From a virus (taxonomy: Duplodnaviria; Caudoviricetes), in IMG/VR virus record IMGVR_UViG_3300011116_000547, positions 1 through 59,636 of that record: a stretch of 59,636 nt of DNA; one strand, given 5' to 3'. The notes beneath the pieces were generated by a model. The model ran no database searches, had not been told where the DNA came from, and was given only the letters and a program-made list of their open reading frames with translations. Positions 1 through 59,636 of this stretch are shown here, in pieces; positions within the stretch are counted from its first letter, which is position 1; every line of letters starts with the position of its first letter. A program made the position numbers and the translations under genes.

Positions 1-127
1 TTAAACAAAAATAAAAAATTTATTTATGGAGAATATCTATTCACAATTGATTGGGCTCATCCAGAACCTAACATCATCGATACTGAACATTCTGAAATTC
101 CCGATCAGCATAAGTGTGCTCATGTAT
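1..127 (+). repeat. Terminal direct repeat, left copy (probable assembler k-mer overlap)
   Basis: ttaaacaaaa...catgtat is identical to 59510-59636 and lies inside a coding frame. Confidence 0.95.
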
Positions 128-312
128 TGGCTCTTGATGACGGCAATTTTGCAGCTCAGCCTAATAATCGTATTCTGTGGAGTATTCCTAGCTTTACAAC
201 TTCAACACACTGGCCGGATTATAAAGTGCAAACTACAGAGTGGAATGTTGAAAATAAAAACTGGAAATTAGAAGATACTGATGATATGTTTTATCAAGTG
301 GAGGATAAATGA
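1..312 (+). CDS. 3' part of conserved hypothetical phage protein spanning the junction (total about 216 aa)
   Basis: Frame LNKNKKFIYGEYLFTIDWAHPEPN...QVEDK* continues the frame opened by ATG at 59171. Confidence 0.85.
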   Translation, partial: LNKNKKFIYGEYLFTIDWAHPEPNIIDTEHSEIPDQHKCAHVLALDDGNFAAQPNNRILWSIPSFTTSTHWPDYKVQTTEWNVENKNWKLEDTDDMFYQVEDK

Positions 313-659
313 GCAGTGAATTTAAATTAAGTGATCAAACAAGTGTAGCGCTACCTATTAAAAATATAGTTGCTATTGTATCTGCTATTGTTGTAGCAGT
401 GTGGACTTATTTTGGTATTGTTGAAAGGCTTAATAGACTTGAAACTAATGAAAAATTAATGGCACAAGACCTTTTAAAGAAGGCAGAACAAACTCCAAAA
501 AATCAAGAGATGTATATGTTAATTGAATATCAAGCTAAAGCATTAGACAAACACTCTAAACAATTAGAAGAAAACGTTCACACTAAAGTATTAATAGCTC
601 AATTAGAAAAGAAAGTAGATAAACTAGAAAAAGAATTAGATTCATTACGAGGTAAGTAA
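309..659 (+). CDS. Membrane-anchored coiled-coil protein (possible lysis accessory/spanin-like)
   Basis: One N-terminal TM segment then heptad-rich helix; GAGG RBS; lies upstream of two cell-wall hydrolases. Confidence 0.6.
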   Translation: MSSEFKLSDQTSVALPIKNIVAIVSAIVVAVWTYFGIVERLNRLETNEKLMAQDLLKKAEQTPKNQEMYMLIEYQAKALDKHSKQLEENVHTKVLIAQLEKKVDKLEKELDSLRGK

Positions 660-871
660 TGATTGAAATAGTATTTGCATTATTGATGTACATGAATAAT
701 AAGTTAGAAGGATATTCTCCAAAAAATAATCTTGCAGAATGTTTGGAACAAAAAAGAAAAGTAGAACGAGACCCAGGCACTAATGTAAACTGGAGCTGTA
801 AAGAAGTAAAAGCCATTATAGAAACTGATAAACATGGCGTCAAACGAATTAAAGAAGTTAAACAAGACTAA
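659..871 (+). CDS. Small exported-type protein with two Cys
   Basis: TAATG coupling, GAGGT RBS, hydrophobic N-terminus. Confidence 0.6.
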   Translation: MIEIVFALLMYMNNKLEGYSPKNNLAECLEQKRKVERDPGTNVNWSCKEVKAIIETDKHGVKRIKEVKQD

Positions 872-924
872 TTGTATTAACAACCTAGCAGTTGGATGCT
901 GCCTCTCAAATTACTGTAAATGTT

Positions 925-1530
925 ATGATAACAAAGATTACGTTAATAAAATATTTGATAGTAGCTCTAGTAGCATTTGTATTAGGTACATTCTTCCCCA
1001 ACCCCGCCGCCAAGAGGAAGGTTCAGGTTGATACGATCAACTGGGCCACAAAACTCGGGTTTGGTATCCCGAGGTTTGAGTACTCAAACAACAAAGAATT
1101 CATCTCTTCTCTCACCAACTGTATCAATTATCTAAATTTCAATATCCCAAGACGACAAAGAGTAAACACAGAACTAATAATAGCGCAGGCTATCGTTGAA
1201 TCTAACTATGGAACATCTCGGTTTGCAAGGGAAGGCCACAATCTGTTTGGTATACGAGTATGGTCGAAAGAAGGTATGTTGCCACATAAACAACCAGATA
1301 CCATAGAATGGAGAGTTAGGGTCTTTAAAAGCAAATGCGAATCTGTTAGATATTACATAGAAATTCTAAATACAAAAAGAGTGTATGCAGAGTTTAGAAA
1401 AATTAGAGAGATCACATTAAATAAAGATCCTATTCTAATGGCAAAAGCTTTAGATAATTTTTCTACAAACAAAGAATACGAAAAACATGTTATTGAAGTT
1501 ATAGTTAAATTAAGAAATGAAACTAAGTGA
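925..1530 (+). CDS. GH73 glucosaminidase/Bax-like peptidoglycan hydrolase with N-terminal membrane anchor
   Basis: AQAIVESNYGTSRFA..HNLFGIR motif; TM segment YLIVALVAFVLGTFF; start at 925 chosen over 892. Confidence 0.8.
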   Translation: MITKITLIKYLIVALVAFVLGTFFPNPAAKRKVQVDTINWATKLGFGIPRFEYSNNKEFISSLTNCINYLNFNIPRRQRVNTELIIAQAIVESNYGTSRFAREGHNLFGIRVWSKEGMLPHKQPDTIEWRVRVFKSKCESVRYYIEILNTKRVYAEFRKIREITLNKDPILMAKALDNFSTNKEYEKHVIEVIVKLRNETK

Positions 1531-1972
1531 AAATTTTACATTAGATGAATTAACAAAGTCTCAAGAAGCAATAAGACTTGGAATAGATAATACACCAAAC
1601 GATGAGCATATCACTAATTTAATATTACTTTGTAAAAATATTCTTCAACCAATTAGAAATCATTTTAAAATTCCAGTATCAATATCTTCAGGTTACAGAT
1701 CAGCAGCTTTGTGTGAAGCCATAGGTTCATCATCAACGAGTCAACATACCAAGGGACAAGCAGCAGACTTTGAACTGTTTGGCATACATAACAGAGAGGT
1801 TAGTGATTGGATCGTTCAAAATTTAGATTTTGATCAATGTATACTTGAATTCTGGACTCCAAGTGATCCTAATTCTGGATGGATCCATTGCAGTTATAAC
1901 GATGCAGGCAATAGAAAATCTTATTTGAGCGCACAGAAATTAAATGGTAGAGTTGTATACACAGTAATGTAA
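1517..1972 (+). CDS. Peptidase M15 endolysin
   Basis: LSENFTLDEL, SSGYRS, SQH..GQAAD and WIHCSY zinc-binding motifs. Confidence 0.88.
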   Translation: MKLSENFTLDELTKSQEAIRLGIDNTPNDEHITNLILLCKNILQPIRNHFKIPVSISSGYRSAALCEAIGSSSTSQHTKGQAADFELFGIHNREVSDWIVQNLDFDQCILEFWTPSDPNSGWIHCSYNDAGNRKSYLSAQKLNGRVVYTVM

Positions 1973-2202
1973 TGCAAAAACTAAAATTTAATTCGTCTAT
2001 GTTTATTGACAATGTACTTGGAATTTGTCCCGAATGTAAAGAAGAAGCATTTCTAGTTGCGATTGTACAAGACTATTATAGATGTACTAATTGTGGCGAA
2101 GATACTAGACAATATGTTAATGGACATATAAAGTATTTAAAAATCAATGATACAGACAAAGATTATATAAAGAAATATGGCAAAAAAAGTAGCGCTCGGT
2201 AA
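1972..2202 (+). CDS. Zinc-ribbon protein
   Basis: CPEC...CTNC. Confidence 0.7.
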   Translation: MQKLKFNSSMFIDNVLGICPECKEEAFLVAIVQDYYRCTNCGEDTRQYVNGHIKYLKINDTDKDYIKKYGKKSSAR

Positions 2203-2311
2203 CGGCAAGTTTATACAACAAACTAATAAAAAACGTCCTGGGAGACATTCTAAAAGACCTAATAAACGTAATAGTAGAAAACCATATAAAGGTCAGGGTC
2301 GAAAGCAATAG
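2177..2311 (+). CDS. Small highly basic protein (44 aa) ending ...KPYKGQGRKQ
   Basis: Read manually: MAKKVALGNGKFIQQTNKKRPGRHSKRPNKRNSRKPYKGQGRKQ*. Confidence 0.7.
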   Translation: MAKKVALGNGKFIQQTNKKRPGRHSKRPNKRNSRKPYKGQGRKQ

Positions 2312-2347
2312 TTGACTTCTATAATAATATGGGATAATATTCCATAT
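2312..2347 (+). promoter_or_regulatory. Sigma70-type promoter overlapped by imperfect palindrome ATGGGATAATATTCCAT
   Basis: TTGACT-17-TAATAT directly upstream of the RHH-like ORF. Confidence 0.6.
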
Positions 2348-2371
2348 TAAACAACTAACAGAAAGAAAAAA

Positions 2372-2542
2372 ATGACCGATGTAACTAAATATAAAAACGT
2401 ATCTTTATCTAAAGAGACTTATTTAAAAATAGATAAAATACGAAAAGTAATGGTGCCAAATACAGTGATTAGCAGATCTCAAACAGTTAACATATTAGTT
2501 AATGAGAAAGCGAAGGAACTTAATGGCAAACTATCAAAATAA
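2372..2542 (+). CDS. Ribbon-helix-helix-like DNA-binding protein (56 aa)
   Basis: MTDVTKYKNVSLSKETYLKIDKIRK...ISRSQTVNILVNEK: alternating strand, helix, then SRS-helix pattern; GAAAG-type RBS. Confidence 0.65.
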   Translation: MTDVTKYKNVSLSKETYLKIDKIRKVMVPNTVISRSQTVNILVNEKAKELNGKLSK

Positions 2543-2861
2543 TTTAAATATGTTTAAGGAAGGAGAAGATTTTCTTCCAGAACAAAAATTATGGAGAGGT
2601 GTTCTTTGTCAAGCTTTGTATGACGCTTTATCTGATTTTAGAAATCAAATGATTACAGATGAAGATAAACAGGATGCAAAATATTGGTTTAGAGACAAAC
2701 CAAAAGACTTTTATACTGTTTGTAGAAATGCGGGCTTTGATCCAAACTATGTACATGAGAAAGTTAAAAAACTTATGAACCTAAAAGCTTTAAATAAATT
2801 AGGTATTGTTTGGAATCATCAAAGAAAAAATAAAATATATAACAATATGGAGTATAAATGA
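2523..2861 (+). CDS. Conserved hypothetical phage protein
   Basis: PEQKLWRGVLCQALYDAL..AKYWF..DFYTVCRNAGFDP; AAGGA RBS before ATG 2523. Confidence 0.7.
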   Translation: MANYQNNLNMFKEGEDFLPEQKLWRGVLCQALYDALSDFRNQMITDEDKQDAKYWFRDKPKDFYTVCRNAGFDPNYVHEKVKKLMNLKALNKLGIVWNHQRKNKIYNNMEYK

Positions 2862-3034
2862 GTGGTAAAGCAATATGTCCAGAGTGTAAAGGTAATGGTT
2901 ATATAACTGTTAAATTTCAAAAAGAAAAAGAACCAATACACAAAGACTGTAATTATTGCAATAATCAAGGAGAGATAGTTTTAGATAATAAAAAAATTGA
3001 AAGGTATTTAAACTATTCAAGAATGTTGCAATGA
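2858..3034 (+). CDS. Small DnaJ-type zinc-finger protein (58 aa)
   Basis: CPECKGNG...CNYCNNQG; ATGA coupling; GGAG RBS. Confidence 0.75.
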   Translation: MSGKAICPECKGNGYITVKFQKEKEPIHKDCNYCNNQGEIVLDNKKIERYLNYSRMLQ

Positions 3035-3207
3035 GTAATAAGTTAGTATGTCCAAAGTGTGGTGGTAAAAAATATTATTATATTTTTAATTACGACACTA
3101 GAAAAAGGATAATGTTAAACTGTGACTACTGCAAAGCAGAAGGTGAAGTAGAAATAAATGAAGAAACAATTAAGGATTTAACAGATGATGCAGGAGAATT
3201 ACAATGA
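3031..3207 (+). CDS. Small zinc-finger protein (58 aa), paralog of the preceding gene
   Basis: CPKCGG...CDYCKAEG; ATGA coupling. Confidence 0.72.
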   Translation: MSNKLVCPKCGGKKYYYIFNYDTRKRIMLNCDYCKAEGEVEINEETIKDLTDDAGELQ

Positions 3208-3383
3208 CTAAAACAAATTATTTAATGATGATAAAAAAATTAATTGCAGCATATAAAAAGAAATATGATGCACTTGGAAAGGAAAGAAAGAAAAATGGAT
3301 CTAAGAAATCACGAACCTAGTTTTTTAGCTTTAATAATAATTATACTTTGGATTCTATTAATTCTAACTATTATTATATACAA

Positions 3384-3950
3384 ATGATTAGAGGAGATAG
3401 TAAAGATTATAATTTATTAGATAATTGGGTTAGAGGATTAAAAGTAAACTCTAAAGATATATTATCTTGTGAAATCGGTGTTAGAGAAGGACTAGGATCC
3501 AAGATCATTATGGATGGTATCAAGGCCAATGGACCACGGACCTACATGCACATTGGAATTGATCCGTATGGTAATTTAAAATATCAACATTACGACAACT
3601 CTCCATCTTACACTGCAGATTATACTAATGAAATGCGATTACAACTTGAGAAAGATTTATCAGAGTATAAAGAATTTAAATTGTTTCATATGACTGATAA
3701 AGAATTTATGCGCCGTTATCCTGAATATGGACCATTTAACTTTGTACATTTTGATGGACCTCATATGACAAGAGATGTTGCAGATGAAGCAATGTTCTTT
3801 GCGCAAAGAAGTATAATTGGAACTAGATTTGTATTTGATGATTATAAAAATTTTCAAATGTCATTAATACAACAGATGTGTTCTTGGTATGGTTTTCAAG
3901 GAATAGATAAAGGAGATAATAAAATATGCCTAGAGAAACAGACACCATAA
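3384..3950 (+). CDS. Class I SAM-dependent methyltransferase (Methyltransf_24-like)
   Basis: CEIGVREGLGS, GIDPY, FVHFDGPH, VFDD motifs. Confidence 0.8.
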   Translation: MIRGDSKDYNLLDNWVRGLKVNSKDILSCEIGVREGLGSKIIMDGIKANGPRTYMHIGIDPYGNLKYQHYDNSPSYTADYTNEMRLQLEKDLSEYKEFKLFHMTDKEFMRRYPEYGPFNFVHFDGPHMTRDVADEAMFFAQRSIIGTRFVFDDYKNFQMSLIQQMCSWYGFQGIDKGDNKICLEKQTP

Positions 3951-4099
3951 TTAGTTTACCAACTTATAGGCAGTATTGGGTACACACAAAGCCTTATGGT
4001 CATGACATTGTTATTTGGTCTGATACTGGAAAGATTACTATTCAGTGTAAATGGCCTGATATGGAAAGATCTAATAACAACAGAGTTAGAAGAAAATGA
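3926..4099 (+). CDS. Hypothetical protein (57 aa)
   Basis: AAGGAG RBS; MPRETDTIISLPTYRQYWVH...RVRRK*; ATGA coupling to next gene. Confidence 0.6.
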   Translation: MPRETDTIISLPTYRQYWVHTKPYGHDIVIWSDTGKITIQCKWPDMERSNNNRVRRK

Positions 4100-5025
4100 T
4101 TATAAATATTAATAAATTAACCAATATTAAAAAAATAACTTTTGACTTAACCACAGAAGAAACTTGTATTTATTTTTTATTTCAAATTGATGAAGATACA
4201 CCTCGTTATAACCAGGTAAATGGAAAATATGTTGAAGATAAAAATGGTGCATTTATCATGGATAAAGGACCCAATTTCTTTAAACAAGAACCAAGGACCC
4301 TGGTTTATATAGGTCAAACTAAAAATTTTATGACTCGAATAAATGAACATTATTGGGCAGGAGTAAAAGGAAAAGATAAAAACAAACAAAGTTCAGTTAA
4401 AAAATTTAATTATTTTAGAAAAATAAAAAGCATTAAAGTATTTCAATATGATACAGTTCGTTCACATTATGAAAGAATATTAGTTAGAAAATTTTTACCT
4501 TACTATAATAACGCTTCCGAATTTTCAGAAAACCAAATTAGATTAATTAAAAATAGTAATGGTAGAATCAATCCAAGAGATCTTACAAAACCTTATGTCA
4601 TTAATCTTAAAGATATTATTAAAGCATCTGTTGCTTGGAAAACAGAAGACCCTGAATATCTTAAAAATGAATTTGCCAAACCAGTAACAAAAATGAAACA
4701 ATTAACAAAAATGGAAACACCTAATCAAAAATATTATCCAAAAGATTTATCTTATTACAGATTTAATAAAAAATATAATTTTGGAAAATTTGTTGATGAA
4801 ATTATTATTCCATTTCATAAAAAACAAAGAAAAGCTATTATTGAAGCAAGAGAAAGATTAAATACTTGGATTAAAATATTTGATCCAGAACGCCATAAAC
4901 GTAATGTAGAAAATGCTAAAATAAGAAATAAGAATAGGTATGAAGCTAATAAAGAATTTATTTCGAAAAGACAAAATGAATACAGAAGACTTTTAAAAAA
5001 AATTAATCAACCGGAGTTAATATAA
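4096..5025 (+). CDS. GIY-YIG family endonuclease (free-standing, homing-type)
   Basis: CIYF...VYIGQTKNFMTRINEH...YE...PYYN catalytic pattern; basic C-terminal region. Confidence 0.72.
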   Translation: MIININKLTNIKKITFDLTTEETCIYFLFQIDEDTPRYNQVNGKYVEDKNGAFIMDKGPNFFKQEPRTLVYIGQTKNFMTRINEHYWAGVKGKDKNKQSSVKKFNYFRKIKSIKVFQYDTVRSHYERILVRKFLPYYNNASEFSENQIRLIKNSNGRINPRDLTKPYVINLKDIIKASVAWKTEDPEYLKNEFAKPVTKMKQLTKMETPNQKYYPKDLSYYRFNKKYNFGKFVDEIIIPFHKKQRKAIIEARERLNTWIKIFDPERHKRNVENAKIRNKNRYEANKEFISKRQNEYRRLLKKINQPELI

Positions 5026-5077
5026 TGGAAATACTTGTTATAAACTTAGTTATTACATTAGCTTTATTTAGTTTACT

Positions 5078-5215
5078 GTGAGATATATATTTGTATTATT
5101 AATATTAATTGGTTGTTCAAAAGATATTTCTTTTGATCCTACGACTACTATTAGTAAAGAGATAATAAGATTTTTGTATAATGAATCTAACAAAGAGAAA
5201 CCGGTAATGGAATGA
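5078..5215 (+). CDS. Small putative lipoprotein (45 aa, GTG start)
   Basis: MRYIFVLLILIG-CSKD lipobox-like signal; stop overlaps ATG of next gene. Confidence 0.55.
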   Translation: MRYIFVLLILIGCSKDISFDPTTTISKEIIRFLYNESNKEKPVME

Positions 5216-5889
5216 AGTGGAATAAACGATTTAATTATCCCGCAAGTTCAAGGTCCTTGATTAATGATGAAAGGCATTATGAATTGGGAAAAGAAAAACT
5301 TCCGTCTGTGACAACGATACTACAAGCAACACAAACGGATGAAAAACGTGCAGCATTAGACGCATGGAAGGCACGAGTTGGCATGGATGAAGCAACACGG
5401 ACCAAGGACCAAGCAGCTGAAAGAGGCACAGCTATGCACAGGATATTAGAAAGTTATATACTAGGTCAAAATCATTTAGATTTAACTGACATAGGTCAAA
5501 ATGCTCATACCATGGCAAAACAAATCATTGATAATGGTTTAAAAGATTTAACTGAAATATGGGGATCTGAAGTTACTATTCACTACCCAGGATTGTATGC
5601 TGGCGCAACTGATTTAGCGGGTATTTATAATGGGTCGGAAAGTATAATAGACTTTAAACAGAGTAACAAGCCCAAAAGAAAGGAATGGATTACTGACTAT
5701 TTCCTACAATTAGGAGCGTATGCGATGGGTCATAACACTGTATATGGTACCAAAATAGACAGAGGTGTTGTCCTAATGTGTACAAAAGACAACCTTTTTC
5801 AACGTTTTGAAGTTGAAGGTAATGAGTTTGTTAATTACCAACATGAATTCTTAAGAAGAGTAGATCAATATTATAAAAATAAGATTTGA
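5212..5889 (+). CDS. PD-(D/E)XK exonuclease
   Basis: LPSVTTIL, RGTAMH, YAGATD..IIDFK, QLGAY motifs. Confidence 0.88.
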   Translation: MKWNKRFNYPASSRSLINDERHYELGKEKLPSVTTILQATQTDEKRAALDAWKARVGMDEATRTKDQAAERGTAMHRILESYILGQNHLDLTDIGQNAHTMAKQIIDNGLKDLTEIWGSEVTIHYPGLYAGATDLAGIYNGSESIIDFKQSNKPKRKEWITDYFLQLGAYAMGHNTVYGTKIDRGVVLMCTKDNLFQRFEVEGNEFVNYQHEFLRRVDQYYKNKI

Positions 5890-5914
5890 CATAATCTCCC
5901 AGATTTGATATTAT
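5886..5914 (+). promoter_or_regulatory. Sigma70-type promoter with TCCCA in spacer
   Basis: TTGACA-17-TATTAT with extended TG. Confidence 0.65.
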
Positions 5915-5938
5915 TATAGTTAGAAAGGAAATAAAACT

Positions 5939-6124
5939 ATGATGTGTATAAACTGTGAAGGTAAAGGTTATCTTGATGATGTTGTTTCAATAGGTGTTTC
6001 TGAAGGAGACTCTTATTTGGAACCTCATGTTGAGAGATGTGATGAATGTCAAGTGTTTGCTAATGATAAAGAAGCATTGAAAGAAACTATTAACCAGGAG
6101 ATGATTAATGAAGCTGCCGTTTAG
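5939..6124 (+). CDS. Small zinc-finger protein
   Basis: CINCEGKG...CDEC; GAAAGGA RBS. Confidence 0.65.
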   Translation: MMCINCEGKGYLDDVVSIGVSEGDSYLEPHVERCDECQVFANDKEALKETINQEMINEAAV

Positions 6125-6461
6125 TTTATGGTCTGATGATGTTGGTAAGAAAGTTTATAGAGTAACTAAAACCTATCATTTAACTATTGAACAATATGTA
6201 AAAGCAAATAACGAAGATGAAGCCTTTGATATTAGTTTAGATAAAGGTGGAATTAACTTTGACAGAATAGATAAGCTTATAACTAATGAAGACTTTCAAT
6301 TCTGTGAAACAACTTATGTTGATGCTGAACCAGGAGACACTGACATTGAGTATAAAGGTACGATTATCAAAGAAGATGATGATATTAAATGTGATTACTT
6401 TGAACCGGAAAATAAAGACACTGTAGTTCCATTTAATAAACAATTTGGGAGACATGTATGA
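6108..6461 (+). CDS. Acidic hypothetical protein
   Basis: AGGAG RBS; D/E-rich ORF. Confidence 0.65.
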   Translation: MKLPFSLWSDDVGKKVYRVTKTYHLTIEQYVKANNEDEAFDISLDKGGINFDRIDKLITNEDFQFCETTYVDAEPGDTDIEYKGTIIKEDDDIKCDYFEPENKDTVVPFNKQFGRHV

Positions 6462-6679
6462 TGCACTTATTTAGAGCACCTAAAACTTCTGTATATATTT
6501 ACAAAGTTAGAGGAAAGAATATCTTTGGATGTTTAAAATTTAAAACAAAAGTAAAAACTGTTGAAGATATGTTTAATGAACTTAAAGCTGTTAAAGAAAC
6601 TTTAAGAAAAAAATATAAAACTAAAAAAATATCTATTATGAAAGATACGACAGGAAATAAAGAATGGATGGCTGTATGA
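6458..6679 (+). CDS. Basic hypothetical protein
   Basis: ATGA coupling, GGAG RBS. Confidence 0.6.
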   Translation: MMHLFRAPKTSVYIYKVRGKNIFGCLKFKTKVKTVEDMFNELKAVKETLRKKYKTKKISIMKDTTGNKEWMAV

Positions 6680-6703
6680 AAAATAAAAAACTTAATTACT
6701 TTT

Positions 6704-6892
6704 ATGGATAAAGAAAAGAAAGTTTTAAAATTAATAAAAGATATAAAAAGTCCAAGACTACGAGCGGAAATTAGAAAGGATTTTATGAAACTAGTAGAAC
6801 TTAAAAGAAAGAAAGCAGAACTTGATTCTGCAGCATTTGATGAAGCTTTATCAAAACATAATATAAAATTTAAATCAACTAAACTACACTAA
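6704..6892 (+). CDS. Hypothetical protein
   Basis: ORF fills gap in co-directional block. Confidence 0.55.
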   Translation: MDKEKKVLKLIKDIKSPRLRAEIRKDFMKLVELKRKKAELDSAAFDEALSKHNIKFKSTKLH

Positions 6893-6901
6893 GGAGGAAA
6901 C

Positions 6902-7183
6902 ATGGATGTAAATAAAGATAGAAATGTAGAATTTATAAGTATTCAAGATGATATTTATAAATTTATTAGAGAAACTCAATTAAGAATGTCAAAAAATGGA
7001 TTTTCTGATCCTGTCGAAAGCTATGCTATATTTTTTGTAATATTGTGGCATGAAGTAGAAGCATTTATTAAGTTTATTGAAAAAACTAAGAAAAAAGATT
7101 TAACGGAAGTTAGAGAACATTTAAGATATAAAATTGAAGAGGTTATGGATGGTAATGGACCACCATCTATTAAATTTAACTAA
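6902..7183 (+). CDS. Hypothetical protein
   Basis: AAGGAGG RBS. Confidence 0.7.
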   Translation: MDVNKDRNVEFISIQDDIYKFIRETQLRMSKNGFSDPVESYAIFFVILWHEVEAFIKFIEKTKKKDLTEVREHLRYKIEEVMDGNGPPSIKFN

Positions 7184-7196
7184 CAAAGGAGGAAAG

Positions 7197-7388
7197 ATGA
7201 GTATAAAAGACTATGCAGTTCAAATGGTTGAAAAACAACTAGATGTTGTAAAGGAGTTATTGATTAATAATGAAATAACCCAGGCCCAAGCTGCAGATAA
7301 AATAGAAAAAATAGATAACATAGAATTGGTCACGAATATGGACCCAAGCGACATTGCCTATGAAATGGTAATGGAGACAAGAAGCTAA
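7197..7388 (+). CDS. Hypothetical protein
   Basis: AAGGAGG RBS before ATG 7197 (MSIKDYA). Confidence 0.7.
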   Translation: MSIKDYAVQMVEKQLDVVKELLINNEITQAQAADKIEKIDNIELVTNMDPSDIAYEMVMETRS

Positions 7389-7389
7389 T

Positions 7390-7760
7390 TGTGTCAAAAT
7401 TGTGGCAAGATTATGTCAATTATGTGTAGTGTGACATAAATGTCACACATTTGTGGTGCTTCATGTGGAGAAAAAAAGTGAATATTTATGCGGTTTGTGG
7501 TGGTCATGTGGTGTTTTTCAAAATGACTAGAATCATTGGTATACATAGAGAATATTCATTTTGTGGTACTTGTGGTACTTTTTTTCCTGGAAAATAAAAA
7601 AAATTTTTTTTCAAACCCTAAAAAAATATCCTAAAAGCACCACAAAATAGGTTAAGTCATTGATTTATATGACTAAAGTGGTTTTTCAAAAGCACCACAC
7701 GGACACCACACAGCACCACATAACCCTATAAATAAGGTTTAAAATAAAATACATTGATTT
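7390..7760. promoter_or_regulatory. Non-coding iteron array: candidate replication origin or terminase-binding region
   Basis: Seven TGTGG copies (7401-7575) face four CACCACA copies (7637-7720) across an A/T tract; palindrome GTGTGACAT-AA-ATGTCACAC at 7429-7448; IHF consensus at 7653-7665. Confidence 0.65.
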
Positions 7761-7762
7761 AC

Positions 7763-8056
7763 ATGAGTAATTTCAATTATGACCTATATAAAATATCTTG
7801 GGAAGATATTTGTAGTGATTCTGGATGGGCTTCTGACGTTGAATTTAATAAATTATCTGTAAGTCATTGTATTTCAATCGGTTTTATTTTTAAGAAAAGT
7901 AAAAAATATTTATGGATATTTTCTTCCTATGAGATAAACGATCTTGGCGAAATTAACTTCGGAGATCGAACGGTAATTCCGCTATCTAACATAACCTCTA
8001 TGGAGAAAATCTATGGGCAAGAAAAAAAGCGAAACTATCCAAGACATACTGGATAG
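7763..8056 (+). CDS. Conserved hypothetical phage protein (W-x-D...GW family)
   Basis: WEDICSDSGW..CISIGFI..IP..I pattern. Confidence 0.7.
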   Translation: MSNFNYDLYKISWEDICSDSGWASDVEFNKLSVSHCISIGFIFKKSKKYLWIFSSYEINDLGEINFGDRTVIPLSNITSMEKIYGQEKKRNYPRHTG

Positions 8057-8174
8057 AATTCAAGAAGACATAGATACAATCAGAGACAAAGCTGAAGAGT
8101 TAGAAAATCACGATTGTGATTCTGATTCTGACTCGGATGATTCTGATTGGTCTGATGAAGACGAAGACGAATAG
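8013..8174 (+). CDS. Small very acidic protein (53 aa)
   Basis: GGAG RBS; MGKKKSETIQDILDRIQEDIDTIRDKAEELENHDCDSDSDSDDSDWSDEDEDE*. Confidence 0.65.
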   Translation: MGKKKSETIQDILDRIQEDIDTIRDKAEELENHDCDSDSDSDDSDWSDEDEDE

Positions 8175-8722
8175 TTCACTAATATCTTCTCTTTCTTTGG
8201 GGGTCGTTGGGGTTTTCCTAATCTAATATCTTTTTGTTTTTGCACAACATCAGATTTTAGTTCTTCAACCTCAACACCTTCAAGGATCGGTGAATATTGA
8301 TCCAATACCTCTGCAATTCTTTTATCTAATTCCTCTTCAGATAAGTCATCTAACTTACCAGTCCTAATAATCTTTTGTTCAACATATAATCCAGCTACTT
8401 TTCCTCTGGCTACTTCAGCATTGACAGCAGCGCTCCAGGCTTTGTTTTTTAAAGCTTCATTTTTGATTTTACCTAGTTCTGTAATATGACTTTCAAAAGT
8501 AACATCATATTTCTTTTGATTTTCTGCTCTTAACTCTCCAATATATTGAACAACTAAAGGATACATTTTTGGATTTTGTAATTTGCTAGCAGCATTTTTA
8601 GCTGTATCAGGCGAATAGCCTGCAGCAATAGCCGCTTCCGTTCCAGTCATTCTTCCCTCATTGGTTACTAGTTCATGAGCGAATTTTATCTGCATTTCTG
8701 TAAGTCTTTTTGACAATCCCAT
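8108..8722 (-). CDS. terS: Terminase small subunit
   Basis: LTEMQIKFAHEL..TGTEAAIAAGYS..AASKL HTH, AVNAEVARGKVAGLY, DDLSEEELDKRI; start MGLSKRL at 8722. Confidence 0.8.
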   Translation of the reverse strand: MGLSKRLTEMQIKFAHELVTNEGRMTGTEAAIAAGYSPDTAKNAASKLQNPKMYPLVVQYIGELRAENQKKYDVTFESHITELGKIKNEALKNKAWSAAVNAEVARGKVAGLYVEQKIIRTGKLDDLSEEELDKRIAEVLDQYSPILEGVEVEELKSDVVQKQKDIRLGKPQRPPKKEKILVNYSSSSSSDQSESSESESESQS

Positions 8723-8726
8723 ACAC

Positions 8727-8760
8727 TTGATCTTATAGGTTAACTTTGGTATAAATGCAA
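8727..8760. promoter_or_regulatory. Overlapping divergent promoters
   Basis: Plus strand TTGATC-17-TATAAA; minus strand TTGCAT-17-TATAAG. Confidence 0.45.
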
Positions 8761-8786
8761 TAATCATTCATCTCCAAATAAATGAT

Positions 8787-8844
8787 CCTGGGGTTGGCTT
8801 ACGAAGATGAACCTTGTAAAGTTAATCGGATACTGAGCCCCAGG
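8787..8844 (+). ncRNA. Candidate structured 5' leader element
   Basis: CCTGGGG (8787-8793) pairs with CCCCAGG (8838-8844), GC-rich in an AT-rich intergenic region. Confidence 0.4.
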
Positions 8845-8860
8845 TTAAAAAGGAATAGAA

Positions 8861-9088
8861 ATGCAAGGAAGATATTTAAGGCAGATTATAAATAAATTCA
8901 TGGTAGAATCTGAAGTTGCTAACAATGCAAGAGTTCAAGTTTATATGCCAAATGGAGAAACTTTTGATGTATCCGGTATTCAATTAATGGAAAATAAAAT
9001 CATTGGTGTAAGAGAATCACATAGATTAATCATTACAGTTGAGCCTACAAAATGGGGTATGGGTAAGATGATTAAGCGTATTTCATAA
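8861..9088 (+). CDS. Hypothetical protein
   Basis: AAGGA RBS. Confidence 0.7.
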   Translation: MQGRYLRQIINKFMVESEVANNARVQVYMPNGETFDVSGIQLMENKIIGVRESHRLIITVEPTKWGMGKMIKRIS

Positions 9089-9112
9089 TGTAATGGTTAA
9101 CTTGAATTTGAA

Positions 9113-9475
9113 GTGAAACCAGAGTCTAAATTTTGGCAAGAAGTTAAAAAAAATATTACAGAAATTTCTTTTACAAGGCTTGAATCTTGGGCCTCGGCTG
9201 GTGTTCCAGATCTCTTGTGCTATAACAAATCCGGTAAATTTTTCACAATTGAATTAAAGGTAACCAAAGGTGATTTTCCAAGGTTCTCTCCTCATCAAAT
9301 TAGCTTCCATGTAAGACATCCCAATAATACTTTCATCTTGCAAAAGGCCCTCGGTCCTTTGTCCATAAAACTTTATGAAGGATCACAGATCATGAAGCTT
9401 GTGAACCATGAGCCTTGTGCCTTTGTTGCAGAAGGATGGACCAAGGTTCAAGAACATCTTGTCAATGTGACATAA
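9113..9475 (+). CDS. VRR-NUC/Holliday junction resolvase-like PD-(D/E)XK nuclease
   Basis: PESKFW..RLES..GVPDLL..IELK..SPHQ. Confidence 0.8.
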   Translation: MKPESKFWQEVKKNITEISFTRLESWASAGVPDLLCYNKSGKFFTIELKVTKGDFPRFSPHQISFHVRHPNNTFILQKALGPLSIKLYEGSQIMKLVNHEPCAFVAEGWTKVQEHLVNVT

Positions 9476-9515
9476 TGTCGCACCCCAACTAAAAACCTGT
9501 GGGCGGGTCCCACCC
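9461..9515 (+). repeat. Composite element copy A: TGTGACATAATGTCGCA palindrome plus CTAAAAACCTGTGGGCGGGTCCCACCC
   Basis: Near-identical to 10808-10861. Confidence 0.85.
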
Positions 9516-9519
9516 ACGT

Positions 9520-9652
9520 TTGCTTGCGGCTTGTGCCTGCTGCTTGTTGGTACTTGTCACTTGTTCCTTGGCTCAAGGCAATAAAAAACTTGCGGGCGGG
9601 AATCCCTCCCGCTTGTGAGCTTGTGAGCTTGTGGCTTGTGCCTGCTGCTTGT
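9520..9652 (+). repeat. Strand-biased (G)CTTGT short-repeat tract
   Basis: Many CTTG units; 20-mer GGCTTGTGCCTGCTGCTTGT at 9528-9547 and 9633-9652. Confidence 0.8.
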
Positions 9653-9716
9653 GGGTACGGCCCGACCCCGAGTCTCCCCGGGTAGACACTCTAATGAGAA
9701 ATGATATCGGGCCATG

Positions 9717-10322
9717 TTAATGTTTACCGTATGCAATGTTTTTAACATTACGATCCCAACAAGCCCGGCAACTTTTGCACTTGTTATCTTGCTCAGCGGC
9801 CGGGCATGTTTTTTCTGACGTAACAACGGTAGACGTCCAGGGCCAAAATGTTGCGGCCTTGCCGTCTACTTTATGGGCAGAAAACCTTATAATTAAATTT
9901 GATGGTACTTGATCCGGTGTTATACAACCAATAATTGAAGCTTCTCTTGTGGGTAACCAATGCTTAATATTCGGCGTTAGTTTACACACTTCAAAAATTT
10001 TCTTTAAATGATCTAATGACTGTAAATCTCCGGAATCGTGCCATCTAAAAAACTCTGTTTTTGTTTCTAGTATGCTTGTTGCCATGGCCTGGACCCATAG
10101 AGGATGGGTTAAAGAATCTAATCTACGTTGCATTGCATCTTTTACGTTTGGAAAACGGTACCTGCCTTTTAAAGCATAACAACCAAAGCAAACGGACCCT
10201 GGAATCTTAACAAGTTTACTACCTGTAATACATTTTGTGGCCGGTAAGTTATAACTATAACCAGGCATTTTGGAGGGCTTACTGAGCCCTCCAGTTATTA
10301 ATTTTAATTGATGCTTATCCAT
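9717..10322 (-). CDS. GP88-like (radical-SAM-related) Cys-rich protein
   Basis: LSKPSKMPG..C..VCFGCYA..FRWHDSGD..CPA..C..CRACW. Confidence 0.72.
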   Translation of the reverse strand: MDKHQLKLITGGLSKPSKMPGYSYNLPATKCITGSKLVKIPGSVCFGCYALKGRYRFPNVKDAMQRRLDSLTHPLWVQAMATSILETKTEFFRWHDSGDLQSLDHLKKIFEVCKLTPNIKHWLPTREASIIGCITPDQVPSNLIIRFSAHKVDGKAATFWPWTSTVVTSEKTCPAAEQDNKCKSCRACWDRNVKNIAYGKH

Positions 10323-10492
10323 TACCTTTTAATTTTTTTCTTTATTGGAGCCTGGGCCCTGAAATTTGAATCAAAGCTGTTTAATCTTGCAGGCGTTAAC
10401 TCATACATATGAAACCCTGGCTCAGTTTTAATTTTCTTAAAACCTAAGTCTTCTAATTGTTTCATGCCGTTATTATTAACTCTAACTTTCAT
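10322..10492 (-). CDS. Hypothetical protein (56 aa)
   Basis: GGAGG RBS; MKVRVNNNGMKQLEDLGFKK...KIKR*; TAATG coupling to GP88-like gene. Confidence 0.65.
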   Translation of the reverse strand: MKVRVNNNGMKQLEDLGFKKIKTEPGFHMYELTPARLNSFDSNFRAQAPIKKKIKR

Positions 10493-10513
10493 GTTTTTTC
10501 CTCCGTTGTTATG

Positions 10514-10722
10514 TATACCCGGACCTCTTTCTCAGTCCGGGTATAGCAAGGACTGATAATACACAGTATTTTAGCCAACGATTAAACGTTGTAACAGGAT
10601 TGCTGTATCACCTTTAACACCGAAACGATCTGGCCGAGTTTACGGCTCTATCTCTTTGCTTTCGCATTCATCGGTTGACTAGGAAGGGATGTGTGATCTA
10701 TTTCGCTAGCACCTTCTGTCAA
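10514..10722 (-). ncRNA. Candidate multi-stem structured RNA (leader or standalone ncRNA)
   Basis: At least six stems, including a GAAA-tetraloop hairpin and an 11-bp perfect hairpin, between a promoter and the first RBS. Confidence 0.6.
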
Positions 10723-10727
10723 TTGAA

Positions 10728-10756
10728 ATACTATCCCATCTAATCCCAGAAAGCAA
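10728..10756 (-). promoter_or_regulatory. Sigma70-type promoter with two TGGGA boxes in spacer
   Basis: Minus strand TTGCTT-17-TAGTAT. Confidence 0.55.
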
Positions 10757-10807
10757 GAATTAAATTTTAATGATTTGCCCCGGTCCTTGATCAACTAATC
10801 TTTATAA

Positions 10808-10945
10808 GTCAATGCGACATAGTGTCGCAGGCTACTAAATACCTGTGGGCGGGCCCCACCCAAGAATAATAAAACACTAAACACCTGTGGGCGGGCCCCA
10901 CCCAAGAATAATAAAACACTAAACACCTGTGGGCGGGCCCCACCC
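10808..10945 (+). repeat. TGCGACATAGTGTCGCA palindrome followed by three tandem 28-bp repeats (42-bp period)
   Basis: ACTAAAYACCTGTGGGCGGGCCCCACCC at 10834, 10876 and 10918 with identical 14-bp linkers. Confidence 0.92.
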
Positions 10946-10969
10946 TAAAAAAAACATAAAAGATTATAG

Positions 10970-10999
10970 TTGACTTAATCTGGGATATTATGTTATACT
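10970..10999 (+). promoter_or_regulatory. Sigma70-type promoter with TGGGA in spacer
   Basis: TTGACT-18-TATACT with extended TG. Confidence 0.65.
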
Positions 11000-11027
11000 T
11001 TCAAAAACTAACAACGAAAGGAATAGT

Positions 11028-11579
11028 ATGTCAAAAGCAATGACTAAATATCAGCTCGACCACTTTAGAGATAAAGTTAAGAGAGAGCTCGACCCTATGA
11101 TTGAACAACAAGAATTACTTGTTCGTCAATATGTATCACAGGCAACCGACACAGCTTCTAAAAAACTTGCCAAAAAAATAGGTGCTCAATCTATTATTGA
11201 TAAGTTAAAACAAGCTGAACAATACCTATTGGAAGCACAGGCAACAGCTAAAACTTTCTTTAAAAAGAAAGCTAACAATGAAAGCTTAAAAGGAAAACTT
11301 GATTACAAGTTTGCTTCTAATGATATTAAAGAGGATAGGATAACAGTTGCTCTTTGTGAGGAACAAATAAGAGAGTGGGCTAGTGAGCTTGCTCAACAAG
11401 AAATAGAAAAAAGACCAGAGGGCAAAAAACTTTCTGAATTGAAACAAGTTAAGAGAGTGGCACTTGATACAATAATGGAAGCACACGCCCCAGCCGAATT
11501 GATTGCTAATCTAGATAAAGTATTACAAGCTAGTATTGGTATCGGCTGGAATAATACAGCACCAAAAATTAGCGCATAA
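11028..11579 (+). CDS. Helical hypothetical protein (probably early)
   Basis: Own promoter and GAAAGGA RBS; 183-aa ORF. Confidence 0.8.
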   Translation: MSKAMTKYQLDHFRDKVKRELDPMIEQQELLVRQYVSQATDTASKKLAKKIGAQSIIDKLKQAEQYLLEAQATAKTFFKKKANNESLKGKLDYKFASNDIKEDRITVALCEEQIREWASELAQQEIEKRPEGKKLSELKQVKRVALDTIMEAHAPAELIANLDKVLQASIGIGWNNTAPKISA

Positions 11580-11581
11580 AT

Positions 11582-11613
11582 AAAAAAGGGAACAGGGCAA
11601 AGGCCCTGTTCCC
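11582..11613 (-). terminator. Intrinsic terminator between convergent genes
   Basis: GGGAACAGGGC-AAAG-GCCCTGTTCCC 11-bp stem with A6 on the left (U-tract on minus strand). Confidence 0.8.
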
Positions 11614-11630
11614 TGTTCCAAGTTTCAATA

Positions 11631-11786
11631 TTATTTTTTTCTACTTTCCCTGTACTTTGTATCGAAATCCTTTTCTTGCCTTTTCTCTACTAGTAAAACA
11701 ATCCAATAGAATAAAACAGCAATCAACAAGGACAACGAAACAAATGTAATAAAGTAATCATAAAGTTCGTTTATTGTTTCAAGCAT
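11631..11786 (-). CDS. Small membrane protein (51 aa)
   Basis: MLETINELYDYFITFVSLSLLIAVLFYWIVLLVEKRQEK...; AAGGT RBS. Confidence 0.6.
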   Translation of the reverse strand: MLETINELYDYFITFVSLSLLIAVLFYWIVLLVEKRQEKDFDTKYRESRKK

Positions 11787-11961
11787 ATATTACCTTTGTT
11801 GTTTCCCTTTCATCGTAAGTTGATATTAAATCGTCTGTTAATGTATCATCACATTTAGTTAAAATAAAAGAACGAGTTTCCCCCTCTTTTATTGTGAAAC
11901 CTTGCTCAACAAATCGTTGAGCAAGATTATCAGTTATATTTATTTCAGTATTATATTCCAT
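11779..11961 (-). CDS. Hypothetical protein
   Basis: Coupled within minus-strand operon. Confidence 0.6.
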   Translation of the reverse strand: MEYNTEINITDNLAQRFVEQGFTIKEGETRSFILTKCDDTLTDDLISTYDERETTKVIYA

Positions 11962-12201
11962 TTAGACAACAGCCTCTATTTGATTAAAGTGTGCCCAACG
12001 AGGACCTTTGTATTCATCCTCGTATGATATTGTCCCAATGTAATCTAGTTCAGTATCATATTCCTTTACTTGGATAGCTGAATCCATTTCAGCTTTTTTG
12101 TCGTGATAGTCTAATGAAATATTAATAGCTTCAATAGTTCCTATTACTACACCCCTATCCCAAGTTCTTATTTTTACTTTATCATCTAACTTTATTTTCA
12201 T
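11962..12201 (-). CDS. Hypothetical protein (SH3/KOW-like beta pattern)
   Basis: IKLDDKVKI..GVVIGTIEAI; AAGGA RBS. Confidence 0.65.
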   Translation of the reverse strand: MKIKLDDKVKIRTWDRGVVIGTIEAINISLDYHDKKAEMDSAIQVKEYDTELDYIGTISYEDEYKGPRWAHFNQIEAVV

Positions 12202-12202
12202 A

Positions 12203-12337
12203 TTATAGTCCTTTATTTTTAGAACACACTCTTAATACATCTTGTTCTATTTTCTTAACTCTCTTTGTTATTAGATAAAGTATATCAAGTATTTGTGTTA
12301 TCTTTTCTTTTTGTGTCATCTTTCTTTTTGTTTCCAT
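12203..12337 (-). CDS. Hypothetical protein (44 aa)
   Basis: METKRKMTQKEKITQILDILY...; preceded by the ACTAACAACGAAAG leader also found before 11028. Confidence 0.55.
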   Translation of the reverse strand: METKRKMTQKEKITQILDILYLITKRVKKIEQDVLRVCSKNKGL

Positions 12338-12477
12338 ATTATTACTTTCGTTGTTAGTGATTATATCTTACTATTTTATAGGATATTATGTATATAGTTA
12401 TCAGCCACAATCTTGCCACAATTCAAAAGATATTTGTATTATAATTCAATAGGATATTCTGTGATATTTTTACCACT

Positions 12478-12538
12478 ACTAAATACCTGTGGGCGGGTCC
12501 CACCCATGGTACTAAATACATGTGGGCGGGTCCCACCC
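12478..12538 (+). repeat. Two further copies of the 28-bp repeat (33-bp period)
   Basis: ACTAAATACCTGTGGGCGGGTCCCACCC at 12478 and ACTAAATACATGTGGGCGGGTCCCACCC at 12511. Confidence 0.92.
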
Positions 12539-12744
12539 TTACCATAGAGGTCCCAATGGGTTTACGATTTACTTTTATTCTAAGGAGGGGGGAGAGGGTA
12601 AATCAATTAAAGGGGTCCCAGACATACCCTTTAGTCTAAGATTTACATAGTTATAGTTAATAAATTCGTTTTGGGTTCCAAATTACCTATGGATTTATGC
12701 CCCCGGGGGTGTTAAAAATATTTTAGGTACCATAATTAAACATT

Positions 12745-14238
12745 ATGCTTGATATAGAAAAATTAAAAAAATTTAGAAATATAAATAAACTTACAGACCC
12801 TAAAGTTAGAAAAAAAGCTAAATTAGATTTATTGATGTCCTTTAAAAAAAATAAGGATAAAACTATTCGTTCTGATTTTTTAACTTTTGTAAAATATATT
12901 TGGCCAGATTTTATTGAAGGATCTCATCATAAAACTATTGCAGATAAATTTAATAGATTAAGATCTGGAGAGCTTACAAGATTAATTATCAATATGCCAC
13001 CAAGGCATACTAAATCAGAATTTGCTTCTTACTTTTTACCTGCATGGATGATTGGAAATAATCCTAAATTAAAAATTATTCAAGCAACTCACACAGCAGA
13101 ACTTGCAGTAAGATTCGGTCGTAAAACAAAAAACTTAATTGACTCAGCTGAATACAGAGAAATATTTAATACAAGATTACAAGAAGATTCAAAAGCAGCT
13201 GGACGTTGGGAAACTGATAAAGGTGGTGAATACTTTGCAGTCGGTGTCCAAGGTGCGGTAACCGGTAGAGGTGCTGATTTACTCATTATCGATGATCCAC
13301 ATTCAGAGCAAGATGCAAATTCTTCAACAGCTTTTGATAAAGCATATGAATGGTACACATCAGGACCACGTCAACGATTGCAACCTGGTGGACGTATTGT
13401 TTTAGTTATGACCAGATGGAGTACAAAAGATTTAACTGCACAATTGATCAAGGCTCAAGGAGCAGAAGAGAAAGCTGATAAATGGGAAGTAGTTGAATTT
13501 CCAGCTATCATGCCAAGTGGTAAACCTTGCTGGCCACAATATTGGAAGTTAGAAGATTTATTTGCAGTCAAAGCTTCAGCTGGTGTTTCTAAATGGAATG
13601 CACAATACATGCAAAATCCAACCTCAGAAGAAGGAGCAATTATCAAACGTGAATGGTGGAAAGATTGGGAAGAAGATTATGTACCTGCAATTGAACATGT
13701 TATTCAATCTTATGATACTGCATTTTTAAAAAAAGAAACTGCGGATTATTCAGCGATAACTACTTGGGGCGTGTTCTATCCAGATCAGGACTCTGGTCCA
13801 AATTTAATACTGCTTGATGCTATAAAAAAACGTGTAGAGTTTCCTGAACTAAGGCGCCTGGCTCACGAACAATATATGTATTGGAAACCTGAAACTGTTT
13901 TAGTTGAGGCTAAAGCTTCAGGATTACCTTTAACTTATGAACTTAGACAAATGGGAATACCAGTTGTTAATTATTCACCATCAAAAGGAAATGATAAACA
14001 TGCACGAGTAAATGCGGTAGCTCCTTTATTTGAATCCGGAAAGATATGGGCTCCTAAATCTAAACAATTTGCACAGGAAGTTATTGAAGAATGTGCTGCA
14101 TTTCCACATGGAGATAATGACGATTTAGTAGATTCTATGACCCAAGCTTTAATGAGATTTAGACAAGGTGGGTTGATTTCTCACCCAGAAGACTATAAAG
14201 ATGAGGTTATCCCAAGAGTAAATAGAACTTACTATTAA
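12745..14238 (+). CDS. terL: Terminase large subunit
   Basis: INMPPRHTKS Walker A, LLIIDD Walker B, MTRW coupling motif, QSYDTA and DDLVDS nuclease motifs. Confidence 0.96.
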   Translation: MLDIEKLKKFRNINKLTDPKVRKKAKLDLLMSFKKNKDKTIRSDFLTFVKYIWPDFIEGSHHKTIADKFNRLRSGELTRLIINMPPRHTKSEFASYFLPAWMIGNNPKLKIIQATHTAELAVRFGRKTKNLIDSAEYREIFNTRLQEDSKAAGRWETDKGGEYFAVGVQGAVTGRGADLLIIDDPHSEQDANSSTAFDKAYEWYTSGPRQRLQPGGRIVLVMTRWSTKDLTAQLIKAQGAEEKADKWEVVEFPAIMPSGKPCWPQYWKLEDLFAVKASAGVSKWNAQYMQNPTSEEGAIIKREWWKDWEEDYVPAIEHVIQSYDTAFLKKETADYSAITTWGVFYPDQDSGPNLILLDAIKKRVEFPELRRLAHEQYMYWKPETVLVEAKASGLPLTYELRQMGIPVVNYSPSKGNDKHARVNAVAPLFESGKIWAPKSKQFAQEVIEECAAFPHGDNDDLVDSMTQALMRFRQGGLISHPEDYKDEVIPRVNRTYY

Positions 14239-14239
14239 T

Positions 14240-15181
14240 ATGATTGAGAAAAAAATTAGTTACGAGATTAACATTGAAAAACCAAGTAAGACAAAACCTG
14301 TTAAACAAGGTGGAGTTTTAAATTATTTAGGAAAACAAAAAACAGTTAATGCTCCAGTTAAATGGAGATCATCACCTAAACATCCTATTGCACATCTTTC
14401 CTATATTACAAAAGATGAAGAAAAAATTTTAATAGATTTAAATTTATATGGTTCACTAAAAGGTAAACCCAACAGAGGTCCATTTGGACTTCCATCATTA
14501 CAAGGATCAGGTGGTGGCGCTGGCGGTGGAGACGGAGGCGGCGGTGGAGACGGAGGCGGCGGTGGAGATTCAGGAGCATCAGATAGTGGACCAGGAGGAT
14601 CAGATGATGGAACTGGACATGGGGGACCAGGACCAGGAGATTCAGGAGTATCAGGACCAGGTGGATCAGAAGGATTCGGCACTGACACTGGACCAGGGCC
14701 AGGAGAAGCAGCAGGAATGGGAGGACCATCAGGACCAGGTGGAACAGAAGGATTTAGTACTGACACTGGACCAGGACCAGGTGAGGCAGTTGGAATGGGT
14801 GAACAATCTGGAATTTCTGCAGCAGTAAATGCTGTGAATCAAGCAGTTCAAAATGCTGTAAATCAAGCAGTTCAAAATGCTGTGAATAATCCTGTTGCAA
14901 CAGCTGTTGGAATTATTGGAGGACCTGTTGCCGGAATGGTCGCAAATGCAATTAGCTCTGCTGTAAGTGCTGCTAACAGAGGAGCAACTGGACCAAGTGA
15001 TGATACTCAAGAAACTTCTTCAGTTCAAACTGGACCAGCAACTAGTACATCTACTGATGGAGGAATAACTACATTACCTCAATATGCACCATTATATAAT
15101 CAAGCAACAGGGGATCCTTTACTAGATTCATTAATTGCAAGATACAGAGCTAATATATCTCCTTCTTCTTTTGGAGTATGA
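14240..15181 (+). CDS. Gly/Pro/Asp-rich low-complexity protein, probably virion-internal
   Basis: N-domain HLSYITKDEEKIL..GPFGLPS; GGGGD and GPGG repeats; AVNQAVQN repeats. Confidence 0.75.
   Translation: MIEKKISYEINIEKPSKTKPVKQGGVLNYLGKQKTVNAPVKWRSSPKHPIAHLSYITKDEEKILIDLNLYGSLKGKPNRGPFGLPSLQGSGGGAGGGDGGGGGDGGGGGDSGASDSGPGGSDDGTGHGGPGPGDSGVSGPGGSEGFGTDTGPGPGEAAGMGGPSGPGGTEGFSTDTGPGPGEAVGMGEQSGISAAVNAVNQAVQNAVNQAVQNAVNNPVATAVGIIGGPVAGMVANAISSAVSAANRGATGPSDDTQETSSVQTGPATSTSTDGGITTLPQYAPLYNQATGDPLLDSLIARYRANISPSSFGV
14505..14890 (+). repeat. Coding tandem repeats (GGCGGTGGAGACGGAGGC; 23-codon SGPGG.EGF.TDTGPGPGEA.GMG duplication; AVNQAVQN)
   Basis: Visible in DNA and translation. Confidence 0.85.
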
Positions 15182-15327
15182 TGAAAAAATTAACAACAAC
15201 TATACCACCTAAATCAGGTCCTAACCCACAGGGCTTGAATGTTACGTATAATAAGGTTAAGATAGTAAGTTCGGAGAAATTAAATGGCAACTATAGACAA
15301 GTCACTTCCAAACGAAGTTACAAATAA
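15178..15327 (+). CDS. Small basic protein with PPKSGPNPQGL motif
   Basis: GGAG RBS, ATGA coupling; overlaps portal start. Confidence 0.6.
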   Translation: MMKKLTTTIPPKSGPNPQGLNVTYNKVKIVSSEKLNGNYRQVTSKRSYK

Positions 15328-17749
15328 GATTGAAATAGAGAGTCCAGAAGCTGCAACTGAAGAAATTGTAGAACTTCAAGAATCTATTCCAGATATAGGT
15401 AACACAGAAATTACACCAACAGCAGATGGTGGAGTTGAAATTAATTTTCAACCAGGAGCTTTTAATCAAGGCGAAAGTGTAAATCATTTTGATAATTTAG
15501 CAGAGTTATTACCAGAAAATATTTTAGGACCTTTAGGTTCAGAACTTTATCAAAACTTTGAAGACTATAAAAATTCAAGAAGAGATTGGGAACAAACTTA
15601 TACTCAAGGTTTAGATTTACTTGGATTTAAATATGATCAAAGAACAGAACCATTTCAAGGAGCATCAGGTGCAACTCATCCAGTATTAGCAGAAGCTGTA
15701 ACACAGTTTCAAGCATTAGCTTACAAAGAATTATTACCAGCAGATGGACCAGTTAGAACACAAATAATTGGAAACTCTTCAAGAGAAAAAGAAGATCAAG
15801 CAACTCGTGTTAGAGATTTTATGAACTATCAGATTATGGATGTCATGAAAGAATATGAACCAGAGTTTGATCAAATGTTATTTTATTTACCACTATCAGG
15901 ATCTACATTTAAAAAAGTTTATTATGATGATTTACTTGGTAGAGCTGTTTCAAAATTTGTACCAGCAGAAGATTTAGTAGTTCCTTATGCAGCAACATCA
16001 TTAGATGATGCAGAAGCAATTATGCATGTTATAAAAATTTCTGCAAATGAATTAAGAAAACAACAAGTAGCTGGATTTTACAAAGATATAGATTTATTGC
16101 CAAGTGATGATTCTGTCACTGAAGCAGATGATGTAAAATCAAAAGAAAGAGAAATCGAAGGAGTCACTAAATCAGGTAATGAAGATATCTTTACTTTAAT
16201 TGAGTGTCATGTAAACTTGGATCTCGAGGGCTTTGAAGATCGTGATCCCAACGGGGAAATGACTGGAATTAAACTTCCTTATATCGTGACGATAGAAGAA
16301 GGCTCTCGTGAAATTTTATCTATTCGTAGAAATTACGAAATAGGTGATCCTAAAAAAAATAAAATTCAATATTTTGTTCATTTTAAATTTTTACCTGGTT
16401 TAGGATTTTATGGATTTGGATTAATTCATATGATTGGTGGTTTATCAAGAACAGCCACATCAGCATTAAGACAATTAATTGATGCAGGAACTTTATCTAA
16501 TTTACCTGCAGGATTTAAAATGCGTGGTATTAGAATTAGAGATGATGCTCAATCTATTCAACCTGGTGAATGGAGAGATGTAGATGCTCCTGGAGGAAAC
16601 TTAAGAGATGCATTTATGACTTTACCATACAAAGAACCGTCACAAACTTTATTAGCATTAATGGGGGTCGTGGTTCAAGCAGGTCAGCGCTTTGCTTCAA
16701 TTGCTGACATGCAAGTAGGGGATGGGAATCAGCAAGCAGCAGTGGGCACGACCGTGGCTTTGCTGGAAAGAGGAAGCAGAACAATGTCTGCAATTCACAA
16801 AAGATTATACTCATCACTTAAATTAGAATTTAAATTATTATCAAGAGTATTTAAATTATATTTACCTGAAGAATATCCATACGATGTTGTAGGTGGAGAA
16901 AAAAATATTAAACAAGCAGACTTTGATGATAGAATAGATATTGTTCCAGTTGCTGATCCAAATATATTTTCTCAAACACAAAGAATTAGTTTAGCACAAA
17001 CTGAATTACAACTTGCTCAATCTAATCCACAAATTCATAACTTATATGAAATTTACAGAAAAATGTATGAAGCATTAGGTGTAAAAGATATTGATAAAAT
17101 TTTAATTCAACCTGCAAAACCAACTCCTAAAGATCCGGCATTAGAACATATTGATGCATTAGGTGGACAACCTTTCCAAGCATTTAGAGGACAAGATCAT
17201 AGAGCACATATCACTGCGCATTTAAATTTTATGTCAACTAATATTGCAAAAAATAATCCAATGATAATGGGATCATTAGAGAAAAATATTTTTGAACATA
17301 TTTCTTTAATGGCTTTAGAACAAGTTGAATTAGAATTTGCACAAGAGTTACAACAAATACAAATTTTATCTCAAAATCCTCAAGCAGTACAAGATCCTGC
17401 AATTCAAGCACAGGTTCAAGAGTTTCAAATGAAATTAGAATCTAGAAAAGCAATCTTAATAGCTGAGATGATGGATGAATTTATGAAGGAAGAGAGAAAA
17501 ATAACTTCTCAATTTGATAATGATCCTATTGCTGCATTAAAATCTAGAGAACTTGACCTACAAGCTCAAGAAAATAGTAGAAAAAAACAAGAGGGACAAG
17601 AAAGAATCAATCTAGACAAGATGAGAGCTATGATGAATCAGATGAATACACAAGAAAAACTGCAACAAAATGAAGATTTAGCTGAATTAAGGGCTGCAAC
17701 ATCTATTGCAAAACAGCAATTTTCTAATATGAATAAGAAAATACAATAA
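15284..17749 (+). CDS. Portal protein
   Basis: 821 aa after terL; HPVLAEAVTQFQA, GSTFKKVYYD, FYGFGLIH; long C-terminal coiled-coil barrel. Confidence 0.9.
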   Translation: MATIDKSLPNEVTNKIEIESPEAATEEIVELQESIPDIGNTEITPTADGGVEINFQPGAFNQGESVNHFDNLAELLPENILGPLGSELYQNFEDYKNSRRDWEQTYTQGLDLLGFKYDQRTEPFQGASGATHPVLAEAVTQFQALAYKELLPADGPVRTQIIGNSSREKEDQATRVRDFMNYQIMDVMKEYEPEFDQMLFYLPLSGSTFKKVYYDDLLGRAVSKFVPAEDLVVPYAATSLDDAEAIMHVIKISANELRKQQVAGFYKDIDLLPSDDSVTEADDVKSKEREIEGVTKSGNEDIFTLIECHVNLDLEGFEDRDPNGEMTGIKLPYIVTIEEGSREILSIRRNYEIGDPKKNKIQYFVHFKFLPGLGFYGFGLIHMIGGLSRTATSALRQLIDAGTLSNLPAGFKMRGIRIRDDAQSIQPGEWRDVDAPGGNLRDAFMTLPYKEPSQTLLALMGVVVQAGQRFASIADMQVGDGNQQAAVGTTVALLERGSRTMSAIHKRLYSSLKLEFKLLSRVFKLYLPEEYPYDVVGGEKNIKQADFDDRIDIVPVADPNIFSQTQRISLAQTELQLAQSNPQIHNLYEIYRKMYEALGVKDIDKILIQPAKPTPKDPALEHIDALGGQPFQAFRGQDHRAHITAHLNFMSTNIAKNNPMIMGSLEKNIFEHISLMALEQVELEFAQELQQIQILSQNPQAVQDPAIQAQVQEFQMKLESRKAILIAEMMDEFMKEERKITSQFDNDPIAALKSRELDLQAQENSRKKQEGQERINLDKMRAMMNQMNTQEKLQQNEDLAELRAATSIAKQQFSNMNKKIQ

Positions 17750-17781
17750 TTATTGTTAAATAATAAAAAAGGAGTATAAAC

Positions 17782-18153
17782 ATGGTTATGAAAATGACAA
17801 AATCACAAAAAAAGATTGGTAAAGTAATGAGAGAGTTCAAAAAAGGTGAACTTAACATTGGTCAATCAAAACAAAAAGTAAAAAATCCTAAACAAGCAAT
17901 TGCTATTGCATTGTCGGAAGCTGGAAAAAGCAGAAAACAAATGGCAGTAGGCGGATTAGCTAATGCAACAAGAACTTTTACTGCTGATTCAAAAGCAAAA
18001 GAAGTAAATCATTCAAAATTTACTGATGCTCAAGGTTATTTAGTTGGCGGAGTAGATGTTGAAATGTCAAATCCTCAAGAAACTCAAGTTCAAGAAGTAC
18101 AAGGTCAAGGAAGCGTCCTTTCAGAAAAAAGAAGATCAGCAAAGTGGTATTAA
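17782..18153 (+). CDS. Small basic head-region protein (KVMREFKKG...KQAIAIALSEAG)
   Basis: AAGGAG RBS; carries xxGG and C-terminal QGQG..KWY motifs. Confidence 0.75.
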   Translation: MVMKMTKSQKKIGKVMREFKKGELNIGQSKQKVKNPKQAIAIALSEAGKSRKQMAVGGLANATRTFTADSKAKEVNHSKFTDAQGYLVGGVDVEMSNPQETQVQEVQGQGSVLSEKRRSAKWY

Positions 18154-18156
18154 GTT

Positions 18157-18585
18157 ATGATTCAAATGCTAGGAGCTGTTGCACCTCTTGCAAAAATCCT
18201 ATTTAATACAATTGAAAAGTCCGTTCCTGATAAAGATCTTCAAGAAAAATTAAAAGCACAATTACAAACACAACTACTACAATCTAATACACAAGAATTA
18301 CAAGCTGCAGCTAAAATAGTCGAAGCTGAAGCAAAGGCGGGATGGTTTGCATCATCTTGGAGACCTTTACTAATGTATGTCTTAATATTTATTTTAGTTT
18401 GGAACTATGTTATAGGACCAGTTATAAAAGTATTCACAGGAGCTGTTATCTCCTTTGAATTACCTGGTGACGTTTGGACTTTATTAAACGTTGGATTAGG
18501 TGGTTATGTGGTGGGTCGTTCTGCTGAATCTGTTGCAAGAACTTTAGCTAATAGACCTGTAAATAAAGAACAAGAAAATGGATAA
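18157..18585 (+). CDS. Holin, GTA 3TM-like
   Basis: PDKD..KLK, AEA...SSWRP, TM segments, LGGYVVGRSAE. Confidence 0.75.
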   Translation: MIQMLGAVAPLAKILFNTIEKSVPDKDLQEKLKAQLQTQLLQSNTQELQAAAKIVEAEAKAGWFASSWRPLLMYVLIFILVWNYVIGPVIKVFTGAVISFELPGDVWTLLNVGLGGYVVGRSAESVARTLANRPVNKEQENG

Positions 18586-18594
18586 GGAGTTAAC

Positions 18595-18807
18595 ATGAGA
18601 AACGACTACGGAATAAGACCAAGAGCAAAATTAAAAAAAGGTAGTTTTCCAGATTTAAATAAAGATGGAAAAATTACTAAAGCCGATATTTTAAAAGGAA
18701 GAAAAGTTCCTGGTTTTAAAAAAGGTGGTATGTCAAAAAAAGCCGATATGATGACAAAAGATATGTCTGAAAAGAAAAAAGGCAAAATGATGAAGAGTAA
18801 AAGATAA
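18595..18807 (+). CDS. Small basic protein with EF-hand-like loop
   Basis: DLNKDGKITKAD; FKKGG; AAGGAG RBS. Confidence 0.7.
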   Translation: MRNDYGIRPRAKLKKGSFPDLNKDGKITKADILKGRKVPGFKKGGMSKKADMMTKDMSEKKKGKMMKSKR

Positions 18808-19013
18808 TGGGTGATATTGCACTTAGAGGACAAGGAAGAGCTCTTTTAAAGAAAGGTAACAAAGCCATAGATATGTCTGAAGAACATGAGAGTATGGAAT
18901 CCGAAGCTGAAGAAGCTGAGGAGTATGAAATGGAAGAAGAAGGTTATGAAGAAACCGAATCAGGCAAAATGGTAAAGAAGAAGAAAAAAAATAAAAAAAA
19001 GAAGAAAAAATAA
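18807..19013 (+). CDS. Small protein: MGDIALRGQGRA leader, acidic block, poly-Lys tail
   Basis: TAATG coupling; N-terminus shared with 20004. Confidence 0.7.
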   Translation: MGDIALRGQGRALLKKGNKAIDMSEEHESMESEAEEAEEYEMEEEGYEETESGKMVKKKKKNKKKKKK

Positions 19014-19226
19014 ATGGGTAAATCTAAAAGAAAACAATTTATTGATTTAGCTAGAAAAGGTGGAACAAGACAAGATTTTATTGATCTTGCCGAAGAACTT
19101 GAAGTTGGTGGAACAAAAGAAGATGAAGTTGTTGTTCCAATACAACCAGCTGAACCAAAACCTCCAGGTAAAGCTAAAGGTGGATTGATTAGAGGTTTAC
19201 CAAAAATTGCATTGAGAGGTTATTAA
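19014..19226 (+). CDS. Small head-region protein
   Basis: KAKGGLIRG..IALRGY. Confidence 0.7.
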   Translation: MGKSKRKQFIDLARKGGTRQDFIDLAEELEVGGTKEDEVVVPIQPAEPKPPGKAKGGLIRGLPKIALRGY

Positions 19227-19477
19227 TGGCTAAACTTTGTCCAAAAGGAAAAGCTGCTGCAAAAAGAAAATTTAAGGTCTATCCGAGTGCCTATGCAAAT
19301 ATGTATGCATCAGCAGTTTGTTCTGGAAAAATAGTTCCTGGTGGACGTAAGAAAAAAGCAGAAGGTGGAAGTATTTCTCAGGAAAGAAAAATGGTATCTA
19401 ATTATAAACAAGGTGGAATAGCTAAAGGTTGCGGGGCAGTTTTAGAAAATAGAAGAAAAGTAACTAAAAAATATTAA
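19226..19477 (+). CDS. Small basic head-region protein
   Basis: AAKRKFKVYPSAYAN; AEGG, YKQGG, KGCGAV..TKKY. Confidence 0.72.
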   Translation: MAKLCPKGKAAAKRKFKVYPSAYANMYASAVCSGKIVPGGRKKKAEGGSISQERKMVSNYKQGGIAKGCGAVLENRRKVTKKY

Positions 19478-19478
19478 T

Positions 19479-19757
19479 ATGGCACAAAACGGTCTTAGAA
19501 AATGGGTTGCGGAAAAATGGGTTGATATTGGATCAAGACGTAAAGATGGTTCATTTGCTCCATGTGGAAGATCTAAAGGAGAAAAAAGAAAAGGTTATCC
19601 AAAATGTGTGCCACTAGCAAAAGCTAGAGCAATGTCAGAATCTCAAAGAAGATCTGCTGTTCAAAGAAAAAGAGCTGCAGGAAATACTGGACCTAAACCT
19701 ACTAATGTTAAAACTTTTGCAAATAGAAAAGATATGAGATCAGGAGGATTAGTATAA
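19479..19757 (+). CDS. Small basic head-region protein
   Basis: LRKWVAEKWVDI..CGRS..YPKCVP; ends MRSGGLV. Confidence 0.75.
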   Translation: MAQNGLRKWVAEKWVDIGSRRKDGSFAPCGRSKGEKRKGYPKCVPLAKARAMSESQRRSAVQRKRAAGNTGPKPTNVKTFANRKDMRSGGLV

Positions 19758-20002
19758 TGGCTGGTGATAAATATTACAAAGCTGAAAAAGCAAGACAAAA
19801 AAAATTTAGAGAAGCTGAAAAAGAGATGGATGAAAATTATAAAAAAGTTCGTAGAGAAGAATCTGAATTTGAATATTTAAATTCATTATTTCCAGAAGAT
19901 TCAACACGAGAATATAATCCAGTTGAGCATTATAAAGATGGTGGATTAGTAAGTAGAGGACAAGGAAGAGTTATTAAAAGTAAAAAAACTAAAATGTATT
20001 AA
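19757..20002 (+). CDS. Small head-region protein
   Basis: YKDGGLVSRGQGRVIKSKKTKMY. Confidence 0.72.
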   Translation: MAGDKYYKAEKARQKKFREAEKEMDENYKKVRREESEFEYLNSLFPEDSTREYNPVEHYKDGGLVSRGQGRVIKSKKTKMY

Positions 20003-20003
20003 T

Positions 20004-20330
20004 ATGGGTGATATTGCATTAAGAGGACAAGGTAGAGCAATGCTTGCATCAGGATCAACTCCAGCATGGCAACGTAAAGAAGGTAAATCTGAATCCGGTG
20101 GATTAAATAGAAAAGGTATTGCATCTTATAGAGCTGCTAATCCTGGATCTAAATTATCAATGGCAGTTACAACAAAGCCTTCTAAATTAAAACCAGGTTC
20201 TAAATCTGCTAAAAGAAGAAAATCATTTTGTGCTAGAATGAAAGGCATGAAAAAAAGATTAACATCAGCTAAAACTGCAAGAGATCCGAATTCAAGAATT
20301 AATAAATCTCTACGTAAGTGGAATTGTTAA
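20004..20330 (+). CDS. Small very basic head-region protein
   Basis: AWQRKEGK..GGLN.KG, RRKSFCARM, SRINKSLRKWNC. Confidence 0.75.
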   Translation: MGDIALRGQGRAMLASGSTPAWQRKEGKSESGGLNRKGIASYRAANPGSKLSMAVTTKPSKLKPGSKSAKRRKSFCARMKGMKKRLTSAKTARDPNSRINKSLRKWNC

Positions 20331-20353
20331 TATAACCAACAAAGGAGAAAGAT

Positions 20354-20605
20354 ATGGATGCAGTCACGTTTTTAAGTAAATTACAGAAGTTTATTAGGGA
20401 TCAATACCAAGGCATTGGTGATTCTATGATATCTGGTAATGTTGACAGTATGGAAAAATACAAGTATATGCAAGGACAGGCAAATGCCTACCAAACAGTA
20501 ATTCAGGAAATCTCTAACCTGCTAAATGAAGGAGCAAAAAAAGATGATAAAGGAAACGTTATCGACCTCGGAAAAGGAAGTTCCAAAGATAAACCTAGGT
20601 CTTGA
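20354..20605 (+). CDS. Conserved hypothetical protein preceding GroES
   Basis: AAGGAG RBS; SG.VDSMEKYKYMQG. Confidence 0.75.
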   Translation: MDAVTFLSKLQKFIRDQYQGIGDSMISGNVDSMEKYKYMQGQANAYQTVIQEISNLLNEGAKKDDKGNVIDLGKGSSKDKPRS

Positions 20606-21011
20606 AGAAAAGTATAAGGAACAAAAAGTAGTAGAAGATAAAACAGTAAGAGCAGAAAATATTACTGAATCTTTAATTGATAGTTTACCTCAACCGTCTG
20701 GTTGGAGACTATTAGTTTTACCATTTACACCTAAAGATAAAACTTCAGGTGGATTAATCATATCACAAGAATCTTTAGACAAAGCACGAATCGCAACTAA
20801 TTGCGGTTATGTTTTAAAGATTGGACCATTAGCTTATTTGGATAAAGAAAAATATCCAACAGGCCCATGGTGCAAGGAAAAAGATTGGGTGATCTTTGCC
20901 AGATACGCTGGTTCAAGACTTCCAATCGAAGGCGGTGAAGTTCGTCTATTAAATGACGATGAAGTCTTAGGGACAATTAAAAATCCTGAAGATGTACTTC
21001 ACTATATATAA
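20544..21011 (+). CDS. groES: GroES-like co-chaperonin with N-terminal extension
   Basis: LPQPSGWRLLV..TSGGLII..VLKIGP..DWVIFARYAG..LLNDDEVLG. Confidence 0.85.
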   Translation: MIKETLSTSEKEVPKINLGLEEKYKEQKVVEDKTVRAENITESLIDSLPQPSGWRLLVLPFTPKDKTSGGLIISQESLDKARIATNCGYVLKIGPLAYLDKEKYPTGPWCKEKDWVIFARYAGSRLPIEGGEVRLLNDDEVLGTIKNPEDVLHYI

Positions 21012-21027
21012 ACCATAGGAGAAAACT

Positions 21028-22038
21028 ATGCCAGAAGACAAAAACGCAAAGACTGTTGACATAGATACATCAGGTCCAGGAGCCGAGGTCGAATTAGACG
21101 TAAAGCAACCTGAATCAAACGAGATAGAGGTATCAAATGAAAAGGACAACGTTAAGTCCATTGACACAGTTGCGGAATCTAATGAGCAACCTGTTGTTAA
21201 GGCAGATAAACAAGAAACAGAAAACAAGGACCAAGGAACAGAAATAGCGTCCGAAGATACAGATAACAAGAAAGAATTAGAAGACTATAGTGAAGGTGTT
21301 AAAAAGAGAATTGCAAAATTAACCAAGAAAATGCGTGAAGCTGAAAGACAGCGTGAAGCTGCCATTGAGTATGCACGTAAAATTCAGGTTGAAAAAGATT
21401 CTCTAGCTGGAAGACTTACCAAATTAGATACAGGTTATGTATCTGAAATGGAAAGAAGAATTAAATCATCCATGGAATCAGCTGCTGCTAAATTAGCACA
21501 AGCTAGAGTTGATGGGGATTTAAAAGCTGAAATCGCCGCACAAACTGAAATATCTAAATTAGGATATGAAGAAGCAAGACTTCTTGATCTTAAATCTAGA
21601 CAATCAGAAGCAAAGGAAGTTGAACCAAAAATTCAACTAAATCAACAACAAGCTGTTCAACAAGAACAACCTATAACTCCAGACCCTAAAGCTCAAAATT
21701 GGGCTCAAAAAAATACGTGGTTTGGACAAGATGAGGCAATGACGTACACAGCCTTTGGATTACACAAAAAACTTGTGGAAGAAGAAGGATATGATGCTCA
21801 AAGTGACGAATATTATGCAGAAATTGATAAAAGAATAAGACTTGAATTTCCGCATAAATTTGCTACAACATCACAAACGATAACTGCAAAACCAGTTCAA
21901 AATGTAGCTTCGGCTAATAGAAGTGGAAAAAACAGTAATCGCAAAACTGTGAGACTCACGCCTTCTCAAGTAGCTATTGCTAAAAAATTAGGTGTGCCAC
22001 TTGAAGAATATGCGAAACATATAATCACGAAGGAGTAA
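21028..22038 (+). CDS. Capsid scaffolding protein
   Basis: Acidic N-terminus, coiled coil, C-terminal LTPSQVAIAKKLGVPLEEYAK; upstream of MCP. Confidence 0.75.
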   Translation: MPEDKNAKTVDIDTSGPGAEVELDVKQPESNEIEVSNEKDNVKSIDTVAESNEQPVVKADKQETENKDQGTEIASEDTDNKKELEDYSEGVKKRIAKLTKKMREAERQREAAIEYARKIQVEKDSLAGRLTKLDTGYVSEMERRIKSSMESAAAKLAQARVDGDLKAEIAAQTEISKLGYEEARLLDLKSRQSEAKEVEPKIQLNQQQAVQQEQPITPDPKAQNWAQKNTWFGQDEAMTYTAFGLHKKLVEEEGYDAQSDEYYAEIDKRIRLEFPHKFATTSQTITAKPVQNVASANRSGKNSNRKTVRLTPSQVAIAKKLGVPLEEYAKHIITKE

Positions 22039-22509
22039 ATGCATATGGAAAAAAACAAAAATATTAAGACCCCTCGTGCGAGCCAAACTAGGACTACTGA
22101 AAAGAGACCTACAACTTGGACTCCACCGTCATCTTTAGATGCACCGCCAGCACCAGATGGTTTTAGACATAGATGGATTCGTACTGAAGTTTTAGGCTTC
22201 GACGATACCAAAAATATGACTGGTAAAATGAGATCAGGATGGGAGCTTGTAAGAGCTGACGAATATCCTGGATCCATTTACCCTGAAATCAAAGATGGTA
22301 AATATGCGGGTGTTATCGGAGTTGGTGGCCTTGTGTTGGCAAGGATACCGGAAGAGATCGCAAAATCTCGTGAAGCTTACTTTAGGAAACAAATAGAAGC
22401 TCGTGAGGAAGCAATTGAAAACGATCTTTATAAGGATCAACACAAAAGTATGCCTATCAATAGTGAGAGGCAGACTCGTGTAACTTTTGGTGGTACGAAC
22501 AAAAAGTAA
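22039..22509 (+). CDS. Conserved head-module protein
   Basis: WTPPSSLDAP..GFRHRWIR..GWELV..GGLVLARIP. Confidence 0.75.
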   Translation: MHMEKNKNIKTPRASQTRTTEKRPTTWTPPSSLDAPPAPDGFRHRWIRTEVLGFDDTKNMTGKMRSGWELVRADEYPGSIYPEIKDGKYAGVIGVGGLVLARIPEEIAKSREAYFRKQIEAREEAIENDLYKDQHKSMPINSERQTRVTFGGTNKK

Positions 22510-22560
22510 TTTTTTGGCAATACCAACGAAGTAAAAATAAACTTAAACAAGGAAAAAACT

Positions 22561-23130
22561 ATGGCTAATAGAAGCTCAGTAGGCTTCGGTCTTAGACCGA
22601 TTGGCAAAGTTGGTCAAAATAGAGACGCCCAAGGTTTAACTGAATACCTAGTAAGTGATAGTCCAACTATCATTTATTTTAACGATGCTGTAAAAGCTAC
22701 AAACGAAGGAACAATCGCTGTAGCTGGTGGAACAGATAAGTTATTAGGATCACTAAACGGTGCGTTCTATACTGACCCAACAACTCAAAAACCGACATGG
22801 AGGAATTATGTACCTTCGGTTGCAGCGACAGATATCGTTGCATTCGTAAGTGATGATCCTTATGAAAGATTTGAGATCAGATCAAATAACACAGGCGCTT
22901 CAGCAACTAGCGATATCTTCAACAATGCAGATATCACTTATTTAGCTGGGGACTCAGCAAACTACGTATCAAGAAGCAGATTGAATGATGCTACTTTAAG
23001 CACAAATTCAGCTCAACTTCAGATACTTGGTTCAACAAAAGATACTGGTGACAATAATATCACTCAATCACACGTTGTGTGGGTTGTGAGAATTAATGAA
23101 CATCAGTTAACATCTACAACAGGAGTATAA
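22561..23130 (+). CDS. Capsid decoration/cement-type protein
   Basis: MAN..FGLRP; beta-rich; immediately upstream of MCP. Confidence 0.65.
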   Translation: MANRSSVGFGLRPIGKVGQNRDAQGLTEYLVSDSPTIIYFNDAVKATNEGTIAVAGGTDKLLGSLNGAFYTDPTTQKPTWRNYVPSVAATDIVAFVSDDPYERFEIRSNNTGASATSDIFNNADITYLAGDSANYVSRSRLNDATLSTNSAQLQILGSTKDTGDNNITQSHVVWVVRINEHQLTSTTGV

Positions 23131-23134
23131 GAAT

Positions 23135-24040
23135 ATGGCTATCTCAAGAGGACAACTAGTTAAAGAACTAGAACCAGGATTGAATGCTTTATTCGGCCTG
23201 GAGTACAAACGTTATGAAAATCAACATCTAGAAATCTTTGATGTAGAAACTTCTGACAGAGCTTTTGAAGAAGAAGTAATGTTATCAGGTTTCGCAAATG
23301 CTCAAATTAAACCAGAAGGTTCTGGCGTTACATTTGACAATGCTCAAGAAACATTCACAGCTAGATACACTCATAACACTATAGCACTTGCTTTCTCAAT
23401 CACTGAAGAAGCGATTGAAGACAACTTGTATGACAGACTTGCATCTCGTTATACAAAAGCATTAGCAAGATCTATGGCAAACACTAAGCAGGTAACGGCT
23501 GCTAACGTATTAAACAATGCGTTTTCAAGCTCTTATCCAGGTGGAGATGGTCAACCTTTATTAGACCAAGCTCACCCTACTATTGCTGGTTCATTTAGAA
23601 ATGAACTTGCAACTGCTGCTGACTTAAACGAAACTTCATTAGAACAGTCATTGATTGATATCAATGCGTTTACTGATGAACGTGGTTTAAAGATTGCTGC
23701 AAGAGGTGTTAAATTAATTATTCCAAGTGAATTACAATTCACAGCGGAAAGATTAATGGCAACTCAAGGTAGAACTGGTACTGCTAATAACGATATCAAT
23801 GCAATCAAATCTATGGGAATGATTCCACAAGGTTATGTGGTTAACAATTTCTTAACTGATTCTGATGCATTCTTTATCAAAACTGACGTTCCAAACGGTA
23901 TGAAGATGTTCGTAAGAGCAGCTATCAAAACGTCTATGGAAGGTGATTTTGATACTGGTAACGTTAGATACAAAGCTAGAGAAAGATACAGCTTCGGCTG
24001 GTCTGACCCTAGAGGTTTGTTTGGCTCACCAGGTGCTTAA
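23135..24040 (+). CDS. Major capsid protein (Mu gpT-like family)
   Basis: MAISRGQLVKELEPGLNALFGLEY..ITEEAIEDNLY..RERYSFGWSDPRG; biased high-expression codons. Confidence 0.9.
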   Translation: MAISRGQLVKELEPGLNALFGLEYKRYENQHLEIFDVETSDRAFEEEVMLSGFANAQIKPEGSGVTFDNAQETFTARYTHNTIALAFSITEEAIEDNLYDRLASRYTKALARSMANTKQVTAANVLNNAFSSSYPGGDGQPLLDQAHPTIAGSFRNELATAADLNETSLEQSLIDINAFTDERGLKIAARGVKLIIPSELQFTAERLMATQGRTGTANNDINAIKSMGMIPQGYVVNNFLTDSDAFFIKTDVPNGMKMFVRAAIKTSMEGDFDTGNVRYKARERYSFGWSDPRGLFGSPGA

Positions 24041-24058
24041 TATATAAGCATTTTTTAT

Positions 24059-24089
24059 TTAATGGGGTGGGTATATCTCACCCCATTAA
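24059..24089 (+). terminator. Stem-loop after MCP
   Basis: TTAATGGGGTG...CACCCCATTAA; no strong U-tract downstream. Confidence 0.6.
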
Positions 24090-24109
24090 TGTGTTAGAAA
24101 GAATGAATT

Positions 24110-24352
24110 ATGACAAAACTGTTTCAAGTAAAGATTAGAGCTTATGGTCACATGGCTGATTTTAAGATTGAAGCAGAAGATAGTGCAGAAAGTATAGAGA
24201 GAGCTATCCTTGACAAAATAGGAAAAAAAGGTATATTACTAAAAGACAGCATGAGATCCTTTGCTAAGGATAAATGCTGGATAACCTATGAGGAGGTTGT
24301 AGATGATATCAGTTCAAGACCTTTACAAGAAGAAAAGGTCATTAGAACTTGA
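24110..24352 (+). CDS. Hypothetical protein
   Basis: AGAAAG RBS. Confidence 0.65.
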   Translation: MTKLFQVKIRAYGHMADFKIEAEDSAESIERAILDKIGKKGILLKDSMRSFAKDKCWITYEEVVDDISSRPLQEEKVIRT

Positions 24353-24518
24353 TTGGGAGCAACACTACATTCAAGAGGGTAAATACACTCTTGATATGGT
24401 TAAGATTGACGAAAAGATAAAAGACGTCATTAACCAGATTAAAATGTCTGAAGCAGAAATTGCTCACAGACAAATTAAAGTAGAATTAGCTGCTCCTGAA
24501 TTTTCTGTAGCTAGCTAA
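24303..24518 (+). CDS. Hypothetical coiled-coil protein
   Basis: GGAGG RBS. Confidence 0.7.
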   Translation: MISVQDLYKKKRSLELDWEQHYIQEGKYTLDMVKIDEKIKDVINQIKMSEAEIAHRQIKVELAAPEFSVAS

Positions 24519-24600
24519 AACTAGCTATTTATATCCGAAAAGTAGATTTTCGATGCAGGTACCCCTTGCGCTATTCAATAAATTAAGTTATATTTTAATT

Positions 24601-24672
24601 ACTATACACTAACTTTCTAATATCGACGCAGTATAGTCGACAGCCTAGAGACGATATTGGAATAACTAGGAG
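24601..24672 (+). ncRNA. Candidate pseudoknotted cis-regulatory RNA overlapping the RBS of the next gene
   Basis: 11-bp stem 24615-24625/24652-24662; loop GTATAGT complementary to ACTATAC (24601-24607); loop CCTAG complementary to CTAGG (24666-24670). Confidence 0.6.
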
Positions 24673-24681
24673 AATAAACTT

Positions 24682-25152
24682 ATGGCAAATACAACTTTTT
24701 CTGGCCCAATTAGAGCTGGAAATATTTTTGATACAACAGGAACTACACTTGGAACAAACGTTAAAAACGTTGGACCAGTTGTATTAACTCAATCATCAAC
24801 TGTAGCATTAACACATGCAACAACAACTGCTACTGCACTTGGAATTATAATTCCTGCAAACAGTCAAATCATTAGTGTGTCAATTCAAGTAGAATCACTT
24901 TTTACTGCTTCTAACACAACTACAATTGCTGTTGGTAAAAGTTCAGCGAGTGCTACAAACTTAGCTGCAGCAACTGCTGTATCAGCAACTGCAACTGGAG
25001 CTTCAATGTTACCAGCAAGCGCAGGTGCATGGAGAACTATTGGTACTTCTGATGTTGAATTATATGGAATAACAGTTGCTAACTCTGCAACAGCAGGTAA
25101 AGCAAGAATTGTTGTAACTTATAGTCAAAACGCAGCATTAGCGGCACTATAA
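24682..25152 (+). CDS. Virion structural protein (decoration/spike-like)
   Basis: MANTTFSGPI..IPANSQII..AGKARIVVTY; Ala/Thr-rich. Confidence 0.75.
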   Translation: MANTTFSGPIRAGNIFDTTGTTLGTNVKNVGPVVLTQSSTVALTHATTTATALGIIIPANSQIISVSIQVESLFTASNTTTIAVGKSSASATNLAAATAVSATATGASMLPASAGAWRTIGTSDVELYGITVANSATAGKARIVVTYSQNAALAAL

Positions 25153-25161
25153 TAAATTAAT

Positions 25162-25187
25162 TTAAGGAGCTCGAAAGGGCTCCTTAA
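25162..25187 (+). terminator. GAAA-tetraloop hairpin
   Basis: TTAAGGAGCTC-GAAA-GGGCTCCTTAA. Confidence 0.55.
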
Positions 25188-25202
25188 TACAAGGAGAAAA
25201 AA

Positions 25203-25523
25203 ATGAGTTTTAAAAGTGATATACAAGCTACAAGATCAACAGCTGCTGCAGGAGCTACTGCAATTATTTCAGGGCCAATTCGTTTAAGAGGAATTATCAT
25301 GGCTTCTGATGGTGGTGGACTTGGTGCATTAGAATTAACTACAACTTCTAATTCAGGTTCAACTTTATTTTATGGTGATGTTCCAAGCGGTGATGTTATT
25401 AATTTTAGTTTTCCTGAAGATGGAATTTTATTTCCAAAAGGAATTTTTTGTAAAACAAAAACTAATATTGCAGCTTATACATTATTAACAGATAAATATT
25501 CTGGACCTGGGTTAACAGCGTAG
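25203..25523 (+). CDS. Virion structural protein
   Basis: RLRGI..FPEDGILF; AAGGAG RBS. Confidence 0.7.
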   Translation: MSFKSDIQATRSTAAAGATAIISGPIRLRGIIMASDGGGLGALELTTTSNSGSTLFYGDVPSGDVINFSFPEDGILFPKGIFCKTKTNIAAYTLLTDKYSGPGLTA

Positions 25524-25533
25524 GAGAAGCTAA

Positions 25534-26496
25534 ATGGCTAACACTACTTCTGGAACTACAACTTTTGAAAAAACCTTTTATATAGATAAAATTATAGAAG
25601 AGGCTTACGAAAGAATTGGTATGTCTGCGCCAAGAACGGGACAAGATTTAGAATCAACAAGACGATCTCTAAATATAATGTTCCAAGAGTGGTCAAACAG
25701 AGGTCTTCATTATTGGGAAGTAGCAAGTAATACTATTTCCATGGTCAATGGTCAAAGTACCTATACAATTTATAGATCAGCATCAGATGGTACTTCTGAT
25801 GGTACTTTAAGTTATTTAAATGGTGGAATTGATGCATCTCAAACTACAATTACATTAGATTCAGTTTGGCAATTTCCTGAAACTGGAACTTTATTAATTG
25901 GATCTGAACAAATAAATTATACAGGAACAGATACTAATTCTATGACTATTACAGGATGCACTCGTGGTGCAAATGGCACAACTGCTGCAATCCATGCAGA
26001 TAATACTGCAGTTTACGATTATAATTCTATTACTTATGGACCTGATGATATTTTAGAAATGGTTTATAGAAATACAGAACAAGTTCCTGTAGTAGATTTT
26101 CCACTTACAAAAATTAACAGATCCCAATACAGCGGATTATCTTCTAAATATTCTACAGGTCAACCTACACAATATTATGTGCAAAGATTTATAGATAAAA
26201 TTACAATTACCTTATATTTAACTCCAGGTACAGATCAGGTAAATAATGTCATTCAATATTACTATGCTAAAAGAATTCAAGATGTTGGAGCTTATACAAA
26301 TGCAACAGATGTTCCATATAGATTTGTTCCGTGCATGTGCGCAGGACTTGCTTATTATGTATCATTAAAACTTGCTCCACAAAGAACACAAGAGTTAAGA
26401 TTATTATACGAAGATGAATTAAAAAGAGCATTAGAACAAGATGGCTCTTCTTCTAGTTCATTTATAACACCAAAAACTTATTATCCAAATGTCTAA
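25534..26496 (+). CDS. Head-tail adaptor/tail tubular-like protein with inserted beta domain
   Basis: IIEEAYERIG..RSLN..EW.NRG, GQPTQYY, VPYRF..GLAYY; insert LNGGIDASQTTI..RGANGTTAAIH. Confidence 0.72.
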   Translation: MANTTSGTTTFEKTFYIDKIIEEAYERIGMSAPRTGQDLESTRRSLNIMFQEWSNRGLHYWEVASNTISMVNGQSTYTIYRSASDGTSDGTLSYLNGGIDASQTTITLDSVWQFPETGTLLIGSEQINYTGTDTNSMTITGCTRGANGTTAAIHADNTAVYDYNSITYGPDDILEMVYRNTEQVPVVDFPLTKINRSQYSGLSSKYSTGQPTQYYVQRFIDKITITLYLTPGTDQVNNVIQYYYAKRIQDVGAYTNATDVPYRFVPCMCAGLAYYVSLKLAPQRTQELRLLYEDELKRALEQDGSSSSSFITPKTYYPNV

Positions 26497-27070
26497 AAAC
26501 TCAAGAGGAAAATATTCATATATGATTTCTGACCGATCAGGTCAAAGATTTCCATATCAAGAAATGGTGCAAGAATGGAATGGATCATGGGTACATATTT
26601 CTGAATATGAACCAAAACAACCACAACTTGAACCAAAACCAACAACAGCAGATCCACAAGGATTAAGATATGCTCATCCTGATAGAATAGAACCTCCTGT
26701 AATTATAGAGTTAACTCCAAATCCATTTACAACAATTAAATATGCAGGAAATACTTACATCAATGTGTTTTCACAAAATCATGGAAGACAAACAGGTAAT
26801 GTTGTTAGATTTAGAGGACCACCACAAGTTAATACTGTAGGAATTCCTTCAAGAGAAGATTCATTTGATGATGTTCCACATTTTGATAACGTCACAGATA
26901 TCTCAAATGCAAATGGTTTTACAATTACAGTTGGTAAAATAGATTCAAGTGGTTTAGTAAGTGATCCATTGAATTATTTTTATTTCTTAAGTACAAGTAC
27001 AGCAACAACAGGAAATATTTCTGGTGGTGGAGCACAATGTTCTGCAGGTCCAGTAACTTTACAGGCTTAA
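26489..27070 (+). CDS. Virion protein
   Basis: ISDRSGQRFPY..EWNG..YEPKQPQL; C-terminal HG..G..VRF beta domain. Confidence 0.7.
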   Translation: MSKNSRGKYSYMISDRSGQRFPYQEMVQEWNGSWVHISEYEPKQPQLEPKPTTADPQGLRYAHPDRIEPPVIIELTPNPFTTIKYAGNTYINVFSQNHGRQTGNVVRFRGPPQVNTVGIPSREDSFDDVPHFDNVTDISNANGFTITVGKIDSSGLVSDPLNYFYFLSTSTATTGNISGGGAQCSAGPVTLQA

Positions 27071-27071
27071 T

Positions 27072-27716
27072 ATGACATATTCAGAATTAGTTACAAAAAT
27101 TAGAGATTATACAGAAGTAGACTCAAATGTATTTACTTCAACTATTATAAATGGATTTATTCAAGATGCTGAATTTAGAATATTGAGAGATGTAGATTCT
27201 GATAATAATAGAAAATATGCAACATCTTCAGTTGTAATAACTCAAAAATATTTCACAGTTCCAGATAACTGTTTAATTATTAGATCTGTACAAGTATTTA
27301 ATACTGATGGAAGTATATCTTTTTTAGATGTTAGAGATATGACATTTATTAATGAATATAATCAAAGTAATACAACAGGAATACCTAAATATTATGCTAA
27401 CTGGGATGAAAATACAGTTATTGTGGCTCCAACTCCAGATCAAGCTTATACAATTCAAGCAAATTATATCTTGAAACCAACTGGATTATCTAGTACAAAC
27501 ACGACTACATATTTAAGTCAGCAGTTTCCCAATGGCTTATTATATGCTTGCCTAGTTGAGGCATATGGGTTCTTAAAGGGTCCACAAGATATGTTGCAAT
27601 ATTATGAAAATAGATATAAGCAAGCTATCGAAGGATTCTCATTAGAACAAATGGGAAGAAGACGAACTGATGAGTTTCTAGATGGAGAACCTCGTATAGT
27701 TCGTAAACCACAATAA
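27072..27716 (+). CDS. Head-tail connector/adaptor protein
   Basis: MTYSEL..FIQDAE.RI..GIPKYY..APTPD..LLYACLVEA. Confidence 0.72.
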   Translation: MTYSELVTKIRDYTEVDSNVFTSTIINGFIQDAEFRILRDVDSDNNRKYATSSVVITQKYFTVPDNCLIIRSVQVFNTDGSISFLDVRDMTFINEYNQSNTTGIPKYYANWDENTVIVAPTPDQAYTIQANYILKPTGLSSTNTTTYLSQQFPNGLLYACLVEAYGFLKGPQDMLQYYENRYKQAIEGFSLEQMGRRRTDEFLDGEPRIVRKPQ

Positions 27717-27728
27717 GGAGAAACAAGT

Positions 27729-28169
27729 ATGGCTATTACACAAGCGTTACCAAATAGTTTTAAAAAACAACTATTAGATGGTGATCAAGATTTTTCAACT
27801 GCTGGTGGCGGTGGTGATAAGTTCAAGTTAGCTCTTTATGTATCAACTGCAACACTAAGTGCTGCAACAACTTCCTACACAGCAAGTGGTGAAGTTAGTT
27901 CTTCAGGAACTAATTACACAACAGGTGGAAAAGCGTTAGTAAATTCTGGAACTTCAGTTGTATCAACTGTTGCATTCACAGATTTCGCTGATGTGTCTTT
28001 CACAAATGTAACACTAACTGCAAGAGGTTGTTTGATATATAACACTTCATTTTCTAACTCTGCAGTTGCAGTTTTAAATTTTGGAGCAGATAAAACAGCT
28101 ACGTCAGGAACTTTCACTATTCAATTTCCAGCCTTCACATCTACAGCGGCTATCATCAGAATCTCTTAA
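27729..28169 (+). CDS. Tail structural protein
   Basis: SFKKQLL..FKLALY..YTTGG..TARGCLIYN..FGADK. Confidence 0.7.
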   Translation: MAITQALPNSFKKQLLDGDQDFSTAGGGGDKFKLALYVSTATLSAATTSYTASGEVSSSGTNYTTGGKALVNSGTSVVSTVAFTDFADVSFTNVTLTARGCLIYNTSFSNSAVAVLNFGADKTATSGTFTIQFPAFTSTAAIIRIS

Positions 28170-28184
28170 TAGGAGTAATCTGGC

Positions 28185-29327
28185 ATGGCCAATGCAGCTT
28201 GGGGTGATTTAAGTTGGAGTGCAGGAACATTTGGTGGAGAAAATGATGTTACTGTTACAGTAACAGGACAATTATTAACATCTGCTATAAATTCTGTTTC
28301 TATTACAGGGACAGGTGTAACTGATTTAACTGGTCAGTCTCTTACATTAAGTTTAAATTCTGTATCTATATCTATTAATGTAGACGTATCTGCAACAGGT
28401 CAATCATTAACAACTACATTAAATGATGTTGATCCAAATCCAGATGCAAACCTTACTGGAATTCAATTAACATCTGCTGTTGGAAGTGTAGATGCTTCTA
28501 ATGCTCAAGGATGGGGAAGATTAACTTGGGGATCTTTAACTTGGGGTGGAGATATTCAAGATGTTGTAGTTTCATTAACAGGGCAATTATTAACAGGAAC
28601 AATAAATTCAGTTACAATAAGTGGAACTGGAAATACTTCTTTAACAGGTGAATTATTAAATGTTTCTTTAAATTCTGTAAATGCATTAGCAAACTCAGAT
28701 GTTTCTATAACAGGACAATCATTAACAACAAATTTAGATTCTGTAACAATTACTGGAACAGGTAATGTTCCTTTAACTGGTGAATTTTTAACAACAACAT
28801 TAGGTGATATTGATCCAGGTCCGGATGCTAACGTAACTGGTCAACAATTAACTTTAACATTAAATAGTATAGACATTGATATATCAACAGATGTTCCTGT
28901 AACTGGTCAATTAATAATTTCATCATTAAATTCAGTAACAGTAAGTGGAACAGCTAATATTCCTTTAACTGGACAAAATTTAACAACAAATTTAAATTCA
29001 GTAACTATTTCAGGAGATGCAAATACTTCTGTAACAGGAGAAATTTTAACAACAGTATTAGGAAATGTTGATCCTTCTCCAGATGCTGAAGTCACTGGAA
29101 TTCAATTAACCACTGCATTAAGTTCAGTAACAATTGATTTAAATACTCCTGTAAATGTAACTGGTGAAAATTTAACCACTGCATTAGGTTCTGTTACAAT
29201 TGCTTTAAATACCCCTGTAAATGTTACAGGAAATAGCTTGACAGGACGTACCGGTCAGTTATATGTAGGTGCTTGGACTCCTGTAGATACTGGCCAATCT
29301 ATCAACTGGACAGAAGTTGCAGCATAA
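28185..29327 (+). CDS. Repetitive beta-strand tail/fibre protein
   Basis: Repeated V.LTGQ.LT..L.SV.I units; WG..W..WG motifs. Confidence 0.72.
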   Translation: MANAAWGDLSWSAGTFGGENDVTVTVTGQLLTSAINSVSITGTGVTDLTGQSLTLSLNSVSISINVDVSATGQSLTTTLNDVDPNPDANLTGIQLTSAVGSVDASNAQGWGRLTWGSLTWGGDIQDVVVSLTGQLLTGTINSVTISGTGNTSLTGELLNVSLNSVNALANSDVSITGQSLTTNLDSVTITGTGNVPLTGEFLTTTLGDIDPGPDANVTGQQLTLTLNSIDIDISTDVPVTGQLIISSLNSVTVSGTANIPLTGQNLTTNLNSVTISGDANTSVTGEILTTVLGNVDPSPDAEVTGIQLTTALSSVTIDLNTPVNVTGENLTTALGSVTIALNTPVNVTGNSLTGRTGQLYVGAWTPVDTGQSINWTEVAA

Positions 29328-29395
29328 TATAGGGGTTGATTAATTGACAAAATATGATAAATATTTTAAAAGTTAAAAACAAAGGAATTTAAAAT

Positions 29396-30637
29396 ATGCC
29401 TTCTACATATACTACAGATCTAGCAATACAATTAATGGCAACTGGCGAAAACGCTGGTACCTGGGGACAAATTACAAATACAAATTTAGTGGTGGTTCAA
29501 CAAGCAATTGCTGGCTATGAATCTATTTCTATTGCAGGAGGTGCAGGAACAACTGCTCTTGTAATGACACAAAATGCATTAGCAACAGCAAGAAATGCTG
29601 TTATTAAATTAACAGGTACGATTACAGGAAATAGAATAGTCACAGTTCCAAATGGAATTGAAAAAACTTGGATCGTATCCAATGGAACAACAGGTGCATT
29701 CACAGTTCAATTTAAATATGCATCAACTGGAACTGGACAAACTTGGTCAACAACAGATAAAGGAATTAAAATTTTATATTCTGATGGATCAGATATTCAA
29801 GTTGTAGATTTATCTACATTATCAGGAACAGTAGCCACAGCTCAAATTGCAAACTTTGCAGTTACTACAGCTAAATTAGACACTAATGCAGTTACAGCAG
29901 TTAAAATTACACAATCAACAATTACACAAGCTAAACTTGCAGCTAACTCTGTTGGAGCAAATCAAATAGTTCAATCAACAATTACACAAGCTAAACTAGC
30001 GGCTAATTCTGTTGGATCAAATCAATTAATTAATACTGCAGTTACTCCTGCAACTTATACAGCAGCAACTATTACAGTTGATGCTGATGGTCGAATTACT
30101 GCTGCATCCTCTGGATCAGCAGGAGCTGGAATGGGAATACCAACATTAATGGTTTATGGACCTGCTTCAGGAACTTATACAGCAGCTCCAACTGCAAATA
30201 GAATAGGTGTATACCTGTATGGAGGTGCTAGTGGAGGAAGAGCCACTCCAGTGGCTTCACCTGGTTCAAATGGTGGTGGTGGTTTTTGGAATAAACCAAT
30301 TACACAACCTTTTTCTCAGCCATACAGTGTTGGTGGTGGTGGTAATTTTAGTCCTATGGCTTCTCCCGGAGCTGGTGGAGCTACAAATATAACAAATGTT
30401 GGAACTGCTAATGGAGGAAGTGGAGCGTCTACTCCTGGTAATCAACCAGGATCTGATTTAACAGTTCCTATAAACTTTAGAGGCGGTCCTTTCCAAAACG
30501 TTGGTTTTGGATTTCCACAATCTCCACAATTTGGTTTTGGAGGAGCTGGTTTAGGTGGTAATTATATGTGCGGAGATGCTACAGGTAGTCAGGGACTTGC
30601 AGGTGCAATAATAGTTTTTGAAAATACAGGTACTTAA
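29396..30637 (+). CDS. Tail fibre / receptor-binding protein
   Basis: GENAGTWG..TN.N anchor, VTTAKL-type repeats, TVDADGRITAAS, Gly-rich tip. Confidence 0.8.
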   Translation: MPSTYTTDLAIQLMATGENAGTWGQITNTNLVVVQQAIAGYESISIAGGAGTTALVMTQNALATARNAVIKLTGTITGNRIVTVPNGIEKTWIVSNGTTGAFTVQFKYASTGTGQTWSTTDKGIKILYSDGSDIQVVDLSTLSGTVATAQIANFAVTTAKLDTNAVTAVKITQSTITQAKLAANSVGANQIVQSTITQAKLAANSVGSNQLINTAVTPATYTAATITVDADGRITAASSGSAGAGMGIPTLMVYGPASGTYTAAPTANRIGVYLYGGASGGRATPVASPGSNGGGGFWNKPITQPFSQPYSVGGGGNFSPMASPGAGGATNITNVGTANGGSGASTPGNQPGSDLTVPINFRGGPFQNVGFGFPQSPQFGFGGAGLGGNYMCGDATGSQGLAGAIIVFENTGT

Positions 30638-30638
30638 A

Positions 30639-31085
30639 ATGGCTTATTTTATTTTTCAAAAAAATTTAGATAATATTGAAGGAACATTATATAGAATTGC
30701 TGAAAATCAAGAAGATTTTAATAATTTAAATATTAATGATGATGATTATAAAATTATTGAAGATTCCTCTGAAAATTTTAATTTTGTAAAATTAAATCAA
30801 AAAAATGCTATAAAGTATAATCAAAACACAATTATTTATATAAATATTGTTAGTAGTTTTAAAAGTTCAAAAGACTTAAATTCTTACATTGATAGTTTAA
30901 AAAATTTAATTAAAGATTTTTTAAATAATAATCCGAATAATTCAGCTTACAATAAATGGAATAATTATTTAAATCAACTAACCTCATTAAACACTTCATC
31001 AATAACCTATCCATTAAATAAATCATTAGAACAATATTTTAATGATTTAGGACAACCTTCATTAAATATTTTACAAATACCATAA
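30639..31085 (+). CDS. Asn-rich protein after fibre (possible fibre chaperone)
   Basis: W..Y..QL...ITYP C-terminal pattern; very AT-rich. Confidence 0.55.
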   Translation: MAYFIFQKNLDNIEGTLYRIAENQEDFNNLNINDDDYKIIEDSSENFNFVKLNQKNAIKYNQNTIIYINIVSSFKSSKDLNSYIDSLKNLIKDFLNNNPNNSAYNKWNNYLNQLTSLNTSSITYPLNKSLEQYFNDLGQPSLNILQIP

Positions 31086-31104
31086 AAAATGCTATTAAGT
31101 TAGC

Positions 31105-31860
31105 ATGTTTGATAAAGAAATAGAGTTTAGTGCTCATGAAGATTATTTTGCATTAAAAGAAGATTATCCAATCCCTGCAAAATTAAATATTCCAGATTGG
31201 TATAAAAATTTAGAACATACTGTTTTAAATAAAACAATTAAAGGATGTATACCTTTTTTAGATTCTTTAACAGCTGGGTATTTATTAAAAATGCCTCAAG
31301 ATTTTCATGTTAGACATAATGTTGATAATAAAAATAAAAAAGAAGAAACATTTAAAGACTCTTTTCAAACTTTTGGAATGCATGATCAGTCGCAATTATT
31401 ACATGCAAAACATATAAATTTAAATTCTGGATTTGATACACATTCAATAAAACAGTTAGAAGGGTCTCCTTTAGTAGAAAAAAATAAAAATTTACCTTTT
31501 TATAAAATATTAAACCCATGGAAAATAAAAACACCAAAAGGATATTCTTGTTTATTCGTTTCACCATTAAACAATTCTGACGATAGATTTTCAATTATCC
31601 CTGGAATTGTAGATACAGATTCTTTTCCACTTGAAGTAAATTTTCCAATTATAATTAATGGAGATAAATATCCTGTTTTAGAAACAACAATTAAAAAAGG
31701 AACGCCTTATGCTCAAGTAATACCTTTTAAAAGAGATTCATGGAAAATGATAGTAAAATCAAGGGAACAAAAAGAAATACAAAATTTTAGAATTTTTTAT
31801 GGGTTAAAATTATTAAATATATATAAAGATAAATATTGGAATAAGAAATCATGGAAATAA
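31105..31860 (+). CDS. Conserved phage protein of oxygenase islands (IPDWYK/TIKGC.PFLD/PGIVDTD/GTP..Q.IPFKR)
   Basis: Motif pattern; function not assignable. Confidence 0.7.
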   Translation: MFDKEIEFSAHEDYFALKEDYPIPAKLNIPDWYKNLEHTVLNKTIKGCIPFLDSLTAGYLLKMPQDFHVRHNVDNKNKKEETFKDSFQTFGMHDQSQLLHAKHINLNSGFDTHSIKQLEGSPLVEKNKNLPFYKILNPWKIKTPKGYSCLFVSPLNNSDDRFSIIPGIVDTDSFPLEVNFPIIINGDKYPVLETTIKKGTPYAQVIPFKRDSWKMIVKSREQKEIQNFRIFYGLKLLNIYKDKYWNKKSWK

Positions 31861-32414
31861 AAAATTTTATAAAGATATATGATGAAGTATTACCTTGGAA
31901 GGTATTGTCTAATTTAATTCGTTTTGCAAATAATTCAAAATTTGTAGAAACAAAAGTAGGTGTAGATGTTAAAATAGATTTTAATATAAGAAAAACATAT
32001 ACTTTACCATTATCTAATTTAGATAATTCTATGTCTAATGTGCATTGGTTTAATTTACTTTTTCATTATTTTGATAAAAATTTAAAACAATATAGATTTG
32101 ATGCAAATATATTAGACTATGATTATAGAAATATTTTTGACATAGAAATTTTAAAATATGAAAACACTGGATTTTATACTTGGCATGTTGATCATTTTGC
32201 AACAATTCCAAGAACAATGAGTTGTATTTTACTTCTTAATAATGATTACGAAGGTGGTAATTTATGTTTTAGAAATCCAGATGGATCAGGAGAATGGGAA
32301 GTAGAAGTTAAGCCCAATAGAATGATTATTTGGCCAAGTAATTTTTTATATCCTCATACGGTTAAACCAGTGACGAAAGGAACAAGGTATTCAGTTGTAG
32401 CATGGGCACTATAA
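31851..32414 (+). CDS. 2OG-Fe(II) oxygenase, prolyl-4-hydroxylase-like
   Basis: WHVD, LNNDYEGG, YPHTVKPVTKGTRYS. Confidence 0.9.
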   Translation: MEIKNFIKIYDEVLPWKVLSNLIRFANNSKFVETKVGVDVKIDFNIRKTYTLPLSNLDNSMSNVHWFNLLFHYFDKNLKQYRFDANILDYDYRNIFDIEILKYENTGFYTWHVDHFATIPRTMSCILLLNNDYEGGNLCFRNPDGSGEWEVEVKPNRMIIWPSNFLYPHTVKPVTKGTRYSVVAWAL

Positions 32415-32947
32415 GAGATTTTAAATATAAATTAATAAATAATTTTTTAAGTAAAGAAGAAATTAAACTATTAACAGATTATTGTAGAATTAAACATAGA
32501 ATTAATTTTGATTCTTTTGAGTTTTTACAAGGTGATAACGGAGATACTTGTTTTTATGGAGATCCATTAATGGAATCTCTTATGGTTAATAAATTAGAAT
32601 TAATGCAAAAAGAAACTGGTTTAGAATTATTGCCAACTTATGCATTCTGGAGAATGTATACAATAAATGCTGATTTAAAAAAACACATTGACAGACCATC
32701 ATGTGAAATAAGTGTTACAGCAATGATTGGTTCAGATGGAACATCTTGGCCTATATTTATAGATGGAAAAAAGATAGAATTGAAACCAGGAGATGCTGCT
32801 ATATATCTTGGATGTGAAGTAGAACATTGGAGAGAAGAATTTAAAGGAGATTGGCATGCACAAACATTTTTACATTATGTAGATAAAAATGGATTAAATA
32901 AAGAATGGTTTAAGGATAAAAGATTATTATACGGAACACAAAAATGA
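32402..32947 (+). CDS. 2OG-Fe(II) oxygenase-like protein
   Basis: PTY..RMY, KHIDRPSCEIS, EHWRE, QTFLHY. Confidence 0.78.
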   Translation: MGTIRDFKYKLINNFLSKEEIKLLTDYCRIKHRINFDSFEFLQGDNGDTCFYGDPLMESLMVNKLELMQKETGLELLPTYAFWRMYTINADLKKHIDRPSCEISVTAMIGSDGTSWPIFIDGKKIELKPGDAAIYLGCEVEHWREEFKGDWHAQTFLHYVDKNGLNKEWFKDKRLLYGTQK

Positions 32948-33504
32948 ACTTTGATTTAAAAGTTAAAGATATTTCTATAGAAACATATATTTTGACAGGT
33001 AAAATAGATAATCAAGAAGTAATTAATAATTTAATTAATTTTATAAAAATTTCAAAAGATGAAGAATTAAGCTATAAAACACATGTTAAAGGTCATTTTA
33101 CAGGTTTTAAAAGTTTAATAGAAAATAAAGATTTTTTTAATTTTTTAAAAATTATTCAAGAAAATATAAAAATTATTTATAATAAGAATTTTATAATTAA
33201 TGATGCATGGGGAAATATTTGTAAAAAAGGAGAAGAGGTAGTAGAACACAATCATGGAAGTATTACTGGTTTTTGTGGTATACTTTATTTAACTGAAAAT
33301 GGACCTGGGACTTATTTTAAAGACTATGATTTATTAATTAAAGAAGAAATAGGAAAATACATTTTATTTCATCCAAAATTATTTCATAAAGTTGAAAAAA
33401 TAACAAATGATATAGAAAGAATAACTGTTGCTTTTAATATGAATGAAATTAAAACTTGGGATAATTTAACAAACATAAAATGGGTAAATAAAAATGAAAT
33501 TTAA
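32944..33504 (+). CDS. 2OG-Fe(II) oxygenase-like (HxH type)
   Basis: WGN..EHNH..GILYL..GT.F..FHKV..RITVAFN. Confidence 0.78.
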   Translation: MNFDLKVKDISIETYILTGKIDNQEVINNLINFIKISKDEELSYKTHVKGHFTGFKSLIENKDFFNFLKIIQENIKIIYNKNFIINDAWGNICKKGEEVVEHNHGSITGFCGILYLTENGPGTYFKDYDLLIKEEIGKYILFHPKLFHKVEKITNDIERITVAFNMNEIKTWDNLTNIKWVNKNEI

Positions 33505-33712
33505 ACAATATGAAAATGGGTCTTGTGATATAGAGTTTTCTGTAAAAGAAAGATGGATTATTTTAAAAAAAGGAAAAATACATTTATCAGATGAAGCATT
33601 ACGACATTTTGGTAATAAACTCGTGCAAATGGTTGCGGATTGGAATTTAAAATTTAATGAAGAGTTAAAAAATAAACTTACTTTTAATGATACTAAAATA
33701 GAAGGAAAATAA
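33494..33712 (+). CDS. Hypothetical protein
   Basis: Coupled ORF in island. Confidence 0.65.
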   Translation: MKFKQYENGSCDIEFSVKERWIILKKGKIHLSDEALRHFGNKLVQMVADWNLKFNEELKNKLTFNDTKIEGK

Positions 33713-34344
33713 TGTTTTTTTCAAGTTCAATATACATAGAAGAAGAACTTTCTTTTTTAGAAAATTTTAATAAACATACTAATTCTTATATTGAAAATTC
33801 AAGGAATAAAAACAAACAAAAAATGTTTAATAATAGAGATTTTGGATTAGTTCATCATTCAGATTCACTATTAAATGATTTAAATTTTTTTAATTTTATA
33901 AAATTAATATGCAAAAAATCTTACAATATTTTAGATAAACAAGGGTATGACTTGTCAAATTTTTTATTAGTTGCATCGGAAATGTGGGTTCAAGAATTTT
34001 CAAAAGAAGGAGGTGGTTTTCACAGTTTACACACTCATTGGAATGGACATATTTCTGGGTTTTATTTTTTAAAATGTTCAGATAAAACATCTTTTCCAAT
34101 TTTTCATGATCCAAGACCTGGTAAAATGATGATTCAATTACCTGAAAAAAATGAAAATGAAATTTCAGATTCTTCTGAAAAAATAATTTTTAAACCAAAA
34201 CCTGGAACTCTTGTATTTTTTAATTCATATTTACCACATGAATTTGTGGTTGATCAAGGGGTGGATCCTTTTAGGTTTATTCATTTTAACGTACAGGCCA
34301 TTCAAAAAAGATTAATTAATGGTGATATTAAAAAAATAAATTAA
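33712..34344 (+). CDS. 2OG-Fe(II) oxygenase-like (TIGR02466-type)
   Basis: MWVQ..HTH..ISGFYFL..FHDPR..FNSYLPH..RFIHFN. Confidence 0.82.
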   Translation: MFFSSSIYIEEELSFLENFNKHTNSYIENSRNKNKQKMFNNRDFGLVHHSDSLLNDLNFFNFIKLICKKSYNILDKQGYDLSNFLLVASEMWVQEFSKEGGGFHSLHTHWNGHISGFYFLKCSDKTSFPIFHDPRPGKMMIQLPEKNENEISDSSEKIIFKPKPGTLVFFNSYLPHEFVVDQGVDPFRFIHFNVQAIQKRLINGDIKKIN

Positions 34345-34932
34345 ATGAAAAATAATCATGAATTTATTAAATTATTTGAAACTTTTGTTTTATTTAATAA
34401 ATTAAATTTAGACTTAGAAAAATATTTAAAATATATTTACGATATTTATAAAATTGATAATAATGGAAGAAAAATATCTAACTTTGGAGGTTGGCAAAGT
34501 AATTTTTTAAATTTATCTGATTCTATTTTAGAACCATTCTTAAATGAAATTTCCAAAAATAGTAAAATTTTATTAGAAAATTATTCACTTAATAATAGAA
34601 ATTATAAAATAGAAAGTATGTGGGCAAATATAAATAAATATAAAGATTCAAATCACGTTCATCATCATAGCGGATCTGTAATATCTGGGGTTTTTTATTT
34701 AAAAACTAATAAAGATTGTGGATCAATAGTTTTTAAACATCCTTCAGAAATAATTAATTTTTGTTGGAGACGTGATGATTATAAAGAATACAATCAAACA
34801 AATGGATTTTTTTATGAATTTCAACCAGAAGATAATGCTTTATTATTATTTCCATCTTGGCTTAATCATTATGTAAATCCTAATTTAAACAAAGAAGTAG
34901 ATAGGGTCTCTATTTCTTTTAATATTGTTTAA
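34345..34932 (+). CDS. 2OG-Fe(II) oxygenase-like (TIGR02466-type)
   Basis: GGWQS, MWANIN..HHH..ISGVFY..FPSWLNHYV..RVSISFN. Confidence 0.85.
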   Translation: MKNNHEFIKLFETFVLFNKLNLDLEKYLKYIYDIYKIDNNGRKISNFGGWQSNFLNLSDSILEPFLNEISKNSKILLENYSLNNRNYKIESMWANINKYKDSNHVHHHSGSVISGVFYLKTNKDCGSIVFKHPSEIINFCWRRDDYKEYNQTNGFFYEFQPEDNALLLFPSWLNHYVNPNLNKEVDRVSISFNIV

Positions 34933-34981
34933 AAATAACTCTTTATTGTTAAATATGTAGATATAGGGTATAAGAACCTTT

Positions 34982-36898
34982 ATGCCTTTAAAAAAAATAC
35001 CAATAAAAGCTGGATTTAATAAACAAGATACCGCAACTGCCGCTGAGGGTCAGTGGATAGATGGGGATTATGTACGCTTTCGTTATGGCTATCCTGAGAA
35101 AATAGGTGGCTGGCAACAATTACTTCCTGAAACATTAGCCGGTGTTGCAAGAGCTCAGCACACATGGACAGATTTAAGTGGAAAGAAATATGCAGCTATT
35201 GGAACAAATAAAATATTAGCTATTTATTATGAGGGAGCTTTTTATGACATTACTCCACTTGGAACAGCTTTAACATCTTGTACATTAGCTTCTACAACAT
35301 CATCAACTACTGTAACTGTTACAAAAGCAGGACATGGTTTATCAGTTGGAGATTACATTAGATTTACTTCTCCTTCTCTTGCAGGCGGAGGTGTTACAAC
35401 TTTTTCAAATGCTAATTTTACAACAAATACTTTTGAAGTAAAAACAGTTCCATCATCTTCTACTTTTACTGTCACCATGCCTGTTACAGAAGGTGGTACA
35501 GGAATGTCTGGAGGTGGTTCTACAATTACTACAACTCCTTACATATTTGTAGGTCCGGTTAATCAAACTTATGGTTATGGATGGGGAACTTCAACTTGGG
35601 GAACAGTTGCATGGGGAGAAGCATCCTCATCTCCTACCGTTGTTCTTTCTCCAGCTAGCTGGTCGCTAGATAATTTTGGACAAATATTAGTTGCAACCGT
35701 TAAAGATGGTAAAACATTTTCATGGGATCCATCCGTTGGAGGAGCTCTCACAACACGAGCGACTGCAATATCAAATGCTCCAACAAAATCTACAATGACT
35801 ATTGTATCAGATAGAGATAGACATTTAATTGCACTTGGAACAGAAACAACTATAGGATCTCCTTCTACACAAGATCCAATGTTTATAAGATTTTCAAACC
35901 AAGAAGATTACAATACTTGGGCTCCAACTGCAACAAATACTGCTGGAACATTTAGACTGGATACCGGAAACTACATTGTTGGAGCCGTACAAGGAAAAGA
36001 TTATATATTTATTTTAACGGATCAGGCAGCTTACACTATGCAATTTGTTGGTCCTCCTTTTGTATTTTCAATAAGACAGGTTGGAACGAATTGTGGGTGT
36101 ATTGGTCAGCATTCAATAGTCTTTGCTCAAGGAGCTGTGTTTTGGATGGGCTTTGGGGGAGGATTCTTTGTGTATGATGGAACTGTAAAACAATTACCAT
36201 CATTAGTTGAAGATTATGTATTTACAACAGGAGGAGGTAATTTAGGAATAAATTACAATGCCTCTGATATTGTTTATGGTTCTCACAATAGTTTATTTAA
36301 TGAAATAGTTTGGTTTTACCCAACAGCAAATTCAACAGCAGTTAATGCATCGGTAGTTTATAACTTCGTTGAAAATACTTGGACTACAATGTCACTTGCT
36401 AGAACAACTTATTCAGATGCACAAACTTATGATAAGCCATATGCTACAAAATGGAATTCAACAGCAACACCAAGTTTTCCAACTATTAATGGTGTAACAA
36501 ATACTTATGGTGCATCTATTTATTATGAACATGAAACAGGTGTTAATGAAGTAAGTTACACTGGAGTTAAAACAGCTATTCCTGCTTACATTGAATCAGG
36601 TGACTTTGATTTAGATGTAGAAGGAGATGGTCAATATTTAATGAAAATAAATAGGTTTATTCCAGACTTTAAAATCCTTACAGGAAATGCTAAGGTGACT
36701 TTATTGTTAAGAGATTATCCATCTCAAACACAAAATAGTCAGATGTTAGGACCATATACGGTTACTTCATCTACAACTAAAATAGATACAAGAGCAAGAA
36801 ATAGATTAATGAGTATTAAAGTTGAAAATGAATCTACAGATGAAAACTGGAGATATGGATTATTTAGAGTAGATATTCAACCTGATGGAAGAAGATAA
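34982..36898 (+). CDS. Tail nozzle / packaged-DNA stabilization protein
   Basis: VRFRYGYPEKIGGW; beta-propeller-like repeats; IRFSNQE, CGCIG; 638 aa. Confidence 0.75.
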   Translation: MPLKKIPIKAGFNKQDTATAAEGQWIDGDYVRFRYGYPEKIGGWQQLLPETLAGVARAQHTWTDLSGKKYAAIGTNKILAIYYEGAFYDITPLGTALTSCTLASTTSSTTVTVTKAGHGLSVGDYIRFTSPSLAGGGVTTFSNANFTTNTFEVKTVPSSSTFTVTMPVTEGGTGMSGGGSTITTTPYIFVGPVNQTYGYGWGTSTWGTVAWGEASSSPTVVLSPASWSLDNFGQILVATVKDGKTFSWDPSVGGALTTRATAISNAPTKSTMTIVSDRDRHLIALGTETTIGSPSTQDPMFIRFSNQEDYNTWAPTATNTAGTFRLDTGNYIVGAVQGKDYIFILTDQAAYTMQFVGPPFVFSIRQVGTNCGCIGQHSIVFAQGAVFWMGFGGGFFVYDGTVKQLPSLVEDYVFTTGGGNLGINYNASDIVYGSHNSLFNEIVWFYPTANSTAVNASVVYNFVENTWTTMSLARTTYSDAQTYDKPYATKWNSTATPSFPTINGVTNTYGASIYYEHETGVNEVSYTGVKTAIPAYIESGDFDLDVEGDGQYLMKINRFIPDFKILTGNAKVTLLLRDYPSQTQNSQMLGPYTVTSSTTKIDTRARNRLMSIKVENESTDENWRYGLFRVDIQPDGRR

Positions 36899-37074
36899 TG
36901 GCAAAGATTACAACATACATTCCTGAGCCGAGTCAGGAGTATTCACCGGATAATCAAAGACAAGTTTTACAAGCTTTAGAGACATTAAAAGATCAATTAA
37001 ATTTTTCTTTTCAAGAAGATTTAAGACAGGAGCTTCAAAGATTTACATGGTTTAATATGAGGTTTGGCTGCTAA
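36898..37074 (+). CDS. Small helical protein after nozzle (58 aa)
   Basis: TAATG coupling at both ends; MAKITTYIPEPSQEYSPDNQRQV... Confidence 0.7.
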   Translation: MAKITTYIPEPSQEYSPDNQRQVLQALETLKDQLNFSFQEDLRQELQRFTWFNMRFGC

Positions 37075-38306
37075 TGTCTATTTGTAATAATATCAATGAA
37101 GGTGATGGCCAACTAGTTACTTTTGGTGGAAATAATTTAGATGCATTTGGAAGACTACGTGTATCTAATCCTCTTACAATCTTTGACAGTAAAAGTATTA
37201 TGTCAAAGAACACTTTATTTGATGAATCAACTGCAAATGGAGGAACAGTTTCTTACACAGCTAATAAATCAACAGTTAATTTAAATGTAGTTGAAACAGC
37301 AGGATCTAAAACAATAAGACAATCTAAAAGAGTTATGTCTTATCAACCTGGTAAGTCTTTGCTTATTTTTAATACATTTGTAATGAATGAACCAATAGCT
37401 AATCTTAAACAAAAGGTTGGTTTATTTGATGCTAACAATGGAATCTTTTTTACAGCAGATGGTACAACTTTAAAAATAGTAAGACGAACCTATACATCAG
37501 GAGCACCTGTTGACACTGAAGTATCTCAATCATCTTGGAATGGAGATAAGTTAAATGGAACAGGGCCAAGTGGATTTACATTATCTGCTGATAAATCAAA
37601 TATATTATTTATAGATATTGAATGGTTAGGGGTTGGATCTGTTAGAGTTGGATTTGTTATTAATGGTCAATTGATTACAGCTCATACTTTTAATAATGCA
37701 AATAGTTTAACAACTGTTTATATGCAAACTGCAAATTTACCAATTAGATATGAAATTGAAAGATCTGGAACATTAGCAGCTGGAACTTATACACTGCAAC
37801 AAATATGTTCTTCTTGTATTTCTGAAGGTGGTTATTCTCCAGAAGGGTTACAAAAAATGATAGGAACATCTCAAATAAATAGTGGTGTAAATTTAACAAC
37901 AGCAAATACTTATTATAATATTGCAACTATTAAAATTAAATCATCAAGACCATATGCTGTTATAGTTCCTGCGGGAATAGACGTATTAAATATATCTAAC
38001 AATGATTTTGAATGGGGTTTATTTTTTAATGCAACACCTTCTTCTGCATTTAGTTATACAAGTTTTGATGATAATGTAGAATATGATTTAACAACAGTTG
38101 ATTTAACTGCAACAGGTACAAGAGTTGCAGGAGGTTATATGGGAGGTAAAACTGCTCCGTTTGCTTTAGGTGGAGATTTTATAGCTTTTTCAAATCAACT
38201 TGGACAAACAATTAGTGGAACATCTGATACTTTAACATTAGGTGTAAGATCCGGAACTGGAAATGGAGATGTATCTGGTTTAATTAAATGGTTTGATTTA
38301 ACATAA
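37074..38306 (+). CDS. Beta-rich virion protein (spike/lectin-like)
   Basis: DAFGRLRVS, YQPGKS, EWLGVG.VR.G, LPIRYE. Confidence 0.7.
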   Translation: MSICNNINEGDGQLVTFGGNNLDAFGRLRVSNPLTIFDSKSIMSKNTLFDESTANGGTVSYTANKSTVNLNVVETAGSKTIRQSKRVMSYQPGKSLLIFNTFVMNEPIANLKQKVGLFDANNGIFFTADGTTLKIVRRTYTSGAPVDTEVSQSSWNGDKLNGTGPSGFTLSADKSNILFIDIEWLGVGSVRVGFVINGQLITAHTFNNANSLTTVYMQTANLPIRYEIERSGTLAAGTYTLQQICSSCISEGGYSPEGLQKMIGTSQINSGVNLTTANTYYNIATIKIKSSRPYAVIVPAGIDVLNISNNDFEWGLFFNATPSSAFSYTSFDDNVEYDLTTVDLTATGTRVAGGYMGGKTAPFALGGDFIAFSNQLGQTISGTSDTLTLGVRSGTGNGDVSGLIKWFDLT

Positions 38307-38647
38307 TGGCAAATTTTTATAAAAACGCATTCTATGACCCAACTACAACATCTGTTGTTGCGGTATATACGTGTCCATCAAATGCTAATGCAATCATTCA
38401 AAATATACAAATAACAAATGAATCTGGAAGTAAAGTAGTAAAGGCATCTATTAATGATGATTCAACTTCTACCGTTTTTCAAATAGCTTATGCTTCTCTT
38501 ACAGGACCAACTATTTGTAATCTTGCAAGTGGGCCTATTATATTAGAAGAAAATGATGTTATAAGACTTGAAAGCTCTGATATTTCTGGTATAAGTGCTA
38601 CATTAGCAATATTAGAAATAAATAGAGACGATCAAAACGGACAATAG
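38306..38647 (+). CDS. Small virion structural protein
   Basis: YTCP..AII..I.N..ILEEND.I. Confidence 0.68.
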   Translation: MANFYKNAFYDPTTTSVVAVYTCPSNANAIIQNIQITNESGSKVVKASINDDSTSTVFQIAYASLTGPTICNLASGPIILEENDVIRLESSDISGISATLAILEINRDDQNGQ

Positions 38648-38649
38648 AA

Positions 38650-38784
38650 ATGTTTTATTTTTGGCATACAGCGATAGTAATATTATTCTTAGCCTTCTCA
38701 TTTTTTATGGGTTATAAAATGGGAAAGAAAAATGTTAATAAGACGGAAGAAATTAAAAGAAAATGTCCAATGGGATTTAATTAA
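38650..38784 (+). CDS. Small membrane protein ending KCPMGFN (44 aa)
   Basis: Manual translation; one TM segment; fills gap. Confidence 0.55.
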   Translation: MFYFWHTAIVILFLAFSFFMGYKMGKKNVNKTEEIKRKCPMGFN

Positions 38785-38787
38785 AAT

Positions 38788-38982
38788 ATGGATAAGAAAG
38801 AATATCATATAGATACAGAAACTGTTACAGTAATAAAGAATAAGAAAACAGGATATGTTTATAAAGATGAAGAAGAACTTAAAGCTGCAAACGTTGACCC
38901 TAATGATATTAGTCGTGATGTTGTAGTAAGAGTAACTAATAAAGGACTAGAATTGTTTAAGAAATTCATGAATGATAAATGA
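38788..38982 (+). CDS. Conserved hypothetical protein
   Basis: IKNKKTGYVYKDEEE. Confidence 0.68.
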   Translation: MDKKEYHIDTETVTVIKNKKTGYVYKDEEELKAANVDPNDISRDVVVRVTNKGLELFKKFMNDK

Positions 38983-39911
38983 AACCTAGAGGTGGAACCG
39001 AATTACAATTTGAATTTTTAGAAAAACATGTATCTAAAGAATTATTAGATCAGGTACAGATTTGTACATCTGTTCCAGGTAAAGTTCCATTACATCCAAC
39101 TAAATTAAATATCCTTTGGCAAAAAAATTCATATGATCAACCAAATCTTGCGCCTTGGTTCAAGGACAAATCTAATCATGATAAATACGATTGGTATGTA
39201 TTTAACTCTCATTGGAACTATGAAAAGTTTAGATATTACTTTGATATTCCAACACATAAATCTATTGTCATTAAAAATGGGGTAGTGCCAATTGTACCAA
39301 GAACAAGACATGTTAAAGGTGAACCTATTAAATTAATATTTCATCCAACACCATGGAGAGGATTAAATGTAATATTAGCTGCAATGCAATTAGTTAAAAA
39401 TCCACTCGTTAGTTTAGATGTATATTCTTCAACACAAGTTTATGGTGATTCATTTAAAGAAGCTAATGATGATGTATATAAAGAATTATATGACCAGGCT
39501 AAAACATTACCTAATGTAAATTACATTGGTTATAAACCTCATGAATACATAAGAGAGAATTTACATAAATATCACATCTTTGCATTTCCAAGTATTTGGG
39601 AAGAGACATTTTGTATATCGGCACTTGAAGCAATGGCCGCTGGACTTTATTGTATAACCACGGACCTTGGAGCTCTTTATGAAACAGGAGCTGAGTTTAT
39701 AACATTCATTCCTTATGAAAAATCATTTACAAGTTTAGCGCATAAATTTGCATATGCAATTGATCATGCTGCAGACACGCTAGATCATCCTGCTATCAGA
39801 CAGCATTTAGATATGCAAATAGATTACACTAATAGATTCTATAATTGGAATAAAATTGGATATGCCTGGACTAACTTTTTAAAAGGAGCTCTTAATGCAA
39901 GATTCAAGTAA
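38979..39911 (+). CDS. GT-B (family 4-like) glycosyltransferase
   Basis: GGTE, PWRGL, FPSIWEETFCISALEAMAAG. Confidence 0.88.
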   Translation: MKPRGGTELQFEFLEKHVSKELLDQVQICTSVPGKVPLHPTKLNILWQKNSYDQPNLAPWFKDKSNHDKYDWYVFNSHWNYEKFRYYFDIPTHKSIVIKNGVVPIVPRTRHVKGEPIKLIFHPTPWRGLNVILAAMQLVKNPLVSLDVYSSTQVYGDSFKEANDDVYKELYDQAKTLPNVNYIGYKPHEYIRENLHKYHIFAFPSIWEETFCISALEAMAAGLYCITTDLGALYETGAEFITFIPYEKSFTSLAHKFAYAIDHAADTLDHPAIRQHLDMQIDYTNRFYNWNKIGYAWTNFLKGALNARFK

Positions 39912-40746
39912 ACCTATTTGGTTTAAGCAACCTGAAATAAAAACAGAAACCTCTACAAGTTTTAATTTTAAAAATACAAAGTTATTAATTGCAACTCCAG
40001 TACATTCTGATGTTTCTATTCATTACACAGAGTCTTTATTATCATTACAAGGAATGGGACATTCATTAGGTCTTAGTATGGATTTTTTATTATTAAAATC
40101 TTCTTTAGTTACACAGGGTAGAAATTTATGTGTTGCCAATTTTTTAGCAAAAGAAGAATATACACATTTACTTTTTATAGATGCAGATATTTCTTTTGAG
40201 CCTTCTCTTGTGGTTAAACTATTAAATTGTGATAAAGAAGTCATATCTATTCCCTATCCAATGAAAACTATTAATTGGAATAAAATACATCAAAGAATCA
40301 AAGAGAATATTAATGCAGATGAATTATCAAAGTCTGGTTTTACTTATCCAATAAAAGTAGAAGATCAAGAAAATATAACTGTAAAGAAAGGTATTATGGA
40401 AGTTACTCATTCTCCAACAGGATTTATGTTAATAAAAAAAGAAGCTATTAAAAAGATGATTGAACACTATCCTAATTTAAAGATTATTCAACCTACTATT
40501 ATGAATGGGGAACCTACAGAAAAAGATCATTTATGGAATTTTTTTGATACTTGGTTTGATGAAAAAACAAATAGATATTACGGAGAAGATTTTGCTTTTT
40601 GTCACAAGTTTACAAATATTGGTGGTAAATGTTATTGTTATATTGAAGATTTTATAACTCATGTGGGAGAATATCAGTTTTCTGGTAGATTTAAGGACGA
40701 ATTAATAAACACCAAAATTATTGACGAATCAGATAAAAACAAGTAA
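39895..40746 (+). CDS. GT-A-fold glycosyltransferase-like protein
   Basis: IATP, GRN, HLLFIDADI (DxD), TGFMLI, GEDFAFC, HVG. Confidence 0.82.
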   Translation: MQDSSKPIWFKQPEIKTETSTSFNFKNTKLLIATPVHSDVSIHYTESLLSLQGMGHSLGLSMDFLLLKSSLVTQGRNLCVANFLAKEEYTHLLFIDADISFEPSLVVKLLNCDKEVISIPYPMKTINWNKIHQRIKENINADELSKSGFTYPIKVEDQENITVKKGIMEVTHSPTGFMLIKKEAIKKMIEHYPNLKIIQPTIMNGEPTEKDHLWNFFDTWFDEKTNRYYGEDFAFCHKFTNIGGKCYCYIEDFITHVGEYQFSGRFKDELINTKIIDESDKNK

Positions 40747-40797
40747 AGTCTACTGTTTTCAGGACTTTGTACCTGCCTTATTAACTATTATTAATTT

Positions 40798-42189
40798 ATG
40801 ACAATAGCAAGATCGCAAATGAATAGACAATTATATCAATTAGGTGGTGGCATAATGCAATTAAACAATGGCCAAGAACAACCTATATTTCCAAGACTAG
40901 AAACCCTAAGTCAAAACTTAGGTCAGGCAGAACAAACTCTTGGTGAACCTAGTAATCAATTTAATGCATCTTCTATAACAACTGCAATCACGGGTAGACC
41001 CCCTATGAATAGAGGTGGAGTTGCAAGTTTAGTTGATCGTGAAAAATATGGTTTAGGAAGTAAGATTAAAAAATTTGTAAGAAATATTATACCAAATGAA
41101 GTAGCTCAAGTTGCTTCAGTTGCAGCACCATTTGTTGCACCATTTAATCCAATACTTGCAGGAGCAATGGCAGGTCTTGGAAGTTTTGATAAAACAGGAA
41201 GAATAGGATCATCTTTATTAAGAGGTGGTTTAACTTATGCAGGAGGACAAGCTGCAAGATATCTTGGAGGGGCTGGACTTCAACAAGGCTTTAGTCCATT
41301 TGGTGGATTAGGAACAAATCCTTCTACTCTTTTAGGAGTACCTTATTCAAGTCCGATTGGACAACGAACAGGATTAGAATTGGGACAATTTTTTGAAAGC
41401 CCAGCTATGGAATTTACTACAGGTGATCAAACTGTTCAAAAACCAATTATGGAATTTACTACCGGTAGACAAGAGGGAATAGGAGAACAAATAGGAAAAA
41501 TATTTAGTCCAAGTTCAAATATTGATTTAGCAACAAGAGCTAGAACTGCCATGAATTTAACAGGTGATGTTATTAAAAATATATATACAGATCCTAGAAC
41601 AGGAAAAGTTGACTTTAGAGCAGTCATTTCTACTATTTCATTAGTGCCTAGTTATTTAGATGCTAAGAAAAAAGCTCAAGAAGCAGGTATACCACCAGAT
41701 CAATTTAATGAACAAGTTTTTAATCAAGAAAAAGAATTTTTTAGACAAAAATATGCATCAGCTACTTCAGACTCTGCTTTTGGATTAACAGCTCCAACAG
41801 GAAGAATTCCTGTAGCATCTATTCCAACGCCAGTAGTACAAGCAGCTGAAGGTGGATTAATGGATGATACTGGAGGAATATTAAGCATTAAACTAACACC
41901 AGCACAAGCTAAAGCAAAAGGTGGTATAATGGGTAGTGAGATACCTGTTAGACAAAATCCAGGTGGAATAACAGAATTGGACTTAAGAGCCAAAGGTGGA
42001 TATATTCCAGTTGGAATTAAAGAAAAAGCAGATGATGTTCCTGCTATGTTAAGTAAGAATGAATTCGTATTTACAGCAGATGCAGTAAGAGGTGCAGGTA
42101 ATGGAAATATTAACAAAGGCGCTCAAAAGATGTATAAGTTAATGAAGTCTTTAGAGAAAAAAGTTAAAAAAATTAAAAAGGTAGCATAA
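40798..42189 (+). CDS. Internal virion/ejection protein with tape-measure-like C-terminal motif
   Basis: Hydrophobic Gly/Ala helices; GGYIP..ADDVPAMLSKNEFVFTADAV; several xxGG motifs. Confidence 0.7.
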   Translation: MTIARSQMNRQLYQLGGGIMQLNNGQEQPIFPRLETLSQNLGQAEQTLGEPSNQFNASSITTAITGRPPMNRGGVASLVDREKYGLGSKIKKFVRNIIPNEVAQVASVAAPFVAPFNPILAGAMAGLGSFDKTGRIGSSLLRGGLTYAGGQAARYLGGAGLQQGFSPFGGLGTNPSTLLGVPYSSPIGQRTGLELGQFFESPAMEFTTGDQTVQKPIMEFTTGRQEGIGEQIGKIFSPSSNIDLATRARTAMNLTGDVIKNIYTDPRTGKVDFRAVISTISLVPSYLDAKKKAQEAGIPPDQFNEQVFNQEKEFFRQKYASATSDSAFGLTAPTGRIPVASIPTPVVQAAEGGLMDDTGGILSIKLTPAQAKAKGGIMGSEIPVRQNPGGITELDLRAKGGYIPVGIKEKADDVPAMLSKNEFVFTADAVRGAGNGNINKGAQKMYKLMKSLEKKVKKIKKVA

Positions 42190-43091
42190 TGGCAGAACCA
42201 CAAACAGTCATATCAAGACCGGCCCCGTACTTAGAAGCAGCTGGACAAAATTTTTTAGATTTATTAACAGCTAAAACTGGACAAGCTCCAACAGCTGAAC
42301 AACTAACAGCAATGTCACCACAGATTGCTGGACAAAATGTTTTAACACAAGCAGCACAACAAGCAGCCGCTACACAAGCTGGACTTGGTGCGTTAACCTT
42401 TGACCCTACTACAGGAGCAGTTACTGGAGCTGGAACAGGAACAGGTATTGCAGGCTATCAACCTTTCTTACAACAAGCACAAGCATATTCAGGACCAAGT
42501 GCATATCAACAATTTATGTCTCCATATCAACAAGACGTTATTAATACTACACTTGCTGAATTTGATAGACAAAGACAAATTCAACAAAGAAATATTCCAG
42601 CTGCAGCTATTGCACAAGGAGCTTTTGGTGGTGGTCGTGAAGGAGTTCAATTAGCAGAATTTGGTGCAGAGAGTTTAAGAAACAGAGCAGCATTACAAGC
42701 TCAGTTATTAGAACAAGGATTTGGTAAAGCTCAACAGGCTGCACAAACAGCTTTCTCTCAACAGCAACAACTTGCAGCATTACAACCGACTCTTGCTACA
42801 AGTGGAATTACACAACTAGGTGCTGCAGGAACACAAAACTTAGCTTATCAACAAGCACTGTTAGATGCACAAAGACAAGCTGCACAATTCGCTTATCAAG
42901 AACCATATCAAAGATTATCGGTGCTTGGTTCAGGAATAACTAGTTTATTAGCAGGACAACCTAGCGCTCCATATTCAACTCAAGTAACTCCAACAGGCGG
43001 AGCAGCTCAACAACAGCTTAGTCCTTTAAGTCAAGCTTTAGCTACTGCTGCTAACGTATACGGATTAGGTAGTATATTCGGAGGAAGATAA
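42189..43091 (+). CDS. DNA ejection/pilot protein (Gln/Ala-rich)
   Basis: FMSPYQQDVI..GAFGGGR; hydrophobic C-terminus. Confidence 0.72.
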   Translation: MAEPQTVISRPAPYLEAAGQNFLDLLTAKTGQAPTAEQLTAMSPQIAGQNVLTQAAQQAAATQAGLGALTFDPTTGAVTGAGTGTGIAGYQPFLQQAQAYSGPSAYQQFMSPYQQDVINTTLAEFDRQRQIQQRNIPAAAIAQGAFGGGREGVQLAEFGAESLRNRAALQAQLLEQGFGKAQQAAQTAFSQQQQLAALQPTLATSGITQLGAAGTQNLAYQQALLDAQRQAAQFAYQEPYQRLSVLGSGITSLLAGQPSAPYSTQVTPTGGAAQQQLSPLSQALATAANVYGLGSIFGGR

Positions 43092-43092
43092 A

Positions 43093-44601
43093 ATGTTTAA
43101 CGTATTTAAAAGACCAATGTTTAAATTAGGTGGTCAGGCTGATCAAGGATCAGGGATCATGTCTACTGTTGAACCTAGACAAAATTATATGTTTGGAAAC
43201 ATCGTTCAACCATTAACACCATTTCAAAGTACTTACACAGAACTTCCTGCTTATGCTATGAGCGGAAGAATAGGTTATGCTAATGGACCAGGACCAGTGC
43301 TTCCTGGAGCTAAGCAATCAACTATTCCTACATTTGGACAAAGAGAAGCTATTGAATCTTTATATGGAAAACAAAATATTGAAAACGCTTATCAAAAAGA
43401 AGTTCAAACATATATGGATAATATAAGAAATCTACAAGCAAGAACTGGAATGCTTTCACAAGATCCTGAGTCAGGAGGATTTATTCCTGGTGTTGAAAGA
43501 GACATTGGTAGAGCAGAAATAGAACTTGCAAAATTACAAAGTCCTGAAGGTAAAAGAGCTTTTGAAGCTAGAAAAGCACAAGAACTTAATAAAATTAGAA
43601 CAGAGGTTGGATTACCTAGTTTAGTTGTTAAAGAAGAACCTAAAGAAACTACTGGTGGAGACGACGTTGAAATAAAAGCTAAAGACTATGGAACTAAAGA
43701 AGGTAAGAAAACAGATCCAAGAGAAATAATTAAAGAAGAAGCAGATATGTTAAAAGGATTATTAAAAGATGAAGGATTAACTACAGCTGAAAATGCTTTA
43801 ATAGTTGCAAAAGCATTATCTACTCCTGGAGGATTTAACGCAAAAGTTCAAGCTGCTGCTGATCTAGCTCTTCCTATTTTAAGACAAAGATCTAAATTAG
43901 ATAGAGAAACAGTATTAGAAGCTTATAAAACATCTAAAGAAATTGAAAAAGCTAAAATAGCTGCAGGTAAGAGAAGTCCTACTCAAGAAATATTAGAAGA
44001 ATCTGTTCAAGCGCAATTAAGTGTAGCTAAAAAAACAAAAGATCCAGTTACAGGTGAAACTTTATATAATGGAAAAACAAAAGATCAAATAAGAAATCAA
44101 GTATACGCTGCTTACACTCAAAAAATACCTTATGCACAACAACAAGCTGCAGCTGCACAAATAGAAAAAGCTAAAGAAAATATTGCAAGAATAACGGAAG
44201 AAGCTGCAAAAAAACAAAAACAACCTGATCAAAAAGTGATTGATAAATACAAAAGAGATATTGAATTAGCAGAAAAACTTTTATCTGGTCAGTTATATGC
44301 AAAAGGTGGAAGAGTTAAAAAACAATTAGGTGGTATGAGTAATGAAACTGAAACAGATACTCAAACATCAGAAGTATTAGTAGATACTAATGTCGAGGGT
44401 GTTCCAGAAAAACCTGTTCAAAAATTAAGCTTTGAAGAAATTAGAACCAGACTTCCAAAAGAAATAACAGATGACATTGTTAGACTTATTGCAAACAGTG
44501 CGGAAGCATTACAAGATTTTTCTTACATAAGAACTCAACAAGATGTAAATGAATTTAATATTAAATATGGAGTTAATCTAGTATTACCTCAAGGCGCATA
44601 G
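43093..44601 (+). CDS. Internal virion/ejection protein
   Basis: FKRPMFKLGG, GRIGYANG, YAKGGRV; helical. Confidence 0.68.
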   Translation: MFNVFKRPMFKLGGQADQGSGIMSTVEPRQNYMFGNIVQPLTPFQSTYTELPAYAMSGRIGYANGPGPVLPGAKQSTIPTFGQREAIESLYGKQNIENAYQKEVQTYMDNIRNLQARTGMLSQDPESGGFIPGVERDIGRAEIELAKLQSPEGKRAFEARKAQELNKIRTEVGLPSLVVKEEPKETTGGDDVEIKAKDYGTKEGKKTDPREIIKEEADMLKGLLKDEGLTTAENALIVAKALSTPGGFNAKVQAAADLALPILRQRSKLDRETVLEAYKTSKEIEKAKIAAGKRSPTQEILEESVQAQLSVAKKTKDPVTGETLYNGKTKDQIRNQVYAAYTQKIPYAQQQAAAAQIEKAKENIARITEEAAKKQKQPDQKVIDKYKRDIELAEKLLSGQLYAKGGRVKKQLGGMSNETETDTQTSEVLVDTNVEGVPEKPVQKLSFEEIRTRLPKEITDDIVRLIANSAEALQDFSYIRTQQDVNEFNIKYGVNLVLPQGA

Positions 44602-44610
44602 GAGTAGGCT

Positions 44611-47600
44611 ATGGCAACTTTTGATATATTTAATATAAAAGACGAAGAAGAAGAGAGTCTACAACCTGGAAGTATTGGAAATATTTTTGGAAGAGATTCT
44701 TCTGATGAAATATTACAACCTAGAGGATCTCCAACATTTACTGATTATCTTAGTGATACATTTTTTCAAGGACCAGCAAGAGGTGCTGGATTAGCAGCAA
44801 AAGCAATCTCTCAATTAGTTGCATCTGGTATTGATATTATTTTTGATACCGATACAGTAAATGGATTAGAAAATTTTTTTAGTGAAGGTTTTTTTAAAAT
44901 ACCTGAAACACAAACTACACTAGGAGATATTACAGCTACATTAGTTCAATACGGAGTTCCAGGTGGTGCAGCTACTAAAATAGCTCCCCTTATCCCTGGA
45001 TTAAAAGGTTTAAGTACTTTTACAAGATTAGATGCGATACCTAGTATTGCAGGTAAGGCAGGAGAAATAGCAAGAAGAGCTGGATACTTTGGAGCAATAG
45101 GTGGAGCAACTGATTTTGTAGTTTCTGATCCTGAAACAAATAAAACTCTTGCAGAACAACTTGATATTATAGAAGGGTATCAAGGTGAGGATTTAAAAGG
45201 TAGAGAAAAAGCAATTGAGTTAATTAAAAGTAAATTAAAATTTGGAGCAGAAGGTGCAACGATTGCAGGAGCAATTCCATTACTTCCTGTAGCAGGAACA
45301 TTAGGTTTTAGATATGGATTAAAACCAGCCGGTACTGCTTTAGCTTATGTTGGTGACAAAACAATAAGAGCTGTTGATTATTCTGTTATAAATCCAATAG
45401 GATCACTTATAGCTGGTAGAAAAATAGCTAATATTGATGTGCCTAAGCTTATTCCCAAAGCAATAGAAAAAATACAAAGTGGAATGGATGTCGTTGGTGA
45501 AAAAGCTGTTAAATTATTATTACCACCAAAAGACACTGCGTTAGGTAAAACTATAGACAATTCAATAGCTAAATTTAAAGAGTGGTTTACTAGTAATGGT
45601 GGTGTTAGACCAGAGTTTCTTGGTTTAAGGAACCAAATATTTAACAATGCAGATGTTAGGGGAAGAAATGCATTTAATACCTTCGCAGCTTTAAACAAAA
45701 CTTTAGAAGAAAATATAATTGGTAAATATTATAAAATTTTTAATGGAGGGGAATCTCAACAAATAATAAAACTAGAACAAAGTAAATTATTAGATTATTT
45801 TAATAACAATGGAATTATAACTCCAGTATCAAAAAAGAAAATACAAATTGATCCTGTAACAGGTGAAAAAAAAGTGATCTTTGAAAAAGATCCAATAACA
45901 GGTAAGAGATTAATTGAATACAAATATGAAGAAAGTGAAATTACTAAAGAAATATTAAAATCATTAGATCCTAATGTTTCTAAAGATGTAAAAGAATATG
46001 CAAAACAATTAAAACAACAGCTGTTGGATATACAGGCAGAACTAAGACCTTATATAAAAGGAGGTGATGTAAAACAAGAATTTGTAAATTATTTAGGAAC
46101 TTCTTTTAAACAAACATTGGCTTCTTTTAATAATGCTAGATTTAAATTTGATCCATTAAGAGAAAAAGCAGTAATTAATTTTTTTAAAGATGAATGGTTG
46201 TTAAGAGCACAAGATGCAAGAAAACCTGTTTTAGCTAAACTATCAAAGGAAAATAAAATTAACGAAGATGTTTTTACTAATATAAAAAATAAAAATGGAA
46301 CTATTAATGAAATATTAGAAGTTAATAAAAATAATTTAAACAATTTTAATAAAAAATATAATTTAGATTTAGATATTAAAAGTGTTGATGATTTTAAAAA
46401 AGCACTTACCGAAACAGCTGAAAATAGAGTTAGACAAATAAAAGCAGCTGCAATAGGAACTGACATAGATCCAAAAACTGTTTTTGGTAAAATATCTACA
46501 CAACTTGATATTAAAGGAAAAGAATCAATAACTAGTTTAAATAAACTTTATAATAAAATTGAAAGTTTAGGTGGTAAAGGAAAAACTAATTTAAGTTCTA
46601 TTGTTGATTATTTATCTATACCAAAAGGGGCTGAAGCTACTGTAAGAGGTAAAAAAGTTGCTATTCCAGATTCTGATTATAGTACAGGAATTTTAGGTAG
46701 TATTTTATTTTTAAATAAACAGGAAGCTTATAGAAGATTTTTTGATTCTTTAATTAAATTAAATGATAATTTACCAGTTGGTAAAAAATTAATTTATACA
46801 GCCGATGAAGCAGTTGAGTTTGTAAATACAGAGAATTTAAAAAATATAACTTTTAAAAATAAAGAATTTGCAGAGAATGTATATGATGTTAAATTATTAA
46901 AAGGTGGTAAACTAGATGAGACTACAAACGAAATAATTGGAAAATATCAAGCAAGACCAGAAATAGTAAATGCTTTAAGAGGAACTGATGCGGTATTTTC
47001 TGGATTATACGATAGTTCTCTTTACGCTAATTTCATGAAATTAAAAGCAGTAGCTCAAGTTGGAGGAACAATATTTTCTCCAGTAGCTCAAGTAAGAAAC
47101 GTAACCGGTAACGCATTTATTGCATTAGTTAATGGTTTATATGGAGGATCAACTTCTTTAAAAGATAGTTTTAAAATCATAACGCAAGACATATTTAAAG
47201 GAGCAAAAATAAATCCAAAAGCACTTCAAGATAAAATTGATGATTTAGTAAGAAGAGGGATCATTGATCAAAACGTTCAAGTTCAAGAATTAAAACAATT
47301 ATTTGATCAAGCTAATAAAGGTAAGATTAGTTTAGAAACTTTTATGAATAATGAGTACGTTAAAAAAGCAATTGATATTTATCAAGGTGCCGATAGTGGT
47401 TGGAAAATATTTGCAGATTCTTTTTATCAAGATGCATTTAAAACAGCTTTAAGATCTGGAGATCCTTCTTTATTAAAAAAAGGAACAAAAGCTTATGATG
47501 ATTTTATGAGAGAAACTAAAGATTGGTATAGAACAGTTGCAAAACAAGAGTTTGATCCTACTAATTATTTAACAGGATTAGAAAAAACTCCACAAGATAT

Positions 47601-49131
47601 AGTTGGTGAAATGTCTTCGTTTTTAGTTAGAAACACTATGCCTACTTACAGTCAAGTTCCTAAAGCAGTAAGAGGACTTAGAAATTTACCTATTGGTAAC
47701 TTCGTATCTTTTCCAGCAGAAATACTTAGAAATAGTGCAAACATAATTGCTATTGGAGCAAGAGAACTTACAAGTACAAATCCATTTATTAGACAAATGG
47801 GAGCAAGAAGATTAATGGGAGCTGCCGCTGGATTTGGAGGATTAGGATATACTGTTCAAAAAACAGCAGAAGCTTTGACAGGTGTAGATGAAGAAAAAAT
47901 GGAAGCTTATCAAAGATCATTTGCTCCATCTTATCAAAAAAATTCAACATTAGTTCCAGTTACTACGATAGATGAAAATGGTAATTTTAAATATTATAAT
48001 TTTTCTTACACTAATCCATATGACACTTTATTAAGACCAATTAATGCAGTTTTAAATGCATTTGCTGATGGATCATTAAATAATGAAAGTGTTGATAAAA
48101 TAATAATGAACGCATTGTTCGGAGCACCAGGTGCAGGAAGATCTGGAGCAATTGGAGAATTCTTTTCACCTTTCGTTGATGAATCTATTGGAACAGAAAG
48201 AGTGTTTGATATTATTGCAAGAGGTGGAGTAAAAAGAGAAGGTGGTAAAGTTTTTTACCCTCAAGATGATATTAACACTGTTATTTCAAAAAGTATTCAA
48301 CATATTGCAGGTGGTATTGTACCAGGAGCTGTTAGATCTGCACAAAGAATATGGGAAGGTGCTACAGGTAAATTTACAGACGCAGGAACAATAAGAGACA
48401 TGGGAACAGAATTTACTGCAATAACTACAGGAGTTAGAATTGAAGATGCAAAACCATTTGCAAGTATGCCATTTATTGTTACTTCTTATAATAAAGATAA
48501 ACAAAATGTAGATAAAAAATTTGCGGAAATAGCTTATAGACCTTCTGTTACTGCAGAGCAAAGATTAGATGCATATAGAAATTATTTAGTTGAAGCTTAT
48601 GATTCTCAAAATAGAATGTACCAAGTAATACAAGACGGAATTAAGATAGGTCTTGATGAAAGGGATTTAAAAGAAATTGTTCAAAATAGATTAAATAATA
48701 AAAAAGAAACGGAGTCTTTATTTAATGGAATATATAAAGTTCCAACTTATAATGAAAAAGCATTTGATTCTATGATTAAAAGATTAGAAAGAGAAAATCC
48801 ATCTGCTGCAATAAAAGTTGATGAACAAGTAAATACAATTAAAGAAATATTTAATGATTTAAATAGGACATTTCAAAACTTTGATTTAGGTGGTTCAAAA
48901 GATAATTTTGAAAATATTATAGATAGAGAATTAACTCCTGGTGTTAGAGAAATAAGAAGACAACCTCAAACTATTAATTTAGTACCTACTGGCTCTTCTT
49001 CAAGAGTACCTGGAGTTCCTTTTACTATAAATACTCCTCCTGTTTCAGCTAATATAGTAAATGCTAATCAACAACAGCAACAACCACAAACATTTGGAGA
49101 ACGATTTGCTCTCCTATTCCCAAGAGGTTAA
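44611..49131 (+). CDS. Large internal virion/ejectosome protein (1506 aa)
   Basis: Last and largest gene of the ejection block; SP..QVRN, GNFVSFPAEILR. Confidence 0.72.
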   Translation: MATFDIFNIKDEEEESLQPGSIGNIFGRDSSDEILQPRGSPTFTDYLSDTFFQGPARGAGLAAKAISQLVASGIDIIFDTDTVNGLENFFSEGFFKIPETQTTLGDITATLVQYGVPGGAATKIAPLIPGLKGLSTFTRLDAIPSIAGKAGEIARRAGYFGAIGGATDFVVSDPETNKTLAEQLDIIEGYQGEDLKGREKAIELIKSKLKFGAEGATIAGAIPLLPVAGTLGFRYGLKPAGTALAYVGDKTIRAVDYSVINPIGSLIAGRKIANIDVPKLIPKAIEKIQSGMDVVGEKAVKLLLPPKDTALGKTIDNSIAKFKEWFTSNGGVRPEFLGLRNQIFNNADVRGRNAFNTFAALNKTLEENIIGKYYKIFNGGESQQIIKLEQSKLLDYFNNNGIITPVSKKKIQIDPVTGEKKVIFEKDPITGKRLIEYKYEESEITKEILKSLDPNVSKDVKEYAKQLKQQLLDIQAELRPYIKGGDVKQEFVNYLGTSFKQTLASFNNARFKFDPLREKAVINFFKDEWLLRAQDARKPVLAKLSKENKINEDVFTNIKNKNGTINEILEVNKNNLNNFNKKYNLDLDIKSVDDFKKALTETAENRVRQIKAAAIGTDIDPKTVFGKISTQLDIKGKESITSLNKLYNKIESLGGKGKTNLSSIVDYLSIPKGAEATVRGKKVAIPDSDYSTGILGSILFLNKQEAYRRFFDSLIKLNDNLPVGKKLIYTADEAVEFVNTENLKNITFKNKEFAENVYDVKLLKGGKLDETTNEIIGKYQARPEIVNALRGTDAVFSGLYDSSLYANFMKLKAVAQVGGTIFSPVAQVRNVTGNAFIALVNGLYGGSTSLKDSFKIITQDIFKGAKINPKALQDKIDDLVRRGIIDQNVQVQELKQLFDQANKGKISLETFMNNEYVKKAIDIYQGADSGWKIFADSFYQDAFKTALRSGDPSLLKKGTKAYDDFMRETKDWYRTVAKQEFDPTNYLTGLEKTPQDIVGEMSSFLVRNTMPTYSQVPKAVRGLRNLPIGNFVSFPAEILRNSANIIAIGARELTSTNPFIRQMGARRLMGAAAGFGGLGYTVQKTAEALTGVDEEKMEAYQRSFAPSYQKNSTLVPVTTIDENGNFKYYNFSYTNPYDTLLRPINAVLNAFADGSLNNESVDKIIMNALFGAPGAGRSGAIGEFFSPFVDESIGTERVFDIIARGGVKREGGKVFYPQDDINTVISKSIQHIAGGIVPGAVRSAQRIWEGATGKFTDAGTIRDMGTEFTAITTGVRIEDAKPFASMPFIVTSYNKDKQNVDKKFAEIAYRPSVTAEQRLDAYRNYLVEAYDSQNRMYQVIQDGIKIGLDERDLKEIVQNRLNNKKETESLFNGIYKVPTYNEKAFDSMIKRLERENPSAAIKVDEQVNTIKEIFNDLNRTFQNFDLGGSKDNFENIIDRELTPGVREIRRQPQTINLVPTGSSSRVPGVPFTINTPPVSANIVNANQQQQQPQTFGERFALLFPRG

Positions 49132-49133
49132 TC

Positions 49134-49355
49134 ATGGCTAACGGAAAAGAACCAAAGACAACTGGCGAACATATTATAGCTCTTTATGGCCATATAACTG
49201 GCGTAAAAAGAGATTTAAAAGAACTTCGAGAAGAGTCTTCACAAATGCATGAAAAGTTTGAAAGAAAGTTTGATGCTTTAACTTGGTGGATCATTGCAGG
49301 ACTAGGATCAACTATAGCACTTCTACTCACATTAGCTTTTAATTTAATAAAATAA
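49134..49355 (+). CDS. Coiled-coil protein with C-terminal TM helix
   Basis: GAGGT RBS; WWIIAGLGSTIALLL. Confidence 0.68.
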   Translation: MANGKEPKTTGEHIIALYGHITGVKRDLKELREESSQMHEKFERKFDALTWWIIAGLGSTIALLLTLAFNLIK

Positions 49356-49394
49356 ACTATTGATTATAGTTTTAAAAAACTATATTAGGCGTTT

Positions 49395-49967
49395 ATGAAT
49401 AAACTTTTAGTACATAAACATTTAATTGTTCGTGCCGAAGCTAAAAATCCTCCAATGGATGTTGCTGTTCTTCGTAAATGGTTTCAAAAATTTATAAATG
49501 AAATTGGAATGAAAGTGATGATGGGTCCTTATATTAAATATTCTCACATGGTGGGTAATCGTGGTATTACTGGAGCTGCAATCATAGAAACTTCCCACAT
49601 AGTAATGCATGTATGGGACGAACCTGACCCCGCCTTATTACAATTTGATGTTTACTCTTGTGGTGAATTTGATCCTGAAACAATATGCAATAAGATAAAG
49701 AAAGATTTTAATACAACAAAAATAGAATATAAATTTTTAGATCGTGAACATGATCTACAAGAAATACACACTTTAACATACACAGATCCAATAGTTAAAA
49801 ATTATGAAAATAAAGAAATAGAAAAGAAAAATAATGCATTACTAAAAAGTAGAAAAGAAGTCGAGATTAATGGAAGTGGTACACATGGATATAGAATTAA
49901 AGAAGGTGTTCATAAAGGCACAGTTGTTGGCCATATTACAAGAGAAAAATCTGTACTTGAAAATTAA
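49395..49967 (+). CDS. speD: Pyruvoyl-dependent S-adenosylmethionine decarboxylase family proenzyme
   Basis: HLI, GITG..IIETSHIVMHVWDE, FDVYSCG; substrate not certain. Confidence 0.8.
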   Translation: MNKLLVHKHLIVRAEAKNPPMDVAVLRKWFQKFINEIGMKVMMGPYIKYSHMVGNRGITGAAIIETSHIVMHVWDEPDPALLQFDVYSCGEFDPETICNKIKKDFNTTKIEYKFLDREHDLQEIHTLTYTDPIVKNYENKEIEKKNNALLKSRKEVEINGSGTHGYRIKEGVHKGTVVGHITREKSVLEN

Positions 49968-49983
49968 TAAATAATCATTATAT
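49956..49983 (+). promoter_or_regulatory. Possible RpoH (sigma32)-type promoter for hsp20
   Basis: CTTGAA-N15-ATTATAT upstream of hsp20. Confidence 0.45.
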
Positions 49984-50042
49984 ATTCCCTTGGTTGCATC
50001 ATGTGGATGGACCAATTAACTTGCTTAACAAAGGAGATAATT

Positions 50043-50465
50043 ATGACAAACCTAGAAGTTTTCAATAATTTAAGCAAACAAATGTTCAATGGATCAACAA
50101 AGTTTTTTGATGATGCATTTGAAAATATTTTTGACACGTGGTCAAAAGTACAATCATTCCCTTTCTATAACGTAGTAAAATACTCAAAAGGTAAATACGG
50201 ATTAGAAATCGGTTTAGCTGGCTACAATAAAGAGAATGTACTTGTAGAAGTTAAAGACGGTATCTTAACAGTAGAAGGAAAAGTAGATAATAAAAATGTA
50301 GACTATATTAAACAAGGTCTAGCATTTAGACAATTTTTCAAACAGTTTGAATTAGCTAAAGATGTAATAGTTGATGAAGCTGAAATGAAAGATGGTTTAC
50401 TTAAAATTAAATTTGGTTTTAACGAACCTAAAGAAATTGAAGGCGTTAAAATAAACATTAAATAA
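50043..50465 (+). CDS. Small heat-shock protein Hsp20
   Basis: FPFYNV..LAGY..LTVEG..GLAFRQF..F.L..AEMKDGLLKI; AAGGAG RBS before 50043. Confidence 0.9.
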   Translation: MTNLEVFNNLSKQMFNGSTKFFDDAFENIFDTWSKVQSFPFYNVVKYSKGKYGLEIGLAGYNKENVLVEVKDGILTVEGKVDNKNVDYIKQGLAFRQFFKQFELAKDVIVDEAEMKDGLLKIKFGFNEPKEIEGVKINIK

Positions 50466-50578
50466 TGAGTATACCTTTACAACTTTTATTTATTTTTACA
50501 GTTGCTGCGGTAATTGTATTTTTAATTATCTACAATAATTATAAATAATGTTCCCTTATAACGAGGAGGAGTGGAAGT

Positions 50579-52021
50579 TTATATCCACTCCTTCAACTCT
50601 TCACCCATAACTTGAGAAGCAATATCAATCTTCTTACGTAAAGCTTTTACAATTTTTTCATCAACTGTATCTTGTGCTATAATATCAATGTAAGTCATTT
50701 TTCTAACCTGACCGTGTCTATTAATTCTAGCTTCTGATTGAGTTCTTTTTTCTAAATCATAACCATTAGAATAATAAATCATTGTATTAGCTTCTGTTAA
50801 TGTAATTCCATATCCACCAGTTTGAGGTGTACCAATTAAGAATCTAACTTTACTATTTGGATCCTGTAATAGTTTAATATTATTTTGTCTTTCACTTTGT
50901 GGAGTATCTCCATAGTAAGTAACATAAGAATCCTTACCAAATTCTTTTTCAACAGCTTTAATAATAGCGTGAATATCATATCTATAATGAGCCCAGATAA
51001 CTGCTTTGTTTTCAACTTCCCTCAATATATCTATTAATGCATCTAATCTTTCATTTTTGATTTCTTTAATAGAACCATCATCGGCAGTAAAATGTCCACA
51101 AGTTATTTGATGTAATCTCATTAATTGAACAAGTGCTGTAGCTGTAGTCATTACTTTACCATCCATAGCAGCAAGAGCTATTTGTTTCATGGAATTATAA
51201 ATCTTTTTTTGTTCTGGACTTAATTGAATAATTCTTTTTGTAAAGACATAATCTGGTAAATCTAAACAATCTTCTTTTAAAACTCTATATGAGAATGGTT
51301 CAAGCTTTCTAGATAACTCATCAAGATTACGATAACCAACAACAAGTTGAATAGATCGTCCGCCAAAGTTAGCTGTCTTTAAAACTGCATAACGTGTTCT
51401 GAAAGCGTAATAAGAAGAGTAATCCAATAAATAAGGATCAAGGAACTCACATTGTTTATATAAGTCTAATGGAGATTTAGTAACAGGAGATCCTGTTAAT
51501 ATTCTTCTATATTTAGCTTGTCTACCTAAATTTACAATTGACTTAGTTCTAATAGCATCTGGATTTTTAATAGTAGTTGATTCGTCTATGGCCATTAAAG
51601 TTTTATGGCAACTTAAAAATGTTTCAGCAAATGACACACCATTTTTAGTAGATAGGGCTTCTACATTCATAATTAGTATATGAAGTTCATGTCCTGGTTC
51701 AAATAAAGGATCGGCTTCTAGTGCAACTATTTTACCACCTTTTATAAAAGAAGATTTCCATAAAACTTTTTTAACTTCTATATGACTTGGTAAATGAGTT
51801 GGAATTTCAATGTCACTCCATGTTTGATAAACACCTTTTGGTGCTATAATTAAAGCGCCATCAATCTTTCCTTTGTCATAAAGCATTGCGATATTGTCAA
51901 TAAGAACTTTTGATTTACCGGTTCCCATTTCCATAAAATAAGCAAATACTTCCTTATTCCAGGACTTTTCTAACGCAGTTATTTGATGCGCATATGGCTT
52001 TGTCTTAAACTTATAATTCAT
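50579..52021 (-). CDS. SNF2-family helicase
   Basis: MEMGTGKS, IDES, LTGSP, GGYGITLT, QSEARINR.GQ. Confidence 0.92.
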   Translation of the reverse strand: MNYKFKTKPYAHQITALEKSWNKEVFAYFMEMGTGKSKVLIDNIAMLYDKGKIDGALIIAPKGVYQTWSDIEIPTHLPSHIEVKKVLWKSSFIKGGKIVALEADPLFEPGHELHILIMNVEALSTKNGVSFAETFLSCHKTLMAIDESTTIKNPDAIRTKSIVNLGRQAKYRRILTGSPVTKSPLDLYKQCEFLDPYLLDYSSYYAFRTRYAVLKTANFGGRSIQLVVGYRNLDELSRKLEPFSYRVLKEDCLDLPDYVFTKRIIQLSPEQKKIYNSMKQIALAAMDGKVMTTATALVQLMRLHQITCGHFTADDGSIKEIKNERLDALIDILREVENKAVIWAHYRYDIHAIIKAVEKEFGKDSYVTYYGDTPQSERQNNIKLLQDPNSKVRFLIGTPQTGGYGITLTEANTMIYYSNGYDLEKRTQSEARINRHGQVRKMTYIDIIAQDTVDEKIVKALRKKIDIASQVMGEELKEWI

Positions 52022-52053
52022 ATAATTAACACTTTATCTTTCTATAAAAACGA

Positions 52054-52083
52054 ATTATAACATACTTACTATTAATTTGTCAA
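52054..52083 (-). promoter_or_regulatory. Promoter for SNF2 helicase
   Basis: Minus strand TTGACA-18-TATAAT with extended TG. Confidence 0.65.
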
Positions 52084-52093
52084 ATACGAAAGT

Positions 52094-52447
52094 ATGGAAA
52101 ATACCGTTTATATTATACAGGAATTACCTGGTACAAGGATTGGACAACCAAAATTTAATATTTTGGGAGCACAGAAATTTGGTAAATTAAAAACATTATT
52201 ACCAGAATATTCACAAATGATATTAAGTCCAGGACCATTAGTTGCAAAACTAAGATCATTATTAAAAGATTATACACCTAAGGATTATTTACTACTTACA
52301 GGTGATCCTGCCATAATTGGTGTAGCATGTTCTATAGTATCAGATATTACAAATGGCAGATATAATCTATTAAAATGGGATAGACAGGAACAAACTTATT
52401 ATCCCATAGAAATTAATTTATATGAGAAAGGAAATATTGAATCCTAG
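52094..52447 (+). CDS. Conserved hypothetical protein
   Basis: VYIIQE..A.KFG..DYLLLTGDP..LKWDR..Y. Confidence 0.78.
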   Translation: MENTVYIIQELPGTRIGQPKFNILGAQKFGKLKTLLPEYSQMILSPGPLVAKLRSLLKDYTPKDYLLLTGDPAIIGVACSIVSDITNGRYNLLKWDRQEQTYYPIEINLYEKGNIES

Positions 52448-52450
52448 ATA

Positions 52451-52479
52451 TTGACATAATAATAAAATTAATATATACT
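52451..52479 (+). promoter_or_regulatory. Strong sigma70 promoter for replication operon
   Basis: TTGACA-17-TATACT. Confidence 0.72.
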
Positions 52480-52533
52480 TCCAATTATGAAGTATAATAG
52501 AAAGAAAGATAACAACAAACAGAAAGAAATAAA

Positions 52534-53085
52534 ATGCAAAATATAAACTTTGAACAAGACCAAACAGAATCATTAACACAAGTTAATGACGCTAAAGTTT
52601 TATCTGATCAAGTAGTTAAATTAAAAAATCTTGAAGATAAAATATTACAAGCAGAAGAGAATTTAAAAAAATTAAAAGAGGAAGCAGATGTTCTATCAGG
52701 GGAAGTTATTCCTACTATGATGACTGAAATGAATATCTCAACATTGAAATTAGCAGATGGTACCGCTGTAGAAGTAAAACCCATCTACGGTGCTTCAATT
52801 TCCGCTGAAAGGAAAGAAGAAGCATTTAACTGGCTTCGTGAAAACGGTCTTGGTGACCTTATTAAAAATGAGGTTACGGTTTCTTTTGGCCGCAACGAAG
52901 ATAACAAGGCAATTGCTTATGCAAACCTTGCAGCAGAGAATGGATATCAACCAGCCCAGAGATTAAAGGTTGAACCCATGACTCTCAAAGCATTGGTCAG
53001 AGAGCGTATCGAAGCTGGGAAAGATATGCCCTCTGATCTATTTAACGTGTTCGCAGGAAACAGAACCAAAATAATAAGGAAATAA
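52534..53085 (+). CDS. Conserved replication-module protein
   Basis: Coiled coil; AFNWLRENGLGDLIKN; VEPMTLKALVRE. Confidence 0.8.
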   Translation: MQNINFEQDQTESLTQVNDAKVLSDQVVKLKNLEDKILQAEENLKKLKEEADVLSGEVIPTMMTEMNISTLKLADGTAVEVKPIYGASISAERKEEAFNWLRENGLGDLIKNEVTVSFGRNEDNKAIAYANLAAENGYQPAQRLKVEPMTLKALVRERIEAGKDMPSDLFNVFAGNRTKIIRK

Positions 53086-53087
53086 AC

Positions 53088-53900
53088 ATGAACAAAGCAC
53101 AAAGTACAATGGACCAAGGAACAAAAAAGTCCAATGCAGTAGCTGAGAAAGTAGCTGCAGGAGCTTTAGCTGTTAGCTTCTTTGAAGCAGATGCAGATAA
53201 AGGTCTAAGTAATATGGGTCATGAAGATCTAGCATTACCTTTTCTCAAAATACTAGGACAGTTATCTCCAGAAGTTAATAAGAGAGATGGTAAATATGTT
53301 CAAGGTGCAGAGCCTGGAATGATTTACAACTCTGTAACAGGAGAACTGTTTAATGGTGAAACAGGAATAGATGTCATTCCTTGTCATTACAAATTGGAAT
53401 ATATTGAATGGCAAGATAGAGGAGAAGGTTCTGGCGCTCCAGTTGGAATACACCCATCATCAAGTGACATACTAACAAAAACAAAAAGAGATGCTTCTTT
53501 TAAAGACAGATTACCAAGTGGTAATTATGTTGAAAAGACTGCAAGTCATTTCTTAATTGTATGTGGTCAAACTCCAACGACTGCTCTATTAGCTATGAAA
53601 TCTACGCAATTAAAGATTAGTAGAAAATGGAATAGTATGATGGCAAGCATAAAGATGAAAGGTAAAAATGGATTATTTACTCCGGCATCTTTTAGCCACA
53701 TTTATAAGTTAAGAACTGTACAACAGTCTAACGATAAAGGAACTTGGTTTGGTTGGGAAGTAAGTAAAGTAGGTCCTGTAGAGGATGCTTCTTTATATCA
53801 ACAAGCTAAGTCGTTTGCTGAAAGTGTTTCAAGAGGAGACATTAAAGTTAAACATGGTGAGTCCAATGGGTCTGAAAAGACTTCTGAAGCCCACTTCTAA
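53088..53900 (+). CDS. Putative single-stranded DNA-binding protein
   Basis: DLALPFLKILG.LSP, MKSTQLKISRKWN, NDKGTWFGW; short tail ending in F. Confidence 0.65.
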   Translation: MNKAQSTMDQGTKKSNAVAEKVAAGALAVSFFEADADKGLSNMGHEDLALPFLKILGQLSPEVNKRDGKYVQGAEPGMIYNSVTGELFNGETGIDVIPCHYKLEYIEWQDRGEGSGAPVGIHPSSSDILTKTKRDASFKDRLPSGNYVEKTASHFLIVCGQTPTTALLAMKSTQLKISRKWNSMMASIKMKGKNGLFTPASFSHIYKLRTVQQSNDKGTWFGWEVSKVGPVEDASLYQQAKSFAESVSRGDIKVKHGESNGSEKTSEAHF

Positions 53901-53909
53901 TTAATACTA

Positions 53910-53931
53910 GGGGCAAGGTAATACTTGCCCC
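53910..53931 (+). terminator. Stem-loop between SSB and primase
   Basis: GGGGCAAG-GTAATA-CTTGCCCC; lacks U-tract. Confidence 0.5.
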
Positions 53932-53948
53932 AAACAACAAGGGCATTT

Positions 53949-55604
53949 ATGGAGAAAGAATTTGCTGAGATATTCAGCGGACTAAAAAGAAATTTTGGTG
54001 TTGCTTATTTAGATGAATTTACAGTTGATCCTAATACAGGAAAGAAAAAACCAAAAAAATATGGATGGTCTTTTAAAGAGATAACTGAAAAACATTATCT
54101 AGATCATTTAAATGGTGTAACTTCTATTGGTATTCAACCATGTGATGATGATGGCATGGCAAGCTTTGGGGCTATTGATATTGATGATAAAGAACATAGT
54201 TATTCAAATTTTCCATATAAAAGATATTTAGATATTATAAAAGAAAACAATCTTCCATTAATTCCAGTTAAATCAAAAAGTGGAGGACTTCATTTATATT
54301 TATTTTTAAAAGAAAAAGTAAGAGCTGTATTTTTAAGAAATTTTTTAGAAAGTTTATTGTATGTTTTAAAATTGAAACCAAGTACAGAAGTATATCCGAA
54401 ACAAACTGAACTTGGATTTGATGAAGAGAAAAAAGAATATTCAAATGGTCAATATATAAATCTTCCATACTTTAATTGTAATGAAAGAGTTGCAATTAAT
54501 TATGATGGTACTCCTTTTACCGTAGAACAATTCATTAAAGTTGTTAATCATAACAAAAAAAGTAAACAAGAATTAGAAGAGTTTTCTCTCGCCCTAGTGA
54601 AAACTGTCTTACAAGGAGGTCCAGATGAATTTAATGATGGCCCTCCTTGTCTACAGATTATGGCTAAAGAACCATTGAGTGATGCTAGAGATAGATGGTT
54701 ATATAACTACATGGTGTTTGCTAAGAAAAAGTATCCTGATAATTGGCAAGAAGTTCTTAAAGCAGCTCCACAAAAATATTTTATAAAAGACTCTAATGGT
54801 GTTGTGTTAGATCATTGGGGATCAGAGAAAAAAATAATAGATAAAATCAGATCTTGGAAAAAAGATAATACAAAAGGTTATACATGCACTCAAGAACCTA
54901 TTGTTAATTTCTGTATGAAAGTTGAATGTCTTAAAAAGAAATATGGTGTTGGATCCGACAGAAAAAAAATGTTTCCACCATTATCTAATTTAGTAAAAAT
55001 AAATTATCCAGAACCAGAATATACTTTTAATGTTGAACTTCCAGATAATAAAGGAAGTAAAGTCATTAGAGCTAAAGATATGAAACAAATTAAAGATCAA
55101 GAAGAATTACGAACATTAATAATGAAGACAGCAAATATCTATGTTGCAAAAGTAAAAGGAGATGATTTTGAAAATGTTATTGCTAAGTTACTACCTCCAG
55201 TAGAGATACATCAACCACCTAAAGGAACAACACCAGATGAATTATTACATGAATACCTGGAAGAATATCTTAATGGACCAAAAGCAAAATCATATGCTTC
55301 TTTTAAATCCGGCGCTGTATTAGTAGAAGAAGGATTTGCATATTTTAAATTTGCAAACTTTTATAACACTTTAAAAAATAAAGAATGGAAAGAAAGAAAA
55401 GAAAGAACAGCTCAAAGAATAAAAGAAAGATATAAAGCAGAATTTGGAATTAAAAAAAGATTTCCGAAATTAAATAATGAAGCTGCAAATTATGAAGCAA
55501 TAGAAGTTGTAAAAATAAATTTAAAAGCTGAAGGAAATGAACTTTTAAAAGAAATAGTTAAAACAGAATTAGTTAAGATGAAAGGAAATAAAGACGTATT
55601 CTAA
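53949..55604 (+). CDS. AEP-type primase with PriL-like Cys region
   Basis: GAIDID, SKSGGLHLY, INLPY, PPC...C..C..C. Confidence 0.8.
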   Translation: MEKEFAEIFSGLKRNFGVAYLDEFTVDPNTGKKKPKKYGWSFKEITEKHYLDHLNGVTSIGIQPCDDDGMASFGAIDIDDKEHSYSNFPYKRYLDIIKENNLPLIPVKSKSGGLHLYLFLKEKVRAVFLRNFLESLLYVLKLKPSTEVYPKQTELGFDEEKKEYSNGQYINLPYFNCNERVAINYDGTPFTVEQFIKVVNHNKKSKQELEEFSLALVKTVLQGGPDEFNDGPPCLQIMAKEPLSDARDRWLYNYMVFAKKKYPDNWQEVLKAAPQKYFIKDSNGVVLDHWGSEKKIIDKIRSWKKDNTKGYTCTQEPIVNFCMKVECLKKKYGVGSDRKKMFPPLSNLVKINYPEPEYTFNVELPDNKGSKVIRAKDMKQIKDQEELRTLIMKTANIYVAKVKGDDFENVIAKLLPPVEIHQPPKGTTPDELLHEYLEEYLNGPKAKSYASFKSGAVLVEEGFAYFKFANFYNTLKNKEWKERKERTAQRIKERYKAEFGIKKRFPKLNNEAANYEAIEVVKINLKAEGNELLKEIVKTELVKMKGNKDVF

Positions 55605-57106
55605 TGATAAAGAAAGTATTAGGTCCTCCTGGAACAGGTAAAACAATGACATTATTGAATGAAGTTAATAATTATTTAATGAAGGGAGTTCCATTAAATA
55701 AGATAGGTTATTTTGCATTTACAAGAAAAGCTGCGGCAGAAGCAAGAGAAAGATTTTTAAACAAGCACAAAGATTATGTTAGAACCGATGTTAAATTTTT
55801 TCAAACACTTCATTCATTAGCCTTTCATACATTAGGCATGAGTGAAGAAAGTGTAATGCAACCAGTACATTATGAACAATTAGGAAAAGAATTAAGTATA
55901 AGAGTTAATTATTATTCAGAATCAGATGAAAGTGGTTATTTAAATTGTGATAATGAATACTTTAGATTGATTAATAAAGCACGAATCAAGGACACATCTA
56001 TTGAAGATGAATTCAATACTAATGAATGGAGTAGAGAGATTGATTTTGAAGTATTGAATCACATATATGAAAATTTTTTAAACTATAAAAAGTCTTATAA
56101 TCTTTATGATTATACAGACATGCTTACTCAATTTGTAAATAATAAAGATAAGTGCCCAACATTTGATGTTGTGTTTATTGACGAAGCACAAGACTTATCT
56201 CCTATTCAATGGAAAATGTTTGATATCTTAAATGAAAGATCAAAAGATATTTTTATAGCAGGAGATGATGATCAGGCTATCTTTGCATGGGCTGGAGCTG
56301 ATGTTAATAGATTTATTAATCAACCTGCAAAAGAAGAAGTATTACAACAATCAGTGCGTATACCACAAGCAGTTCAAGAGATTTCAAATATCGTGCTAGA
56401 TAGAATACAAGGTAATAGAAAAGAAAAAATTTATTTTCCTAAAAAAGATAAAGAAGGAAATATTGTGCAAGGAAAAGTAGAATCAATATTTAACTTTGAC
56501 AACATAGATATTAACAATGGTAAGTGGTTAATATTAACAAGAACTGTATATAGAGCTTTAGAAATATCAAATCAATTAAAACAAAATAATCTCTATTATA
56601 AAAATATGTATGGTAAAAGTTATGACAATAAACTTTATAAATCAGTTTTAAGGTGGACTTCTTTAACAGAAGGTAATGCAATATCAATTGCTGACTGTAA
56701 AGATTTATATGATTATTTAGAAGAAAATTTTAATGAAGATAAATTTAAAAATAAATTGACAGTTACTATTGACGATCTTGAATTTAACAAAGACATGAAA
56801 TGGTATGATGCCTTTGTAAATGTTGATCACAATGAAGAATTTTATATTAGAAGTATGTTATCTAATGGAGAAAGATTATCTGAAGAACCAAGAATAGAAG
56901 TATCAACCATTCATGCAGCAAAAGGTGGTGAATGTAAGAACGTTATTCTTGTATTAGATAATGCTAGAAAGATCAGAGAATCTACTTCTGAAAATGTAGA
57001 CAAACAAGATGAAGAGCACAGAGTTTGGTACGTTGGTGTAACAAGATCTATGGAAAATCTTTATTTATTTAAATCAAAAAAGGAAAGGTACGGTTATCAA
57101 CTATGA
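55604..57106 (+). CDS. UvrD/Rep superfamily-1 helicase
   Basis: GPPGTGKT, FTRKAA, DEAQD, GDDDQAIF, TIHAAKGGE, YVGVTR. Confidence 0.92.
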   Translation: MIKKVLGPPGTGKTMTLLNEVNNYLMKGVPLNKIGYFAFTRKAAAEARERFLNKHKDYVRTDVKFFQTLHSLAFHTLGMSEESVMQPVHYEQLGKELSIRVNYYSESDESGYLNCDNEYFRLINKARIKDTSIEDEFNTNEWSREIDFEVLNHIYENFLNYKKSYNLYDYTDMLTQFVNNKDKCPTFDVVFIDEAQDLSPIQWKMFDILNERSKDIFIAGDDDQAIFAWAGADVNRFINQPAKEEVLQQSVRIPQAVQEISNIVLDRIQGNRKEKIYFPKKDKEGNIVQGKVESIFNFDNIDINNGKWLILTRTVYRALEISNQLKQNNLYYKNMYGKSYDNKLYKSVLRWTSLTEGNAISIADCKDLYDYLEENFNEDKFKNKLTVTIDDLEFNKDMKWYDAFVNVDHNEEFYIRSMLSNGERLSEEPRIEVSTIHAAKGGECKNVILVLDNARKIRESTSENVDKQDEEHRVWYVGVTRSMENLYLFKSKKERYGYQL

Positions 57107-57315
57107 GTAACAAAGCATTTTTTAAACAAATAGGAGGAGCACATTATAAAAAATATGAAATACAACCCTCTTTATTTATCAACAAGAATAAGATACTGTT
57201 CGCTGAAGGCAATGCAATTAAATATATTTGCAGACACCAAGATAAAGGAAAGAAAGAAGATTTATTAAAAGCAATACATTATATACAAATGATTATTGAA
57301 AGGGATTACGAATGA
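57103..57315 (+). CDS. DUF3310 protein
   Basis: QIGGAHY..GNAIKYICR..K..EDLLKAIHY. Confidence 0.85.
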   Translation: MSNKAFFKQIGGAHYKKYEIQPSLFINKNKILFAEGNAIKYICRHQDKGKKEDLLKAIHYIQMIIERDYE

Positions 57316-59168
57316 AAGTACCTCTGTTTGAAGCACAAAAGGAATGGGTTGAACCGGAAGAATTTCCTGATCTAAGATCTTATGATGAGATTGCAGTAGA
57401 CTTAGAAACAAGAGATCCTGATTTAAAAAAGAAAGGATCTGGTTCTGTTATCGGTAATGGAGATGTTGTAGGTATAGCTGTTGCTGTACCAGGACGATCT
57501 TTTTATTTTCCAATAGCACACGGATCAGGTCCTAACATGGATCGTAAAAAAGTTTTATCTTGGTTTGCTGATACAATGGCTTCACCATCATTAAAAGTGT
57601 TTCATAATGCAATGTATGACGTATGTTGGATAAAGAAATTAGGTATTAAAATCAATGGTTTAATCGTAGATACTATGATTGCGGCCTCTTTAGTTGATGA
57701 AAACAGATTTAGATATTCTCTAAATGAATTGTCTTGGGACTTTCTTGGTTATGGTAAAAGTGAAGTTGCTTTGAACGAAGCAGCCAAATCTAGAGGATTA
57801 GATCCAAAAGAAGATTTATGGCAACTACCAGCAATGGAAGTTGGAGCTTATGCTGAAAAAGATGCTGAGCTTACATTAGAGCTATGGCAAATGTTTAAGA
57901 AAGAAATTGTTCATCAAGATATTGAATCCGTATTTAATTTAGAAACTGATTTGTTTCCATGTTTAGTTGATATGAGATTCAAAGGAGTAAGAGTTGATAT
58001 AGAACGTGCACACAAACTGAAACAACAGTTAACAGCACAAGAGAATGAATTGTTATTAAAAGTAAAACAAGAAACAGGGATAGAGCCGCAGATTTGGGCA
58101 GCAAGAAGCATTGCAAAAGTTTTTGATAAGCTTGGCTTACCTTATGACACAACTGAAAAATCATCAGCGCCTTCCTTTACAAAGAATTTTTTACAAGAAC
58201 ATCCTAACCCTATAGTGCAAATGATTGCTAAAGCAAGAGAAATCAATAAGGCTCATACAACTTTTATTGATACGATCATCAGATACGAGCACAAAGGTCG
58301 TATTCATGCAGAGATCAATCAAATAAGATCAGATCAAGGTGGAACTGTTACAGGACGATTTAGTTATAATAATCCAAACCTACAGCAACTTCCAGCAAGG
58401 AACAAGGATCTTGGACCATTGATTAGATCTTTATTCTTACCGGAAGAAAAACATACATGGGGTTGCTTTGACTATTCACAACAAGAACCAAGATTGGTTG
58501 TACACTATGCATCATTACATCAATTTCCTTCAGTATATCCTGTAATAGATTCTTATAAGAATAATCCTAATACAGACTTTCACCAGATTGTTGCTGATAT
58601 GGCAAACATTCCAAGATCACAAGCCAAAACTATTAACCTTGGTTTGTTTTATGGAATGGGTAAGACAAAACTTCAAGCTGAACTTGGTGTATCAAAAGAA
58701 AAAGCTGCAGAATTATTTGATCAGTATCATGCTAAGGTTCCATTTGTTAAACAGTTAATGAACTCTGCATCTAATAGAGCACAGGAACGTGGTCAGATTA
58801 GAACATTACTTGGTAGATTATGTAGGTTTCATTTATGGGAACCAAATAGTTTCGGTATGCATAAAGCCATGCCTCATGAAGAAGCACTCCAGGAACACGG
58901 ACCAGGGATTAAAAGAGCGTATACATACAAAGCTTTAAATAAATTAATTCAAGGTTCTGCTGCTGATATGACAAAAAAATCTATGTTGGAATTATATAAA
59001 GAAGGAATAGTTGCTCATATTCAAATTCATGATGAATTAGATTTATCAGTTGAATCTCCAGAACATGCTAAAAAAATTATTGATATAATGGAAAACGCAG
59101 TAGAACTCGATGTTCCAAACAAAGTAGATTATGAATCTGGTGAAACATGGGGTGATATATATGATTGA
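57312..59168 (+). CDS. polA: Family A DNA polymerase with 3'-5' exonuclease
   Basis: DLET, HNAMYD, TGRFS..PNLQQ, DYSQQEPR, KTINLGLFYG, IQGSAAD, IHDE. Confidence 0.96.
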   Translation: MKVPLFEAQKEWVEPEEFPDLRSYDEIAVDLETRDPDLKKKGSGSVIGNGDVVGIAVAVPGRSFYFPIAHGSGPNMDRKKVLSWFADTMASPSLKVFHNAMYDVCWIKKLGIKINGLIVDTMIAASLVDENRFRYSLNELSWDFLGYGKSEVALNEAAKSRGLDPKEDLWQLPAMEVGAYAEKDAELTLELWQMFKKEIVHQDIESVFNLETDLFPCLVDMRFKGVRVDIERAHKLKQQLTAQENELLLKVKQETGIEPQIWAARSIAKVFDKLGLPYDTTEKSSAPSFTKNFLQEHPNPIVQMIAKAREINKAHTTFIDTIIRYEHKGRIHAEINQIRSDQGGTVTGRFSYNNPNLQQLPARNKDLGPLIRSLFLPEEKHTWGCFDYSQQEPRLVVHYASLHQFPSVYPVIDSYKNNPNTDFHQIVADMANIPRSQAKTINLGLFYGMGKTKLQAELGVSKEKAAELFDQYHAKVPFVKQLMNSASNRAQERGQIRTLLGRLCRFHLWEPNSFGMHKAMPHEEALQEHGPGIKRAYTYKALNKLIQGSAADMTKKSMLELYKEGIVAHIQIHDELDLSVESPEHAKKIIDIMENAVELDVPNKVDYESGETWGDIYD

Positions 59169-59170
59169 TT

Positions 59171-59636
59171 ATGTCTTATCTTAATGCTAACATTCCGCCG
59201 ATTTATTGTAAGATAAGGAGAGAATATTTATATGACTTACGAAAACATAAAGGCGAAACTGAAGATTGTGTGGTCTTTGCTATTGCAAGTATTCCAGGGC
59301 GTGCAATCTTATTTCATGCTTTACTTACGAATGGTGCAATATATTGGAGGCTTCCTATCTCTGCTTTTGTTCAAAGAGGAAGCAGCAGTAGTATGCATAA
59401 AGGAAAAATGGAATCTCCAAATCTCGAAGATCTTGAGTTATGGAATTCATTTAGTTATTATCCTGCTATTACTACTTTTGATTTTTTAATCGGACAACGT
59501 TGTAAATATTTAAACAAAAATAAAAAATTTATTTATGGAGAATATCTATTCACAATTGATTGGGCTCATCCAGAACCTAACATCATCGATACTGAACATT
59601 CTGAAATTCCCGATCAGCATAAGTGTGCTCATGTAT
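59171..59636 (+). CDS. 5' part of junction-spanning conserved hypothetical protein
   Basis: MSYLNANIPPIYCKIRREYLYDL... stays open to the window end and joins 1-312 in frame. Confidence 0.85.
   Translation, partial: MSYLNANIPPIYCKIRREYLYDLRKHKGETEDCVVFAIASIPGRAILFHALLTNGAIYWRLPISAFVQRGSSSSMHKGKMESPNLEDLELWNSFSYYPAITTFDFLIGQRCKYLNKNKKFIYGEYLFTIDWAHPEPNIIDTEHSEIPDQHKCAHV
59510..59636 (+). repeat. Terminal direct repeat, right copy
   Basis: Identical to 1-127. Confidence 0.95.

Follow-up and report, generated by a model that had tools for sequence, protein, structure and literature searches.

What occupies the roughly 210 nucleotides that separate a predicted promoter from the first ribosome-binding site (RBS) of a small phage operon, and does this stretch act as an RNA? 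A sequence-only reading of the window (the whole 59,636-nucleotide stretch of DNA analysed here, a complete 59.6-kb phage genome with direct terminal repeats) had placed there an undescribed multi-domain structured RNA, expressed early and conceivably sensing a metabolite for a putative Fe-S/SAM enzyme encoded behind it. The stretch, which we call the leader, lies in a 535-bp gap that separates the divergent gene p183 from the pair formed by p56 and a GP88-like protein gene (Table 1). An overlapping 48-aa ORF (10648-10794) was rejected as a gene, having no family matches and differing between relatives by indels that are not multiples of three. A tRNA/tmRNA search of the window found none, and when 10300-11100 was compared by blastn with 50,697 phage records, none of them matched. 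Clusters of Cys residues in the GP88-like protein are potential metal ligands, and a comparison of this protein with the PDB gave no match. The phage encodes two terminase proteins, one small and one large; the latter is 68.8% identical to its counterpart in Pelagibacter phage HTVC027P and the GP88-like protein is 55% identical to HTVC027P gp33, and these identities indicate that the phage is a relative of the HTVC023P-type pelagiphages. This phage group is reported to be widespread in the ocean; the sequencing runs that contain DNA of the window phage carry mostly freshwater labels. A search with the GP88-like protein gave 75 viral loci, and the intergenic region of the 14 close ones was aligned.

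The two ends of the leader are as the sequence-only reading had described them. The sigma-70-type promoter agrees with 8 of 12 consensus positions and so is not listed by a simple scan with a threshold of 9; its block TTGCnnTCTnGGATAnnATGGGATAnTATTT is kept in 13 of the 14 close relatives, and the RNA is predicted to start at about 10722-10719. The first RBS is the expected GGAGG at about 10500, and such a purine-rich site after AACAAC is common to relatives with and without the RNA. The gap is also comparatively GC-rich (39% in 10001-11000, against about 32% in the genome). When folded, the 233-nt leader has a minimum free energy (MFE) of -62.8 kcal/mol, compared with -49.9 +/- 4.9 kcal/mol for 200 shuffled sequences (z -2.62), four of which were as good; the leader folds better than its shuffled controls, to a degree that is modest taken alone. 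Six RNA runs are listed among those with the phage's DNA, with small shares, and contigs from four metatranscriptome runs leave 10482-10709 uncovered, contigs being unable to demonstrate absence.

Table 1. Coordinates of features in and around the leader (window numbering).
Feature	Position	Strand	Details
Small terminase gene	8108-8767	minus	behind the GP88-like gene
GP88-like protein gene	9717-10322	minus	PF17338, E 1.5e-29
p56 (56-aa ORF)	10322-10492	minus	ATG at 10492-10490
RBS AACAAC-GGAGG and p56 ATG	10490..10510	minus	GGAGG at 10504-10500; ATG at 10492-10490
12-bp hairpin UAUACCCGGACU-GAGAAAGA-GGUCCGGGUAUA	10514..10545	minus	no U-tract after it
Middle domain	10561..10612	minus	fold prediction; ACAG-CAAUC-CUGU hairpin 10594-10606; CAACG-UUUAAU-CGUUG hairpin 10576-10591 (10587-10591 with 10576-10580)
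Three-way junction (3WJ) core	10619..10675	minus	R1 covariance model, 70.1 bits, E 4.5e-18
P1 (A)CCGA/UCGG(U); J12 UGAA; P2 UGC-GAAA-GCA	part of 10619..10675	minus	P1, 10671-10674 with 10620-10623; P2 hairpin, 10657-10666
J23 AAGAGAUAG(A); P3 GCCG-UAAACU-CGGC; J31 CAGAUCGUU	part of 10619..10675	minus	P3, 10643-10646 with 10633-10636
5' hairpin module	10675..10722	minus	outer UUGAC/GUCAA, inner GAAGG/CCUUC (10675-10687 with 10712-10722)
Palindromic loop hexamer GCUAGC	10705..10710	minus	predicted symmetric kissing-loop (homodimer) site
Sigma-70-type promoter	10728..10756	minus	TTGCTT (10756-10751), 17-nt spacer, TAGTAT (10733-10728); sequence reading
p183	11028-11579	plus	without family assignment
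GGGTGGGrCCCGCCCACAGGTrTTTAGT copies	9496-9514, 10842-10860, 10884-10902, 10926-10944, 12486-12504, 12519-12537	minus	

The three-way junction and the palindromic 5' hairpin

Members of the 3WJ family were gathered by pattern scans of viral, metagenome and genome collections, and a covariance model, R1, was built from ten hand-checked 3WJ sequences. R1 gives true members 43-90 bits, one copy cut by a contig end 27 bits and chance pattern matches less than 26 bits. The window carries a single copy (R1 match at 10616-10678), and the junction was found in 8 of the 75 GP88 loci and in 20 distinct sequences altogether. Loci L083 and L089 were rejected as chance pattern matches at 15.6 bits, as were 23 of the 32 loci of one pattern scan, which scored less than 26 bits or had no listed match; the other nine scored 55-80 bits. 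In the hand-checked alignment A1 (n = 10) 93.5% of cells are paired and 14 of 17 pairs are compensatory, and in the model-fitted alignment A3 (n = 20) the figures are 96.0% and 16 of 17; the A3 counts lean towards the structure because that alignment was fitted to the model, those of A1 being slightly lower, and with related phages as the source of the sequences the covariation counts are not independent events. In both alignments 0 of 500 shuffles were as high, and slid controls reached 28-48% for A1 and 23-46% for A3. The stems that had been picked out from the sequence in this half of the leader (P1, P2, P3 and the double helix of the 5' hairpin) are thus all present and kept with compensatory changes in relatives, which is strong support for them. 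G-U pairs are frequent in the junction helices (for example, 7 of 19 at the first P3 pair), as fits a minus strand that is read as RNA. These findings argue that the structure is real and that the minus strand acts as an RNA.

This RNA has no counterpart in Rfam. Rfam 15 gave no matches in the whole window at gathering score and none in twelve related loci; at E up to 10, the region 10300-11100 gave three chance-level matches (miRNA, lncRNA and tp2), none of them on 10505-10722, and the large RNA of L096 and the leader of L085 gave nothing relevant. No description of the RNA was found in the literature, as far as the accessible portion of PMC10690425 allows, and that catalogue of 10,006 IMG/VR candidate structured RNAs may list it. 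We conclude that the stretch is a real, uncatalogued structured phage RNA at the start of the operon, as the sequence-only reading had supposed. Its minus strand from 10722 to 10505 may well be the transcribed 5' end of the p56/GP88-like operon and a mosaic of self-contained RNA modules.

About 22 junction bases are near-invariant (strands UGrA, ArAGAGAUAG and C-A-GAUCGUU), an invariance that is partly imposed, because the search patterns that brought in most members had the junction sequence fixed; the members found by other routes (L093, L094, L020, L024, L005 and L023) retain UGrAU, ArAGAG and GAUCGUU. The periphery varies widely. P2 and P3 range from 3-bp stems with GAAA, UUUU or six-base loops to 5-8-bp stems with larger loops, UUCUGNACGCGCU being common to some long P3 loops, and the 5' strand of P1 (CCGA, CCAGA, AUUGA or CCCCA) covaries with its 3' strand. 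One explanation for such a core is a self-cleaving ribozyme of a new class, which would cut the leader, free the structured RNA and give the mRNA a new 5' end. About 22 fixed bases at a three-way junction whose stems vary freely would suit it, as would the patchy, phage-restricted use of the RNA as a portable cassette (below), since small ribozymes are similarly patchy and portable in their distribution. However, even with E up to 10 none of the ribozyme families in Rfam is matched. The hammerhead, itself a three-way junction, has unpaired core strands CUGANGA, GAAA and UH, and the strands found here are UGAA, AAGAGAUAG and CAGAUCGUU; the bases before UGAA covary as P1, and AAGAGAUAG follows P2. 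We consider cleavage by the junction improbable.

The 5' hairpin adjoins P1 of the junction without a linker, and in L139 and L142 it occurs without the junction. In an alignment of 12 distinct sequences (A2) its inner helix is 91.7% paired, with three of five pairs compensatory, and by reading of the sequences its outer helix covaries as well (GAC/GUC, GAUU/AAUC, GGAU/AUCC and UGGAUCC/GGAUCCA). Its loop of about 24 nt reads U-GCUAGC-GAAAUAGAUCACACAUC(C) in the window, and the consensus is a U, a hexamer and then GAAAUAGAyNACACrUC. The hexamer is a perfect palindrome in all 22 instances (12 distinct sequences) and takes five forms, GCUAGC, UCCGGA, AGUACU, GGUACC and CCAUGG; its three mirror positions are complementary in 12 of 12 rows (100%), all of them with compensatory changes, the central adjacent pair included. 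Loci L140 and L008 differ at only 5 of 54 positions, four of which lie in the hexamer (GCUAGC versus UCCGGA), and L139 and L142 behave in the same way (CCAUGG versus UCCGGA). Long, seven-base P2 loops likewise switch palindromes (UAAUUA, UGAUCA), and a separate hairpin module of relatives switches from UGGCUAGCCA to UGGUUAACCA. Because adjacent loop bases cannot pair within one molecule, we read the hexamer covariation as loop-to-loop pairing of two copies; in the simplest reading, palindrome switching would be the signature of a symmetric kissing loop, that is, of an RNA homodimer. According to bioRxiv 10.1101/2024.12.08.627333, adjacent-base covariation in the kissing loops of OLE and GOLLD was argued to reflect pairing between chains, and cryo-EM showed such loop bridges in both RNAs.

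The same palindromes could in principle belong to the DNA, as duplex sites for a protein or a restriction-modification-type enzyme, with the apparent stems as by-products. All five hexamers are 6-bp palindromes of the type that dimeric DNA enzymes recognise, and operator-like palindromes and tandem repeats surround the region. On the other hand, the helices stay paired by way of G-U intermediates that are mismatched in the opposite strand, the flanks of the hexamer are asymmetric, its self-complementarity is conserved and its sequence is not, and the hexamers occur genome-wide at about the expected frequency. A DNA-level element is therefore very unlikely indeed.

Several other features of the hairpin family were set aside. 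L141 is a chance match of the hairpin search pattern, with a non-palindromic TATTCT in the hexamer position; GCUAGC in the differing leader of L002 is merely the apex of an 11-bp hairpin; and 9 of 19 new loci found with the pattern of another module, H1, proved on reading to be coding or unrelated sequence. Mimicry of the anti-Shine-Dalgarno sequence by GAUCAC...CCUUCCU of the 5' hairpin was rejected, the CCUUCC part being CCUGGAUCC in L139 and L142, and so was a pseudoknot between GAUC of the 5' loop and GAUC of J31, the loop GAUC being gone in L116, L023 and L121.

The 3' half and the distribution of modules

The 3' half of the leader is different in character. The middle domain recurs, nearly unchanged, in L093 and L094 only, which share the whole 5' cassette with the window and differ from it in the genes behind. 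Its structure is therefore a prediction from folding without covariation; the CAACG/CGUUG stem that had been noticed is present but invariant in these two homologues, and the MFE alternative has a long-range GUGAUACAG/CUGUGUAUUAUC helix surrounding the CAACG-UUUAAU-CGUUG hairpin. The next hairpin had been described as 11 perfect base pairs; the hairpin itself is there, with 12 pairs, 11 of them Watson-Crick and one G-U. No homologue of it was found, and in relatives other, unrelated long hairpins occupy the position. Like the middle domain, the 12-bp hairpin is an addition specific to its lineage.

In the MFE fold of the window, GUCCU (10549-10553), which flanks the 12-bp hairpin, pairs with the Shine-Dalgarno sequence, whose predicted probability of being unpaired is 0.28 in the window and 0.24-0.25 in L011 and L008, against 0.5-0.8 in the remaining 16 of 19 variants. 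By these fold predictions Shine-Dalgarno pairing is not a family trait, and the 12-bp hairpin may partly mask the RBS in the window phage alone. The distance from the core to the ATG among the variants is 18-184 nt, and no U-tract terminator follows the 3WJ core in their predicted folds. A leader of this kind might be a passive 5' stabiliser or processing signal, in which a stable 5' structure blocks decay or guides RNase III-type processing and has no specific partner. The structure does begin near transcript position +4, different relatives have long hairpins unrelated in sequence ahead of the RBS, and the element is dispensable (below); but a stabiliser would need neither the roughly 22 invariant junction bases nor a palindrome kept through five sequence switches, and we give this explanation little credence.

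The RNA is not a fixed part of the locus. In five of the 14 close relatives (L003, L006, L013, L016 and L019) the RBS follows directly after the promoter and the same genes follow without leader RNA; three (L010, L011 and L012) carry a shorter insert of about 125 nt that is homologous to the 5' half of the window leader, four have an extra ORF in its place and two have something else, while L008 has the RNA and an extra ORF together. Thus, the RNA is an optional cassette just after the transcription start. A transposon-like insertion was considered and rejected, since the borders of the cassette show neither a target duplication nor terminal inverted repeats. The ORFs that come first after the cassette are small and fall into at least six unrelated families, none of them with a significant Pfam assignment, and in L096, L098, L121 and L137 CAAGC repeats and a new TTGACA promoter come after the 3WJ. 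Relatives that have the promoter CTTGACAATATCTGTCAATAGGATTATATAGGA form a subgroup whose RNA consists of modules in varying combinations (H1; a domain of about 170 nt, closed by UUGUAAGUUGUGG/CCACAACUUACAA; a GACUAC hairpin with a "type B" hairpin; a "type A" hairpin; the palindrome hairpin; and the junction) and is ORF-free for up to about 400 nt. Such modular ORF-free RNAs, in which the junction is the last domain, follow one conserved promoter in L096 (12850-13760), L098 (5470-6020), L144, L152, L160 and others; in L160 the same P1 helix encloses a different insert of about 80 nt. Among 185,579 species genomes, 12 pattern matches included one true member, a 2-kb contig binned with a Chitinophagia MAG. 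These distributions point to the 5' half (10619-10722) being a conserved, phage-only RNA.

The 3WJ is absent from the four closest GenBank phage genomes (HTVC027P, 023Pt_psg01, HTVC023P and DSL-LC04; 0 of 4 at E up to 0.01), and a search of two of these loci with filters off also gave none. The cultured phage HTVC027P has in its place, at the homologous locus (L162 3201-3749, minus strand), about 450 nt of unannotated, GC-rich sequence without ORFs, bounded by a TTGACA promoter and gp34; this stretch folds with z -3.9 and is by this prediction a candidate large structured RNA. Since a different structured ORF-free stretch stands at the same place, the locus looks like a general site where these phages put structured RNAs, with modules shuffled among lineages. 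PMC12753301 places HTVC027P gp33 and gp34 in a separate temporal cluster, which is high at 6-9 hpi. By analogy this lends indirect support to the suggestion that the window RNA is expressed early.

These observations bear on whether the RNA controls the operon in cis, as a riboswitch or protein-binding switch whose junction would bind a small molecule or a protein of phage or host and set translation or transcription elongation of the operon; in a variant, dimerisation might make control depend on transcript concentration. The element starts a few bases from the predicted RNA start and usually ends just before the RBS, aptamers typically combine, as here, an invariant junction with peripheral helices of variable length, fold prediction has the Shine-Dalgarno sequence mostly paired in the window, L011 and L008, and the homologous HTVC027P operon has its own temporal profile (PMC12753301). 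However, the predicted folds show no consistent expression platform: the spacing to the ATG ranges from 18 to 184 nt, with unrelated hairpins between, the Shine-Dalgarno sequence is mostly open in 16 of 19 variants, and no terminator follows the core. In addition, the downstream genes are unrelated ORFans, the element is missing from close relatives with the same genes, and in four relatives the RNA is separated from the next gene by a new promoter. A cis-acting leader is thus possible, though unlikely. The specific proposal of metabolite sensing for the GP88-like enzyme fares worse. A riboswitch is generally associated with a pathway, and this cassette precedes unrelated families, is lacking in relatives that have the same genes and forms part of ORF-free RNAs of about 400 nt; the tempting interpretation as a riboswitch for a GP88-like Fe-S-type protein is not supported, and we have set it aside.

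Possible functions and comparable RNAs

What the RNA does can be approached from its optional and portable nature: it stands before unrelated genes and is a domain of ORF-free RNAs of about 400 nt with their own promoter, which argues for an autonomous RNA and not a dedicated sensor. We favour, with a probability of about one half, an autonomous self-associating structured phage RNA, in which the palindrome would mediate a homodimer and the junction would be a specific site, made from an early or middle promoter. Host RNA polymerase would initiate at the conserved sigma-70-type promoter; the first 105 nt or so would fold into two adjoining modules, the palindrome hairpin and then the three-way junction; two copies would pair loop-to-loop through GCUAGC into a symmetric homodimer, as the covariation suggests; the invariant junction would form a specific three-dimensional site that binds or catalyses something; and the cassette would act independently of the downstream gene. 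Two observations count against autonomy. The RNA is mostly attached to mRNA as a leader, in the window and in most relatives, which also fits a cis role, and the window RBS is predicted to be mostly paired. Even so, we rank the cis role, the new ribozyme and the simple stabiliser all below the self-associating RNA.

We rate the RNA as a new family of a known general kind, unusual in its small size, modular use and palindrome switching. Its closest parallels in behaviour are the ornate RNAs OLE, GOLLD and ROOL, which are about 500-800 nt long; GOLLD and ROOL are linked with phages. The likeness lies in loop pairing between chains, which in the leader is predicted from sequence: as in ornate RNAs, a self-complementary loop is kept by compensatory change through all instances of its five palindromes. 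Unlike OLE, GOLLD and ROOL, which form dimers or cages, the leader is only 105-230 nt in the window (up to about 400 nt in relatives) and is usually fused to mRNA, and it has no sequence or Rfam relationship to them. The ornate-RNA preprint is reportedly also in Nature 2025 (PMC12286853).

Other phage and viral RNAs share single features with the leader. The pRNA of phi29, a phage RNA whose gene lies close to packaging genes, is built around a three-way junction and pairs between molecules through its loops; its loops form complementary pairs, and it is essential in phages without a TerS/TerL terminase. The leader likewise has a three-way junction, predicted loop-loop pairing and packaging genes nearby, but its loops are palindromic, the RNA is optional, the phage has TerS and TerL, and no Rfam match places it with phi29-type pRNA. 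HK022 put is a structured RNA just after a phage promoter that acts whatever gene follows, and consists of two stem-loops with no junction. Like put and other antitermination leaders, the window RNA starts after a promoter and has terminator-like hairpins downstream (9499-9517 and 9580-9611); in contrast to put it has a junction, relatives without the element keep the same terminator-like hairpins, and a put-type mechanism of processive antitermination has no role for a palindromic loop. Among retroviral dimer initiation sites, the HIV-1 DIS, a six-base hairpin-loop palindrome near the 5' end of the transcript with alternative palindromes by lineage, resembles the leader in all these respects, but serves co-packaging of an RNA genome, and the window is a DNA phage. 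Finally, the C4 RNA of P1/P7 and the CI RNA of P4 are small, structured immunity RNAs from a phage operon leader that pair with sites in the same mRNA. The leader, too, would be a small structured RNA from the start of the operon that it precedes, but it has no match to the Rfam C4 family, to which those RNAs belong.

Natural homo-oligomeric RNAs are few, and the clear cases are large, with function still to be found. The present candidate is small (about 105 nt, with two conserved modules) and has clean covariation, in three junction helices and in a palindrome that has switched at least four times. Finding the junction's partner could bring to light a new level, based on RNA, at which phages time their genes or take over the host. 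A bolder idea, which is speculative and which we hold to be decidedly doubtful, is that these RNAs are a new small class of lineage-coded homodimers, in which the hexamer would be a quickly swapped barcode against cross-pairing with co-infecting relatives and the dimer would be the active form. The dimer might then be a concentration-dependent timer for an early-to-middle operon or, alternatively, a trans-acting particle that binds a host factor through the invariant junction; together with the other modules of the relatives, it would make up a set of RNA domains that phages of SAR11-type bacteria use in various combinations.

Other features of the locus

Beyond the GP88-like gene, the minus strand carries CAAGC repeats with two terminator-like hairpins, then an operator-like palindrome and finally the small terminase gene, so that the leader most likely serves only p56 and the GP88-like gene. 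The CAAGC arrays lie behind the GP88-like stop codon (9517-9716, minus strand), and the two hairpins named above are interleaved with them; CAAGC-type arrays also end the ORF-free RNAs of relatives, directly before the next promoter. The operator-like sequence is a 17-bp palindrome, TGCGACA-N3-TGTCGCA, present at 10813-10829 and, with one mismatch, at 9466-9482. Each copy stands just upstream of TTGAC, the same module occurs before promoters in relatives, and it is probably an operator for some regulator.

The sequence GGGTGGGrCCCGCCCACAGGTrTTTAGT is present in six copies in the window, all on the minus strand; three are in tandem at an exact 42-bp spacing between p183 and the leader promoter, and the number of repeats in relatives is 1 to 5. 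The copy at 9499-9517 scored as an intrinsic-terminator-like hairpin, and the repeats could be either terminators or sites for a protein. Between p183 and a convergent minus-strand cluster of small ORFs (11631-12337) lies a strong terminator hairpin of 12 bp with U-tracts (11587-11614).

Antisense within the 950-bp gap from the GP88-like gene to the small terminase gene is a 120-aa ORF (9113-9475, plus strand) with endonuclease/HNH-type PHROG matches (best E 5e-12), which may be a homing-endonuclease insertion. Elsewhere the phage encodes a SAM decarboxylase, Hsp20, GroES and a ferredoxin, and a five-gene run at 31851-34932 has PHROG matches of the 2OG-Fe(II) oxygenase or ferrochelatase type.

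Follow-up and report, generated by a model that had tools for sequence, protein, structure and literature searches.

A portable terminal peptide under purifying selection in the portal-to-GroES gene island of HTVC023P-type pelagiphages

A short Gly-x-Gly/hydrophobic/polybasic peptide is carried by five of the nine open reading frames (ORFs) that form an island between the portal gene and the GroES and scaffold genes of an HTVC023P-type pelagiphage, and is absent from the remainder of its genome. This tag is real and is under purifying selection at the amino-acid level, not the DNA level, and the data support its being modular and portable, with one tag occurring on unrelated proteins and one module occurring with and without a tag. 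As a tentative possibility, we infer that the tag may be an uncleaved docking signal that would hold its bearers on a component of the head, with this cargo trapped in the procapsid and present in the virion. Among known groups of marine viruses, the HTVC023P-type phages (including vSAG 37-F6) are reported to be the most abundant (bioRxiv 10.1101/2019.12.14.876532). Hardly any virion proteins of these phages carry an assignment.

The window (the whole stretch of DNA that was analyzed, 59,636 nt) is the complete 59.6 kb genome of such a phage. Its island comprises nine tightly packed plus-strand ORFs (O1 to O9; 17782-20330), with successive spacings of 3, 9, -1, 0, -1, 1, -1, and 1 nt, and no plus-strand terminator-like site was found from the portal gene to GroES. 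The features are as follows:

309..1972, plus strand: other lysis genes, namely two spanin-like small genes and an M15 endolysin (1517-1972)
15284..17749, plus strand: portal gene, upstream island border (phrog_1216 portal, E 3.9e-82; PF23899 SU10_portal, E 8.6e-17)
17782..18153, plus strand: O1, N-terminal DUF6496 module fused to PHP, full C-terminal tag at 18100-18150 (PF20106, E 4.1e-10)
18157..18585, plus strand: O2, holin-type membrane protein starting 3 nt past O1 (PF11351 GTA_holin_3TM, E 1e-15; phrog_3427 holin, E 2.9e-26)
18595..18807, plus strand: O3, Lys-rich (pI 10.6), with an EF-hand/dockerin-like loop and FKKGG, untagged
18807..19013, plus strand: O4, short N-terminal tag (18810-18848), acidic block, and poly-Lys tail (profile match at residues 3-18, E 9.8e-06)
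19014..19226, plus strand: O5, C-terminal tag variant GGL..IALRGY at 19170-19223 (from sequence)
19226..19477, plus strand: O6, "YPSAYAN" two-Cys helical module with full C-terminal tag at 19403-19474 (phrog_27331 at residues 1-44, E 4.2e-26)
19479..19757, plus strand: O7, DUF5872-like two-Cys basic module with GGLV at its end (phrog_23735, E 5.3e-34; PF19197, E 0.035, sub-threshold)
19757..20002, plus strand: O8, charged, no family, full C-terminal tag at 19928-19999 (profile match, E 1.8e-05)
20004..20330, plus strand: O9, short N-terminal tag (20007-20045) and DUF6321 module (PF19846, E 1.7e-17, above cut-off)
20354..21011, plus strand: conserved 83-aa protein and GroES-like gene, downstream island border, overlapping by 80 nt
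21028..24040, plus strand: scaffold-like protein, two conserved unknowns, and major capsid protein

Here, PHP denotes the small protein whose gene invariably lies just ahead of the membrane gene. The 83-aa protein at the downstream border belongs to phrog_32603 (E 9e-30) and the GroES-like gene matches Cpn10 (E 1.6e-07; also phrog_3188); these are followed by the scaffold-like protein (phrog_8865 scaffold, E 5.8e-04) and the major capsid protein (PF25209, E 2.8e-13; also Mu gpT-like). The original prediction had counted seven small charged proteins in the island; such proteins are present, but they number eight and are accompanied by one membrane protein (O2). Across 32 complete loci the island ranges from 1517 to 3559 nt, and it is well supported as a hyperplastic slot for late genes that holds, on the one hand, the conserved pair of PHP and membrane protein and, on the other, stand-alone small basic modules. 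Literature searches on DUF6321, DUF5872, DUF6496, DUF3008, and HTVC023P returned no description of the island or the motif; of the four DUF families, a Chrysochromulina virus genome paper names DUF5872 alone.

Among the individual ORFs, the loop of O3, earlier described as EF-hand-like, matches Pfam only below threshold (Dockerin_1, E 0.015; EF-hand_5, E 0.031), although 16 unique island ORFs show the loop pattern itself. O4 matched neither a Pfam nor a PHROG family. The last codons of O5 double as a Shine-Dalgarno-like AGAGG 6 nt ahead of the O6 start, and its orthologues in three related loci (L004, L006, and L012) end in a similar tag variant; O8 also has orthologues in these loci, and its comparison with Protein Atlas returned unnamed viral clusters only. 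In O6, residues 1-40 are conserved and the tails variable (alignment A6), and AF2 pLDDT is 72-80 for residues 1-40 vs. 45-51 for residues 41-83. The O9 model has a mean pLDDT of 76.5, with the tag residues 1-17 near or below 50 and a helical domain from residue 20. The tag is accordingly predicted, from these models, to be a flexible terminal peptide. Neither O1, O6, nor O9 matched the sequences of solved structures below E 1, and a fold search with the O9 model found no PDB match (best E 7.9) and, in a viral library, DUF6321 proteins only.

The full tag, with a final aromatic residue, forms the C-termini of O1, O6, and O8, and a short form occurs at the N-termini of O4 and O9, whose first 12 residues are identical (a feature absent from the original prediction) and whose core, RGQGRA, is an element also found in the C-terminal tags. 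All of the strings that had been reported for the island are present where they were placed, including the tag at the C-termini of three proteins, IALRG in O4, O5, and O9, and the phi-x-x-GG motif as MAVGG (O1), FKKGG (O3), KAKGG (O5), KAEGG and YKQGG (O6), MRSGG (O7), and YKDGG (O8). We compared the eight soluble island proteins (695 aa) with 10,000 composition-preserving shuffles, and recurrence beyond composition was confirmed for the specific patterns: G[QC]G[SAR][VA][LIM] occurs five times vs. 0.00 expected (0/10,000 shuffles; none in the genome's other 18,237 aa), IALRG three times vs. 0.00 (none elsewhere in the genome), GG[LIMV] eight times vs. 1.18 (0/10,000), and [FYM]..GG six times vs. 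0.62 (1/10,000), with only mild enrichment of plain GG (12 vs. 6.85; 259/10,000), all of these figures being optimistic because the patterns were devised after data inspection.

As an independent test, a profile was built from the window's five tags, iterated once, and run on 80 related loci. At E<0.001, all 60 matches fell in the portal-to-GroES island (36,516 aa) and none in the roughly 171,000 aa outside it (103,068 aa of flanks and 67,859 aa of portal); likewise, three complete genomes of relatives contain two tag matches in all, both in the island. The 65 tagged proteins, which fall into seven cargo clusters (BLASTP), bear the tag within six residues of the C-terminus in 59 cases, at the N-terminus in six, and internally in none. 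That tags are swappable, as originally suggested, is borne out by the modules: YPSAYAN modules occur 13 times tagged and 10 times untagged, DUF6496 occurs 8 times tagged and 20 times untagged, and DUF6321 is untagged in 28 of its 33 unique island copies. Of 32 complete islands, only 9 carry at least two profile-level tags, with a single one in 12 and none in 11; one tagged protein per island is typical, and the window, with five, is extreme. In five tag groups pN/pS is 0.23-0.42, at a pS of 0.27-0.58.

Modules of the island have kin in other phages, and the original prediction of virion cargo holds in part: DUF6321, the strongest module, has relatives among virion proteins, whereas the tag was never found on DUF5872-like (0/23), EF-loop (0/16), or GLYANI (0/14) modules. 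Gp29 of the cyanophage S-SCSM1, which is composed of DUF5872-like, YPSAYA-type, and DUF6321 modules, bears the name "virion protein" where its neighbors are named "hypothetical protein"; the available text of PMC9602691 describes 45 proteins detected by mass spectrometry in CsCl-purified virions of this phage, 13 of them with unknown function. O9 matches the C-terminus of gp29 at 76% identity over 88 aa (E 2.3e-27), O7 matches gp29 at 39% identity over 56 aa (E 2e-05), and O6 reaches E 0.011 only. On these sequence comparisons, it is well supported that DUF6321 represents a stand-alone copy of a module of marine T4-like multi-module virion proteins; the same origin is moderately indicated for the DUF5872-like module and weakly suggested for YPSAYAN. 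The two arrangements differ, in that the modules of S-SCSM1-type proteins are fused in one chain in which a hydrophobic-x-Glu joint precedes DUF6321, while in the window they are separate genes. Among 121 fused DUF6321 proteins, [LIVM]-x-E lies one to three residues upstream of 107 of 114 module starts, in 75 distinct upstream contexts, and the looser [LIVMFAY]-x-E marks 112/114 junctions vs. 14.5% of all 8-residue windows in these proteins. T4-type head proteases are described as cutting after Glu (PMC5694885, PMC3012670). The modules of O6, O7, and O9 are separate ORFs, and O9 bears its short tag where the hydrophobic-x-Glu joint would be. Phage records with DUF6321 number 501, and the module is part of at least 7988 longer proteins; no paper on it was found in the literature, nor was a virion proteome of an HTVC023P-type phage. 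In P-SSM4 the DUF6321 protein is located among replication genes. The 1244-aa DUF6321 protein P0032 has cytidylyltransferase-like, Zeta/AAA, and DUF6321 domains; its assignment as a polyvalent protein was rejected, the ParB-like and zincin motifs seen by eye being absent in Pfam at E<=0.01. Whichever reading of the tag applies, the island links separate podovirus genes to protease-jointed T4-like polyproteins, and this link makes testable the idea of one cargo repertoire delivered in two ways.

In this lineage, recombination has placed copies of the conserved PHP tail at the C-terminal ends of other modules and copies of its core at two N-terminal ends. Under the docking reading, the tag would tether the proteins that bear it to a single conserved part of the head during assembly (the capsid interior, the scaffold, or the portal), and the small Lys-rich proteins would be trapped in the procapsid ahead of DNA entry and exit with the DNA. 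A podovirus lacking a protease would in this way use separate genes and a retained end-tag where T4-like phages use an N-terminal targeting peptide and protease-cut polyproteins. It is doubtful, if conceivable, that the retained C-terminal peptide (with its short form at N-termini), passed among cargo genes by recombination, loads small Lys-rich proteins with effector or DNA-condensing roles and that a conserved component of the head reads it, in which case capsid addressing would have evolved independently of the T4 peptide for a second time. The points that weigh for docking are island restriction, terminal position, portability, selection, head gene context, and DUF6321 kinship; those that weigh against it are the tie of PHP to the membrane gene, PHP-membrane fusions, the many untagged modules and islands, and the positions of modules past lysis genes in HTVC010P-type pelagiphages and of DUF6321 among replication genes in P-SSM4. 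Of the capsid address first proposed, the terminal, flexible, and selected nature of the peptide is supported; an address role is not, and the universal bearer of the tag is tied to a holin-type gene and not to a capsid gene. The reading of the cluster as capsid-loading from its context is weakened, in that HTVC010P-type pelagiphages hold untagged copies of the same modules past their lysis genes rather than the portal, and that a single tagged protein per island is the norm. Were the tail to serve as an address, the internal cargo of HTVC023P-type phages could be recognized by it, and it would provide a simple handle for loading proteins into these capsids.

The closest precedent is found in the T4 internal proteins (IPI, IPII, IPIII, and Alt), for which a common targeting peptide is described that loads them onto the scaffolding core, and which exit with the DNA (PMC3012670, PMC5694885). 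Like these, the island proteins are small, basic, and diverse products of a variable locus with only a short terminal peptide in common. Unlike the T4 peptide, which the gp21 protease cuts off the N-terminus, the full island tag is C-terminal and apparently retained; it is also unrelated in sequence, occurs in a podovirus with an SU10-type portal, and would act in a loading process that we infer. The complete genome has no matches at E<=1 to the prohead protease families PF10123, PF04586, PF01343, and PF03420 (gp21-type), as the original prediction had noted, and its suggestion of cleavage at GG is not sustained, with no protease found and GG not coinciding with module borders. In form, the tag is also similar to encapsulin cargo-loading peptides and to the C-terminal targeting tails of the HK97 protease and P22 scaffolding protein, which are short, flexible terminal peptides that dock cargo inside an HK97-fold shell; such peptides are portable among cargos whose genes lie near the shell gene. 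No sequence likeness is claimed here, and the capsid gene of the window lies 3 kb downstream with genes between. A variable set of putative packaged effector modules directly past the portal is also reminiscent of the MuF/SPP1 gp7-type portal-adjacent polyvalent proteins described in PMC5512222, although in the window a single large protein is replaced by several small ones, each with its own gene, and the MuF domain (PF04233) has no match. PF14756, which is reported in HTVC027P gp34 (PMC12753301), likewise has no match in this genome. A complex prediction of capsid protein, scaffold, and PHP tail region (alignments A1, A3, and A2) scored 0.00 in a run without controls, a result that weighs neither for nor against binding.

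It is unlikely, although several observations favor it, that the polybasic tail and its final aromatic residue are instead a peripheral membrane anchor, with PHP acting at the inner membrane together with the downstream holin, e.g., in lysis timing, and with proteins that gained the tail going to the same membrane site. Basic-aromatic tails can bind membranes. PHP is the sole universal bearer of the tag, and the membrane gene lies 1-5 nt downstream of it in essentially all loci with room (34/43 by pattern, and at least 42/43 by sequence inspection and tblastn); in four loci with altered gene order (L001, L057, L066, and L069) PHP accompanies the membrane gene and not the portal. Only the final 17-24 residues of the C-terminal tag region are conserved; in PHP this tail consists of Gly-x-Gly followed by a pair of hydrophobic residues, a polybasic stretch, and an aromatic residue at the very end, and it contains all of the invariant columns (V43, G45, and K53) of alignment A2. 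A search with a 60-aa PHP alignment returned 3286 cluster representatives, none annotated. Of 12 longer PHP-tail proteins inspected, seven are in-frame fusions of PHP and membrane protein, one such cluster in metagenomic ORFs comprising 10 member sequences on two contigs; since two of the seven keep an intact tail, a free C-terminus is not always needed. Some of the fusions may however be assembly or frameshift artifacts, the tail being altered in five of the seven and two further ORFs being PHP-portal chimeras. The holin annotation of O2 (PF11351/phrog_3427) and the HTVC010P-type modules past lysis genes also agree with a role in lysis. As tblastn of O2 against annotated phages gave no match, the alternative occupant of the slot, a phrog_2524-type membrane protein present in 26 Pelagibacter phage records, was used for comparison; it lies directly past the endolysin in HTVC033P, HTVC200P, and Greip. 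None of four such regions inspected has a PHP-like neighbor, so this holin does not need PHP. Near-identical PHP tails are paired with membrane proteins of two unrelated families, which disfavors specific binding of tail to holin and fits lipid binding better; the same observation fits a non-varying receptor under docking. Few residues of the tail are hydrophobic, and a membrane site gives no reason for virion-type modules there. A holin may have a small cytoplasmic antiholin-type partner, e.g., the T4 holin with RIII, and PHP is comparable in being small, soluble, translationally coupled to an adjacent holin-type gene, and occasionally fused to it; unlike such partners, it shows no homology, its tail also occurs on proteins unrelated to lysis, and the endolysin (Peptidase_M15_3, E 1.4e-18; 58% identity to Greip gp54) is 16 kb from O2 and not adjacent to it. 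Homologues of HTVC200P gp048 and gp049 are found at positions 321-868. Were the tail a membrane or translational signal, it would bear on lysis timing in SAR11 infections.

A purely polycationic, nucleic-acid-binding end with no address role, in an island that shuffles modules by fusion and fission, appears rather unlikely. The composition of the island agrees with it (13.4% Lys vs. 8.2% in the remaining genome; pI 9.2-11.7 in seven of nine ORFs), as do the lysines of T4 internal proteins described as contacting DNA phosphates (PMC3012670). Fusion and fission are indeed frequent: L014, L015, and L072 encode DUF6496 and PHP as two ORFs, DUF6496 fusions make up 94/120 among the longer PHP-tail proteins listed, a tagged fusion of acidic block and DUF6496 occurs in L022, and the DUF5872-like module of 023Pt has an extra tail module. 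Free shuffling would nonetheless also put the tail elsewhere, and the full tail is C-terminal in 59/59 cases in about six independent contexts; its conserved Gly-x-Gly, hydrophobic pair, and final aromatic residue exceed what charge alone needs.

We consider it improbable that the tag acts in cis, i.e., that a C-terminal peptide on the ribosome, or termination-reinitiation, sets the output of the next coupled gene, with the host ribosome as the reader. This would explain why the identity of the cargo and the family of the downstream protein are irrelevant. Conservation ends exactly at the stop codon. A Shine-Dalgarno-like motif is present at 2/46 unique junctions past ORFs with a C-terminal tag vs. 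107/220 past untagged island ORFs, 40 of the 46 tag junctions are spaced by at most 5 nt, and one 33-nt repeat (family D4), spanning stop and start, is common to the O6/O7 and O8/O9 junctions. These junctions nevertheless represent only about five to six independent types, and the ribosome-binding motif may be missing simply because the DNA there encodes a polybasic tail. The N-terminal copies are left unexplained, fusion forms keep the tail internally, and the tag is not known to contain a ribosome arrest motif.

Finally, that the common strings are recombination scars, DNA-level junctions, or GG cut sites around a functionless peptide is very improbable: the motifs do lie at gene ends in a mosaic region, and the starts of O4 and O9 are connected by a direct repeat of 35 nt (91% identical), but the peptide persists despite divergence at synonymous sites, neither a protease family nor the module borders fit cutting at GG, and the N-terminal tags of O4 and O9 are identical at 29/33 nt, little more than the 26.8 that codon usage alone predicts for two copies of one peptide.

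The window (59636 bp) spans an entire phage genome, which has direct terminal repeats and is estimated to be complete. Among named phages it is closest to Pelagibacter phage HTVC027P (nucleotide identity 70% across 63% of the 6.7-kb query), 023Pt_psg01, and HTVC023P, which places it in the HTVC023P-type group. This group, which includes vSAG 37-F6, is reported in the accessible part of a preprint to be the most abundant known marine virus group (bioRxiv 10.1101/2019.12.14.876532), and the accessible text of a second study describes Tara virion metaproteomes as dominated by its capsid protein (PMC5490008). The gene order is terminase large subunit, a Gly-rich 313-aa protein, portal (SU10 type), an island of nine ORFs, a conserved 83-aa protein, a GroES-like gene, a scaffold-like protein, two conserved unknowns, and a Mu gpT-like capsid protein. 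The island ORFs fill positions 17782-20330, and pI is 9.2-11.7 in seven of the nine:

O1, 17782-18153, + strand: DUF6496 with a C-terminal part corresponding to PHP, the small protein that precedes the island's membrane gene
O2, 18157-18585, + strand: membrane protein of the GTA holin family (PF11351, E 1e-15; phrog_3427 'holin', E 2.9e-26)
O3, + strand: EF-hand/dockerin-like loop (sub-threshold match)
O4, + strand: acidic block followed by a poly-Lys tail
O5 and O8, + strand: no family
O6, + strand: two-Cys module of 40 residues (phrog_27331)
O7, + strand: DUF5872-like (phrog_23735)
O9, + strand: DUF6321 (PF19846, E 1.7e-17)

Every peptide string quoted in the original prediction is present in the window, and the shared elements form one composite motif with three parts: [aromatic]-x-x-G-G-hydrophobic, a middle element [R/K/Q]-G-x-G-x-[A/V]-hydrophobic, and a polybasic run with Tyr or Phe as the last residue. 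All three parts occur in O6 and O8 and the last two in O1, while O4 and O9 begin with the middle part and O5 and O7 end in truncated variants; the full C-terminal form and the short N-terminal form are both termed the tag here. Against composition-preserving shuffles, the middle element was observed 5 times (0.00 expected), IALRG 3 times (0.00 expected), and GG followed by a hydrophobic residue 8 times (1.18 expected); the remaining 18237 aa of the genome contain neither the middle element nor IALRG. These patterns were written after the data had been seen, and more weight is placed on the relatives.

The relatives comprise 80 viral contigs fetched by a portal query (the best 80 of 600 pattern matches, 599 of them relatives), and the whole interval from portal to 83-aa protein is present in 32 loci. 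In these complete loci the island is hyperplastic: it spans 1517 to 3559 nt and 5-11 ORFs of varying content, with both borders conserved. A tag profile made from the window's five tags with one iteration gives 60 matches at E<0.001 in the 80 loci, all within the island (36516 aa), and none in 103068 aa of flanking ORFs and 67859 aa of portal. Unique island ORFs contain the middle element 35 times (1.9 expected), compared with 3 times outside the island (2.7 expected); [FYM]..GG is found 160 times inside (30.7 expected) and is also about two-fold enriched outside (153 vs 73.1 expected). Among the complete genomes of HTVC027P, 023Pt_psg01, HTVC023P, HTVC203P, and Skadi-5, the profile matches twice, in the islands of HTVC027P and 023Pt_psg01. 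The latter match is an unannotated 64-aa ORF with a YPSAYAN module and a tag (L002:4887-5081; MW574966.1, about 27156-27350), which sits in an annotation gap of its record.

At profile level, the 32 complete islands carry no tag (11), one (12), two (4), three (2), four (2), or five (1), and the window, as the only complete island with five, is the extreme of the set. In the 11 islands without a profile-level tag, the PHP tails are a divergent variant. The motif is real and occurs in a very abundant virus group, but in most relatives the proposed swappable address code would apply to few proteins.

Among 65 tagged proteins (E<0.1), the tag lies at most 6 residues from the C-terminus in 59, is N-terminal in 6, and is internal in none. 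With the tag removed, these proteins fall into 7 BLASTP clusters, and several island modules occur both with and without it:

Tagged and untagged occurrences of recurring island modules
YPSAYAN: tagged 13 (plus 1 loose), untagged 10
DUF6496: tagged 8, untagged 20
DUF6321: tagged 2 (plus 3 loose), untagged 28
DUF5872-like: tagged 0, untagged 23
EF-loop: tagged 0, untagged 16
GLYANI: tagged 0, untagged 14

In an alignment of 21 YPSAYAN proteins, a 40-residue head is invariant and the tails change freely. Selection acts on the tag peptide, at the amino-acid level: pN/pS is 0.23-0.42 across five tag groups (pS 0.27-0.58), and the window's two N-terminal tag copies are identical at 29/33 nt, with 26.8 expected for identical peptides under the genome's codon usage. 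In AlphaFold models the tags lie in low-confidence, unpacked segments (O9 residues 1-17 at or below about 50; O6 residues 41-83 at 45-51, vs 72-80 for its module). We regard as solid the description of the tag as a flexible terminal peptide copied between gene ends in the window's lineage.

The one tag found throughout the group is borne by PHP (roughly 57-75 aa), in whose alignment the invariant columns all lie within the tail. This tail ends 34 of the 38 unique proteins directly upstream of the island membrane gene, the exceptions being L076, L080, L082, and a variant in HTVC023P. PHP followed by a membrane protein at 1-5 nt was recovered in 34/43 cases by pattern, and PHP followed by a membrane protein in at least 42/43 after the remaining sequences were read and searched with tblastn; PHP also keeps with the membrane gene where their order relative to the portal differs. 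The family is large and unannotated: from a pool of 3854 candidates 30-105 aa long, 3286 cluster representatives match at E<=1. Longer forms numbered only 134, and 94 of the 120 listed are DUF6496 fusions like O1. Twelve longer PHP-tail proteins lacking DUF6496 were read: seven are in-frame fusions to the membrane protein (2 with an intact tail), 2 are chimeras with the portal C-terminus, and 3 have other forms. Some of these fusions and chimeras may be assembly artefacts.

The membrane protein itself belongs to either of two families, PF11351/phrog_3427 as in O2 or phrog_2524, between which no similarity was detectable (BLASTP E 2.8). The phrog_2524 type occurs in 38 phage records, of which 26 belong to various Pelagibacter phages, and it immediately follows the endolysin in HTVC033P, HTVC200P, and Greip; therefore the slot after PHP is a holin slot. 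The two families alternate at this slot in sister phages (window 18157-18585 vs L015:8715-9098), a non-orthologous replacement. Near-identical PHP tails pair with both families, which speaks against sequence-specific contact between tail and holin. The window's left end (309-1972) holds two spanin-like genes and an M15_3 endolysin (Pfam E 1.4e-18), so that the lysis genes are split, with the holin-type gene 16 kb from the endolysin, after the portal.

Two products annotated as 'peptidase M15', HTVC203P gp31 (L084:2842-3273) and Skadi5_50 (L085:2546-2977), read as membrane proteins; neither has an M15 match in Pfam (0 families), both fall in phrog_38283 (unknown function), and the product names appear mistaken. 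HTVC010P-type pelagiphages encode, shortly after their lysis and membrane genes, a polybasic protein of 45-49 aa ending in ..RGQGK or ..LGQGR (L084:3331-3480, L085:3056-3205, L089:3056-3193), possibly an echo, in a different phage group, of the tag core beside the holin slot.

DUF6321 is a module found right across marine phages, in 501 phage records (367 Synechococcus, 59 'Cyanophage', 41 Prochlorococcus, 22 Pelagibacter). It stands at or near the C-terminus of at least 7988 longer proteins, with DUF5872, DUF192, DUF3008, cytidylyltransferase-like, and Zeta/AAA domains as partners. Sequence and fold searches of solved structures with O9 gave no structural relative, and a viral fold library pointed to S-SCSM1. 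In that phage's record, gp29 (L093:4663-6216) is named 'virion protein' and its neighbor 'hypothetical protein'; 45 proteins, 13 of unknown function, were detected by MS in CsCl-purified S-SCSM1 virions, according to the accessible text (PMC9602691). The gp29 protein is a string of a DUF5872-like module, a YPSAYA-type module, a CW..PNCV module, a Cys-rich stretch, and DUF6321, and is matched by O9 (76% identity, E 2.3e-27), O7 (39% over 56 aa, E 2e-05), and, only at E 0.011, O6.

Across 121 fused DUF6321 proteins (gp29 included), [LIVM]-x-E lies 1-3 residues upstream of the DUF6321 start at 107/114 junctions, in 75 distinct upstream contexts, and the looser [LIVMFAY]-x-E at 112/114, vs 14.5% of 8-residue windows overall in these proteins. 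T4-type head proteases are described as cleaving after Glu (PMC5694885, accessible part), and the joint fits cutting by such an enzyme in phages having one. O9 has the short tag in place of the joint, with the module border unchanged. As the original prediction had noted, no prohead protease was detected in the window genome (PF10123, PF04586, PF01343, PF03420). Two contexts count against a strictly structural reading of the modules: P-SSM4 has a DUF6321 protein among replication genes, and HTVC010P-type pelagiphages have untagged modules after lysis genes.

In our assessment it is solid that this variable late-gene island holds a PHP-holin pair alongside modules that stand alone here but are fused into virion proteins in T4-like phages. 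In the way it works, the island most resembles the T4 internal-protein locus without being a member: its peptide is at the other end, unrelated in sequence, and apparently not removed, and no protease was detected. It shares modules with the cyanophage multi-module virion proteins, whose fused, jointed build is absent here, and it falls outside the MuF system, no MuF being detected in the window genome (PF04233). A literature search, with sources seen in part, turned up no publication describing the island, PHP, or the motif; what is new is a split-gene, protease-less form with its own end-tag, plus the tie to the holin slot.

As to function, the reading we favor among four, possible though doubtful, is that the tag docks its bearers to a conserved head component. 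Small Lys-rich proteins docked in this way would be trapped in the procapsid and then ejected with the DNA. Docking is consistent with the place of these genes in the operon, with the relationship of DUF6321 to a virion protein, with the strictly terminal tag, with its independence of the membrane-protein family, and with the T4 precedent, in which diverse internal proteins are described as having only a targeting peptide in common (PMC3012670, accessible part). The tag might instead be a peripheral membrane anchor that acts together with the holin, which would fit the PHP-holin linkage and the PHP-membrane fusions; we consider this unlikely. That the tag is a generic polycationic, nucleic-acid-binding end seems rather unlikely.

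A role in cis, in translation, is improbable. In its favor, 44/46 unique junctions after a C-terminal tag lack a Shine-Dalgarno-like motif, vs 113/220 after untagged island ORFs, and spacing is at most 5 nt at 40/46 tag junctions; however, only about 5-6 junction types are independent, and the missing motif may be a by-product of coding the polybasic tail. Because the motif is present in only 2/46 of these junctions (vs 107/220) and the next gene starts 1-5 nt past the stop (e.g., window 18151-18159, 19475-19481, and 20000-20006), the arrangement suggests obligatory termination-reinitiation coupling of the genes after a C-terminal tag. A pure DNA scar, or the GG cleavage originally proposed, is disfavored as very improbable.

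Elsewhere in the genome, the 313-aa protein in the terminase-portal gap (14240-15181) has a long Gly/Asp/Ser/Pro low-complexity center and an N-terminal GG-hydrophobic motif, and neither Pfam nor PHROG gave a family for it. In its N-terminal part it is similar to stretches of the 391-712-aa island proteins of L057, L066, and L069, whose C-termini read GGLA..F[RK]VK. At 20354-21011, the conserved 83-aa gene and the annotated GroES-like ORF overlap by 80 nt in different frames; with the Cpn10 match beginning at residue 57, GroES may actually start further downstream than annotated. The late genes end with a pair at 49395-50465: an S-adenosylmethionine decarboxylase-like gene (phrog_3125, E 1.8e-17), representing polyamine synthesis, and an adjoining Hsp20 gene (phrog_432, E 3.1e-27). 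In T4, packaged DNA is described as neutralized both by polyamines and by Lys-rich internal proteins (PMC3012670, accessible part).

Follow-up and report, generated by a model that had tools for sequence, protein, structure and literature searches.

A portable N-terminal tag on small head-operon proteins of a subset of HTVC023P-type pelagiphages

Two small, otherwise unrelated proteins of one phage begin with the same 12 amino acids, which raises the question of what this peptide is and why it is kept. The window, namely the whole stretch of DNA analyzed (59,636 bp), is a complete HTVC023P-type pelagiphage genome. Reading and translating it confirmed the shared N-terminus pointed out in the initial annotation: the ORFs at positions 18807–19013 and 20004–20330 both start with MGDIALRGQGRA. 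The two 12-codon stretches differ at 4 of 36 bases (CTT/TTA, GGA/GGT, GCT/GCA) without any amino acid change, in agreement with the earlier claim that the copies differ at synonymous positions only. The probability that all four differences would be silent if placed at random was 0.0044. The Nei–Gojobori method (S = 8.5 and N = 24.5 sites) counted 3.0 synonymous and 1.0 nonsynonymous differences, the latter appearing only because the method averages both paths of a two-step leucine change. The likeness of the two ORFs ends at the edges of the peptide and the flanks are unrelated: 14 of the 40 nt upstream are identical, and 9 of 36 bases match in codons 13–24 (pS 0.82, pN 0.73) and 12 of 36 in codons 25–36, at a random expectation of 0.30. 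A search with the back-translated pattern, allowing up to 3 mismatches, found only these two sites in the window, while 0.00 were expected from 100 shuffles.

Both ORFs belong to a cluster of small ORFs in the late head operon; its ORFs and tags and the head genes named next lie on the plus strand. The cluster is bounded upstream by the gene of the portal protein (15284–17749; phrog_1216, E = 3.9e-82) and downstream by that of a GroES-like co-chaperonin (20526–21011; PF00166, E = 1.6e-7; phrog_3188). The latter is followed by genes encoding a scaffold-like protein of 336 aa (21028–22038; phrog_28737, with a weak match to the head scaffolding phrog_8865) and the major capsid protein of the HK97-fold family (23135–24040; PF25209 Phage_capsid_4, E = 2.8e-13; Mu-like gpT, E = 2.4e-7; phrog_371). 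Scanning of positions 15000–24500 revealed no promoters beyond the shuffle expectation and no convincing plus-strand terminators inside the cluster.

The first copy of the peptide opens a longer N-terminal stretch, MGDIALRGQGRALLKKGN (18807–18860; leader HMM 31.3 bits, residues 1–18), whose first 12 codons are those originally reported. It starts a 68-aa ORF (18807–19013) whose start codon overlaps the stop codon of the upstream ORF (ATAATG) and which continues with an acidic module (DMSEEHESMESEAEEAEE…) and a poly-Lys tail. As described before, this body is acidic (18 D+E, 17 K+R, pI 5.9); it was attributed to no Pfam or PHROG family, and homologues with the same tag were found in L014, L020, L035, L055 and others. 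The second copy, MGDIALRGQGRAMLASGS (20004–20057; leader HMM 33.5 bits, residues 1–18), starts a 108-aa ORF (20004–20330) and is followed by a short linker and a DUF6321 domain at residues 27–106 (PF19846, E = 1.7e-17; 64.2 bits against a gathering cut-off of 28.5, which assigns the protein to the family). Given these borders, the leader lies outside the domain. The protein is strongly basic, as had also been noted (28 K+R, 4 D+E, pI 11.75). In its PHROG matches, the domain is found at the C-terminus of profiles that are 99 to 928 positions long, and a look-up of the protein in the ESM Atlas returned DUF6321 clusters only. In the AlphaFold 2 model of this protein, residues 2–4 and 6–34 have pLDDT values below 50 and form no secondary structure, and the tag is predicted to be a flexible disordered arm. 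Two further members of the cluster are a 70-aa ORF (18595–18807) and a 92-aa DUF5872-like ORF (19479–19757; phrog_23735) that ends with …MRSGGLV. The former has its own Shine–Dalgarno sequence and encodes an EF-hand/dockerin-like module (FPDLNKDGKIT…), for which Pfam matches were weak and below the cut-off. The tag of this 70-aa protein is truncated (MRNDYGIRPRAKLKKGS versus MAGLGKQMRGNGIARVGLAKGS in L007), and the version of the same body in relatives is tagged.

Comparison with related sequences revealed that the 12 residues common to both proteins form the conserved beginning of a longer, portable N-terminal tag, which has approximately 20 residues and the consensus G-x-G-I-x-L-R-G-x-G-(I-A)-R-x4-5-G-G. 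The tag occurs in the forms MGDI[A/S]LRGxG[R/I]…KGG and MAGLG[I/K]QxRGxGIA[R/K]…KGG. The 12-mer is one allele of this wider family, in which positions 5, 9, 11 and 12 vary between genomes; in 32 DUF6321 leaders, M1, G8 and G10 were invariant and G2, D3, I4, L6, R7 and R11 were at least 90% conserved. Among 4370 ORFs, 145 matched the leader HMM with at least 8 bits, and 136 of these matches were N-terminal. Another 8 were classified as internal, mostly as artefacts of an upstream in-frame ATG. In viral contigs, Met directly precedes the exact peptide in all 61 copies. A profile scan of 1.84 billion representative proteins gave 68 significant matches, every one beginning at residues 1–4, in proteins of 26–182 aa. 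The use of the unit as an internal polyprotein linker was considered and rejected, given the few and mostly artefactual internal matches and the fact that cyanophage fusion proteins lack the tag. The tag was found at the start of 108 different proteins, whose modules (DUF6321, acidic, EF-hand-like, DUF6496, GLW and further ones) make up 23 combinations, which supports the portability proposed in the initial annotation. These bodies were sorted by motif with custom regular expressions, replacing single-linkage clustering, which merged almost all of them because the bodies themselves are mosaics. An RTX-like repeat protein is also among the tagged bodies, and there are tiny ORFs composed solely of tandem tag units.

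The idea that selection acts on the peptide rather than on the DNA was likewise supported. In a sample of 64 copies, selected for the exact peptide, 23 DNA haplotypes were found and each of the 11 non-Met codons varied synonymously. Such silent variation would argue against the tag codons being a conserved RNA structure. It also bears on a recent neutral duplication, gene conversion or a DNA-level boundary element, under which the identity would be a by-product of recombination and the peptide would have no function. The tags do lie at gene starts in a mosaic, recombining cluster, as this explanation would have it. Against it stand the four silent differences between the window copies with flanks at random identity, the encoding of one peptide by 23 haplotypes, the spread of the tag family over capsid identities down to 74%, and the lack of any excess of similarity within genomes. 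As to the last point, concerted evolution of the tags within a genome was not significant (0.452 versus 0.423; 512 of 5000 shuffles were as high). The sameness of the two window copies thus reflects the commonest form retained in both and not detectable concerted evolution. We consider a recombination by-product extremely improbable, and a recent neutral duplication in particular is contradicted by the synonymous-only divergence of the window copies. An effect on translation, in which the conserved first codons would modulate the initiation or the early elongation phase in small genes that are translationally coupled, is also very improbable. Both window genes lack a Shine–Dalgarno sequence and start at or beside the upstream stop codon, which would fit this explanation; on the other hand, codons vary freely under a constant amino acid sequence, the tag extends over about 20 residues with invariant glycines, and the equally coupled genes of tag-negative relatives do without it. 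Taken together, these results show a portable tag that occurs strictly at the N-terminus and whose peptide sequence is under purifying selection.

In a subset of HTVC023P-type pelagiphages, the tag is carried by a reshuffled set of small proteins that are highly charged and largely unstructured. DUF6321 was tagged in 17 of 39 loci within the phage family and in none of 41 loci outside it. The initial annotation had reasoned that homologues mostly lacking the leader would indicate a recent neutral duplication. The first part is literally true of DUF6321 homologues at large; what these counts reflect, however, is the lineage specificity of the tag and no neutral duplication. Within the family, none of the 21 loci with a leaderless DUF6321 contained any tagged ORF, while 46 of 145 sources contained two or more. 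The tag is therefore all-or-none per genome, present or absent as a genome-wide set. Leader status was clustered on the capsid tree, requiring 3 changes (0 of 500 shuffles were as low). In many loci, the two forms of the tag coexist in one genome.

Calling the tag a 'leader', if the word is to imply cleavage or targeting, is an interpretation. No features of a Sec, Tat or lipoprotein signal peptide were recognized when reading the tag: it has no hydrophobic stretch, lipobox cysteine or RRxFL motif. The tag could instead be a cleavable pro-peptide, that is, a recognition and cleavage site for a host protease or an unrecognized phage protease, removed during assembly in parallel with the leader of staphylococcal phage 80alpha discussed below. 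Its strictly N-terminal position and the conserved Gly-Gly that ends it just before the body would fit such a role. However, no S78 or S49 prohead protease was found in the complete genome by searches whose controls worked, and searches for S77 and Mu-like proteases, run without a positive control, were also empty. The protein p156, which was tried as a hidden protease and rejected, has no recognizable fold: its folded model (mean pLDDT 72) gave 0 matches in the PDB at E ≤ 0.001. In addition, the exact peptide was found on no cellular protein in a search of one genome each of 185,579 species; of the 3 pattern matches, one encodes the peptide and sits on a phage-like contig of 1.7 kb. A pro-peptide therefore seems improbable to us. 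It overlaps in part with a targeting role, as the T4 targeting sequence is also cleaved.

Several neighbouring small proteins end with a tail resembling the tag. The DUF6496 ORF (17782–18153) ends with VQGQGSVLSEKRRSAKWY (18097–18150), and its homologues keep …V[QG]GQG[SN][IV]L[SP]EKKRSAKWY. The ORF at 19014–19226 ends with KGGLIRGLPKIALRGY (19176–19223), its 8 homologous ORFs ending with …KGGLI[KR]G.PK[IV]A.RGY. The next ORF (19226–19477; YPSAYA module, phrog_27331) ends with GGIAKGCGAVLENRRKVTKKY (19412–19474), and most of its 75 homologous ORFs end with GG[IV]AKGCG.V[LM]ENRRKVTKKY. The tail GGLVSRGQGRVIKSKKTKMY (19940–19999) of the ORF at 19757–20002 contains an RGQGR core as in the N-terminal tag and matched the leader HMM with 8.7 bits; 20 homologous ORFs were found, and the same tail occurs on a DUF5872-like body in 2 ORFs. 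The C-terminal tail, which shares the RGxG core with the N-terminal tag and is related to it, is conserved and swapped between bodies, and on the neighbouring small proteins it may serve the same function from the opposite terminus.

The composition of these tails is relevant to another explanation, in which the Arg/Gly-rich unit and the basic C-terminal tails would bind the AT-rich phage DNA, the proteins acting as packaged counter-ions or condensing proteins and the tag serving to contact DNA instead of docking on a protein. The Lys/Arg-rich tails, the RGxG[R/K] core of the unit, the tiny proteins consisting of tandem units alone and the pI above 9 in 8 of the 10 small proteins between the portal and GroES genes are all consistent with a nucleic-acid-binding arm. 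At the same time, a DNA-binding motif does not need the extreme N-terminus at which all 68 profile matches lie, the MAGLGIQxRGxGIA form contains few basic residues, and the acidic protein of pI 5.9 is tagged as well. This explanation is about as improbable as a pro-peptide.

The reading that we prefer, and regard as plausible if still tentative, is that the tag is a docking or targeting peptide that would load small charged proteins into the procapsid. The flexible N-terminal arm would attach to a single partner, shared by all tagged proteins, in the head under assembly and thereby bring the small module that follows, whichever it is, into the procapsid as an internal protein. The logic would be that of the T4 capsid-targeting sequence and of the encapsulin targeting peptides. 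We infer here the docking itself, its target, the packaging of the tagged proteins and the later removal or retention of the tag. Packaging is argued from the homology of the bodies to cyanophage fusion proteins. The DUF5872-like, YPSAYA and DUF6321 modules occur as fusions in proteins of cyanomyoviruses (S-SCSM1, RN05-S) that bear the label 'virion protein' or 'structural protein', the virion status of SSCSM1_29 being its GenBank product label. According to the available text of the S-SCSM1 report, virion proteins of this phage were identified by mass spectrometry of CsCl-purified virions (PMC9602691).

Candidate partners were sought among the head proteins by looking for columns that separate tag-positive from tag-negative genomes at a level of at least 0.9. 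Such columns numbered 0 of 307 in the capsid protein, 0 of 168 in p156 and 1 of 423 in the scaffold; the comparison of the portal had no power, with only 3 negative rows. No convincing signal was found in the portal, GroES, scaffold, p156, p189 and capsid proteins, and the near-absence of separating columns in the capsid protein, p156 and the scaffold gives no hint that any of these three is a receptor co-evolving with the tag. A 313-aa ORF in the gap between the terminase and portal genes (14240–15181) is one of the ORFs of the window for which no homologue was found in HTVC027P and 023Pt, both tag-negative, and is the sole window-specific gene of the head region. It was rejected as the partner, being absent from many tag-positive loci with ample upstream sequence. 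Prediction of a complex of the capsid protein, the scaffold-like protein and residues 1–40 of the tagged DUF6321 protein gave a score of 0.00 in a run without controls, which speaks neither for nor against binding. The coexistence of two tag forms in one genome counts against docking, since it calls for a tolerant receptor or two roles. The tiny ORFs made of tandem tags alone are odd for a pure cargo tag.

A different partner is assumed if the tag imitates the mobile loop of a co-chaperonin, binds the host GroEL and ties the small proteins to GroES-dependent capsid folding. The tag presumably resembles the glycine/hydrophobic mobile loop of GroES, and the cluster directly adjoins the phage GroES-like gene. 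Yet this gene is kept in tag-negative relatives, and the few separating GroES columns fall within an N-terminal segment overlapping with the upstream ORF, with only 6 negative rows. Chaperonin recruitment is thus quite unlikely. The GroES-like gene belongs to the 13-gene core genome of this phage group, according to the text available of PMC9599517, in which 80 complete HTVC023P-type genomes are reported.

The tag is common to many small head-operon proteins of an abundant marine phage group, swappable and selectively maintained. Most genes of these phages are unannotated, including all the small ones between portal and capsid, and the shared, swappable tag is a first organizing principle for them: they behave as one functional class that is recognizable in the sequence, and the peptide itself offers a direct experimental handle. 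No printed description of the tag was found in the literature on HTVC027P, the DUF names, the capsid-targeting sequence and shared N-terminal or ejection proteins, as far as the available texts go and supplements aside; with the same restriction, it is not described in PMC12753301, PMC10149686, a bioRxiv preprint and PMC9599517. Should the tag serve to load proteins into the capsid, the T4 logic of a targeting sequence with variable cargo would reach to a protease-less podovirus lineage unrelated to T4, phage head assembly would be linked with encapsulin cargo loading, and foreign proteins could be packaged into capsids of marine phages with a natural tag. If it is instead an arm that binds DNA, a hook for a chaperonin or a pro-peptide, the tag would nonetheless represent an undescribed family of short linear motifs.

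Among known systems, the cyanomyovirus proteins share the bodies and not the tag. The DUF6321, DUF5872 and DUF6496 modules behind the tag here are the same families that are fused in the virion or structural proteins of S-SCSM1 and RN05-S, whereas these fusion proteins, like the DUF6321 genes outside the phage family, are untagged.

The capsid and scaffold proteins of phage 80alpha share an N-terminal motif with the host L27 that is cleaved by the host protease Prp; as given in the available text, the motif occurs on non-homologous head proteins and also on other proteins of related phages, and assembly requires the leader of the scaffold (PMC5744158). In both cases, head-region proteins without homology to each other begin with an identical motif. 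However, the motif of 80alpha imitates the N-terminal extension that L27 has in Firmicutes, with cleavage at F|A, while the tag has no such site and its exact 12-mer was found on no cellular protein in one genome each of the 185,579 species searched. In addition, 80alpha is a phage of staphylococci, whereas relatives of the window phage have an alphaproteobacterial host.

In phage T4, diverse internal proteins have the capsid-targeting sequence as their sole shared feature, and it directs them into the assembling head, as stated in the available part of PMC3012670. As in IPI, IPII and IPIII of T4, a short N-terminal peptide is found here on otherwise unrelated small proteins of one phage, and the bodies are likewise diverse, small and mostly basic. 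The two systems are likened by description and not by sequence, the host of the targeting sequence being a T4-like myovirus and that of the tag a podovirus-like pelagiphage; packaging is known in the former and would have to be assumed in the latter. The T4 prohead protease cleaves at [L/I]-x-E. The 12-mer and the MAGLG… form contain no Glu and hence no such site, and no Peptidase_S77 (gp21-type) match was found in the genome by a search without a positive control.

The encapsulin targeting peptides (GGDLGIRK, GSLGIGSLR, GSLxIGSLK) are, in the available text of PMC10960027, short tags of Gly, hydrophobic and basic residues that attach to the inside of an HK97-fold shell, and they are terminal, placed on flexible linkers and portable between cargos. 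The gene of the encapsulin shell lies beside that of the tagged cargo, and the peptide binds its interior P-domain. We consider it rather unlikely that the RGxG tags, which are N-terminal in some of the small proteins and C-terminal in the remaining ones, dock in the same way on the inner face of the HK97-fold procapsid or on the scaffold and load exchangeable small charged proteins that travel with the DNA. The likeness to the encapsulin peptides consists of a few residues of a short motif and carries no statistical weight. Family 1 peptides are usually C-terminal, in contrast to the N-terminal tag, and an encapsulin shell is a nanocompartment without portal, terminase and DNA packaging, whereas the window is the full genome of a phage, encoding a terminase, a portal, tail proteins and a separate scaffold. 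The tag is, like these peptides, terminal, predicted to be disordered, portable, rich in Gly, hydrophobic and basic residues and present in N- and C-terminal versions, and the gene of an HK97-fold capsid protein, the shell that it would hypothetically bind, lies 3 kb downstream.

The window represents an entire viral genome carrying direct terminal repeats; among cultured phages, Pelagibacter phage HTVC027P and phage 023Pt_psg01 are closest to it. Two ORFs sharing an N-terminal peptide (tag, or leader) are located at 18807–19013 and 20004–20330, among ten closely spaced small ORFs (17782–20605). This cluster is flanked on one side by the portal gene (15284–17749) and on the other by genes encoding a GroES-like protein, a scaffold-like protein, two unknown proteins and the HK97-fold major capsid protein. 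Several of its members were matched only to DUFs or PHROGs, namely DUF6496, a GTA-holin-like 3TM protein, phrog_27331, DUF5872-like and DUF6321.

The first 12 residues of both ORFs, starting at 18807 and 20004, are MGDIALRGQGRA. Four of the 36 bases differ (CTT/TTA, GGA/GGT, GCT/GCA) and none of the changes affects the peptide. Outside the shared codons, identity was 14/40 upstream, 9/36 in codons 13–24 (pS 0.82, pN 0.73) and 12/36 in codons 25–36, with a random expectation of 0.30. When three or fewer mismatches were allowed, the back-translated pattern was found at these two window sites only (0.00 expected, 100 shuffles). Thus, the identical N-terminus on two unrelated proteins and its purely synonymous divergence, both claimed in the initial annotation, were borne out. 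That the shared sequence is a neutral duplication or a boundary element is hardly credible, since it is contradicted by the silent-only divergence. The proteins were also correctly described as one acidic with a poly-Lys tail and one strongly basic: the ORF at 18807 (68 aa, pI 5.9) has an acidic centre and ends in poly-Lys, and the ORF at 20004 (108 aa) has a pI of 11.75. The leader lies outside the DUF6321 domain of the latter, because this domain spans residues 27–106. A DNA-binding arm, a reading to be set beside this acidic body and beside the pI above 9 of eight of the ten small proteins, is unlikely.

The initial annotation had suggested searching viral metagenomes for the peptide and listing its bodies. 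Using back-translated GDIALRGQGRA, at least 61 copies were found in at least 60 loci of a viral contig collection, and the bodies behind them are of at least three unrelated kinds (DUF6321, an acidic body whose tail varies and one with 'GLWYNI'); among the matches listed, Met directly preceded 61/61 copies. In a sample of 64 copies chosen for the exact peptide, 23 DNA haplotypes were present, with synonymous alternatives at all 11 non-Met codons, which agrees with the earlier claim that selection acts on the peptide rather than on the DNA. An effect of the shared codons on translation is very improbable beside this variety. Because a sample picked by exact peptide is biased, 80 loci were gathered by the DUF6321 body alone (the best 80 of 595 confirmed, out of the first 600 stretches). 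In these 80, the body was 80–99% identical to that of the window and the N-terminus was very variable, including a leaderless form (MAKT|PAWQ…), fusions within proteins of up to 727 aa and the leader variants MGDISLRGRGIE…, MGDVALRGRGRT…, MINSRGMGRAY… and MAGLGIHTRGCGKA…. The leader was present in 17/39 of these loci with HTVC023P-type head genes versus 0/41 without. Among cellular genomes, three contigs had a match to the pattern and the peptide was encoded on only one, a 1.7-kb contig (35% GC) in a MAG, where the tag again occurred on both bodies.

A scan of every ORF of all loci revealed two or more leader-like ORFs in 46 of 145 sources. Three leader forms, MGDI[AS]LRGxG[RI]…KGG, MAGLG[IK]QxRGxGIA[RK]…KGG and M[AST]RGVGIAKRGFG[RK]AL…, were alignable as a single family (consensus GxGIxLRGxG(IA)Rx4-5GG), with intermediates such as MGDISLRGRGIVRVGLAKGG. 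Among 32 DUF6321 leaders, M1, G8 and G10 were invariant and G2, D3, I4, L6, R7 and R11 were at least 90% conserved. A tag-unit HMM gave 145 matches of at least 8 bits in 4370 ORFs: 136 N-terminal, 1 C-terminal and 8 internal, the last mostly artefacts of upstream in-frame ATGs. The portability claimed for the leader is seen in the 108 distinct tagged proteins (142 ORFs), which comprise 23 combinations of about eight mini-modules, as assigned by ad hoc regexes; DUF6321 alone accounts for 40, and the other bodies include acidic, acidic+DUF6496, EF-hand-like, EF-hand-like+DUF6496, GLW and Tat-signal-like ones. In the window EF-hand-like ORF (18595–18807), the tag is truncated and a Shine-Dalgarno sequence of its own is present. 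When 1.84 billion representative proteins were searched exhaustively with a profile from 42 aligned N-termini, balanced across bodies, 68 matches were obtained at E ≤ 0.001, all starting at residues 1–4 of proteins of 26–182 aa. Truncation or frameshift is evident in some of these gene calls, and new body kinds were added, e.g. a Ca-binding protein with RTX-like repeats.

Of the bodies observed, that of library protein P0036 (182 aa), with hemolysin-type (RTX-like) Gly/Asp-rich Ca-binding repeats, is both the largest and the most unusual. In the viral loci L051 (4690–4992) and L060 (minus strand, ~4251), a segment resembling a twin-arginine signal (…SRRGFLG[MV]…AAAAP…) comes immediately after the tag, an odd, non-N-terminal position for such a signal. 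Tandem tag units, two or three copies with little else, form tiny ORFs of 39–58 aa and some longer ones ending in …RGTKFKGIF (loci L011, minus strand, ~522; L042, plus strand, ~1049; L063, minus strand, ~1405; library proteins P0024, P0056 and P0068).

A conserved tail of about 16–21 aa, with the RGxG-type core of the N-terminal tag, ends three other window ORFs (…GGLVSRGQGRVIKSKKTKMY, …GGIAKGCGAVLENRRKVTKKY and …VQGQGSVLSEKRRSAKWY; homologous ORFs keeping the tail number 20, 75 and many, respectively), and a fourth ends in …KGGLIRGLPKIALRGY; the tails on the four small ORFs lie at 18097–18150, 19176–19223, 19412–19474 and 19940–19999. Their pattern is GG-h-h-x-[RK]-G-x-G-…-basic-…-[YF] and a stop. 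Tails are swapped among bodies: GGLVSRGQG… is directly on a DUF5872-like body in two ORFs and, conversely, GGIAKGCG… is on the other body in two. Similar tails also occur in relatives lacking tagged ORFs (tag-negative). In cyanomyoviruses, DUF5872-like, 'YPSAYA' and DUF6321 modules are joined in single proteins of 427–517 aa annotated as virion or structural. Compared with the separate window genes, these proteins clearly exemplify the fission or fusion of genes for small phage modules. Such fusions, differing in module order and without the tag, were observed in L003 (1241–2794, S-SCSM1_29) and L004 (1505–2788, RN05-S). According to PMC9602691, the S-SCSM1 virion proteins were determined by mass spectrometry of CsCl-purified particles; the virion assignment of ORF 29 is its GenBank label.

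AlphaFold2 modeling of the tagged DUF6321 alignment left residues 2–4 and 6–34 without secondary structure and at pLDDT below 50, with moderate confidence in the C-terminal helices only. Because of these two features, the tag is predicted to be a flexible arm outside the fold. It is all-or-none per genome: no tagged ORF was found in the 21 in-family loci with leaderless DUF6321, several of which cover the full portal-to-capsid interval. In a tree of 33 capsid-protein rows, of which 18 are tag-positive and 15 tag-negative, the tag was strongly clustered (3 changes; 0/500 shuffles as low); at least two of these changes are forced by supported branches, and tag-positives form more than one clade. 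The MGDI and MAGLG forms often occur together in one genome, and tag similarity within genomes (0.452) did not differ significantly from that between genomes (0.423; 512/5000 shuffles as high). Therefore, the likeliest reason why the two window copies are identical is that both have retained the form that is most common.

Other features of the neighborhood were also observed. The GTA-holin-like gene (18157–18585; PF11351, phrog_3427 'holin') lies inside the head-morphogenesis cluster right after the portal region, where a lysis gene is unusual; the TM protein encoded there in HTVC027P and 023Pt is a different one. The terminase-portal interval (12745–17749) is hypervariable relative to HTVC027P gp40–gp43 and 023Pt URG13083–13086: both phages have two large genes (roughly 480–890 aa judging by coordinates), and the window has a single 313-aa ORF (14240–15181) without Pfam or PHROG match, whose homologue is absent from most related loci. 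The GroES-like ORF (20526–21011) has an N-terminal extension of ~55 aa, and its first 80 nt overlap the 83-aa ORF at 20354–20605, so its true start may be further downstream; its columns separating tag-positive from tag-negative genomes lie within this extension. The 156-aa head-module protein p156 (22039–22509; phrog_36003) is conserved, the identity across 43 rows being 35–99%. A fold search of the PDB with its AF2 model (mean pLDDT 72) gave 0 matches at E ≤ 0.001.

The tag may act as a short linear motif recognized by a common partner, because it is strictly terminal, portable and disordered, its peptide is under purifying selection, and it occurs or is missing as a genome-wide set and lies in a head operon. 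Columns separating tag-positive from tag-negative genomes numbered none in the capsid protein, none in p156 and one in the scaffold. As its presence does not follow that of the tag, the window-specific 313-aa ORF near the portal gene was rejected as a partner. That the tag is a hook for a chaperonin, a GroES-like gene being among its neighbors, is quite improbable. A cleaved pro-peptide is also doubtful; prohead protease families S78 and S49 were not detected in the genome by searches with working controls, nor were S77 and Mu-like proteases by searches that had no positive controls. The properties of the tag, taken with precedents from T4, encapsulins and 80alpha, tentatively favor a docking or targeting peptide that would load small charged proteins into the procapsid.

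Portable terminal targeting tags on phage head proteins are already known as a kind. In the available portions of the literature on HTVC027P, its phage group, the DUF bodies, capsid targeting and ejection proteins, no description of this tag was found. What is new is the family of tag sequences, the phage group that carries it, a maturation protease being apparently absent, and the pairing of N- and C-terminal versions. Among the closest functional models is the T4 capsid-targeting sequence, which is all that diverse internal proteins have in common and directs them into the scaffolding core (PMC3012670). Equally among them are encapsulin targeting peptides, described in PMC10960027 as short terminal Gly/hydrophobic/basic tags that bind the HK97-fold shell interior. 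A further parallel comes from 80alpha: its capsid and scaffold proteins have an N-terminal leader in common with host L27 that is cleaved by host Prp (PMC5744158).

Follow-up and report, generated by a model that had tools for sequence, protein, structure and literature searches.

Several mRNAs of bacteria and phages carry a pseudoknotted translational operator in their leader, among them the E. coli alpha-operon with its double pseudoknot (S4), rpsO (S15) and phage T4 gene 32. The leader described here, at positions 24601-24681 of a phage genome, is similar in that a 5'-leader pseudoknot lies at the Shine-Dalgarno sequence (SD) or the AUG, where it would act in cis and gate the access of the 30S subunit. 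However, the S4, S15 and gene 32 operators bind a known protein, whereas the description of the present element covers its cis anatomy. They are also unrelated to it in sequence and family, and are built without the GAC-triad junction and the two loop-to-flank helices proposed here. Sequestration of the SD in a pseudoknot is found as well in the preQ1-II, SAM-II and SAM-V riboswitches. These share with the leader a compact pseudoknot, a 3' helix that includes part of the SD, and an occurrence in SAR11-type, AT-rich systems; unlike them, the leader has neither a model match nor a ligand logic, and its architecture varies freely. Oligomeric proteins can recognize triplet repeats, three UAG in the case of HutP and GAG/UAG repeats in the case of TRAP, and the scaffolding protein of phage P22 is autoregulated post-transcriptionally. 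As with HutP and TRAP, a triplet present three times stands out, in the leader as its most conserved feature, and P22 offers a precedent for assembly-coupled feedback on a capsid-assembly protein. The likeness is pure analogy, however, and the GAC triplets of the leader are also explained structurally, as a three-way junction.

The closest described RNA is Mu-gpT-DE (RF03012), which has been in Rfam since a motif survey of 2017, without a function, typed as an sRNA or a "downstream element". A passage of PMC7657543 lists the family. In the main text of the 2017 survey (Weinberg 2017, PMC5737381), which describes the motif in its supplements, the terms "gpT", "Mu-like" and "capsid" do not occur, and the main text of the transcriptome paper on phage HTVC027P (PMC12753301), which has its tables in supplements, leaves gp59 and gp62 unnamed. 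Literature searches on pelagiphage riboswitches and on the translation of cement proteins returned nothing on this element. As far as these main texts go, the double-pseudoknot architecture and the GAC-triad junction appear to be undescribed; the same appears to hold for the start-codon pseudoknot of RF03012 and for the assignment of the motif to the cement gene translation start. The supplements on the 2017 motif and on CaCoFold may bear on each of these points.

The cement gene and its surroundings

The window, that is, the whole stretch of 59,636 bp that was analyzed, is a complete virus record with direct terminal repeats and represents an HTVC023P-type podovirus genome. Its genes include those for a large terminase, an SU10-type portal and adaptor, and a major capsid protein weakly similar to Mu gpT; the capsid gene (23135-24040) matches the Pfam families Mu-like_gpT (2.4e-7) and Phage_capsid_4. 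The closest named relatives by blastn are the Pelagibacter phages HTVC027P (67% of a 4-kb query, 69.8% identity) and HTVC023P. Near-identical DNA is present in viral, freshwater, riverine, sediment and estuary metagenome runs.

Two small ORFs (24110-24518) separate the capsid gene from the leader, which is followed by a gene for a 156-residue protein (24682-25152, + strand). Pfam and PHROG gave no family for this product. A profile of 63 homologues searched against the PDB matched 7eel_H, "Cement (decoration) proteins" of cyanophage Pam1 (E 1.5e-5), and 7dn2_1, the cement protein gp15 of Helicobacter phage KHP30 (E 0.006). The AF2 model is a jellyroll (pLDDT 73) with 7eel_H as its top Foldseek match (E 2e-5), and the family includes a cement protein solved as a trimer (7dou, by title). 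The initial annotation had supposed that the downstream gene is capsid-associated, and the profile and Foldseek matches identify it as a capsid cement (decoration) protein gene.

Structure of the leader

The leader lies on the + strand and ends at the ATG of the cement gene (24682). Its central feature is an 11-bp stem, S (or P1), recognized in the sequence, by RNAfold and by comparison, in which the 5' strand TTCTAATATCG (24615-24625) pairs with the 3' strand CGATATTGGAA (24652-24662). The stem has a single G.U pair (T24618/G24659) and closes a 26-nt loop (24626-24651). Two further helices connect the loop to the flanking single strands. In PK1, the 5' arm ACUAUAC (24601-24607), located at the predicted +1 of the transcript, pairs with GUAUAGU in the loop (24631-24637). 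In PK2, the loop segment CCUAG (24644-24648) pairs with CUAGG (24666-24670), which shares 3 nt with the SD, AGGAG (24668-24672). The helices follow each other in the order A-B-A'-C-B'-C', a kissing-hairpin-type double pseudoknot (ABACBC), and each has covariation support. Their duplex energies are -11.1 (S), -5.6 (PK1) and -4.7 kcal/mol (PK2). The stem, both pseudoknot helices and the overlap with AGGAG had been read from the letters in the initial annotation, and all are where it placed them. The palindrome GTCGAC, which had also been pointed out in the loop, is present (24636-24641) but incidental; it arises where the end of a pseudoknot arm meets the second GAC, and the type-B leaders described below lack it.

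RNAfold retains stem S, but the minimum free energy of the leader is ordinary (z = -0.80, equalled by 39 of 200 shuffles), and because this single-sequence z-score is not significant, the analysis relies on comparison. Within the loop, RNAfold pairs C24627 with G24650 instead of forming the P2 and P3 pairs proposed below. The three-helix topology itself (S at least 11, PK1 at least 7 and PK2 at least 5 bp) was seen in none of 3000 dinucleotide shuffles, and with the thresholds relaxed to at least 8, 6 and 5 bp it was seen in one of 3000. Judged from these counts and from the comparisons that follow, the three-helix structure is almost certainly real and not a product of chance.

Conservation of the window-type leaders

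Related leaders were collected by a protein-anchored scan (80 viral loci), a second scan that added 21 contigs and a metagenome scan that added 80 loci, giving 158 distinct leaders overall: 49 of type A, the type of the window, 29 of type B, 63 of type C and 17 others. An alignment of 38 distinct type-A leaders (A1) showed that 94.8% of the cells pair, compared with 84.4% in shuffles, none of 500 of which reached the observed value, and with 18-36% when partners were slid. Every cell of the inner 8 bp of S is paired, and changes on both sides of the pair occur at 10 of the 11 S pairs. PK1 and PK2 are likewise paired in 100% of the cells and are mostly invariant. Compensatory variants of the PK1 5' arm are present in leaders L001 and L035, and double changes in the pseudoknot helices replace A-U by G-C in HTVC027P and C-G by U-A in L035. 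In PK2 a G-C pair is replaced by A-U in L028 and L044, and leader L364 of the metagenome set combines a 9-bp PK1 variant with a PK2 that has the L028-type double change. All three pairings are conserved in the relatives and covary, with many compensatory changes. The S core in A1 contains 20 G.U cells and no unpaired cell, hence no A.C; the presence of G.U in the absence of A.C indicates that it is the + strand RNA that folds, rather than duplex DNA. In the same alignment, GAC 1 is invariant or nearly so, the CGA at GAC 2 is invariant and its C nearly so, and GAC 3 is nearly invariant.

A strict core pattern matches at least 120 viral stretches, 80 loci of which were examined. In all 80, CTAGG, an SD, an ATG and an ORF of the MAxTTFxGP type follow the core; ACTATAC precedes it in all 78 pattern-found loci with enough upstream sequence, and all 8 inner S pairs are present in 78 of the 80. 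A covariance model of the type-A stem (R1) scored the window leader at 89.8 bits and the hybrid leader L029 at 39.6 bits. Among the type-B loci it reached L003 at 19.8 bits (E 0.21); the remaining type-B loci and the type-C loci were not found with R1, and for this reason the model could not unify the leader classes. The phage genome contains a single true copy of the element. A second R1 match in the window (25143-25205, 28.4 bits) was rejected as an ordinary hairpin after the cement stop codon.

The predicted 5' end of the transcript

A promoter-like site, consisting of TTGCGC, a 17-nt spacer and TATATT (24566-24594, + strand), ends 6 nt before the PK1 5' arm. The pattern CTTGCRCT-N14-20-TATA occurs only here in the window. 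A scan with a stricter promoter consensus did not have the site among its matches because its -35 hexamer matches 3 of 6 bases. A match to TTGNNN-16..18-TANNN[TA] is found upstream in 91 of 111 distinct type-A leaders, and in 88 of these 91 the distance from the -10 hexamer to the PK1 arm is exactly 6 nt. Type-B leaders have good TTGACA-17-TATAAA sites 7-11 nt upstream of the arm. Given the fixed spacing in type A and the type-B sites, the PK1 arm would be the first bases of the transcript, and we infer that transcription starts at the PK1 5' arm. A reading of (T)CACTATA as a T7-like promoter was rejected; the arm covaries with the loop, and a Pfam scan of 15 large ORFs of the window revealed no single-subunit RNA polymerase.

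Past the cement stop codon, a hairpin of the form TTAAGGAGCTC-GAAA-GGGCTCCTTAA (25162-25187, + strand), without a clean U tract, is likely to be the 3' end of a monocistronic cement transcript. With the promoter-like site upstream and this hairpin after the stop codon, the cement gene looks like a self-contained transcription unit. Contigs from four metatranscriptome runs, compared with 22000-27000, include some over the capsid gene and one, from X15, over 24664-25043; 24575-24663 has no RNA contig, and contigs cannot show starts, ends or levels.

The GAC triad and a proposed three-way junction

In every leader class, GAC ranks first or second among the over-represented trinucleotides at -70..-1, with a mean of 3.0-3.7 per leader compared with about 1.0 expected from composition. 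At least three GAC are present in this interval in 46 of 49 type-A, 25 of 29 type-B, all 63 type-C and 16 of 17 other leaders. Among 57 ORF starts in the window, one, that of the cement gene, has at least three GAC upstream. By our own reading of the Rfam consensus of Mu-gpT-DE, its hallmarks are three GAC and a pair between the first and the third; the window has the three GAC and the pair G24625-C24652.

The positions of the triplets suggest that the 26-nt loop is the core of a GAC-triad three-way junction. In GAC 1 (24625-24627) the G closes S and the C would open a helix P2 of 2 bp (C24627-G24639 and G24628-C24638) whose loop carries the PK1 3' arm. In GAC 2 (24639-24641) the G would close P2 and the C would open P3 (C24641-G24650), with the PK2 5' arm in its loop. 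In GAC 3 (24650-24652) the G would close P3 and the C opens the 3' strand of S. The junction would thus be formed by three pairs between the triplets, G1-C3 closing S, C1-G2 closing P2 and C2-G3 closing P3, while the three A residues (A24626, A24640 and A24651) would serve as one-base linkers. The P2 loop would make PK1 and the P3 loop PK2, the two being loop-to-single-strand helices stacked on P2 and P3; from what is generally known of kissing loops, the short 5' linkers make such a stacked-helix geometry reasonable.

Type-B leaders show variation at these pairs. The closing pair of S is G-C in 23, A-U in 5 and U-A in 1, and the middle pair of P2, which has 3 bp there (C-x-G/C-y-G), is U-A in 22, A-U in 4 and U.G in 3; neither pair is open in any of the 29 leaders. 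In RF03012 the inner hairpin is built on this same C-A-G/C-U-G. Neither P2 (2 bp) nor P3 (1 bp) shows any variation in type A, where the junction is therefore assigned by homology.

Other leader architectures

Type-B leaders, to which that of HTVC023P belongs, have the strand order and junction bases of type A with wholly different arm sequences. Their PK1 arm pairs include CCUAG/CUAGG, CCGGG/CCCGG, CUGGG/CCCAG, UCGGG/CCCGA and CCCGGC/GCCGGG, and their PK2 arm pairs include GUAUAG/CUAUAC, UUGCAGA/UCUGCAA, CAUACAA/UUGUAUG, ACAUGC/GCAUGU, AUAUAC/GUAUAU, ACUAGAA/UUCUAGU and CUAUGA/UCAUAG. At least 10 arm solutions were counted for PK1 and at least 12 for PK2. For 12 type-B representatives, comparison of the exact complements with 5000 flank shuffles gave Fisher-combined p values of 5e-5 (PK1) and 1e-13 (PK2), which are not exact probabilities because the representatives share ancestry. 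The counts were made by anchor-based parsing of the sequences and not from the columns of the type-B MAFFT alignment (A3), in which palindromic arms are out of register and L023 and L070 are misaligned. The PK2 3' arm is directly adjacent to the SD (0 nt) in 10 of the 12 representatives and 2-3 nt away in the other two. One subgroup has a 5' arm that can pair in two alternative ways, both partners covarying with it: CCGGG has UCCGG and CCCGG, CUGGG has CCAG and CCCAG. The type-B loci gave no Rfam match, and none to RF03012 even at E<=10.

Simpler leaders also exist. Three leaders, designated type D (L311, L312 and L362), have S and PK2 without PK1. Ten minimal leaders have no pseudoknots; in all ten, the 5' flank (P1) pairs with C-AUGGG in 5-8 of 9 positions, and the SD sits in the P3 loop.

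Relation to Mu-gpT-DE

The initial annotation had guessed at a relation to Mu-gpT-DE. The window gave no match at the gathering thresholds of Rfam 15, and among the 14 weak matches obtained at E<=10 over 23900-25300 RF03012 is absent. By score, the window element is not a member of RF03012. The guessed link itself is real: orthologous genes carry RF03012 at the same position, and the GAC triad is shared. Of 20 loci scanned, 8 have a clear RF03012 match in the leader before the orthologous gene, and these constitute type C. Their scores are 50.4-72.9 bits against a gathering score of 49; they occupy -50..+3 of the gene and span model positions 1-53, SD and AUG included. The cultured roseophage CRP-902 has a 72.3-bit match between a "Mu-like gpT" head gene with its terminator and the cement homologue.

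The start codon is engaged in these type-C leaders through a pairing that lies past the 3' end of the Rfam model. The segment between GAC 2 and GAC 3 is complementary to the G of the AUG plus codon 2, and it covaries with them: in all 66 distinct leaders, GCC is matched by ATGGC or ACCC by ATGGG. In the corresponding alignment (A4) the start-codon pair is scored GC in 35, CG in 18 and "other" in 11 rows, and in some of these 11, checked by eye (e.g., L302 and L338), MAFFT had shifted CCCAGAC by one column. A pairing of the type-C UAGCC with upstream sequence was also sought by eye and none was found; its partner is the start-codon region.

The window element and Mu-gpT-DE occupy the same genomic position, both leading the orthologous cement gene that follows a Mu gpT-like capsid gene; the window element ends at the SD of the cement gene. 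Both have three GAC at the same relative places, an enclosing helix closed by the G of GAC 1 and the C of GAC 3, and a GAC2-GAC3 segment that pairs with the translation start region. They differ in the outer helix, which in Mu-gpT-DE (CCUG/CAGG) holds the SD, whereas S of the window type has 8-11 bp and does not include it. The inner hairpin of Mu-gpT-DE, between GAC 1 and GAC 2, is replaced in the window by a 9-nt loop that pairs with 24601-24607 (PK1). In the window, the start-region pseudoknot reaches the 5' edge of the SD; in RF03012 it reaches the AUG. Finally, the two small ORFs between capsid gene and leader are a feature of the window.

When the leader classes were placed on a tree of 96 cement proteins, computed by a quick maximum-likelihood method, they proved to be intermixed. 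The starred branches force at least 10 changes involving type A, at least 7 involving type C and at least 5 involving type B; two pairs of sisters differ in class, HTVC027P (type A) with HTVC023P (type B) and L050 (type C) with L055 (type A). The leader classes are thus exchanged for one another at a single locus, an argument that they have the same function. On these comparisons the window element is very probably a structural variant of the Mu-gpT-DE leader class, and we argue that Mu-gpT-DE is better read as a cement-gene 5' leader than as a "downstream element".

Proposed control of translation and alternative explanations

At least four interchangeable leader architectures were found, each engaging the SD or the AUG. 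In type A, PK2 covers AGG of the SD (3 nt), and in type C the outer helix includes its CAGG. Control of translation initiation is favored because the start region is engaged in every leader class. The masking of the ribosome binding site suggested in the initial annotation holds in part: three SD nucleotides are paired in the window, but the type-B arm stops next to the SD. A subgroup of type-A leaders (L025, L060, L198, L229, L230, L238, L239 and L293) has a separate AAGGAG downstream of the retained CTAGG arm. The further suggestion of the initial annotation, a translational switch or riboswitch-like element that sets stoichiometry, would be conjecture; neither a ligand nor an alternative expression platform was identified.

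The best explanation overall, and probably the correct one, is that 24601-24681 is the structured 5' leader of a dedicated cement-protein mRNA, a Mu-gpT-DE variant that would control translation in cis and bury the 5' end of its transcript. PK1 joins the 5'-most bases of the leader to the loop, from which PK2 reaches the 5' edge of the SD. The leader would act on translation initiation by keeping the SD region within the fold, either constitutively or as an operator stabilized by a trans factor, while the fold would also bury the 5' end of the transcript. Taken by itself, translational control through holding of the SD region appears, on balance, somewhat likely from the anatomy of the leaders. 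Points against simple masking are the 5 bp of PK2 (about -4.7 kcal/mol) and the unpaired SD of type B. The high copy need of cement proteins fits an enhancer or stabilizer as well as a repressor. By analogy with triplet-binding proteins, the GAC triad might be an operator with rough three-fold symmetry for unassembled cement protein, which is expected to be trimeric, or for another capsid-assembly protein, and binding of the protein would then lock the SD or the AUG into the fold; we give this reading a small chance.

The fold could instead be mainly a 5'-terminal protective or insulating structure that stabilizes the cement mRNA, keeps the SD free and raises output. E. coli mRNAs are known to be stabilized by 5'-terminal stem-loops, and capsids contain about as much cement protein as major capsid protein. 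The product of this gene is needed in hundreds of copies. The PK1 arm at the predicted +1, with its spacing conserved in 88 of 91 leaders, would suit such a role, as would a promoter-like site and a downstream hairpin belonging to the cement gene itself and a type-B SD that is single-stranded and flush against a helix. A simple hairpin would suffice for protection, however, and the GAC triad, the start-region pseudoknot and the direct SD or AUG pairing of type-C and minimal leaders would be left unexplained. As the main function it seems unlikely. A stabilizer or enhancer role is nevertheless the main rival, because PK2 is short, the type-B SD is unpaired, a separate AAGGAG is found in some leaders and the copy need is high; it is compatible with translational control, and the two may coexist.

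A riboswitch, in which a small molecule at the junction stabilizes the SD-sequestering pseudoknot as in preQ1-II, SAM-II and SAM-V, would account for the compact pseudoknot-rich fold, its ~10 conserved unpaired or junction nucleotides and the inclusion of an SD-proximal helix, and the two-partner type-B arm hints at alternative conformers. It is made improbable by the lack of a match of any Rfam riboswitch model to the element in the window or in related loci even at E<=10, the sole weak riboswitch hit on the related loci being PreQ1 (22.2 bits against a gathering score of 39) elsewhere in L088. Moreover, helices and architecture are swapped freely, some leaders keep the GACs without pseudoknots, the regulated gene is structural and without metabolic logic, and the two-partner case is a single event. 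Conserved junction nucleotides could also point to trimming of the leader, by a self-cleaving ribozyme or at an RNase processing site, and phage and metagenome DNA often contains small pseudoknotted ribozymes; yet no ribozyme family of Rfam 15 matches the window, the element begins at the promoter-like site with nothing obvious to cut off, and in all classes the pairing reaches the translation start region, a mark of translational elements. We consider trimming very improbable. That the interleaved inverted repeats act as DNA, bound by a regulator of the promoter, or that the pairings are due to chance, is scarcely credible. The arms do form inverted repeats with the palindromes CTAG and GTCGAC next to a promoter-like site, but the S core has its 20 G.U cells and no A.C cell, the helix sequences turn over extensively with complementarity kept, and the shuffles did not reproduce the topology.

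Implications

The class is widespread, with at least 120 viral stretches matching one strict core pattern. Mu-gpT-DE and at least three other architectures, including the double pseudoknot of the window, are interchangeable 5' leaders of the cement gene that share the GAC-triad core, and many of them escape the current Rfam model, types A, B and "other" making up 95 of the 158 distinct leaders. Control of translation initiation would give the Mu-gpT-DE class a concrete, testable function, and cultured systems in which to test it are available: HTVC027P and HTVC023P on Pelagibacter HTCC1062 and CRP-902 on Roseobacter. If the GAC triad were indeed an operator for a capsid-assembly protein, cement synthesis would be fed back from capsid assembly, and this would also explain Mu-gpT-DE.

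Genome and habitat

The window is a complete HTVC023P-type genome. It encodes, among other proteins, a GroES-like co-chaperonin (20526-21011), a glycosyltransferase (38979-39911) and an AEP-TOTE-type primase domain (53925-55604). Near-identical DNA was found mainly in freshwater, riverine, sediment and estuary runs; the named relatives are marine Pelagibacter phages.

Sequences flanking the cement gene and its leader

Upstream of the cement gene leader, a small hairpin (AGCTAG...CTAGCT) at 24508-24530 overlaps the stop codon of a 71-aa ORF (24303-24518). The stem has another sequence in HTVC027P (about 3448-3473 of locus L001) and 023Pt_psg01 (about 2866-2888 of locus L002) (GTAGCT...AGCTAC). 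Possibly the hairpin acts as a terminator upstream of the cement gene's promoter-like site. At 24565-24580 in the window, and in the -35 region of other loci with window-type (type-A) leaders, a CTCTTGCRCTCTA block surrounds a -35-like hexamer. The block occurs once in the window, and its conservation among type-A leaders goes far beyond the needs of a plain sigma-70 -35 element. A phage late-transcription factor may bind there.

A second hairpin, TTAAGGAGCTC-GAAA-GGGCTCCTTAA, capped by a GAAA tetraloop, lies 3' of the cement stop codon (within 25143-25205). CACTATAAT precedes it, and on its 3' side come AAGGAG and then the start codon (ATG) of ORF 25203. The covariance model built on type-A leaders scores this region at 28.4 bits, drawn only from the flanks and one stem. 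The hairpin is probably a terminator or a 3' stabiliser rather than a second copy of the leader.

Additional pairings in type-B and type-C leaders

Among the type-B leaders, the class that includes HTVC023P, a subgroup (L054, L064, L076, L091, L094, L036 and L093) has a 5' arm complementary both to a segment close by, with which it would form a local 5' hairpin (CCGGG...UCCGG), and to the loop arm (CCCGG). In a comparison with L127, L135, L137 and L156 over positions of roughly -95 to -60 relative to the ATG, the arm and its two partners have changed jointly in the L127 group (CUGGG, CCAG, CCCAG). On this single event of sequence change, the two partners may represent alternative conformers.

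Bona fide members of RF03012 (Mu-gpT-DE), the type-C leaders, have an extra pairing at L018, L021, L284 and 61 other loci (alignment A4). The segment between GAC2 and GAC3, two of the three proposed junction triplets, pairs with codon 2 together with the last base (G) of the AUG. A GCN codon 2 corresponds to (UA)GCC in the segment and a GGU codon 2 to ACCC, a correspondence kept in 66 of 66 distinct type-C leaders. The pairing is absent from the Rfam RF03012 model, which ends at the AUG.

Other leader architectures and possible cassette exchange

The same cement gene is also found behind further leader architectures. The leaders of L311, L312 and L362 have only stem S, in which CCUGCCAG/CUGGCAGG covaries with CUCGCCAG/CUGGCGAG, and PK2, the pairing of the loop with the SD edge (GCACGC/GCGUGC). 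Minimal leaders (L010, L073, L296 and L298; L020, L297, L300, L310, L349 and L360) use their enclosing helix to pair with the start region AUGGG. Every leader of both forms retains three GAC triplets. The distribution of leader classes does not match the cement-protein tree (L001 versus L003, the type-B locus of HTVC023P, and L050 versus L055). The promoter and leader seem to form a cassette that is swapped among phages independently of the coding sequence.
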